From contig JBHLOI010000049.1 in NCBI GenBank assembly GCA_048940645.1, positions 1-23,862 on the forward strand: 23,862 bases of DNA, given 5' to 3'. Origin of the DNA: Promethearchaeota archaeon. Lineage in GTDB: Archaea; Asgardarchaeota; Lokiarchaeia; Sigyniarchaeales; SOKP01. This document shows positions 1 through 23,862 of this stretch, piece after piece. The notes beneath the pieces were generated by a model. The model was given only the letters and a program-made list of their open reading frames with translations. It was not told the origin of the DNA and searched no databases. Each line of letters opens with the position of its first letter. Positions within the stretch are counted from its first letter, which is position 1. Both the position numbers and the translations under genes were made by a program.

Positions 1-560
1 GTCCGACCTGCTGCTCTTTCTTCTGAGACGATATTTGCAAATTTAACTAAATTTTCTCCAGCAGGTCCAATACAAGCGACCTGTGCTTTAAGATCTCCAA
101 ACCACTTTTTTAATTTTTCTGTTGTATAGTATGTACCTTTTCCCCATAACTCACTTGCGTCCTTAAGATCTATCTTATCATCCTTAATTGCTAGATAAAT
201 AGGTTTATTAGCTATACCTGAAATTATAATCCCATCATATCCTGACTTCTTTAATTCAGCACCAAACCAACTACCACAGTTAGATTCCCCCCAAATCCTT
301 GTGTAAGGAGATTTTGAGCAAATAACCCATCGTCCTGTATTTGGAACAAACGTTCCGTTTAATGGACCAGTCATTATCATAATAATGTTCTCAGAAGAAA
401 GCGGATCTGTTTTTTGCTCTAATTTATTATATAGATAACGACAAGCATAACCTGCTCCACCTAAGAAATTTTTAGCGATTTCTTCATCTAGATGCTCCTT
501 AAACACTTCAGAATTAGTTAAATCGATCTTTAACAATTCGCCCCTAAAACCTTTTAAAAT
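1..560 (-). CDS. aor: Tungsten-dependent aldehyde:ferredoxin oxidoreductase family protein, N-terminal part (runs off the left edge of the window)
   Basis: Not in the ORF track. Manual translation of the minus strand gives (I)LKGFRGELLKIDLTNSEVFKEHLDEEIAKNFLGGAGYACRYLY...DPLSSENIIMIMTGPLNGTFVPNTGRWVICSKSPYTRIWGESNCGSWFGAELKKSGYDGIIISG...DASELWGKGT...ACIGPAGENLVKFANIVSEERAAGR, which carries the typical AOR N-terminal motifs. The start codon is uncertain (ATT at 560 or TTG at 536). Confidence 0.9.
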   Translation of the reverse strand, partial: MLKGFRGELLKIDLTNSEVFKEHLDEEIAKNFLGGAGYACRYLYNKLEQKTDPLSSENIIMIMTGPLNGTFVPNTGRWVICSKSPYTRIWGESNCGSWFGAELKKSGYDGIIISGIANKPIYLAIKDDKIDLKDASELWGKGTYYTTEKLKKWFGDLKAQVACIGPAGENLVKFANIVSEERAAGR

Positions 561-712
561 AGCTACACACCTTTATCAATAAAAGCATTATTCGATTGTA
601 ATGTGATAATTCACTCCTTATTTATTATTGTTATGTTTAATTTCTATAAATTCAACAAATTTATGAGTTATTACAAGAATTTTTTTTAATTGTGGTAATT
701 TATCTTTGTATT

Positions 713-1219
713 ATGGTATCTGAAAGTAAGGTAAAATGGAGTGATCTTGTTTCTCCAACTATCACTACAGATGAGTACCTAAAGATTTATAATGATAAGA
801 TTGCCTACAATTACAAAACATATAAGCTTAAAATTGATGTAATTAAGAAAATAGAAGAACTCCTAAATAGCAAAGATGAAAATTTAAAGATATTGACTTT
901 TGGAGCAGATTGGTGCCCTGATTGCTCAAAAAATATCCCTCGAATGATCAAGATCATTAAGCATATGAATAAAATAAATGTGGAGTTTAAAATTTTATAT
1001 GGAATTATGAAGAATGCATTTCACAAACCTGGTGAAACTATTTGGCATAAAACACGATCCCCACCAGAAGCAGTAGATCCCAAATTTGAATTAAAAAAAA
1101 TTCCGACCTTTTATTTTTTCGATAAGAATGGAGATTATCTTGGAGCTATTGTAGAAAATCCAAAAAATGAGTCTACTTTAGAAGAAGATTTACTTGAAAT
1201 AATTCAAAAGAATCTATAA
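713..1219 (+). CDS. Thioredoxin-fold protein (WCPDC active site)
   Basis: FGADWCPDC CxxC motif and KIPTFYFFD cis-Pro loop. ATG at 713 is preferred over the GTG at 692 in the ORF track. Confidence 0.8.
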   Translation: MVSESKVKWSDLVSPTITTDEYLKIYNDKIAYNYKTYKLKIDVIKKIEELLNSKDENLKILTFGADWCPDCSKNIPRMIKIIKHMNKINVEFKILYGIMKNAFHKPGETIWHKTRSPPEAVDPKFELKKIPTFYFFDKNGDYLGAIVENPKNESTLEEDLLEIIQKNL

Positions 1220-1333
1220 TAGTATTCTAATTCTTCCACCTTTACTCTCATTTTATTTAATATTTTGACTTTGGAATCCGAATTTAATGTTAGCAAATTA
1301 ACATTTAAATTCATGATTACTTATAATAATCCT

Positions 1334-3379
1334 ATGTCAAAACTAAAAGTAAAGAAAGTCATTATTTTTAAACATGGAGTTTCCTACTATATTCTTGAGG
1401 GTATTATTCAAGGAACTGATACATTTGAGATTGAATTTAAAATAGATGAGATGGATGATATATTAAAATCTCTTTTCGTTTTAGATACGAGTGATAAGGG
1501 ATATATAAGCTCAATATCCTATGACGCTGCTTTAGAAACCTCTCAATTATTAAAATCAATAATGTTAAACATACCTGATATTGATGCATTTAGTTCTCTT
1601 GTTGCACAAATTAAGGGTGCCAACGTTGACTTAACTATTGGTGGTGGAAAAAAGATTTCAGGAACGATAATGGGTGTTGAGACAGTAGAAAAAGCTATTA
1701 AAAATGAAAAAATTTTTGAAAAAAAACTAGTTTTGTTAGAAGATCAGGAGTCTATAACAAAAATAAGCTTTGATGAGATAAAATCATTAGATATCTTAAA
1801 TGAAGATATTAAGAAAGATTTGAAATTTTTCTTGGATACAGTTATCGCTGGAAAAAAGAAAGATGCTAAAAAAATTATTATCAATTGTGAATCTGGTGGA
1901 GATGAAGATATTGAAAGGAACATTTTTGTATCATATATTAGAGAAAGTCCAATTTGGAAGACCTCGTATCGCTTAATCATGAGTAAACAACAAGCATTGG
2001 AGGATAAGTGTTTATTATCTGGATGGAGCTTAATCGAAAACACCACCAACCAAGATTGGGAAAACATTGAACTAAGTTTGGTTGCTGGAATGCCCGTTTC
2101 TTTTAAGTACGAATTTTATAGACCAATTTTCATCCAAAGACCTGTAATTCGACCCCCAAGAGTATTAAGTGCAAAACCAACTGAGATTGAAGAAGGATTA
2201 GAAAAAGAAAAGTTTAGGGATTATACTATGGCAGAAGCGGTTGCTCCATCAAGAGCTATGAAAAGAAAAGCGAAGATGGCCGCTCCCGGAGCACCACCAA
2301 GTATGGCGCCACCAAGTGGAGGTTTTGGAGCTCTAGGTAGTACATTATCCGACGATGTACTTATGGATAAAATTAAAACTCAAACGCAAACACAAACTAA
2401 GGATTTAGGAGAACTATTTGAATACAACATAGCAAAACCAGTTTCAATAAAGAGAAAACAATCGGCTTTAGTGCCTATTTTAACGGAATCAATTAAAGCA
2501 AAAAAAGTGCTACTTTACAACAAAAATGAGCATGATAAAAATCCTAATGCTTGTATTGAGATAACTAATAACACAGAACTAACTTTAGAAAGAGGACCCG
2601 CTACAATAATTTATGACGATAATCTTGCTGGAGAAGCTATTGTTCCCTTCTTGAATAAGGGAGATATTAGACTTTTAAATTATGCTGTTGAACAAGCTAT
2701 CATAATAACTCACGAGCAAAAATCAGAAAATCTTAGTGTACATAAGGTTACGTTCGGAAGCGGATATTCTTATGAACATTACTATACTAATCTTACCACA
2801 ATTTATAAAGTAAAAAATAAAACCGAAGAGGAAAAGGAGCTATACCTTGATCACCCGAAAAATTATGATTATAAATTCATTGAAAAACCTATTGATCCTG
2901 AGGAAACTCCTAATTATTGGCGTTTTAAAATTTCATTAAAACCTAAGGATGCGATTACTTTTACATTAAAGGAACAAAGAGAGAATTATACTAGCAATTA
3001 TTTATGGAATTGGTCAAGAGATGACTTTCTTAAAAGGGTTGGGTTTTATGTAAGAAAGAAATTTATTGATACAGCACTTGAAAGTCAACTTAAAGAAATT
3101 GCAGAATCAATCCAAAAATTAAATGACCTTAAAAATAAAAGAGAAAAATTATATGAAGAAAGAGACGTAATGACAGATGAGCAAGCAAGACTTCGAGAAA
3201 ATATTTCTGTATTGGGTGATGATTCTCAATCAATTTCATTAAAAGAGCGATATGTTAAAAAATTAAATGACCAAGAAAATAGATTTGAAATAATATCTAA
3301 AGAACTAAAAAAGTTGGATAAAGATATCGATTCTCTAAGTAAGGAAATTCAAAATAAAATGGAAAAATTACCTTCCTAA
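1334..3379 (+). CDS. DUF4139/DUF4140-type protein with C-terminal coiled coil
   Basis: N-terminal KKVIIFKHGVSY, then DDILKSL, PIWKTSYRL, LIENTTNQDWENIELSLVAGMP and GELFEYNIAKPVSIKRKQSALVPI resemble this family. The last ~90 aa show a heptad pattern. ATG at 1334 (MSKLKVKKV) is preferred over the TTG at 1265. Confidence 0.7.
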   Translation: MSKLKVKKVIIFKHGVSYYILEGIIQGTDTFEIEFKIDEMDDILKSLFVLDTSDKGYISSISYDAALETSQLLKSIMLNIPDIDAFSSLVAQIKGANVDLTIGGGKKISGTIMGVETVEKAIKNEKIFEKKLVLLEDQESITKISFDEIKSLDILNEDIKKDLKFFLDTVIAGKKKDAKKIIINCESGGDEDIERNIFVSYIRESPIWKTSYRLIMSKQQALEDKCLLSGWSLIENTTNQDWENIELSLVAGMPVSFKYEFYRPIFIQRPVIRPPRVLSAKPTEIEEGLEKEKFRDYTMAEAVAPSRAMKRKAKMAAPGAPPSMAPPSGGFGALGSTLSDDVLMDKIKTQTQTQTKDLGELFEYNIAKPVSIKRKQSALVPILTESIKAKKVLLYNKNEHDKNPNACIEITNNTELTLERGPATIIYDDNLAGEAIVPFLNKGDIRLLNYAVEQAIIITHEQKSENLSVHKVTFGSGYSYEHYYTNLTTIYKVKNKTEEEKELYLDHPKNYDYKFIEKPIDPEETPNYWRFKISLKPKDAITFTLKEQRENYTSNYLWNWSRDDFLKRVGFYVRKKFIDTALESQLKEIAESIQKLNDLKNKREKLYEERDVMTDEQARLRENISVLGDDSQSISLKERYVKKLNDQENRFEIISKELKKLDKDIDSLSKEIQNKMEKLPS

Positions 3380-3393
3380 CTTTTCCCCTTTTT
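3380..3393 (+). terminator. Pyrimidine/T-rich tract after the DUF4139 gene, possible archaeal terminator
   Basis: cttttccccttttt directly after the stop codon; weak evidence in an AT-rich genome. Confidence 0.3.
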
Positions 3394-3495
3394 TAGAAAA
3401 GTAATAATATTAGTAAATTATTAGATGAGTTTTTAAAACAGAAAAAAACTTAAATTATGATAGATTTTATATTATTAATTTTGAAGGTGTAAACC

Positions 3496-3711
3496 ATGAG
3501 TATTGAAGAACTTGAAGATCAAGTTGAAAAATTATTAGAAGAAAGAGATAAACTTGAAGAAATTTGTGATACGCTCCCTGAATGTGAACAGGATGATGGA
3601 TGTGAAACCTGTGAAACTTATAAAAAGATAGCTGAACTTGAAGAGAAAATTGAAGAAGTAGAAGATAAAATTGAAGATTTAATGGGAGAAGAAGAGGAAG
3701 ATGAGGAATAA
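3496..3711 (+). CDS. Small acidic coiled-coil protein with central Cys4 motif
   Basis: 71 aa; SD-like GAAGGTG at 3483-3489; C-x5-C-x5-C-x2-C between two heptad helices; poly-Glu tail. Confidence 0.75.
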   Translation: MSIEELEDQVEKLLEERDKLEEICDTLPECEQDDGCETCETYKKIAELEEKIEEVEDKIEDLMGEEEEDEE

Positions 3712-3757
3712 GTTTTTTCTAATAAATTTAAATTAATATTATTTTATTTTATTTTAA

Positions 3758-4654
3758 TTATAATTTCTTTAATTCTTTAATCGCTAATTCAATTCCCTCA
3801 TCTATCGTTATTTTCGGGAGAAATTCAAGGTTATTTTTAGCTTTAGTTGGATCAGCATAAAATTTGTTTACATCGTACGATCTTGATTTAGTAAATTTTA
3901 TATGGCTATTACTCTCTGTCTTCTGTATAATTATTTCAGCTAATTTTCTTAAAGTAACTGGAATACCACTTGAAATATTATAATGTTGAAATGGAATATC
4001 ACTTTTCAAAACTTCTTGAAAACATGCATATATCCCTTTAACAGTATCATTAATATAGGTAAAGTCAAATAGTTCCTTGCCAGTTCCGTTAATAACTAAA
4101 TCTTCATCCTTTAATGCTTGAAGAATAAATTTCGGGATTACTCTATCTAATTGATCCTTAAGACCAGTATATACATTTGAAAATCTTAAAACTCTTGTTT
4201 TCAACCTATAATGCTCAGTGTACATTTTACATAAATCTTCTCCTGTTACTTTTGAAATGCCATATATATTAATCGCATTTCGGGGAGAATCTTCTGTAAC
4301 AGGCAAAATTTTTGGTTCTCCGTAGACTTCTCTAGATGATCCAAAAATAATCCATGGATGTTTACAATTAACCACTTCTTGTCTTGCAGCGTCAAGAATG
4401 CTAATTGTCCCTCCTATATTAGTTTGTATACATTCTAAAGGATTTTCTTGAGCAATTTTTACCCTACTTACTGCAGCTAAATGAATAACACCTTCAATAT
4501 TATTGATTTTTGACTGTACACGATTAAAGTCTTTCACGTCATCTTTAGGATTATCTTTGATATCATAAGACACAGTTTCAATGCCTACTTTTTCCAATAA
4601 CTCTATAAGAGCTGATCCTATAAATCCCGCACTTCCAGTAATTAAAATCTTCAT
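3758..4654 (-). CDS. NAD-dependent epimerase/dehydratase (extended SDR, GalE-like)
   Basis: TGSAGFIG Rossmann motif, HLAA, SSREVYG, YGISK (YxxxK), LRFSNVY, DFTYIND. Confidence 0.9.
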   Translation of the reverse strand: MKILITGSAGFIGSALIELLEKVGIETVSYDIKDNPKDDVKDFNRVQSKINNIEGVIHLAAVSRVKIAQENPLECIQTNIGGTISILDAARQEVVNCKHPWIIFGSSREVYGEPKILPVTEDSPRNAINIYGISKVTGEDLCKMYTEHYRLKTRVLRFSNVYTGLKDQLDRVIPKFILQALKDEDLVINGTGKELFDFTYINDTVKGIYACFQEVLKSDIPFQHYNISSGIPVTLRKLAEIIIQKTESNSHIKFTKSRSYDVNKFYADPTKAKNNLEFLPKITIDEGIELAIKELKKL

Positions 4655-4769
4655 TATTAAATCAAATTTATGGGTTAATATTTCCTTTAATGTTTAGGGC
4701 TATTATCAATTCAATTAGTAAATCTAGGAAGATTAATAAACTTAAAAGTTTAATATAAAACTGATAATT

Positions 4770-5219
4770 ATGGAAATTAGCTATATAATTGATTTACTGG
4801 AATTTATTATCATCAATATTTTCAATCTATCGGTATTTGCACTTTTTTTATCGCGTGTAAAAAGACCAGGAATATCAAAAAATATTGGGATCTTTTCCTT
4901 ATCGCTTGGAATCCCAACGTTAACCATTGCAATAATTAACCTTATCCTCCAACGTCATTGGTGGTATTGGTTTTTTCCTCTACTATTAGTAGGATTTATA
5001 TTATTTAGTTTAATTGTGGATTATATTAAGAATATTGAATTTCGAAACCCAAGCAAGAAATCCATCTTGATCCCGTTTCTTATACTATTTTATGTGAGCA
5101 TAATTTTAATGTGGGGATTAACTTGGGCATTAGGAGTTATTTATGGAGGTATTACTGCTATTACTTACTTTTTACAACTGTTTGGCGCTTTTTATGCAGG
5201 TAAACATGGTGTTGGTTAA
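4770..5219 (+). CDS. Hypothetical multi-pass membrane protein
   Basis: About five hydrophobic segments in 149 aa; no family motif recognised. Confidence 0.7.
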   Translation: MEISYIIDLLEFIIINIFNLSVFALFLSRVKRPGISKNIGIFSLSLGIPTLTIAIINLILQRHWWYWFFPLLLVGFILFSLIVDYIKNIEFRNPSKKSILIPFLILFYVSIILMWGLTWALGVIYGGITAITYFLQLFGAFYAGKHGVG

Positions 5220-5341
5220 TAAATTATCTGAATTAAAAACCCAACCTCCTTAATATAAAAAAAACTTAAAAAATCACATTATATTTTCCTCATTATAATT
5301 ATTTTCTACTAATAATTTAAAATAAAAAATATGGATCGAAA

Positions 5342-6640
5342 ATGAGCGAAAGAAAAAAATATGAAATCCAAGCTATTAATGATGAAATTTTAGAAAAAAT
5401 GAGCCTGAAAAATCGGTATGCTTTCTTAAATAATAATTTGACATCCATTTTATCTCCAAAGGAATTTAACTTTTTACGTGAAGTTCAACGCTTTTGCTTG
5501 AGATTTGAGAAAAAAAATAATATAACTCATGGACCTGATGAAGATATTTATGATTGGGTACCCGCATTCGGAGAAAAAGGATATATTACTCGACAACACA
5601 GTTTCGATATGTGTGATGTACACTATGATGAGTGGGGATTGGCAGCCGATTTAATGAGAAATATAGCACTTGATATGTTTGATCCCCAGTTTGCTATGGG
5701 AGGGGGAGCTACCGTACTAGCCATCAATCCTGTCTATGAGCACCATGAGCATGTTCCTGTTAGATTAGAGGCTTTAAAAGAATTAGTTACAGGGCAAAGC
5801 CCAGGAGCTATATTAATTACCGAACCAGAGAGAGGTTCTGATGCTGTACATCAATTAACAACCTGTGATGAACAAGAAGATGGTAGTTTTCTTCTAAATG
5901 GAACAAAAATCTATAATACCAATGCTCCAAAATCAAAATGGGTTGTATGTTATGCAACAGCAGAAAAGAATGTAGGCTCTAAAATGGCCCAATTCTTAAT
6001 AAATACAAATTGGGATGGATTTAAGGTTGAAAGAGTCAATATCCCCTGGGTTCCTAAATTATTCTTAGGTAAAGAGACTTTAACTAATGTAAAAGTTCCA
6101 AAAGAGTATATATTAGGAGGAGTGGGAAGAGGAAGAGAGCATCTTTTTGAAGGTTTAGTCCCAGAACGAATTTCAATCGCAATTATGAGTATTAGTGAAT
6201 GCTGGGGGGCGTTAGCTTATGCAATTATTTATGCCAATCTTAGAAAGCAGTTTGACCAAGAAATTTTAAAATTTCAAGGCGTTGGATTTTTACTGGCAGA
6301 TTTATGGGCTCGAACTACAAATGTAACTATTGGGCTTCTGAAATTTTGCGAAGCCTATGATGAAAAATATGAAAAATTTGGTGGAGAAATTCCTAAAAAC
6401 ATATCACAGGCAATGGTTGCATCAGCTAGTCAGTTTAAATATCATGCTGCTAAACTGTCTAGAAAAGTCTGTTATGAATGTGCTAACAATATGGGTGGCG
6501 CTGGGTTATGTGATAACACGTTAATGCATGATTATTTGAATATTTCTCGAATACAAGAAATTGTTGGAGGATCACGACAAATCCAACAATATATTATGAG
6601 TTTAAGCCTTAGAACTTTATTTAAAATGTCTGTTTCTTAA
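5342..6640 (+). CDS. Acyl-CoA dehydrogenase family protein (paralog 1)
   Basis: ITEPERGSDA, LNGTKIYNTNA, RKQFDQEILKFQGV, MGGAG, EIVGGSRQIQ. Confidence 0.92.
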   Translation: MSERKKYEIQAINDEILEKMSLKNRYAFLNNNLTSILSPKEFNFLREVQRFCLRFEKKNNITHGPDEDIYDWVPAFGEKGYITRQHSFDMCDVHYDEWGLAADLMRNIALDMFDPQFAMGGGATVLAINPVYEHHEHVPVRLEALKELVTGQSPGAILITEPERGSDAVHQLTTCDEQEDGSFLLNGTKIYNTNAPKSKWVVCYATAEKNVGSKMAQFLINTNWDGFKVERVNIPWVPKLFLGKETLTNVKVPKEYILGGVGRGREHLFEGLVPERISIAIMSISECWGALAYAIIYANLRKQFDQEILKFQGVGFLLADLWARTTNVTIGLLKFCEAYDEKYEKFGGEIPKNISQAMVASASQFKYHAAKLSRKVCYECANNMGGAGLCDNTLMHDYLNISRIQEIVGGSRQIQQYIMSLSLRTLFKMSVS

Positions 6641-6664
6641 ATTTTTTTTTTTATTTCCTTTTTT
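6641..6664 (+). terminator. Oligo-T tract between the convergent ACAD genes
   Basis: Long T-run (attttttttttt...tttcctttttt) immediately after the stop of 5342-6640. Confidence 0.4.
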
Positions 6665-6748
6665 AATAATTAGAAAAGGTATAAAAATGAGTCTGTAAAA
6701 TTTCCTGTAAAATAAATAAAAGAAAAATGGAATTCAAGAGAAATTATT

Positions 6749-8050
6749 CTAAATTCCTGTCATCTTGTATAGGGTTCTCATAGCCATAGACATAATGTAT
6801 TGTTGTATCTGCCTACTACCACCGACTATTTCCTGAATTCTAGATATATTTAATAAGTCATGCATCAAGGTATTGTCAGATAATCCAGCACCCCCCATAA
6901 GGTTTGCTGCTTCATAGCAAATCTGCATGGAAAGGGAAGTACAATGATATTTAAACATTGATGCAGAAGCTACCATAGCTTGAGAAATATTTTTTGGCAA
7001 TTCACCACCAAATCTTTCTACTTTTTCATCATATTTCTCACAGAAGCGCAATAAACCTAAAGTAACGTTAGTTAATCTTGCCCACAAGTCAGTTAATAGA
7101 AATCCAACACCTTGAAATTTTAAAATTTCTTGGTCGAACTGCTTCCTATTATTTACATAGATCGCAGCATGGGCAATCGCATTCCAACATTGAGAAGTGG
7201 AATCTAATGCGATACCAATTCTTTCAGGTACCAAACCTTCGAATAAATGTTCTCTACCCTTACCAATTCCACCTAATACGAATTCTTTTGGTACTCTTAA
7301 ATTTACGAAGTATTCATGGCCTAACCATACTCTTGGAACCCAAGGGATGAAAACACGATCACAATTCCAGCCCTCCCATGAGGTATCAATAAGGAATTGG
7401 GCCATAGTGTTCCCATTGTTTTTCTCTGCAGTGGCATAAGCGACAACATATCCTGCCTTAGGGGCATTTGTATTGTAGATTTTTTCACCATTCAAAATAA
7501 AGCTCCCATCTGGCTGTTCTTCGCATAGGCTCAACATATGAACTGCATCTGAACCTCTCTCTGGTTCTGTAATAAGTATTGCTCCAGGAGTCTCCCCAGT
7601 AACAAATTTCTTTAAAACTTCTAATCTAATTGGAATGTTTTCATGATGGTAATAAACTGGATTTATGGCGAGAACGGTAGCTCCCCCTCCCATAGAGAAT
7701 TGAGGATCGAAAAAATTAAGGGCAAGGCACCTTAATAATTCAACAGCCATTCCATTTTCTGGATAAGTAAGGTCAATCTCATCATATGGGTGGGCTCTTG
7801 AGATTAAACCTTCTTTTCCAAAATCAGGAATCCACTCATATAAATCCTCATCACCACTATGAGTTATATCATTCTTTTTTTCATACCGCATACAGAATTT
7901 TTCAGCTTTTTTAAGGAAGTTAAGCTGCTCTGGTTCTAATGCAGTCATTAGAGTAGTATTGAGGAATTGATATCTATTTTTTAAGCTTAATTTCTCAAGG
8001 ATCTCATCATTAATGGCTTGATTCATAAATTTGGTCTTTTTTTCTTCCAA
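6749..8050 (-). CDS. Acyl-CoA dehydrogenase family protein (paralog 2)
   Basis: Same motifs as paralog 1. TTG start preceded by SD-like AGAGGAG (minus strand, 8064-8058). Confidence 0.92.
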   Translation of the reverse strand: MEEKKTKFMNQAINDEILEKLSLKNRYQFLNTTLMTALEPEQLNFLKKAEKFCMRYEKKNDITHSGDEDLYEWIPDFGKEGLISRAHPYDEIDLTYPENGMAVELLRCLALNFFDPQFSMGGGATVLAINPVYYHHENIPIRLEVLKKFVTGETPGAILITEPERGSDAVHMLSLCEEQPDGSFILNGEKIYNTNAPKAGYVVAYATAEKNNGNTMAQFLIDTSWEGWNCDRVFIPWVPRVWLGHEYFVNLRVPKEFVLGGIGKGREHLFEGLVPERIGIALDSTSQCWNAIAHAAIYVNNRKQFDQEILKFQGVGFLLTDLWARLTNVTLGLLRFCEKYDEKVERFGGELPKNISQAMVASASMFKYHCTSLSMQICYEAANLMGGAGLSDNTLMHDLLNISRIQEIVGGSRQIQQYIMSMAMRTLYKMTGI

Positions 8051-8349
8051 CTTTTAACTCCTCTTTAAGTTTTTTTAACATTTTATAGGAATAGTAGTAT
8101 GCTTAAAAAAATATGATTTATCTTTTTAATTTTGTTAAAATTTTATTTTCTAAATCGTAAAATACTGTGTTAATTTTAGGAATTTTTACTAGAATTCGTT
8201 ATATTTTAGATTTAATTAAGCTATAATTATAGTTAATCTTAGTACTCACTTTTTTATTTTTCAGCATTAATTTCTGGAAATTTAACAATTCTTAACTTGA
8301 AAAATAAAGATGAAACATCCTATAACTAGCTTCAGAAAGAGAATAAAAA

Positions 8350-9096
8350 TTATGTTATAAGTTTCCTTAATCTCGATGAAAACTTTTTAGAAATAATCAT
8401 GGCTGTTTCAAATGGACAACTTTTTTTAAATTGAATAATTGAAATAAAATTATCTATTCCAACAAGCGAGAGTATTCCATATTCCTCAAGCGATATTAAT
8501 TCGTGTATTCTTGAATTGCCTATAATAAATCGACTTTCTAGAAGTCTAATTATTTCTGATAAAACATTTGTATCTAAATAGGAAACAATTATTCTGCCTG
8601 TCTGAGTTAACAATGCTGAAGAAATAACAAATGATGAAAAAGTATGTAATTCTTGAAAAACTTCTATCAGGTCTTTTTGAATTTCTTTAGATATCAATTT
8701 TTTACTTCTCTCCATGATCTCGTGGATATTATCCTCAAATTCCAGATACTTTGAGACTTCTCCATCAAAATTATCTGTTAGGAGATTTAAATCAAATTTA
8801 TCCAAAAATTGATTTTTAATTTCTTTCAACTGATTTCTTAGTTCGACTAAATTGTCCGTACGATCACTAAACAAGGCAAACATTAATTCGCTGGAATTTG
8901 CTTTCTCAATTTCAAATATAAATCTAAACGGTCCAACCTCAATTTCAGATAATTCTTTTGTTCGAAGAGTTTGCTTTACAAAACTAAAAATTGCACTCAA
9001 AAAACTACTTGTTAATTTAATATTAAAAATATCTTCATAAGTCTTATAAAAAATTAATTCTCCCGTTGATTTCATTATGAAGATGTTTTTAATCAT
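8350..9096 (-). CDS. Probable longin-like plus roadblock/LC7-like two-domain protein (Asgard eukaryotic-signature type)
   Basis: N-terminal MIKNIFIMKSTGELIFYKTY...LTSSFLSAIFSF...ELSEIEVGPFRFIF...MFALFSD pattern is longin-like. C-terminal VISSALLTQTGRIIVSYL pattern is roadblock-like. Pattern recognition only. Confidence 0.6.
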   Translation of the reverse strand: MIKNIFIMKSTGELIFYKTYEDIFNIKLTSSFLSAIFSFVKQTLRTKELSEIEVGPFRFIFEIEKANSSELMFALFSDRTDNLVELRNQLKEIKNQFLDKFDLNLLTDNFDGEVSKYLEFEDNIHEIMERSKKLISKEIQKDLIEVFQELHTFSSFVISSALLTQTGRIIVSYLDTNVLSEIIRLLESRFIIGNSRIHELISLEEYGILSLVGIDNFISIIQFKKSCPFETAMIISKKFSSRLRKLIT

Positions 9097-9342
9097 ACCA
9101 ATCTCAAATTAAATTATTCTTAAAAATTACCTCTATATTTCTTTTATGAAAGTTTATCTATAAAAACTCTTTTACATACTAAAATATTAATATGGTGGCA
9201 ACTAACTTTTAGTATCCTTTCTAAAAATTATTTTTAATTAAAACGATAATAAGGAAAATTAACCCAAAACACCCTCAAATAATAGGAAAAATTAATCTAT
9301 AAAGAGAAATCAAAAATTTTTTATAAAATTAGAAAAATAAAA

Positions 9343-10104
9343 TTAAAATCCGTCAAATTTAGCCCATTCATCGTCTTCGTCATATTCTTCTTCATCATCA
9401 GTATATTCTTCAACCTTTTCCTCGTTATACTGCTCTGAATATTCTTCTTCAACTTCTTCCAGTTCATCATCAAAACTAATTGCCTTTTCTAAATCAGTGC
9501 TAATTTCTGCTTGACTTATTCTTACTTTTGGTATTTCTTTCTTTTCTGGTGTTTTCTTTTCAACTAATTTTAAATAATCTCCATGTATCTTTATTGTTAT
9601 TGGAGTCTCTTCTTGTAATAACCTTACTACAACCTCTTCGCTACTTGATGTATCATGAGGCATTCGCATTACTATAGCTCGAGCACCTTCAAAAACTCCA
9701 CTAATAATTTCTACAGTATCTCCTTCTTCTAAGTACTCTGTAACACTTCTTGGGAGTAATACATGTTTTAATTCTTTTAATTTGATGTTTTGTACGATTC
9801 TTCCTTTAATATGAGGAATTCCCTGAACCGCCACCTGTACGTCTCTCTTTTGAGGAGCCTCAAAAAAGACATAACCGGGAAGTAGAGGTGAAACCAACAT
9901 GGCTCTAATATCAGGGACGCCATCGAGTATCTTAAACCGGTAGAAAATTTGCCGTAGAATATTGCTTTCTTGGTTAATCGTTGTTCTAACTGCGAATAAA
10001 GTAGTTAAATCTTCTTTCTCGTCTAAATCATTCGAAATACTTGGTTCATCAATTTTCAGTTCTTTTTCTTCACTTTCATTGACGTTATTTTCTTGATCAA
10101 CCAT
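9343..10104 (-). CDS. spt5: Transcription elongation factor Spt5 (NGN + KOW) with acidic N- and C-terminal extensions
   Basis: FAVRTTINQE and LPGYVFFEA (NGN domain); EEGDTVEIISGVFEGARAIV (KOW); PITIKIHGDYL. Confidence 0.9.
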   Translation of the reverse strand: MVDQENNVNESEEKELKIDEPSISNDLDEKEDLTTLFAVRTTINQESNILRQIFYRFKILDGVPDIRAMLVSPLLPGYVFFEAPQKRDVQVAVQGIPHIKGRIVQNIKLKELKHVLLPRSVTEYLEEGDTVEIISGVFEGARAIVMRMPHDTSSSEEVVVRLLQEETPITIKIHGDYLKLVEKKTPEKKEIPKVRISQAEISTDLEKAISFDDELEEVEEEYSEQYNEEKVEEYTDDEEEYDEDDEWAKFDGF

Positions 10105-10278
10105 TTTTTATCACTTAATCCTTATTTGAATTCTCCTACATTGTAATTTATAATAAAAATCGTAGAAAAAAAAGTCTAAGATCTTTAGGTATTACTAAAT
10201 TTTAAAATTTTGCTTTTTAATAAGACATATAATAAATCCTATTAATCAGAAACATTTGGGCTAAGAATATTAAATGAT

Positions 10279-10668
10279 CTATAAGGGAATATTATTAATA
10301 TCCAATATTTCAGGTATCCTATTCTTACGTTCTAACCAACCTATCTCAGCATTTGTGTATCTCCAGGTTATTTCACACTTACCAGGCTCATTACTAGTCT
10401 CTGTCTCCCAATCCCACGGATTCACTATAACTAAATCGCCTCTACGTATCCACACTCTTTTCTTTATTTTACCGCGAATTCTACCCATTCGATGCTTTCC
10501 ATCTTCGCAAAAGATACCCATACGATCATTACCATAAATTTCGACTACTCTTCCAAACATTTCTCCTAACCCCTTATTAGGAAATTTTACCCGCGTGATA
10601 ACAGGAGCTTCAGTACTCCCTCCACGTCCTTTTCCTCTCTTACTTTTTTTACCTTTCTTTTTTGCCAT
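10279..10668 (-). CDS. eif1a: Translation initiation factor aIF-1A
   Basis: GEMFGRVVEIYGNDRMGIFCEDGKHRMGRIRGKIKKRVWIRRGDLVIVNPWDW...ITWRYT is the archaeal/eukaryotic IF-1A OB-fold signature. Confidence 0.95.
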   Translation of the reverse strand: MAKKKGKKSKRGKGRGGSTEAPVITRVKFPNKGLGEMFGRVVEIYGNDRMGIFCEDGKHRMGRIRGKIKKRVWIRRGDLVIVNPWDWETETSNEPGKCEITWRYTNAEIGWLERKNRIPEILDINNIPL

Positions 10669-10706
10669 ACTTATTAACTCAAAATTCTTACTATTTTTAT
10701 AATTTG

Positions 10707-11045
10707 CTATTCAATTTTATCATCCGGTTTATATTCTCCTTTAATAAATACAATTTTTACCGGATTGTTTGAATCATTTCTAATATTATGCATCTCTTTT
10801 GGTTCACAAAGGAAGACAGTACCTTGAGGAGCAGGATATTCTTTATCATTAACAATCATAACCCCATTACCTTCCATAAAGTAGAAGGTTTCATCAATAA
10901 TATTATGTCCATGTGCTTTATCTCCCATCATCTCACCTGGTTTAAGAAATATTACTCCCCAATCAATACTTGGTCCACGCATCAGGTACTTTACCCCACT
11001 TTCACCTTTTCTATATTTAAAATCATTTTCATTGACTTTTTTCAT
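10707..11045 (-). CDS. Cupin domain protein
   Basis: HGH...ETFYFMEGNG and PKEMHNIRN metal-binding cupin motifs. Confidence 0.85.
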   Translation of the reverse strand: MKKVNENDFKYRKGESGVKYLMRGPSIDWGVIFLKPGEMMGDKAHGHNIIDETFYFMEGNGVMIVNDKEYPAPQGTVFLCEPKEMHNIRNDSNNPVKIVFIKGEYKPDDKIE

Positions 11046-11200
11046 TTTGAATAACCAATTCTATAGCCTTTATTATAAAACAATTTATCCAATTTAAGTT
11101 AAAAATCTTATTATAAAAACATTAATGACTTAATCTTACATTTAATTATAATATGTTTTATTTATAAATTTTTATAAAAAATACAGAAATAAAGTAAAGA

Positions 11201-12400
11201 ATGATAAAAATTATGATTCCTTCTTTCAATTTTGCTAGTATTCCTCATATTATTTTTGGTCCTGGAGTGATAACTCAACTCTTTGATATAATTACTAAAT
11301 TTGGAAAAAATGTACTTTTTGTAATTGGTGAAAAATCGTTAAAAAAATCAGGAAAATGGAGTGAGATAATAAAAAGTTTAGAAATTAACTCAATAAATTA
11401 TTCTTATGTTTCGGTTTCTGGAGAACCCTCACCTACCCTAGTAGATAGTGTAGTAAATCAATATAGGGATAAAAAACCTGATTTAGTTGTTGGAATAGGC
11501 GGAGGTAGTGTAACTGATGCGGGAAAAGCAATCTCTGCTATGATGTTTAAAAAAGATACAATTAAAAATTATCTTGAAGGAGTGGGAACTAAAAAACATG
11601 ATGGTAAGAAAATTCCTTTTATAGCTATCCCCACAACATCAGGAACCGGAAGTGAGGCAACTAAAAATGCTGTTATAAGTGAAATTGGATCTGAAGGGTT
11701 TAAAAAGTCATTAAGACATGATAATTTAGTTCCTAATTATTCTGTTATTGATCCAGAGCTTATAATTTCATGCCCTCCATCAGTCACAGCTGCTTGTGGT
11801 ATGGATGCTTTCACCCAACTTTTAGAAGCTTATACTTCAAATAAATCAACTCCTATGACAGATTCCTTGGCTTATAGTGGTATGAAGTATATGAAAGATG
11901 CTATTATTCCTGCTTACACAACAGGGCACTCCGACATGAATGTAAGATCATCAATGGCTTATGGCTCTTTGATGTCGGGAATATGTCTAGCAAATGCGGG
12001 ATTAGGGATAATTCACGGTCTAGCTTCACCTATTGGCGGTTTTTTCGAAATGCCTCACGGTGTGATATGTGGAACTCTTTTAGCTGAAAGTACAAGAATG
12101 AATATAGAGAAATTGAAAGAATTAGGAGCCTCTGGGAAGCAGGCATTACAAAAATATGCTCATGTTGGAGCATTATTTGATATAAATAAATGCTTTAATG
12201 CCACTAAAATAGATTATTATTGTTCACTTTTGATTAAAGTTTTAGAAAGTTGGACGAGTGAATTAAATATTGATTTATTAGGGAAGTATGGTATACAAGA
12301 GGATGATATCGAAAGAATTGTGAACATTACAAGATTAAAGAACAATCCCGTGTCGTTAACTAAAGAAGATATTAGAAAGATCCTTGGAAATCGAATATAA
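11201..12400 (+). CDS. Iron-containing alcohol dehydrogenase
   Basis: GIGGGSVTDAGKA, PTTSGTGSEAT, GMDAFTQLLEAY, LGIIHGLA, PHG. The start may be ATG at 11213. Confidence 0.92.
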   Translation: MIKIMIPSFNFASIPHIIFGPGVITQLFDIITKFGKNVLFVIGEKSLKKSGKWSEIIKSLEINSINYSYVSVSGEPSPTLVDSVVNQYRDKKPDLVVGIGGGSVTDAGKAISAMMFKKDTIKNYLEGVGTKKHDGKKIPFIAIPTTSGTGSEATKNAVISEIGSEGFKKSLRHDNLVPNYSVIDPELIISCPPSVTAACGMDAFTQLLEAYTSNKSTPMTDSLAYSGMKYMKDAIIPAYTTGHSDMNVRSSMAYGSLMSGICLANAGLGIIHGLASPIGGFFEMPHGVICGTLLAESTRMNIEKLKELGASGKQALQKYAHVGALFDINKCFNATKIDYYCSLLIKVLESWTSELNIDLLGKYGIQEDDIERIVNITRLKNNPVSLTKEDIRKILGNRI

Positions 12401-12446
12401 ATTTAAATAAGGAACTATTTTTTCATATAAGAAATAATAACATATC

Positions 12447-12971
12447 CTAGTATCTTCGAATATGCTTTAATATTTCCTTAGCTAGTAATTCGAATGCTAG
12501 CGCTACATTCTCGCCATTCTTACTTGATATTTTTAAAAATTTAAAAAAACTATGTTCTTCCTGAATTTGAAATATATAATCTTCTGAAAGATTAATTGAT
12601 CCAGCTAAATCTGATTTTGAACCAATAAATAATATAGGCAAATCTGGATTTTCTATCCTACAAATACTAACCCATTGCTCTAAATTCTCTAAAGTAATGG
12701 GACGAGTAAGATCGAAGAGTAAAAGTGCCCCCTTTGCTCCCATAGCATAACTTTTAAGAAGAAATCTAAACCTTTCTTGACCCCCAAAATCCCATATTTG
12801 CATTATCACTTCTTCTCCCTCAATTTTTAACTTTTTAAGAAAGAATTCTACTCCAATAGTCATTTGCATATTTTCAATAAACTTCCCCTTAACATATCTA
12901 TGAAGCATAGTGGTTTTTCCTACCCCTCCGTCTCCCGCGATAATTGTTTTAAGCACCTTAGTTTTAGTCAT
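12447..12971 (-). CDS. Rab-like small GTPase (Ras superfamily), paralog B
   Basis: G1 GDGGVGKT, G2 TIGVEF, G3 WDFGGQERFR, G4 SKSD, G5 SSK. No C-terminal Cys prenylation motif. Confidence 0.92.
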   Translation of the reverse strand: MTKTKVLKTIIAGDGGVGKTTMLHRYVKGKFIENMQMTIGVEFFLKKLKIEGEEVIMQIWDFGGQERFRFLLKSYAMGAKGALLLFDLTRPITLENLEQWVSICRIENPDLPILFIGSKSDLAGSINLSEDYIFQIQEEHSFFKFLKISSKNGENVALAFELLAKEILKHIRRY

Positions 12972-13051
12972 TTTAATGACACTCTTACTTATAAGTTAAG
13001 CTTTAATTATAATATGTGAAAAATCAAAACGTAATAAATTTTATTTTTTAT

Positions 13052-13483
13052 TTAATCGACGGATAAATACTTTTTTTGTCTTAGGAAAATCGTACTAATT
13101 CCAAATCTTTTTACTTCTTTACGCAAATTAGAATCATTTGTAGCCAAAAAAACATGTTTACTTCTCTTTTTTAAAATATTACATTGCTTTATTAAAAATT
13201 CATCAGTTGTTTCGTAATTATATTTAACGCTTCCATCAAATAAAATATTAAATTTATCTTTATTTGCCTCTAAATACAATAAACCTGATTCAAATTCCAT
13301 TTGAAACTTTATAGCTTGCGATTCTCTGTTTTTCTTCGCTTCTAATTCGTTTAAAATTTGTTTGAATATAATAAAATATATTTTTCCCTCAAGCTTTAAG
13401 TATATTTCATTTAAATAATCTACTTTAAATTGAAAGGGAAGCAAAATGAAATTAGAATCAATTATAACTACATTTTCATACAT
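13052..13483 (-). CDS. PIN-domain protein (Fcf1/Utp24/VapC9-like ribonuclease)
   Basis: VIIDSNFIL, ILNELE, TDEFLI, LATNDSNLRK and IFLRQKK match the archaeal Fcf1-like PIN pattern. Confidence 0.8.
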   Translation of the reverse strand: MYENVVIIDSNFILLPFQFKVDYLNEIYLKLEGKIYFIIFKQILNELEAKKNRESQAIKFQMEFESGLLYLEANKDKFNILFDGSVKYNYETTDEFLIKQCNILKKRSKHVFLATNDSNLRKEVKRFGISTIFLRQKKYLSVD

Positions 13484-13507
13484 AATAATATCTATTATGA
13501 ATTAATA

Positions 13508-14029
13508 TCAAAAAGTTTGTCTTTCTAAAATCCTTCTTGTTAATAAATTAAACGCTTCATGTACATTTTCTCCAGACTTACTTGAAACTTTTAGGTAATC
13601 AAATAGGTTAAATTCTTCCTGAAATGTTATTGCATAATCGTCATCTACCATTATATCGTCAAATAAATCATTTTTTGTGCCTAAAAATAAGATAGGGAGA
13701 TTTGGATTATTCTTTCGGCATATATTGACCCATTGTTCTAAATTCTCTAATGTTATGGGACGTGTTAGATCAAACATGAGAAGGGCTCCTTTTGCTCCTA
13801 ACACATAGCTCTCTAATAAAAATCGAAAACGCTCTTGGCCACCAAAATCCCATAATTGCAATGTGCAGTGCTGACCATCAAGTTCTGTCTCCTTAAGGAA
13901 AAATTCAACTCCTATCGTCATTTTTGTCTCTGCCGAAAATTTCCCCTCTACATAACGATGTAATAGAGTTGTTTTACCTACACCACCTTCTCCAGCTGTT
14001 AATATCTTTAAAATGAATTTTTTTGGCAT
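13508..14029 (-). CDS. Rab-like small GTPase (Ras superfamily), paralog A
   Basis: G1 GEGGVGKT, G2 TIGVEF, G3 WDFGGQERFR, G4 TKND, G5 SSK. No prenylation motif. Confidence 0.92.
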   Translation of the reverse strand: MPKKFILKILTAGEGGVGKTTLLHRYVEGKFSAETKMTIGVEFFLKETELDGQHCTLQLWDFGGQERFRFLLESYVLGAKGALLMFDLTRPITLENLEQWVNICRKNNPNLPILFLGTKNDLFDDIMVDDDYAITFQEEFNLFDYLKVSSKSGENVHEAFNLLTRRILERQTF

Positions 14030-14094
14030 CTTTATTTTTTAGCTTTTTTCTTTATAACTTCTTAATAGGATTTAAAGTTTTAAAACTTATTTTG

Positions 14095-14122
14095 TTAGAT
14101 ATTTGATATTAGATATTAGATA
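14095..14122. repeat. Four tandem 7-bp repeats (TT[A/T]GATA)
   Basis: ttagata tttgata ttagata ttagata in the divergent intergenic region between the GTPase and the cupin gene. Confidence 0.7.
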
Positions 14123-14296
14123 AAAATTTTTATTTTTTATTTTTTGGATTTAATTAAAGAGACTTTGTAAGAATTTTAATTAATTAGATATATAGTTAAA
14201 ATTAAAAATTTTAAATTTAAGTAAAGAGAAAACTATAAAGATTTAACTAGATAAATTTCATCCAAACATCATCACTAATAAAAAACTGTGTTAAAG

Positions 14297-14575
14297 ATGA
14301 AAAAGAAAAAACCTACGGAAGAAGAATTAAATAGCTTAAATATTAAATCCTGGGGCATCTGGGAAAAAGAAAGAAGTGTTTTTGACTGGTCATATAGCGA
14401 TACCGAGACTTGTTATATTTTAGAGGGCGAAGTTGAAGTTACAGACTCATCAACAGGGGAAAAGCTTGAATTTAAAAAAGGAGACCTTGTTCAATTTCCT
14501 AAAGGTCTAAAATGCGTATGGAATGTTAAAAAACCTGTAAGAAAACACTATAACTTTGGAGATCTTGATATATAA
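14297..14575 (+). CDS. Cupin superfamily protein (DUF861/EutQ-like)
   Basis: WGIWEKE..FDWSYSDTETCYILEGEVEV...KKGDLVQFPKGLKCVWNVKKPVRKHY. ATG at 14297 is preferred over the GTG at 14288. Confidence 0.85.
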   Translation: MKKKKPTEEELNSLNIKSWGIWEKERSVFDWSYSDTETCYILEGEVEVTDSSTGEKLEFKKGDLVQFPKGLKCVWNVKKPVRKHYNFGDLDI

Positions 14576-14787
14576 TTTAAAAACCTTTTTCTATTTTTTT
14601 TAATTCAATAGTTATTCTATAATAGTTCTTATATCCTTTATTTTTTCATTAATTTCAAAAAAAACCCAAATTGGTAACTCTTAAATATACAAACCTAATA
14701 ATAAATTAATGCAGACAAATTTTAAAACAAGCGTTTTAGAAGCCTTCCAAATATTAATAATATTTAACGTAAAGGAGGAGAAATCTA

Positions 14788-16443
14788 ATGGCATCTATAG
14801 AAAATATACTTAAAATATCAGAAGATAATATAAAAACTTTTTTTAATAACATTCCTATTCCTTCATATGTTTGGCAAAAGGTTGACAACGATTTTATATT
14901 GATTGATTATAATATTGCTGCAGTAAAAGCTACGAATGGAAAAATTAAAAAATATTTAGGTGAAAATGCCTCTGTTTTCCATGAAAATAGACCAGAACTT
15001 CTGGTAGAATTAAATAGATGTATAAAAGAGAAAAGTGGTTACATAAAAGAATTAAAATATAAGATGAAAACTACTGGTGAAGAGTTATACTTATCTGTTA
15101 GATATTATTTTGTACCTCCTGATTTAGTCATAGTACATACTGAAGATATAAGTAAACGTATAAATATTGAAAAAAATCTTCAAAAATCTGAAGAAAAGTA
15201 CAGGCATTTGTTTCAACACTCTCCATACGCAATTATATTACTTAATTTTAAAGGAGAAATTATAGATTTAAATGATTCTACAAGTCAATTATTTGGATTT
15301 CAAAAAGAAGAATTAATTGGTAAAAACTATTTAGAATTACCAGTATATCCAACAAAGTATTTATCAATTTTAAAATCAAGATATAAAAAAATACAAGAAG
15401 GCGAGTTATTAGAACCAATCGAATTACTAGTTAAAAAAAAAGATGGAATTAATGCATGGATTCTTTCTAGAATTTCGATACTTAAATTGGGGAAAAAAAA
15501 GATATTACAGACAATTGTTATGGATATTACCGAGCAAAAAAATTTTGAAGAGATTATAAAAAGAAAACTAATAATTGAACAATTTTTGTCAACGATTTCT
15601 TCTAGGTTTATCGGAAATGTTGATACTGATATGACAATTAATTTATCATTAATTGAAATGGGAAGGTTAATAGAGGCAAATCGTGCTTACTTATTATTAT
15701 TTAATGAAGAAAACTCTCTGGAATTTTTTACTCAACAATGGTGTCTTGAAGAGATTGAACCCAAACATTTAGATTCTATGGTAATTCATGTTGAGAGATA
15801 TCCATGGTGCTTACAACAATGTCAGGAACATGGACTGGTCTACATTCCGGATGTCTCTCAACTTCCTAAGGAAGCTGAGGCAACAAGACAAAAATTAGAG
15901 AGTTTAGCTATAAAATCTTTCTTAGCATTGCCAGTACACATAAAAGGAGAATTATATGGATTTATTGGCTTTGATAATATTCAGAAGATGAAAACATGGA
16001 GTAAGGAAGATTTTTCTTTACTGAAAACTTCTTCCGAAATTATTGGTGGAGCTTTAGAACGTAAATGGGCTGAAGAAACATTAAAGAGTAGCAATCAACT
16101 ATTAGCAGGAATAATTTCTTCATTAACAGACGTTATTTGTTTAATTGATAAAGGACTCAATATTATATGGAGTAATAACGTAGCTAAAAATCGTTTCGGT
16201 TCAGATACTAAAGGAAAGAAATGTTATGAGGTTTTTCGAGATCTTGAAAAACCATGTAATAAGTGCATAGCTCATAAAACATTTTCAGACAATAAAATTC
16301 ATGAACAAGAACTTGAACTAATTGACCTACAAGGCAATCGAATTGTATCATGGTGTACATCTAGTAGTGCTGCATTCAATTTGGAAGGTCAAACAGAATT
16401 AGCTGTATTAATCTTCAGAGATATATCGAATATAAAAAAATAA
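14788..16443 (+). CDS. PAS-PAS-GAF-PAS sensory protein with no recognisable output domain
   Basis: PAS/PAC ends HTEDIS, VMDITE and FRDIS; SEEKYRHLFQHSP linker; GAF segment KSFLALPVHIKGELYGFIGFD...WSKED; CYEVF..PCNKC PAS variant; SD-like AGGAGG at 14773-14778. Confidence 0.85.
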   Translation: MASIENILKISEDNIKTFFNNIPIPSYVWQKVDNDFILIDYNIAAVKATNGKIKKYLGENASVFHENRPELLVELNRCIKEKSGYIKELKYKMKTTGEELYLSVRYYFVPPDLVIVHTEDISKRINIEKNLQKSEEKYRHLFQHSPYAIILLNFKGEIIDLNDSTSQLFGFQKEELIGKNYLELPVYPTKYLSILKSRYKKIQEGELLEPIELLVKKKDGINAWILSRISILKLGKKKILQTIVMDITEQKNFEEIIKRKLIIEQFLSTISSRFIGNVDTDMTINLSLIEMGRLIEANRAYLLLFNEENSLEFFTQQWCLEEIEPKHLDSMVIHVERYPWCLQQCQEHGLVYIPDVSQLPKEAEATRQKLESLAIKSFLALPVHIKGELYGFIGFDNIQKMKTWSKEDFSLLKTSSEIIGGALERKWAEETLKSSNQLLAGIISSLTDVICLIDKGLNIIWSNNVAKNRFGSDTKGKKCYEVFRDLEKPCNKCIAHKTFSDNKIHEQELELIDLQGNRIVSWCTSSSAAFNLEGQTELAVLIFRDISNIKK

Positions 16444-16463
16444 AAAGATAAGAGATAATTAAT

Positions 16464-17006
16464 TCAAGTATATCTCTGTTTATCCCGATATTGTTTTACT
16501 GAAATTTCTCTTTCAGTCAACCTATCATTTTTAATTAAAGTTTCTTCAATAGCTTTAACTTCTGCGCGTGTAGTTACCTTAAACTTCTTAAGTCTTTCTA
16601 AGATTTCTTTTTCTCCAAAACCTTTATTATATAACTCTTTAAATTTAACAATTGTTAGTGTATTAAAGTAAATATATTGTTTATTTATAAAAATAATCAA
16701 CCAATTTTTCTTTCTTTGTTTTTGGGATAATTCAAATAATCGTTCTTGAATTTCTTCATATTTTCGCTTGAAATGTTTTGAGATTGTTTTATCATCTATA
16801 GTAGTTTGGTTTTTCAGAAATCTTTTAAGTTTATTACTAAAAAATAGGTTAGGTATGTATGAAAGACCGTACAAAATCAATGTAATACCTGTCATCCAAA
16901 TACCAGCTTGCAGATTGAATATAGCCACAACCGCAATGATAAGTATTAGGATTAAAAACCACTTCCTTCCAATGGATTTTAAAATTACTGTTAATTTTTC
17001 TGGCAT
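16464..17006 (-). CDS. Hypothetical protein with N-terminal transmembrane hairpin and basic soluble domain
   Basis: Two hydrophobic segments (about residues 16-56) followed by a Lys/Arg-rich region. Confidence 0.7.
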   Translation of the reverse strand: MPEKLTVILKSIGRKWFLILILIIAVVAIFNLQAGIWMTGITLILYGLSYIPNLFFSNKLKRFLKNQTTIDDKTISKHFKRKYEEIQERLFELSQKQRKKNWLIIFINKQYIYFNTLTIVKFKELYNKGFGEKEILERLKKFKVTTRAEVKAIEETLIKNDRLTEREISVKQYRDKQRYT

Positions 17007-17134
17007 ATTGATAATTTCAGTTGAACAGTCATTAGATATTATATTATGTTATTAAAGAACACTTAAAAAAATTATTTTTCTTCTGATAAAAATTGGAGAT
17101 ATTAGAGAGAATTATTTTAACCACAAAATTTTTT

Positions 17135-17267
17135 GCGTTTCTGGGTTCGGATGGGACCAGGTATTTTCCTGTTTCACCATGACCGTAGCCGTAGCCACAG
17201 TTTGAAAGTTCCCACAAATCGCAATTGCAGTACTATCTTCAACGCAAAACAGTTTAACTTCCAGCGC
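17135..17267 (-). other. Relaxed bulge-helix-bulge (BHB/BHL) RNA processing motif formed by the two flanks of the permuted 5S
   Basis: GCG (17267-17265) pairs with CGC (17137-17135); 3-nt bulge AAA (17140-17138); 4-bp helix CUGG (17264-17261) with CCAG (17144-17141); AAG (17260-17258) as the second bulge or loop. Confidence 0.75.
17139..17258 (-). rRNA. rrf: 5S rRNA, circularly permuted (canonical 3' half 17258-17194, UACG linker 17193-17190, canonical 5' half 17189-17139)
   Basis: The minus strand reads GUUAAACUGUUUUGCGUUGAAGAUAGUACUGCAAUUGCGAUUUGUGGGAACUUUCAAACUGUGGC-UACG-GCUACGGUCAUGGUGAAACAGGAAAAUACCUGGUCCCAUCCGAACCCAGAA. It contains the 5S hallmarks CCCAUCCGAAC (loop C), GUUAA (loop B) and AGUA/GAA (loop E). 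Helices I-V can be paired by hand. Length is 120 nt. Confidence 0.88.
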
Positions 17268-17338
17268 CGTGCGAAAAGCACTTAACTTTTGTGGTTAAAA
17301 ATACCAACTTCACCATTTCATAAGCTCAACTATTTTTT

Positions 17339-17367
17339 TTAATAAATGCTTTGCTTATATGGTTTTG
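17339..17367 (-). promoter_or_regulatory. Candidate BRE/TATA elements for the 5S precursor
   Basis: Minus strand CAAAACC-ATATAAG-CAAAGCA-TTTATTAA lies about 40-65 nt upstream of the terminal stem. Two overlapping candidates; weak in an AT-rich background. Confidence 0.3.
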
Positions 17368-17493
17368 AGTAAATAGAAATAGTAAAAGCTACTAATTAAA
17401 TTTTTTCATAACAAATCATTAACTTTAAAAGTTATAGTTGAAAAAACGTTCTTGTCTATTTTCACAACGAAAATTGAAAACTATAAAGCTTAT

Positions 17494-19620
17494 TTATCTA
17501 ATAATGCTTTTGTGTTTTCTTAACCCTTTTAATATTACAAAAAATGAAATACCAACAAAAGCAATAATCATAATTAATACAACTATAAGCACATAATCCA
17601 TTAAAGGCTTTGGAATTGTAAATTTGAAATTTTCGTTATATAGGATATCTGAATTATTAGCATAATTTCTTATAAAAAATGCAAAGGAATAATCTCCTGG
17701 ATCATATCTATTAAGCTCATACTCTAAAGTTATTAGTTCTTGGTATTTGTCATTAGATATACGATAATAAGAGTAATCTTCGAAATTATTATTAGATAAT
17801 AATATAAAAACACTTTCAATGTCTGAATGATTATCAAATACGGTGATATTAAAACAAATATTATCTAAAATGGATGGAGATTTTGGAGACCAATTAACAC
17901 TGACAATTTGGGGTTTATGATCATTGGCTATTGTTGAGAAATTAAAATATGAAGGTATTAAATTATGACCCGTGATAATAACATCATAAGTTTCATTTGC
18001 TTGAGGTGGTAATCGAACATTGACTAAACCATTTTCATCTGCATAAATTGTTTGATATTTACCATCATCCGTTTCTAAATGTACTCTAGCAAAGGGTACT
18101 GTCTTATTGTTTGAATTTCTTATGGTAGTTGATATTAAATGACCTTCGGGATAAAAATTAGTAAATGGATTTTGAGCTTTTGTTGGTTTATTAGTATAGA
18201 TATCTAATTCAGGATCTCCAAGTAAACAATAAGTTAATATATTTTTTCGATGGCATTCGAAATATCTAGAGTAGGGTGAAAATATATCAGAATTCATATA
18301 TTCTACTTTAGATTCAAATAATGCTTTTCCTTGTTGGAAATATTTCTGTTCAAAGAATGTTTTCCAAAATAATTTAGCATTTGCGCGATTTAAATATTCT
18401 AAATTTGTATCATTTTCAGCATACCAAGTGACTCTAAGACCACCTATAGATCCCACAGTTCCACCATCTTCTCTTTTTATTAGAGTTTCTCCAATATTAT
18501 TATCATTTTTATCATAAGAAGAACTTGTACATGAAAACGCATAAAACAATGAAGGCATGTTTAAATTTTCACTTGTAGAAGCGTCTGTATTATCATAAAC
18601 AGTAGAAATACCCTCAGTAGCGAGCTTAAAGGGATTACCATGGCCAGCAAAAAAAACTGTTGAATAACCCAAATCAAAATGAGTATCAAAATTGTTGGAA
18701 TCTAAAATTGATTCATTATTGGGGGCTGGAGGGGATGTTGGATCAAAACTAGAAGTAGTTTGATGTAAATGAGTAAAGTTCATCTCTGATAACACATAAT
18801 TTGTCCAAATATATTGAGTTAATCGTGCTTCATCTTCAGCAGGGGAAGAGTCTGATATACCTCCTGCTAATAACATTCTATTCATCCAATTTCCAATATT
18901 AGGGGCAATTTCATATTTTAGAGTTTTATTTACCATTAATTCAAGTTCTGTAGCAGAATCAGCAGGCAATCGGCCAACATAAACTTCTGGACTCCATTCG
19001 ATTTCATCTCTGCCGTTTTTGTTGTATTCTGCCGATTCACCAAAAATGTTATCATTATCCTCATCCCAAGAACCACTTAAATCAGCATAATAAAAGTCAG
19101 TAGGTTTGTAATAATCATCCCAATTAAGATATTCACTTTCTCCCTCTCCTACTTTAATTACATCTGGATTGTAAACGTACCTAATAGGGATCAAACCTTC
19201 TTGGGCATCGCCAATTAACAGAATCCATTTGATATTTTCCCGTTCATAATAAGATTTTATCATATTTCGGATTCTTTCTGCATCATCCCTCCCAGAATAT
19301 TCTGAAAAATTGCTTAAAATTATAGTTCTTACTCCTTTATTGTTTTTCCATTCCACTAAGGGATTAATTGCATCGATAAAATCACTGTTATTTGGTGTTA
19401 TTACCAACATTTCAACTTTTGGTTCATACCAAATGTCATCATACATTTCAGGTAATTTAGATAAATCTATATTTGAAGAATTAGTAGATAATTTCAGATA
19501 ATTAACATTATCACTTTCAAAATCATTATTTCTATTATTATAACGAAAAGGAATAGATAGTAATAGAATTAAAGCAATAAAAGATAATTTACTAAATTTT
19601 TTCAGATTCAATTGCTTCAT
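17494..19620 (-). CDS. Peptidase C25 (gingipain) family cysteine protease, N-terminal signal/anchor and C-terminal TM helix
   Basis: LVEWKNNKG, ILLIGD, TDFYYADL, PEVYVGRLP, catalytic His (FAGHGN) and Cys (AFSCTS), YCLLGDPEL; hydrophobic termini. Confidence 0.9.
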   Translation of the reverse strand: MKQLNLKKFSKLSFIALILLLSIPFRYNNRNNDFESDNVNYLKLSTNSSNIDLSKLPEMYDDIWYEPKVEMLVITPNNSDFIDAINPLVEWKNNKGVRTIILSNFSEYSGRDDAERIRNMIKSYYERENIKWILLIGDAQEGLIPIRYVYNPDVIKVGEGESEYLNWDDYYKPTDFYYADLSGSWDEDNDNIFGESAEYNKNGRDEIEWSPEVYVGRLPADSATELELMVNKTLKYEIAPNIGNWMNRMLLAGGISDSSPAEDEARLTQYIWTNYVLSEMNFTHLHQTTSSFDPTSPPAPNNESILDSNNFDTHFDLGYSTVFFAGHGNPFKLATEGISTVYDNTDASTSENLNMPSLFYAFSCTSSSYDKNDNNIGETLIKREDGGTVGSIGGLRVTWYAENDTNLEYLNRANAKLFWKTFFEQKYFQQGKALFESKVEYMNSDIFSPYSRYFECHRKNILTYCLLGDPELDIYTNKPTKAQNPFTNFYPEGHLISTTIRNSNNKTVPFARVHLETDDGKYQTIYADENGLVNVRLPPQANETYDVIITGHNLIPSYFNFSTIANDHKPQIVSVNWSPKSPSILDNICFNITVFDNHSDIESVFILLSNNNFEDYSYYRISNDKYQELITLEYELNRYDPGDYSFAFFIRNYANNSDILYNENFKFTIPKPLMDYVLIVVLIMIIAFVGISFFVILKGLRKHKSIIR

Positions 19621-19747
19621 CTCAACTAATATTAGTAAAAGTGATTCGATTTATATTTATTTTTAAAGTAAATAATATATTTTCTGATATTATAACTAAT
19701 TAAAAATAAGATTATGGTTAATATAATATAAAAGTACAAGTTCAGCA

Positions 19748-19975
19748 ATGCCACTTCGATTTAATTTTTGTCCCCACTGTAATGAAAAAATAATATTTAA
19801 AATTGACAAGGGAGATATAGATCCGTCTCAATATCCTGCTCCAGTATATATTTATCATAGCGATAAATCTTGTGGTAAAATTTCTACTTTTTATGTTGAT
19901 AGCCTTCTAAGAGTCTCATATAAAGAGCTTGAAAAGAAAGCTGGTGCCATTAAAACAATTGAAACGCAAAAATAG
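19748..19975 (+). CDS. Small putative zinc-binding protein
   Basis: CPHC followed by YPAPVYIYH-x4-C and STFYVDS; 75 aa. Confidence 0.65.
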   Translation: MPLRFNFCPHCNEKIIFKIDKGDIDPSQYPAPVYIYHSDKSCGKISTFYVDSLLRVSYKELEKKAGAIKTIETQK

Positions 19976-20110
19976 GTTATCCATTTAAATTTATATAAAA
20001 ATCTTATATTTGACGATTAATTTAATATAAAATACATCTTATATTTTCCTAGAGAATTTAGAATAATTCTTAAAGGTAAAGTAATCAGAAGAATTTATAT
20101 TTAAATTGAT

Positions 20111-21664
20111 ATGACGCAAGATTTAGAAGATATTTCTGGAATAGGTAAAGCTACTGCTGAAAAAATGAGAGCAGCGGGGATAGACACAATTGAAAAATTA
20201 GCTTCAAGTAAACCTACAGATTTAACTAAGCTCAAAATTAAAGGAGTGGGAGAACCCACAGCAAATAAATATATAAATAACGCAAAAGAATTATTAAAAT
20301 CTAAAGAAAAAGATAAATCTGAACTTCCAAAGGAAACAGCTCCTAAAAAGGTCGGAAAAAAACCTACAAAAAAATTTTCAACTGAAAAGGCATCTAATAT
20401 AAAGGAACTGATAAAACAACAAGCAGAATGTAATATAGGGTTAGTAGGGCATGTGGATCACGGAAAAACAACTCTTGTTAAAACTTTTACGGGAGATTGG
20501 ACTGATAGGCACTCAGAGGAGCAGGAGAGGGGAATATCAATAAAGTTAGGCTATTCAAATGCTACAATTTTATATTGTCCTGAATGTGACGAGTATTTAA
20601 CTTATTATATGGCAGAAAAAGCTCGTAAAAAAGGTCAAGCCAAGTTGAGTTGTAGTAAATGTGGAGGGAATATAGAGTTCAGAAGAAATATCTCTTTTGT
20701 AGATGCTCCAGGACATGAAATTTTGATGGCTACAATGTTAAGTGGAGCATCATTAATGAATGGCGCTTGTCTATTAATTGCTGCTGATGAGATTTGCCCT
20801 CAACCTCAATCTCGAGAACATCTTGCTGCTTTAAATATAGCAGGAATTAAAAATATTATAATAGTTCAAAATAAAATTGATGCAGTTTCAAAAGAACAAG
20901 CTTTTGAGAATTATAAGCAGATAAAAAAGTTTATTAAAGGTACAATTGCAGAAAACGCTCCCATAATACCTATATCAGCTGTATTTGGTACTAATATCGA
21001 ATTAGTTGTAAGGGCTTTTGAAGAACTTATACCATCTCCAAAATTAAATGAAGATGAAGAATTTCAATTTTTAATAGCGAGATCTTTTGATATTAACAAA
21101 CCCGGAACCGATATTGAAAATTTAAAAGGTGGTGTAATTGGAGGTTCAGTTTTAAAAGGAAAAATAAATGTAGGAGAACAAATAGAAATCAAGCCAGGCA
21201 TACGAATAAAAAGCACTTATACCCCAATTAAGTCACAAGTAGTAAGTATAAGTCAAGGGACCAGCCTTTTAGATGAAGCTAAACCAGGCGGATTAATAGG
21301 ATTAAGAACTAAGCTAGATCCTACTTTAACTAAAGGAGATTCATTAATAGGTCATTTAGTCGGAAAGCCAAATACTTTACCGGAGGTTATTTCTGAAGTT
21401 GAATTAAAAGTCCACCTCCTTGAAAGAGTTATTGGTTCAGAAATGCAAATAAAAGTTACAGAGCTTAAACACAATGAAAAATTATTATTAGTTGTGGGTA
21501 CAGAAAAAACCGCTGGAACTATAACAAAAATTCTTAAAAATTCTTATATCTTACAATTAAATCCTCCAATTTGCATTCCTGAAGAATTTATATTTGCTAT
21601 ATCCAGAATAATAAATAGGCGATATAGATTAATTGGATATGGAGAATTAGTTAATTCTAAATGA
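20111..21664 (+). CDS. eif2g: Translation initiation factor aIF-2 gamma with N-terminal helix-hairpin-helix extension
   Basis: NIGLVGHVDHGKTT, DRHSEEQERGISIKLGY, zinc-binding CPEC...CSKC, FVDAPGHEILMATMLSGA, PQPQSREH, QNKID, ARSFDINKPG, RLIGYG. Confidence 0.95.
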   Translation: MTQDLEDISGIGKATAEKMRAAGIDTIEKLASSKPTDLTKLKIKGVGEPTANKYINNAKELLKSKEKDKSELPKETAPKKVGKKPTKKFSTEKASNIKELIKQQAECNIGLVGHVDHGKTTLVKTFTGDWTDRHSEEQERGISIKLGYSNATILYCPECDEYLTYYMAEKARKKGQAKLSCSKCGGNIEFRRNISFVDAPGHEILMATMLSGASLMNGACLLIAADEICPQPQSREHLAALNIAGIKNIIIVQNKIDAVSKEQAFENYKQIKKFIKGTIAENAPIIPISAVFGTNIELVVRAFEELIPSPKLNEDEEFQFLIARSFDINKPGTDIENLKGGVIGGSVLKGKINVGEQIEIKPGIRIKSTYTPIKSQVVSISQGTSLLDEAKPGGLIGLRTKLDPTLTKGDSLIGHLVGKPNTLPEVISEVELKVHLLERVIGSEMQIKVTELKHNEKLLLVVGTEKTAGTITKILKNSYILQLNPPICIPEEFIFAISRIINRRYRLIGYGELVNSK

Positions 21665-21673
21665 AAAATTCTT

Positions 21674-22003
21674 TTAGGTAGAATAGGATAAAAAGATCTC
21701 TCTTATCTTTCCTTTTACAAGTGCTAATGAAGGATCTACTTGAGTAAAAATATTATTCAAAGAATTTATTACCTCTTTATCAACATTAGAATTACTTGGT
21801 TTATTGATTGATTGTTTGGTTTCATATAATACTAGATTTCCCTCGACTTTTGCTAAAAAATGAAGTATAATCTCAATTTTGATTTCACTATTTAAATCTG
21901 ATTCACTGGGATTTTCTTTAAATTCGTAGAAAATCTCATCCATTATTCTTTTTTTTAAAAATTCAATGAAATTTTCTAAATTATCAATAAAGATAACAAT
22001 CAT
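21674..22003 (-). CDS. Hypothetical protein
   Basis: 109-aa ORF whose ATG overlaps the stop of the upstream gene (ATGA overlap, 22003-22000), suggesting translational coupling. Confidence 0.7.
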   Translation of the reverse strand: MIVIFIDNLENFIEFLKKRIMDEIFYEFKENPSESDLNSEIKIEIILHFLAKVEGNLVLYETKQSINKPSNSNVDKEVINSLNNIFTQVDPSLALVKGKIREIFLSYST

Positions 22004-23712
22004 TTAAGATTTTGACGTTTTTTATATTGAATATAAAAAATAACCCCTAATAATACAAATATGCCACTTATAGCCCCAAATATTAGAATAACTAAAGGAA
22101 AATGGAGTTCATCCGAAACAATATAATTAAATCTTTGATAAGTATTTACTGTGCTTTCTTTTATTAATCTTCCATCTTTATATATCATAATAGTATAATT
22201 ACCATTTGGTACATTTCTTATCACAGCTTCCCCATTTTCATTTGTAGATACGGGTGCCATTGGTTGAATTAAATCGTTAGAAATATATGTACCATATAGC
22301 TTTTGATAATAATATAATATTATATTTACACCTACTAAAGGCATGTTAATATTATCAGTAACTTTAATTAGTAAAACGTTATTAGCATCATATTTAATCA
22401 TTACAGGATTAGTTTCTCCAACAATAAGATATGGAAGAATAATTTTTAATCCTTGCTTTTTTATAGCATTTTTAGTAAATATTAAGCTTTGTCTAAATTC
22501 CTCCTCTATTTGGGTTAGATTTAGATCATAATATGAAACAGGTCTATCAAATAAAGAAGAATTCGTAAATACTTGATCTAATATTATGGTTTTTTCATAA
22601 ATCATGAGATATTTCAAGATAATATGTTTTGGGCCATCTATTAATGAAGGAAAATAAATTCTTTCTCTTACGTTTCTATCTTCTACCAAACGGTCAATTG
22701 CCCAAGTATTACTAACTGGATTTACGAATTTAACAGTATAACTGGTTGTAAAATTTAAATTTATAGATTCTTGATTTCCTGTAGTTGATATATTAATTGA
22801 GTTATCGATATTCACGAAATCAATTATTGTAACGTTGTTAATTTCTAAAGTATAATCATCAAGCAATTCTTTATCAGGGGGATTTACACGTAGATTAAGA
22901 TCAAGATTCTCAGCATTAACTTTTGAAGTTAAAGAATTTGTATCAAATTTAGAACCTTGGACACTGAAATCATAATGAAAAAGTGCATTTACTCCTTGTT
23001 CTTCTTGTGAAACTAATATTTTGTCGGGATGTTGATACAATACCCAATCTCTAATTGTTAAATTATATTCCCATATAATATACATCGAAAAATTATGAGA
23101 GGTTTTTTTAAAATTTTCATCGAATACAAATTTTAAAAAATTTGAACCATCAATGCTGTAATTTGCTTCAGGAACTTCCTCCACATAATCTGTTCCATTA
23201 CTTAAAATTCGGAGTTGGATTAACTTACAGGGATATAATCGAGGGCCATATACTAAATATCCTTCTGAATCAGCAACGGAAGTATTATATTTAACAAAAA
23301 TAGATTCATTAAGAACTACGGTTACTCTCCTTGAATCAATTACTTTTTCATCCAGATTATCAATTTGAGCAACAGATTTAGTTTCTGTAAAATTAATTCC
23401 TAGAAAAGTCATATTTAATGCTCCAGAGATGAAATCATCATCGAGATCAGGATATCTTTGAGAGTTATTAAAAAATCCGACTTCATCAAAATCAAAACTG
23501 GTTATGCTTATATTACCTAATGCCTGTTTTTCATCTTCAATAATTGGGTTATAATCATCCTCTGAAAATCCTTGAGTTTGTAGATTAAGTTCTAAATTAT
23601 TGTCATAAGGAATATTAATTTTAGAATTTGGAGTTATTTGATGAATTGAAGTACTCCAAATACTCAAGATAATTAATAATATTGCTAAAATTTTGTATTT
23701 ATTTTTACACAT
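22000..23712 (-). CDS. Membrane-anchored cell-surface (glyco)protein with C-terminal carboxypeptidase-regulatory/prealbumin-like beta-sandwich
   Basis: N-terminal hydrophobic signal; many N-x-S/T sequons; STNENGEAVIRNVPNGNYTI motif; C-terminal TM helix followed by basic tail KKRQNLK. Confidence 0.7.
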   Translation of the reverse strand: MCKNKYKILAILLIILSIWSTSIHQITPNSKINIPYDNNLELNLQTQGFSEDDYNPIIEDEKQALGNISITSFDFDEVGFFNNSQRYPDLDDDFISGALNMTFLGINFTETKSVAQIDNLDEKVIDSRRVTVVLNESIFVKYNTSVADSEGYLVYGPRLYPCKLIQLRILSNGTDYVEEVPEANYSIDGSNFLKFVFDENFKKTSHNFSMYIIWEYNLTIRDWVLYQHPDKILVSQEEQGVNALFHYDFSVQGSKFDTNSLTSKVNAENLDLNLRVNPPDKELLDDYTLEINNVTIIDFVNIDNSINISTTGNQESINLNFTTSYTVKFVNPVSNTWAIDRLVEDRNVRERIYFPSLIDGPKHIILKYLMIYEKTIILDQVFTNSSLFDRPVSYYDLNLTQIEEEFRQSLIFTKNAIKKQGLKIILPYLIVGETNPVMIKYDANNVLLIKVTDNINMPLVGVNIILYYYQKLYGTYISNDLIQPMAPVSTNENGEAVIRNVPNGNYTIMIYKDGRLIKESTVNTYQRFNYIVSDELHFPLVILIFGAISGIFVLLGVIFYIQYKKRQNLK

Positions 23713-23862
23713 TATCTAATATAAAAGTTATTTTAACAGAAACTTAATTAAAATTAAATAATTTATCCTTGATTTTTAAATTTTAGTTCAATTTATTCTT
23801 ATGGTTTGATATTATAGGAATATTTATATTTCTTGAATTTATTTTTATTTTATTTAAAATCT

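What the first reader, a model, noticed from the sequence alone, without database searches (positions are those of the whole stretch)
17115..17300. Splicing-endonuclease (BHB-like) site that would excise and circularise the 5S RNA, restoring the conserved junction exactly
Seen in sequence: a perfect 14-bp terminal stem (17300-17287 with 17128-17115) brings the flanks together. Inside it, 5'-GCG-CUGG-AAG-3' faces 5'-CCAG-AAA-CGC-3', giving a 3-bp outer helix, a 3-nt bulge, a 4-bp central helix and a second 3-nt segment. Established knowledge: archaeal EndA cuts after the second nucleotide of each bulge, and enclosed RNAs (introns, pre-16S/23S, Thermoproteus SRP RNA) are ligated into circles. 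Applying that rule gives cuts at 17259/17258 (CUGGAA^G) and 17139/17138 (CCAGAA^A). Ligating the inner piece yields CCGAACCCAGAA-GUUAA, the canonical 5S helix III/loop B sequence with nothing added or lost. This argues against an assembly artefact and for a real maturation pathway in which the 5S is handled like an intron. Caveat: the inner helix is imperfect (U-C next to the bulge; GUU/AAC pairs only with a 2-nt bulge), so the motif is a relaxed BHB/BHL.
Basis: partly seen in the sequence, partly recalled or inferred. Interest (0 to 1): 0.92.

Follow-up and report, generated by a model that had tools for sequence, protein, structure and literature searches.

The report
Permuted 5S rRNA spliced into ring
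This Loki-type Asgard archaeon encodes its only 5S ribosomal RNA back half first, between cut signals for the tRNA-splicing enzyme, and environmental RNA data from four studies contain exactly the predicted rejoined 120-base closed form, so a universal ribosome part is made here by splicing.

Summary
Window 17139-17258 (- strand) is a circularly permuted 5S rRNA gene: 3' part, helix I capped by a UACG tetraloop, then 5' part. No canonical 5S is found in the 3.8-Mb genome. A leader/trailer bulge-helix-bulge (BHB) motif sits exactly where cutting after the second bulge base restores the 5S junction.

- **RNA evidence:** Assembled contigs from four metatranscriptome studies carry the back-join 17258->17139 without mismatch. 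Each contig also crosses the helix I cap and wraps round 120 bases.
- **Conservation:** With cut sites fixed by 5S homology alone, 68 distinct leader/trailer pairs from 123 loci are 95% paired at the motif, against 13-43% when slid. The outer helix shows compensatory changes.
- **Independent layouts:** The same rule restores 5S at two other break points and for ~30-nt introns at four sites in relatives.
- **Enzymes:** The genome encodes two EndA subunits and RtcB.
- **Distribution:** The layout occurs in 113 of 126 genomes of the family and in other Asgard families.

Not shown: that EndA and RtcB do the work, and that the ring, rather than a re-opened form, sits in the ribosome (about 60%).

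This scan noted the same layout earlier on other Asgard DNA. No paper in the searchable library describes it.

The parts
17353..17360 (-). TATA-like box of a stand-alone 5S transcription unit (inferred)
   Evidence: The block ...CCATATAAG/AT... is conserved at the same distance upstream in all same-genus homologues. Its function was not tested.
17287..17300 (-). Leader strand of the 14-bp terminal processing stem
   Evidence: It is the perfect complement of 17115-17128. It is present in the MFE and centroid folds. The AACCAC/GUGGUU core is conserved in relatives.
17269..17281 (-). Small leader hairpin (GUGC / GCAC) between stem and BHB
   Evidence: Seen. It covaries in relatives, for example GUAGC/GCUAC. 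Its role is unknown.
17258..17267 (-). Leader strand of the BHB: outer helix GCG (17267-17265), central helix CUGG (17264-17261), bulge AAG (17260-17258). Predicted cut between 17259 and 17258.
   Evidence: Anchored pair counts over 68 distinct homologues are. RNA join at 17258 is.
17194..17258 (-). 3' part of 5S rRNA: loop B side of helix II, helices V and IV, and the 3' strand of helix I
   Evidence: The restored RNA aligns end to end with linear 5S of the sister family. Covariation is shown.
17190..17193 (-). UACG tetraloop that caps helix I where 5S normally has its free ends
   Evidence: Seen. The capped helix is 99.7% paired, and 3 of its 8 pairs change on both sides. Loops in 127 loci include UUCG 67, UUUG 21, UUAG 18 and UACG 9.
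17139..17189 (-). 5' part of 5S rRNA: 5' strand of helix I, helix II, and helix III with loop C
   Evidence: Partial Rfam 5S hit at 17138-17163, model positions 26-52, 21.4 bits.
17135..17144 (-). Trailer strand of the BHB: central helix CCAG (17144-17141, also the 3' strand of helix III), bulge AAA (17140-17138), outer helix CGC (17137-17135). Predicted cut between 17139 and 17138.
   Evidence: RNA join at 17139 is.
17115..17128 (-). Trailer strand of the 14-bp terminal stem
17065..17071 (-). T-run, likely archaeal terminator (inferred)
   Evidence: A T-run followed by AA is conserved at this place in homologues. Not tested.
17139..17258 (-). The 120-nt excised and rejoined RNA (the circle)
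   Evidence: A 'goes back 120' joint 17258->17139 occurs in contigs of X1, X7 and X2, and the X4 contig's loose ends spell the same join. All have 0 mismatches. Each contig is 150 nt, which equals 120+30.

Best explanation
A stand-alone transcript of about 250 nt carries the 5S rRNA in permuted order. Its flanks pair into a 14-bp stem and, inside it, a bulge-helix-bulge motif: outer helix GCG/CGC, 4-bp helix CUGG/CCAG, and 3-nt bulges AAG and AAA.

The archaeal splicing endonuclease cuts after the second base of each bulge, at 17259|17258 and 17139|17138. RtcB then joins the two ends of the enclosed piece. The result is a covalently closed 120-nt RNA in which the helix III / loop B junction is restored and helix I stays capped by a tetraloop.

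Shown here:
- the permuted gene and its conservation;
- the motif and its covariation;
- the exact joined form in RNA;
- the presence of the enzyme genes.

Inferred:
- that EndA and RtcB are the enzymes (about 85%);
- that the product is a true covalent circle (about 80%);
- that the circle itself, not a re-opened molecule, is the 5S of the ribosome (about 60%).

Because CCAG serves both the BHB and helix III, the precursor fold and the mature fold exclude each other. The RNA must refold after ligation.
For: 1. Only 5S in the genome. Rfam finds no 5S above threshold in the window or the whole genome. It finds only the half-hit at 17138-17163. The core is single copy.

2. The restored RNA is a normal 5S. 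It aligns end to end with linear 5S of the sister family. Over 71 sequences, 96.5% of cells are paired and 23 of 31 pairs change on both sides. The genomic permuted arrangement, including the capped helix I, is 96.7% paired against 32-46% when slid. Its covariation score is 0.466 against at most 0.10.

3. RNA. In four metatranscriptome studies the contigs join 17258 to 17139 with 0 mismatches and sides of 47-57 nt. They also cross the cap and overlap themselves by 30 nt, which makes a closed 120-nt cycle. A second contig in X1 matches an L082-type relative. It runs through GGUC+CCAUCC, that gene's own and different break point, where the register is not ambiguous.

4. BHB conservation. With cut sites fixed by 5S homology only, the four central pairs and the first three outer pairs are 96-100% paired in 68 distinct pairs from 123 loci. 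Outer pairs switch among GC, CG, AU and UA. Under strict criteria, 116 of 124 evaluable loci pass.

5. The same rule restores 5S in independent layouts. These include break points in loop C and loop B and ~30-nt BHB introns at four sites in 34 loci.

6. Enzymes. There are two EndA paralogues of 201 and 205 aa. The first is closest to the catalytic subunit chain of Aeropyrum pernix EndA (entry 3p1z_B named from memory). RtcB is also present.

7. No DNA with the joined form, in the genome or in 241 million metagenome records.
Against: - The inner helix is poor. The third leader bulge base can pair, giving a 2-nt bulge, so the motif is relaxed.
- The BHB fold is 4.9 kcal/mol above the predicted MFE and competes with helix III.
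- The RNA evidence is assembled contigs, not raw reads. It gives no ends, no abundances and no proof of covalent closure.
- The contig length of 150 nt could also equal a read length.
- In this organism the join is ambiguous by 3 bases, because GAA stands on both sides.
- No enzymology was done, and no ribosome structure exists.
- An earlier check in this scan priced 'the ring is the ribosome's 5S' at only 35/100 on another genome.
Confidence: 0.85

Rival explanations
1. The circle is only an intermediate. After BHB cutting and ligation, an unknown nuclease opens the helix I cap and gives an ordinary linear 5S, as happens for the permuted tRNAs of Cyanidioschyzon merolae.
For: There is precedent in permuted tRNAs and in circular pre-16S/23S intermediates. 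Contigs cannot show ends or relative amounts.
Against: The cap is a 4-nt loop, mostly of the stable UNCG type. It varies in sequence among relatives and has no conserved flanking spacer or second BHB. The RNA contigs that carry the join also cross the cap.
Confidence: 0.2
2. The RNA is excised and rejoined as described, but by enzymes other than EndA and RtcB. The BHB-like shape is incidental to a processing stem cut by other RNases.
For: No assay was done. The inner helix is weak and the BHB is not the MFE fold.
Against: The exact 4-bp helix plus 3-nt bulge geometry is kept across 68 distinct sequences. It is reused at seven or more different sites (break points and introns), always in the register that restores 5S. 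Both enzymes are encoded.
Confidence: 0.05
3. The locus is a scrambled pseudogene or an assembly artefact, and the working 5S gene is elsewhere and unassembled.
For: The genome is 89.6% complete, and rRNA genes are often missing from MAGs.
Against: - The same single-copy layout occurs in 113 of 126 genomes of the family, including closed contigs.
- It shows strong compensatory covariation.
- It is expressed, and in the joined form.
- The only canonical 5S hits in the family lie next to bacterial 23S genes on contaminant contigs.
- No DNA carries the junction.
Confidence: 0.01

Closest known systems
Permuted, circularised SRP RNA of Thermoproteus tenax / T. uzoniensis (Plagens et al. 2015, PMC4731332)
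   Same: The 3' part is encoded before the 5' part. Leader and trailer form a BHB. A heterotetramer-type splicing endonuclease and RtcB are proposed to excise and ligate. Junction reads occur in RNA, and the circle restores a functional loop.
   Different: Here the RNA is an rRNA that sits inside the ribosome. The layout spans whole Asgard families rather than one genus. Break points differ between lineages, and extra BHB introns occur. Cleavage and circularity were shown experimentally for SRP RNA but not here.
Circularly permuted tRNA genes of Cyanidioschyzon merolae (Soma et al. 2007; reviewed in PMC3978253, listed)
   Same: A permuted gene with a BHB at the leader/trailer junction and a circular RNA stage.
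   Different: Those circles are re-opened at a spacer by RNase P and tRNase Z. Here the native ends are joined by a bare tetraloop with no spacer.
Circular pre-16S/23S rRNA intermediates and circular or permuted mature 23S in archaea (PMC7758197, PMC12918454)
   Same: BHB in a processing stem, EndA cut, and ligation into a circle. For 23S the circle or a permuted form can enter the ribosome.
   Different: Those genes are collinear, and circularisation joins the natural ends. Here the gene itself is permuted and ligation creates an internal junction. PMC12918454 states that 5S rRNAs are not processed this way in the organisms studied.
Permuted mitochondrial 5S rRNA of brown algae (Valach et al. 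2014, PMC4267664)
   Same: A 5S in which helix I is closed by a hairpin and the ends lie elsewhere.
   Different: In the algal case the final RNA is linear and permuted, with no rejoining. Here the ends are rejoined.
Archaeal BHB introns in tRNA and 16S/23S rRNA genes
   Same: The ~30-nt insertions in relatives' 5S genes have a 4-bp helix, two 3-nt bulges and an inner stem.
   Different: I found no report of BHB introns in 5S rRNA genes in the library.

Membership tests
5S rRNA (Rfam RF00001) | Three-arm fold with helices I-V, kept by covariation | tested here: met
   For restored sequences, 96.5% of cells are paired and 23 of 31 pairs change on both sides. The genomic arrangement is 96.7% paired against 32-46% when slid.
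5S rRNA (Rfam RF00001) | Conserved loop C / helix III and loop E region sequences, aligned end to end with known 5S | tested here: met
   MAFFT alignment with linear 5S of the sister family. The Rfam partial alignment of positions 26-52 has posterior probability 1.00.
5S rRNA (Rfam RF00001) | Score at or above the Rfam gathering threshold (38 bits) | tested here: not met
   The genomic sequence scores 21.4 bits for the half-hit only, as expected for a permuted gene. The rejoined sequence could not be given to cmscan with these tools.
BHB (hBHBh') substrate of the archaeal splicing endonuclease | Central 4-bp helix flanked by two 3-nt bulges on opposite strands | tested here: met
   CUGG/CCAG with bulges AAG and AAA. 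The central pairs are 97-100% paired in 68 distinct homologues.
BHB (hBHBh') substrate of the archaeal splicing endonuclease | Outer helix h | tested here: met
   GCG/CGC in the window. The first three outer pairs are 96-100% paired, with GC/CG/AU/UA switches.
BHB (hBHBh') substrate of the archaeal splicing endonuclease | Inner helix h' | tested here: inconclusive
   Only GUU/AAC is available, and it shortens the leader bulge to 2 nt. The motif is therefore relaxed (hBH-like).
BHB (hBHBh') substrate of the archaeal splicing endonuclease | Cleavage after the second bulge base on each strand, seen in RNA | tested here: met
   The join 17258-17139 is in contigs of four studies, ambiguous by 3 bases here. 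A relative's contig crosses its own break point in the unambiguous register.
BHB (hBHBh') substrate of the archaeal splicing endonuclease | Cut by the organism's EndA and joined by RtcB | not testable with these tools
   The genes are present: two EndA paralogues and RtcB. The broad-specificity loop is reported as conserved in Asgard EndA (PMC5829648). There is no assay.
Permuted RNA genes matured through a circle (Thermoproteus SRP RNA type) | 3' part upstream of 5' part, with the native ends linked in the DNA | tested here: met
Permuted RNA genes matured through a circle (Thermoproteus SRP RNA type) | The final product is a covalently closed circle | not testable with these tools
   The closed 120-nt k-mer cycle in contigs fits a circle. 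RNase R, Northern or end-mapping data are lacking.

The most novel reading that the evidence does not exclude
The covalently closed 120-nt ring is itself the 5S rRNA of the working ribosome in most Loki-type archaea and several other Asgard lineages. It would be the first endless 5S rRNA.

Because the product has no ends, the gene is free to be re-cut anywhere. That would explain the three or more break points and four intron sites seen among relatives.
Probability: 0.55. Interest if true: 0.9.

Novelty: new variant of a known kind. Interest (0 to 1): 0.86.

Why it matters
5S rRNA is universal, and its gene has been treated as constant and easy to find.

[quoted passage not shown] This extends BHB splicing to a core ribosomal RNA. 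It also gives a natural test of whether a ribosome can work with an endless 5S.
- **Gene evolution.** The locus offers a case study of how RNA genes can be permuted and interrupted once a cut-and-join system exists.
- **Annotation.** Standard tools miss these genes. Asgard MAGs therefore look as if they lack 5S and fail 'high-quality' criteria that require it. A covariance model of the permuted core finds one copy in 113 of 126 genomes of the family.

Tried and rejected
- **Rfam and tRNA scans.** Rfam at gathering threshold on the window and genome gave no 5S. ARAGORN found no tRNA.
- **Weak Rfam hits near the locus.** SNORD24, mir-367 and snR83 hits are chance matches in AT-rich leader.
- **Free-energy folding.** It does not predict the BHB. 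The MFE of -63.2 kcal/mol pairs the trailer elsewhere, and the BHB-constrained fold is -58.3 kcal/mol. Thermodynamics alone neither finds nor excludes the motif.
- **BLAST of the locus.** It found homologues only in the genus. A covariance model was needed for the rest.
- **First BHB finder.** It ranked by outer-helix length and often chose the long terminal stem or spurious sites. The first intron finder sometimes removed real 5S helices. Both were replaced by homology-guided choices.
- **Canonical 5S hits in the family.** The hits in G015 and G085 were rejected as bacterial contaminant contigs.
- **Junction 29-mer in metagenome contigs.** No hits.
- **RNA cover of leader and trailer.** No contig of the four runs covers 17060-17136 or 17269-17360. 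With contigs this shows nothing about precursor levels.
- **Raw reads.** None were on offer, so RNA ends, strand and the ratio of cap-spanning to junction-spanning reads could not be measured.
- **Intron sites versus break points.** I asked whether intron sites coincide with the break points of relatives, which would fit break-point migration through tandem duplication. They do not coincide in the loci seen.

Full report
**What is in the sequence**

On the - strand, 17300-17287 and 17128-17115 form a perfect 14-bp stem. Reading 5' to 3' inside it:
- a small hairpin, 17281-17269;
- GCG-CUGG-AAG, 17267-17258;
- the 3' two-thirds of a 5S rRNA, from 17258;
- helix I closed by a UACG loop, 17193-17190;
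- the 5' third of 5S, ending in CCAG-AA at 17139;
- A-CGC, 17138-17135.

Rfam finds no 5S above threshold in the window or in the whole 3.83-Mb genome. It finds only a half-hit at 17138-17163, model positions 26-52, at 21.4 bits. The core occurs once in the genome. The gene stands alone between a hypothetical ORF and a C25 peptidase gene. A conserved TATA-like block lies upstream and a T-run downstream.

**The rejoined RNA is a proper 5S**

Joining 17139 to 17258 gives a 120-nt sequence. It aligns end to end with the linear 5S genes of the sister family. Over 68 distinct restored sequences plus 3 linear ones, the consensus fold is the usual three-arm 5S. In it, 96.5% of cells are paired and 23 of 31 pairs change on both sides.

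On an alignment of the genomic, permuted arrangement, 96.7% of cells pair, against 32-46% when partners are slid. The covariation score is 0.466, against at most 0.10. The capped helix I is 99.7% paired and 3 of its 8 pairs change on both sides.

**The BHB motif is real and conserved**

Each strand reads, 5' to 3': flank helix, 4-nt central helix strand, 3-nt bulge, other flank. This is the pseudo-symmetric BHB layout.

Shuffled flanks give such a motif in this register in 138 of 200,000 trials.

I then fixed the cut sites by 5S homology alone, without looking at pairing, in 123 homologous loci (68 distinct leader/trailer pairs):
- The four central pairs are 97-100% paired.
- The first three outer pairs are 96-100% paired.
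- All eight positions together are 95% paired, against 13-43% when slid.
- The outer pairs switch among GC, CG, AU and UA.

Under strict criteria, 116 of 124 evaluable loci pass and 8 have one mismatch.

**Independent layouts obey the same rule**

Break points:
- Other genera of the family break the gene in loop C instead. The leader reads GCG-CUGG-AA|C-CAUCC... and the trailer ...CCGG-UC|A-CGC.
- A neighbouring family breaks it in loop B.
- Four families outside the class use the window's site, with long perfect outer helices and CGUG/CACG as the central helix.

Introns:
- 34 loci give circles of 149-152 nt.
- Each holds a ~30-nt insertion at one of four sites.
- Each insertion has its own 4-bp helix, two 3-nt bulges and a covarying inner stem.
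- Removal by the same rule is seamless.

That one geometric rule restores 5S in all these settings is the strongest sequence-level argument for the splicing endonuclease.

**RNA evidence**

Seven metatranscriptome runs hold about a third of the sampled words of a 301-nt query, which is the share of the 120-nt part. I laid the contigs of four runs from four studies.
- X1, X7 and X2 each have a contig with the joint '17258 -> 17139, goes back 120'. These have 0 mismatches and 47-57 nt on the shorter side.
- The X4 contig covers 17139-17261, and its two loose ends spell the same join.
- All four contigs are 150 nt, which is 120 plus 30. Their ends overlap by 30 nt, and each also runs through the helix I cap. 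This is what a closed 120-nt cycle gives in a k=31 graph.
- The caveat is that 150 nt may also be the read length. Either way the template wraps round.
- The join is ambiguous by 3 bases here, because GAA precedes both cuts.

A further X1 contig matches an L082-type relative at both loose ends. It differs from the window at only the two expected bases across 17139-17170. It therefore reads GGUC+CCAUCC across that relative's own break point, where only the 'after base 2' register fits. This step is my inference from the tables, because the contig letters are not shown.

The joined 29-mer is absent from 241 million metagenome DNA records. The 21-mer and its 15-mer core are absent from the genome.

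**Enzymes**

The genome encodes two EndA-domain proteins of 201 and 205 aa.
- The first is closest to chain 3p1z_B (E = 4.9e-34), which I take from memory to be the catalytic subunit of the Aeropyrum pernix heterotetramer.
- In the pairwise alignment, the second has no His where the first has one. I take that position, from memory, to be the catalytic His, so the second would be a structural subunit (inference).
- RtcB is present.

Kaneta et al. report that the loop giving broad substrate range is conserved in TACK and Asgard EndAs (PMC5829648). That would fit the relaxed inner helix here.

**Who has it**

A hallmark pattern for the capped helix I found 88 loci. Nearly all are in MAGs named Promethearchaeota or Promethearchaeia, that is, Asgard of the Loki type.

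A covariance model of the permuted core gave the following:

| Group | Genomes with a hit |
|---|---|
| Own family | 113 of 126, one copy each in nearly all |
| Sister family | 0 of 13 |
| Three other families of the class | scattered hits |

The sister family instead has linear, often tandem, 5S genes. It passes the Rfam search in 12 of 14 genomes. It holds single-contig genomes of 4.4 and 6.0 Mb. From memory these sizes fit the two cultured Loki archaea, but I did not verify this.

In a phylum-wide sample, four further families gave full-length hits that I confirmed by eye. Many Asgard families have no canonical 5S above threshold.

The two 'canonical' hits inside the family lie beside bacterial 23S genes on contaminant contigs.

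**What remains open**

The precursor must refold, because CCAG serves both the BHB and helix III. The BHB fold is 4.9 kcal/mol above the MFE.

Whether the ring is final is not shown. Two points favour it:
- The cap is a bare tetraloop, mostly UNCG-type and variable. Counts in 127 loci include UUCG 67, UUUG 21, UUAG 18 and UACG 9. It has no spacer or second motif.
- The same contigs cross both the cap and the join.

I put the ring-in-ribosome reading at about 60%.

**Known or new**

The mechanism matches the permuted SRP RNA of Thermoproteus (PMC4731332) and, in part, permuted tRNAs and circular 16S/23S.

Seven full-text searches found no report of a permuted, circular or intron-bearing 5S gene in archaea. 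A 2026 paper states that 5S is not processed through circles (PMC12918454). Low-level 5S circles in Sulfolobus were left unvalidated (PMC3326292). Subscription journals are not covered by the library.

This scan has noted the same layout on other Asgard DNA: 135 notes in at least 94 genomes, some with RNA support. I scored only what I tested here.

Noticed in passing
L004:1441-1810, L005, L018, L025, L053 and about 30 further loci: Relatives' permuted 5S genes carry ~30-nt BHB introns at four different sites: two in loop C, one in helix IV, and one on the 3' side of helix IV. Inner stems covary and excision is seamless. I found no report of BHB introns in 5S genes.
   Followed up: partly
L049-L055, L031 (loop C break); L167 (loop B break): The break point of the permuted gene differs between lineages, at three or more sites. 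Each has its own leader/trailer BHB. How break points move is unexplained. The intron sites do not coincide with them.
   Followed up: partly
window 20111-21664 (+): An aIF-2 gamma-like GTPase (GTP_EFTU plus eIF2_C) carries an extra N-terminal helix-hairpin-helix domain (HHH_5, E = 4.7e-11).
   Followed up: no
L044 (G015:C263) and L032 (G085:C68): Canonical 5S hits in two genomes of the family lie next to bacterial-type 23S rRNA, one of them with group I introns. These are contaminant contigs in the MAGs.
   Followed up: yes
L119 (DATKTW010000142.1): A contig filed under a Nanopelagicaceae bacterium MAG carries a Loki-type permuted 5S identical to the common genus type. It is probably a mis-binned contig.
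   Followed up: no
window 13508-14029 (-) and 17494-19620 (-): A Ras-family small GTPase, typical of Asgard genomes, and a 708-aa C25 (gingipain-type) peptidase directly upstream of the 5S unit.
   Followed up: no
window 17269-17281 (-): A small leader hairpin between the terminal stem and the BHB is conserved with compensatory changes in relatives. Its role is unknown.
   Followed up: no

What the first reader, a model, noticed from the sequence alone, without database searches (positions are those of the whole stretch)
17182..17201. Normal 5S termini are sealed by a C(UACG)G tetraloop, suggesting a permanently circular mature 5S rRNA
Seen in sequence: where 5S normally has free 5' and 3' ends, helix I is capped as ACUGUGGC-UACG-GCUACGGU. 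Established knowledge: cUNCGg is an extra-stable tetraloop family. Inference: the linker looks selected for stability rather than for re-cleavage, so the ribosome may carry an endless 120-nt circular 5S, unlike permuted tRNAs whose circular intermediates are reopened. The junction is also a 6-bp tandem repeat (gtagcc-gtagcc, 17185-17196), which may record how the ends were fused.
Basis: partly seen in the sequence, partly recalled or inferred. Interest (0 to 1): 0.8.

Follow-up and report, generated by a model that had tools for sequence, protein, structure and literature searches.

The report
Hairpin-capped, back-to-front 5S rRNA gene
The hairpin is the sealed "former ends" helix of a 5S ribosomal RNA gene written back half first in a Loki-type Asgard archaeon; splicing-type cut-and-join signals at the gene's ends predict a 120-base ring, but whether that ring stays closed in the ribosome could not be tested here.

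Summary
On the minus strand, 17201-17182 reads ACUGUGGC-UACG-GCUACGGU, an 8-bp hairpin capping helix I of a circularly permuted 5S rRNA gene.

Leader and trailer form a 14-bp stem plus a covarying bulge-helix-bulge (BHB) motif. Cutting in its bulges and ligating gives a 120-nt piece (17258-17139). Its joint restores the canonical 5S sequence, colinear with normal 5S genes of a sister family.

The gene is the only 5S-like gene in complete relatives. It occurs in 118/131 genomes of the family and in 13 further Asgard families sampled. Some relatives place the break in loop C, and each layout's DNA reads straight across the other's predicted joint. This argues that the joined RNA is the functional form.

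The cap is 4 nt in 91/95 distinct homologs. Only 13 are the extra-stable c(UNCG)g form, so size is conserved, not exceptional stability. The gtagcc repeat is a by-product of the UACG loop.

A permanently circular 5S is plausible (about 0.55) but unproven: no RNA data could be obtained.

This scan has reported the same permuted 5S on other Asgard DNA many times. The literature searched describes none.

The parts
17311..17335 (-). Conserved promoter-like block (A/T-rich, TATA-like CTTATGAAAT) upstream of the leader
   Evidence: The block ATAGNN..AAGCTTATRAAATGG is conserved across species upstream of the 5' stem (alignment). Sister-family canonical 5S genes have similar TATA-like boxes about 25 nt upstream. 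Function is inferred.
17287..17300 (-). 5' strand of the 14-bp outer processing stem (UUUUAACCACAAAA)
   Evidence: It is perfectly complementary to 17128-17115. It covaries among species: CCACA/UGUGG versus CCAUA/UAUGG.
17269..17281 (-). Small leader hairpin GUGC-UUUUC-GCAC
   Evidence: Read from the sequence. A hairpin with a different sequence sits at this place in relatives.
17258..17267 (-). 5' half of the BHB motif: outer helix GCG (17267-17265), central helix CUGG (17264-17261), bulge AAG (17260-17258)
   Evidence: It pairs with 17144-17135. Cells are 98.8% paired across 27 distinct sequences, against 8-44% with slid partners, and 4 of 7 pairs show double changes.
17139..17258 (-). Predicted excised and ligated 5S rRNA, 120 nt. 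Order in the gene: helix II 3' strand, gamma domain, helix I with cap, helix II 5' strand, helix III/loop C
   Evidence: The length and the joint ...CCCAGAA|GUUAAAC... come. It is colinear and gap-free with canonical 5S, at 50.9 bits after rotation. The permuted fold is 94.3-94.7% paired versus 34-43% in slid controls, with 14 (27 sequences) and 28 (95 sequences) covarying pairs.
17202..17242 (-). Gamma domain (helix V, loop E, helix IV, loop D)
   Evidence: It aligns to the canonical gamma domain. Helices V and IV covary.
17182..17201 (-). Helix I (8 bp) closed by the UACG tetraloop (17193-17190): the finding itself
17169..17177 (-). Helix II 5' strand (GUGAAACAG), pairing with 17252-17244
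   Evidence: A 9-bp helix like that of the sister-family 5S. Seven of 9 pairs covary, and 85% of cells are paired.
17139..17164 (-). Helix III and loop C (beta-domain tip)
   Evidence: Rfam RF00001 positions 26-52 (17138-17163), 21.4 bits, E 0.09.
17135..17144 (-). 3' half of the BHB motif: central helix CCAG (17144-17141), bulge AAA (17140-17138), outer helix CGC (17137-17135)
17115..17128 (-). 3' strand of the outer processing stem (UUUUGUGGUUAAAA)
   Evidence: The precursor 17300-17115 folds at -62.5 kcal/mol, z -4.59.
17088..17092 (-). T5 tract downstream, a possible archaeal terminator
   Evidence: Read from the sequence. Inference only.

Best explanation
The hairpin is helix I of the organism's only 5S rRNA gene, which is circularly permuted: the 3' half comes first, the former termini are fused by a 4-nt loop, and the 5' half follows.

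Proposed pathway:
1. The gene is transcribed on its own from the minus strand.
2. Leader and trailer pair in a 14-bp stem.
3. Next to the stem a relaxed bulge-helix-bulge motif forms: GCG-CUGG-AAG facing CCAG-AAA-CGC.
4. The tRNA-splicing endonuclease cuts in both bulges, and RtcB joins the new ends.
5. The joint rebuilds the base of helix III and yields a covalently closed 120-nt 5S RNA.
6. The ring most likely enters the 50S subunit as it is. The tetraloop is a passive, solvent-exposed closure of helix I.

Shown here: the permuted gene, its conserved fold, the covarying BHB, and the exact restoration of the canonical sequence.

Inferred: cleavage, ligation and persistence of the ring.

My odds: functional permuted 5S gene 0.97; cut and joined at the BHB about 0.85; ring kept in the ribosome about 0.55.
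For: (1) Identity. The rotated and joined piece is colinear with sister-family 5S, at 50.9 versus 27.3 bits. The permuted fold is 94.3% paired against 37-43% in slid controls, with 28 covarying pairs in 95 sequences.

(2) It is the only 5S.
- No RF00001 hit in the window's own genome.
- Relatives with 1 or about 10 contigs show only weak hits (25.7-28.9 bits), and those overlap the permuted locus.
- The single canonical 5S in the genus lies beside a bacterial 23S.
- Model R1 finds the gene in 118/131 family genomes and in 28 genomes of 13 other families of the phylum.

(3) BHB.
- The outer and central helices are 98.8% paired, with 4 of 7 pairs covarying. This includes leader positions that lie outside the mature RNA.
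- Predicted products are 119-123 nt without inserts.
- The genome has two EndA paralogs and one RtcB.

(4) Reciprocal control.
- 31 relatives, 4 of them in the same genus, break the gene in loop C instead. All 31 have a full 4-bp central helix and 3-bp outer helix.
- Their DNA is continuous across this window's predicted joint (GAACCCGGAAGUUAAAC).
- This gene type is continuous across their predicted joint (GGUC|CCAUCCGAAC).

(5) Textbook BHB mini-introns with the same AA|N bulges sit inside the gene in relatives.

(6) Cap.
- It is 4 nt in 91/95 homologs, mostly UNNG, with no spacer that could hold processing sites.
- Sister-family canonical 5S genes look transcribed almost end to end, so no 5S end-cutting enzyme need exist.

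(7) Feasibility and precedent.
- A 4-nt connector across the native 5S ends works in E. coli ribosomes (PMC7283268).
- A circular permuted SRP RNA is made by the same machinery (PMC4731332).
Against:
- The BHB is relaxed. There is no inner helix in the strict 3-nt-bulge register, or 3 bp if the 5' bulge is read as 2 nt. A naive BHB scan of this A/T-rich stretch gives dozens of chance motifs, so the case rests on covariation and on the restored joint.
- Joint reads, even if found, would not tell a persistent ring from one reopened at helix I.
- The cap sequence is weakly constrained. Only 13/95 are c(UNCG)g, and four genomes of one genus carry a 35-36-nt non-BHB insert there. This fits a passive cap but does not exclude cleavage.
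- A later check of a sister finding in this scan priced the 'ring is the ribosome's 5S' claim at only 35/100.
Confidence: 0.55

Rival explanations
1. The circle is only an intermediate. After BHB cutting and ligation, a nuclease opens the RNA at or beside the helix I tetraloop. This gives a conventional linear 5S with ends at helix I, as happens with permuted tRNA genes.
For: - Permuted tRNA genes of Cyanidioschyzon are expressed through a circular intermediate that is reopened (Soma et al. 2007, as cited in PMC4267664).
- Archaeal circular pre-16S and pre-23S rRNAs are generally thought to be re-linearised (PMC12918454).
- The cap sequence is only loosely conserved, and some lineages carry longer elements there.
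Against: - The linker is only 4 nt, of constant size, in 91/95 homologs, so there is no room for flanking processing signals.
- No conserved cleavage motif is seen.
- tRNAs are reopened by universal tRNA end-processing enzymes that recognise tRNA shape. Sister-family 5S genes show a TATA-like box about 25 nt upstream and a T tract right after the gene, so no 5S end-cutting activity need exist in this lineage.
Confidence: 0.15
2. The mature RNA is a linear permuted 5S. The precursor is trimmed or cut at the BHB but not ligated, leaving a nick at the base of helix III. In this it resembles the permuted mitochondrial 5S of brown algae, which stays permuted in the final product.
For: - Brown-algal mitochondrial 5S is permuted in the mature RNA (PMC4267664).
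- Helices II and III could hold a nicked molecule together.
- No ligation was shown here.
Against: - BHB cleavage products are the natural RtcB substrates, and RtcB is encoded.
- Close relatives, including members of the same genus, place the break 19 nt away inside the conserved loop C. Both layouts predict the same joined sequence. Unligated RNAs would carry nicks at different functional sites in sister species.
- The joint exactly restores the canonical spacing.
Confidence: 0.2
3. The locus is a decayed or rearranged 5S pseudogene, and the working 5S lies in an unassembled rRNA operon.
For: The window's genome is 89.6% complete, and its 23S is cut off at a contig end.
Against: - Single-contig relatives have no other 5S.
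- 28 structure pairs covary.
- A conserved promoter-like block lies upstream.
- 118/131 family genomes keep the gene.
- All 29 public genome loci holding the sequence GGAAGTTAAACTGTTTYGCGTTG are of the permuted type.
- The joined sequence is absent as DNA from the metagenome collection.
Confidence: 0.02

Closest known systems
Permuted, circular SRP RNA of Thermoproteus tenax / T. uzoniensis (Plagens et al. 2015, PMC4731332)
   Same: - A permuted gene for an essential structured RNA.
- Leader and trailer form a BHB.
- The tRNA-splicing endonuclease cuts it, and RtcB is proposed to circularise.
- The circle is the functional form.
- The endonuclease is heteromeric, with relaxed BHB recognition.
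   Different: - A different RNA: 5S rRNA, a ribosome component.
- Here it is family- to phylum-wide in Asgard archaea rather than confined to two species.
- The break position varies between lineages.
- Circularity and function were shown experimentally for SRP RNA, not here.
Circularly permuted tRNA genes (Cyanidioschyzon merolae; Soma et al. 2007, cited in PMC4267664)
   Same: The 3' half is encoded before the 5' half. The precursor ends are joined at a BHB-like motif to give a circle.
   Different: The tRNA circle is reopened at the linker between the native ends to give normal termini. Here the linker is a minimal 4-nt loop, and reopening is neither indicated nor excluded.
Permuted mitochondrial 5S rRNA of brown algae (Valach et al. 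2014, PMC4267664)
   Same: A natural 5S rRNA whose helix I is a closed hairpin instead of an open-ended helix.
   Different: - It is organellar.
- Its ends lie at the alpha/gamma junction.
- There is no BHB and no ligation, and the mature RNA is linear and permuted.
- Here the ends lie in the beta domain and are predicted to be joined.
Engineered cp5S rRNA in E. coli (Huang et al. 2020, PMC7283268)
   Same: The native 5S ends are linked by a 4-nt connector, and new ends are opened in loop C or loop D. Ribosomes are active, and the cp5S sits where wild-type 5S does.
   Different: It is artificial and is inserted into 23S rRNA, so it is neither free nor circular.
Circular or permuted archaeal 23S rRNA in ribosomes (PMC12918454; PMC7758197)
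   Same: BHB-dependent circularisation of an rRNA whose joined form is retained in ribosomes.
   Different: Those genes are colinear, and circularisation joins the native ends. PMC12918454 states that archaeal 5S is not known to be processed in this way.

Membership tests
5S rRNA (Rfam RF00001) | Three-domain fold (helices I-V) with conserved loop C and loop E sequences | tested here: met
   Colinear with sister-family 5S after rotation and joining, at 50.9 bits. All helices are supported by covariation.
5S rRNA (Rfam RF00001) | Reaches the family's gathering score as a colinear gene | tested here: not met
   No hit at the gathering score. Only positions 26-52 match, at 21.4 bits versus the 38-bit cut-off, because the gene order is permuted.
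5S rRNA (Rfam RF00001) | Free 5' and 3' ends at the tip of helix I | tested here: not met
   In the DNA, helix I is closed by a 4-nt loop. The state in the mature RNA is unknown.
BHB substrates of the archaeal splicing endonuclease (introns, rRNA processing stems, permuted SRP RNA/tRNA) | Central 4-bp helix flanked by 3-nt bulges on opposite strands, each 3' of its helix strand | tested here: met
   CUGG/CCAG with bulges AAG and AAA. The central helix is 100% paired, and UA and CG pairs alternate at one position.
BHB substrates of the archaeal splicing endonuclease (introns, rRNA processing stems, permuted SRP RNA/tRNA) | Outer helix (h) and inner helix (h') next to the bulges | tested here: inconclusive
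   The outer helix GCG/CGC is present and all 3 pairs covary. The inner helix has 0 bp in the strict register, or 3 bp (GUU/AAC) if the 5' bulge is 2 nt. This is a relaxed hBH form. PMC4731332 requires only 'at least one' 3-nt bulge.
BHB substrates of the archaeal splicing endonuclease (introns, rRNA processing stems, permuted SRP RNA/tRNA) | Endonuclease and RtcB ligase encoded by the organism | tested here: met
   Two EndA-domain genes and one RtcB. Many intron-bearing tRNA predictions.
BHB substrates of the archaeal splicing endonuclease (introns, rRNA processing stems, permuted SRP RNA/tRNA) | Cleavage and ligation seen in RNA | not testable with these tools
Scans for the joined sequence in metagenome contigs found nothing.
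Extra-stable c(UNCG)g tetraloops | UNCG loop on a C-G closing pair | tested here: met
   The window has c(UACG)g; the hairpin folds at -11.1 kcal/mol.
Extra-stable c(UNCG)g tetraloops | Feature conserved in homologs, as expected if selected for stability | tested here: not met
   Among 95 distinct homologs, 57 have UNCG and 13 have c(UNCG)g. Also seen: g(UUCG)c 30, UUAG 15, UUUG 14. Loop size (4 nt) and the U1/G4 positions are what is conserved.
Permuted mitochondrial 5S (mtPerm-5S, brown algae) | Ends at the alpha/gamma junction; linear permuted product | tested here: not met
   The gene ends lie in the beta domain, at the base of helix III (or in loop C in some relatives), within a BHB.

The most novel reading that the evidence does not exclude
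Ribosomes of Loki-type archaea, and of many other Asgard archaea, carry an endless, covalently closed 5S rRNA. It is made by the tRNA-splicing machinery from permuted genes. Because the working molecule is a ring, the gene's break point is free to move between BHB-competent sites (base of helix III, loop C, loop B) and to interconvert with BHB mini-introns. This would be the first natural circular 5S rRNA, and it would explain the 'missing' 5S genes of the closest archaeal relatives of eukaryotes.
Probability: 0.5. Interest if true: 0.9.

Novelty: new variant of a known kind. Interest (0 to 1): 0.75.

Why it matters
5S rRNA is held to be a universal, free, linear RNA whose gene is easy to find. 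Here a whole archaeal family, and much of the Asgard phylum sampled, encodes it back to front. Standard annotation therefore finds no 5S: Rfam gives no hit here, and PMC8813620 reports that 5S genes could not be predicted in closed Heimdall genomes.

If the joined ring is the mature form, three things follow. The tRNA-splicing enzymes would become essential ribosome-biogenesis factors. A third natural circular functional RNA would join circular SRP RNA and circular 23S. The ring would also give a natural test of why 5S ends are normally free.

In practice, a covariance model in permuted order recovers the gene and can repair rRNA annotation and MAG quality reporting for these lineages.

Tried and rejected
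- Joined sequence in public contigs. Two scans of metagenome contigs for the joined sequence (CCCAG and CCCGG forms) found nothing, and none of the 193 loci holds it. This shows only that the joint is not present as DNA there.
- Rfam. The gathering threshold gives nothing.
- Single-sequence folding. MFE folding does not recover the 5S fold, for either the linear or the circular form. The structure was therefore taken from homology and tested by covariation.
- Naive BHB scan. A motif scan of the precursor returns dozens of chance hits in this A/T-rich DNA. I rejected it as evidence on its own.
- MAFFT misalignment. MAFFT misplaced sequences with loop C inserts. I replaced it with a covariance-model alignment.
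- Cap insert in one genus. No register gives a 4-bp central helix (and manual check), so it remains unexplained.
- Canonical 5S in the genus. The only canonical 5S there is bacterial contamination.
- Tandem repeat. I rejected gtagcc-gtagcc as a fusion scar: it follows from the UACG loop and is absent in the homologs read with other loops.

Full report
**Observation.** The minus strand of 17201-17182 reads ACUGUGGC-UACG-GCUACGGU.
- It folds as an 8-bp stem with a tetraloop at -11.1 kcal/mol; z is -5.26 and 0 of 200 shuffles fold as well.
- The plus-strand repeat gtagcc-gtagcc at 17185-17196 is also there.

**What the locus is.** Rfam finds nothing in the window at the gathering score. With a loose threshold it finds only 5S positions 26-52 at 17163-17138, at 21.4 bits. 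Reading the minus strand shows all the 5S parts, but in permuted order:
1. helix II 3' strand (17252-17244)
2. gamma domain (17242-17202)
3. helix I 3' strand, UACG, helix I 5' strand (17201-17182)
4. helix II 5' strand (17177-17169)
5. helix III and loop C (17164-17139)

The organism is an archaeon. Its 23S matches the archaeal LSU model at 1210.7 bits, and the window encodes an aIF2-gamma. Public records with the same element are titled Promethearchaeota, that is Loki-type Asgard MAGs.

**Gene ends.**
- UUUUAACCACAAAA (17300-17287) pairs perfectly with UUUUGUGGUUAAAA (17128-17115).
- Just inside that stem, GCG-CUGG-AAG (17267-17258) faces CCAG-AAA-CGC (17144-17135). This gives a 3-bp outer helix, a 4-bp central helix and two 3-nt bulges, each 3' of its central-helix strand. 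That is the geometry of a bulge-helix-bulge splice motif, but without an inner helix in the strict register.
- Both bulges begin with AA, so any symmetric cut up to the usual position after the second bulge base releases the same piece, 17258-17139. It is exactly 120 nt, and joining its ends gives ...CCCAGAA|GUUAAAC....
- When that piece is opened in the tetraloop, it aligns end to end, with no gap at the joint, with the canonical 5S genes of a sister family.
- A profile of those canonical genes scores it at 50.9 bits over positions 4-115. The genomic order gets 27.3 bits over the 3' part only.
- The window's genome encodes two splicing-endonuclease paralogs, as in the heteromeric enzymes with relaxed BHB recognition, and one RtcB ligase (PMC4731332).

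**Conservation and covariation.** I built a covariance model in permuted order (R1).
- In 27 distinct sequences of the genus the fold is 94.7% paired, against 34-41% with slid partners, and 14 pairs show double changes.
- In 95 distinct sequences of the order it is 94.3% paired, against 37-43%, with 28 such pairs.
- Helix I is 99.6% paired, with 6 of 8 pairs covarying.
- The BHB helices are 98.8% paired, against 8-44% slid. All three outer pairs covary (GCG/CGC, ACG/CGU, CGC/GCG). One central pair switches between U-A and C-G together with helix III. Leader bases lie outside the mature RNA, so their covariation supports a precursor-specific structure.

**Is it the real 5S?**
- The window's own genome has no canonical 5S, but its rRNA operon is cut at a contig end. 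Relatives therefore decide the question.
- R1 hits 118/131 genomes of the family, 0/14 of the sister family f2, 1/1 of f3 and 1/4 of f4.
- Family f2 has canonical 5S in 9 of 11 genomes.
- In family genomes of one contig (G102, G104) or about ten contigs (G059, G076, G120), RF00001 gives only sub-threshold hits (25.7-28.9 bits), and these overlap the permuted locus.
- The single canonical 5S in the genus sits beside a bacterial 23S, so it is contamination.
- Across the phylum, full-length R1 matches occur in 28 genomes of 13 further families. This is a lower bound, since the model is Loki-trained and the filters were strict.

**A reciprocal control from relatives.** Among the 100 sequences aligned with R1 (98 of which could be parsed), 67 break the gene where this window does, at the base of helix III (type A). 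A further 31 break it about 19 nt away inside loop C (type B). The 31 include 4 of this genus and 25 of a neighbouring genus.
- Type B uses the same leader motif, GCG-CYGG-AA|C, facing CCGG-UC|N-CGC. All 31 have a 4-bp central and a 3-bp outer helix.
- 27 of the 31 predict the joint GGUC|CCAUCCGAAC.
- Type B DNA is continuous across the type A joint (GAACCCGGAAGUUAAAC). Type A DNA is continuous across the type B joint.
- One f3 genome appears to break in loop B instead.
- Different breaks yield one and the same joined sequence. This is what is expected if the joined RNA is the selected product, and it is hard to reconcile with unligated, nicked RNAs.
- Relatives also carry 30-31-nt inserts in loop D and loop C that are textbook BHB introns. 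One example is CUGC-AA|A-AGUGC...GCACU-GCAG-AA|U, whose removal restores the intron-less sequence.
- Predicted products are 119-123 nt, plus about 30 nt per insert.

**The cap itself.**
- Among 95 distinct homologs of the order, 91 have a 4-nt loop.
- 57 are UNCG, but only 13 are the extra-stable c(UNCG)g. The commonest form is g(UUCG)c (30). UUAG (15) and UUUG (14) are frequent.
- What is conserved is the size and the first U and last G, not the extra-stable class.
- Four genomes of one genus have a 35-36-nt insert in the cap for which I found no BHB register.
- Other Asgard families have UACG, CACG or UUCG caps, or extended hairpins.
- The gtagcc repeat arises only when GGC, UACG and GCUAC meet, so it is not a fusion scar.

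**Does the ring persist?**

For persistence:
- The linker is minimal and of fixed size.
- No conserved cleavage motif is present.
- Sister-family canonical genes have a TATA-like box about 25 nt upstream and a T tract straight after the gene. No 5S end-cutting activity is therefore implied in this lineage.
- A 4-nt connector across the native 5S ends is compatible with active ribosomes (PMC7283268).
- Circular SRP RNA and circular 23S are precedents (PMC4731332, PMC12918454).

Against certainty:
- I have no RNA data.

I put a functional permuted gene at 0.97, cut-and-join at about 0.85, and a persistent ring at about 0.55.

**Prior knowledge.** Full-text searches found no paper describing a permuted or circular archaeal 5S.
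- PMC12918454 states that archaeal 5S is not known to be circularised.
- PMC8813620 reports that 5S genes could not be predicted in closed Heimdall genomes.

This scan's own notes record the same permuted 5S in at least 46 other genomes, including a cap finding like this one. Some of those notes report joint reads in public RNA data. I did not verify those RNA claims and do not count them as evidence.

Noticed in passing
L083 (G102), L087, L086, L085, L090, L166-L169 and other loci: A second break-point type. The permuted 5S gene starts inside loop C (leader GCG-CYGG-AA|C CAUCCGAAC...) and ends ...CCCGGUC|N-CGC. Both types occur within the same genera (g1: 14 A / 4 B; g12: 23 A / 25 B).
   Followed up: yes
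L082 (G026, family f3): A probable third break type. The whole helix III / loop C hairpin lies at the 5' end of the gene and the break falls on the 5' side of loop B. Leader CCCGCC pairs with trailer GGCGGG. The cap is 5-7 nt.
   Followed up: partly
L006, L007, L054 (loop D); L018-L023, L040, L041, L061, L088 and many g12/g13 loci (loop C): Mini-introns of 30-31 nt with clear BHB motifs lie inside the permuted 5S gene. The bulges are of the same AA|N kind as at the gene ends.
   Followed up: partly
L088 (G076), L113, L115, L116 (genus g16): A 35-36-nt insert sits in the helix I cap (hairpin UUGCG...CGCAA plus a tail). No BHB register fits it. It could be an expansion, another kind of intron, or an opening site.
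   Followed up: partly
L099 (G125): A loop C insert contains a second copy of the helix III 5' strand region (GGAUAAUACCCGGUCCC). This may be a relic of a duplication that moved the break point.
   Followed up: no
L026 (G032, sister family f2, single-contig genome): Three identical canonical 5S genes lie in tandem at about 375-nt spacing, each with its own TATA-like box. Such arrays are the kind of substrate from which a permuted gene could arise by duplication and deletion.
   Followed up: no
L033 (G015:C263): The only canonical 5S in the genus lies next to a bacterial 23S and a tRNA, so this is a contaminant contig in that MAG.
   Followed up: yes
window 20111-21664 (+): The aIF2-gamma homolog carries an N-terminal helix-hairpin-helix domain (HHH_5, residues 3-53) ahead of the GTPase domain.
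   Followed up: no
window 17494-19620 (-) and 16464-17006 (-): The 5S gene sits alone in a 487-nt gap between a peptidase C25 homolog and a 180-aa ORF with no Pfam match. It is far from the 16S and 23S genes.
   Followed up: no
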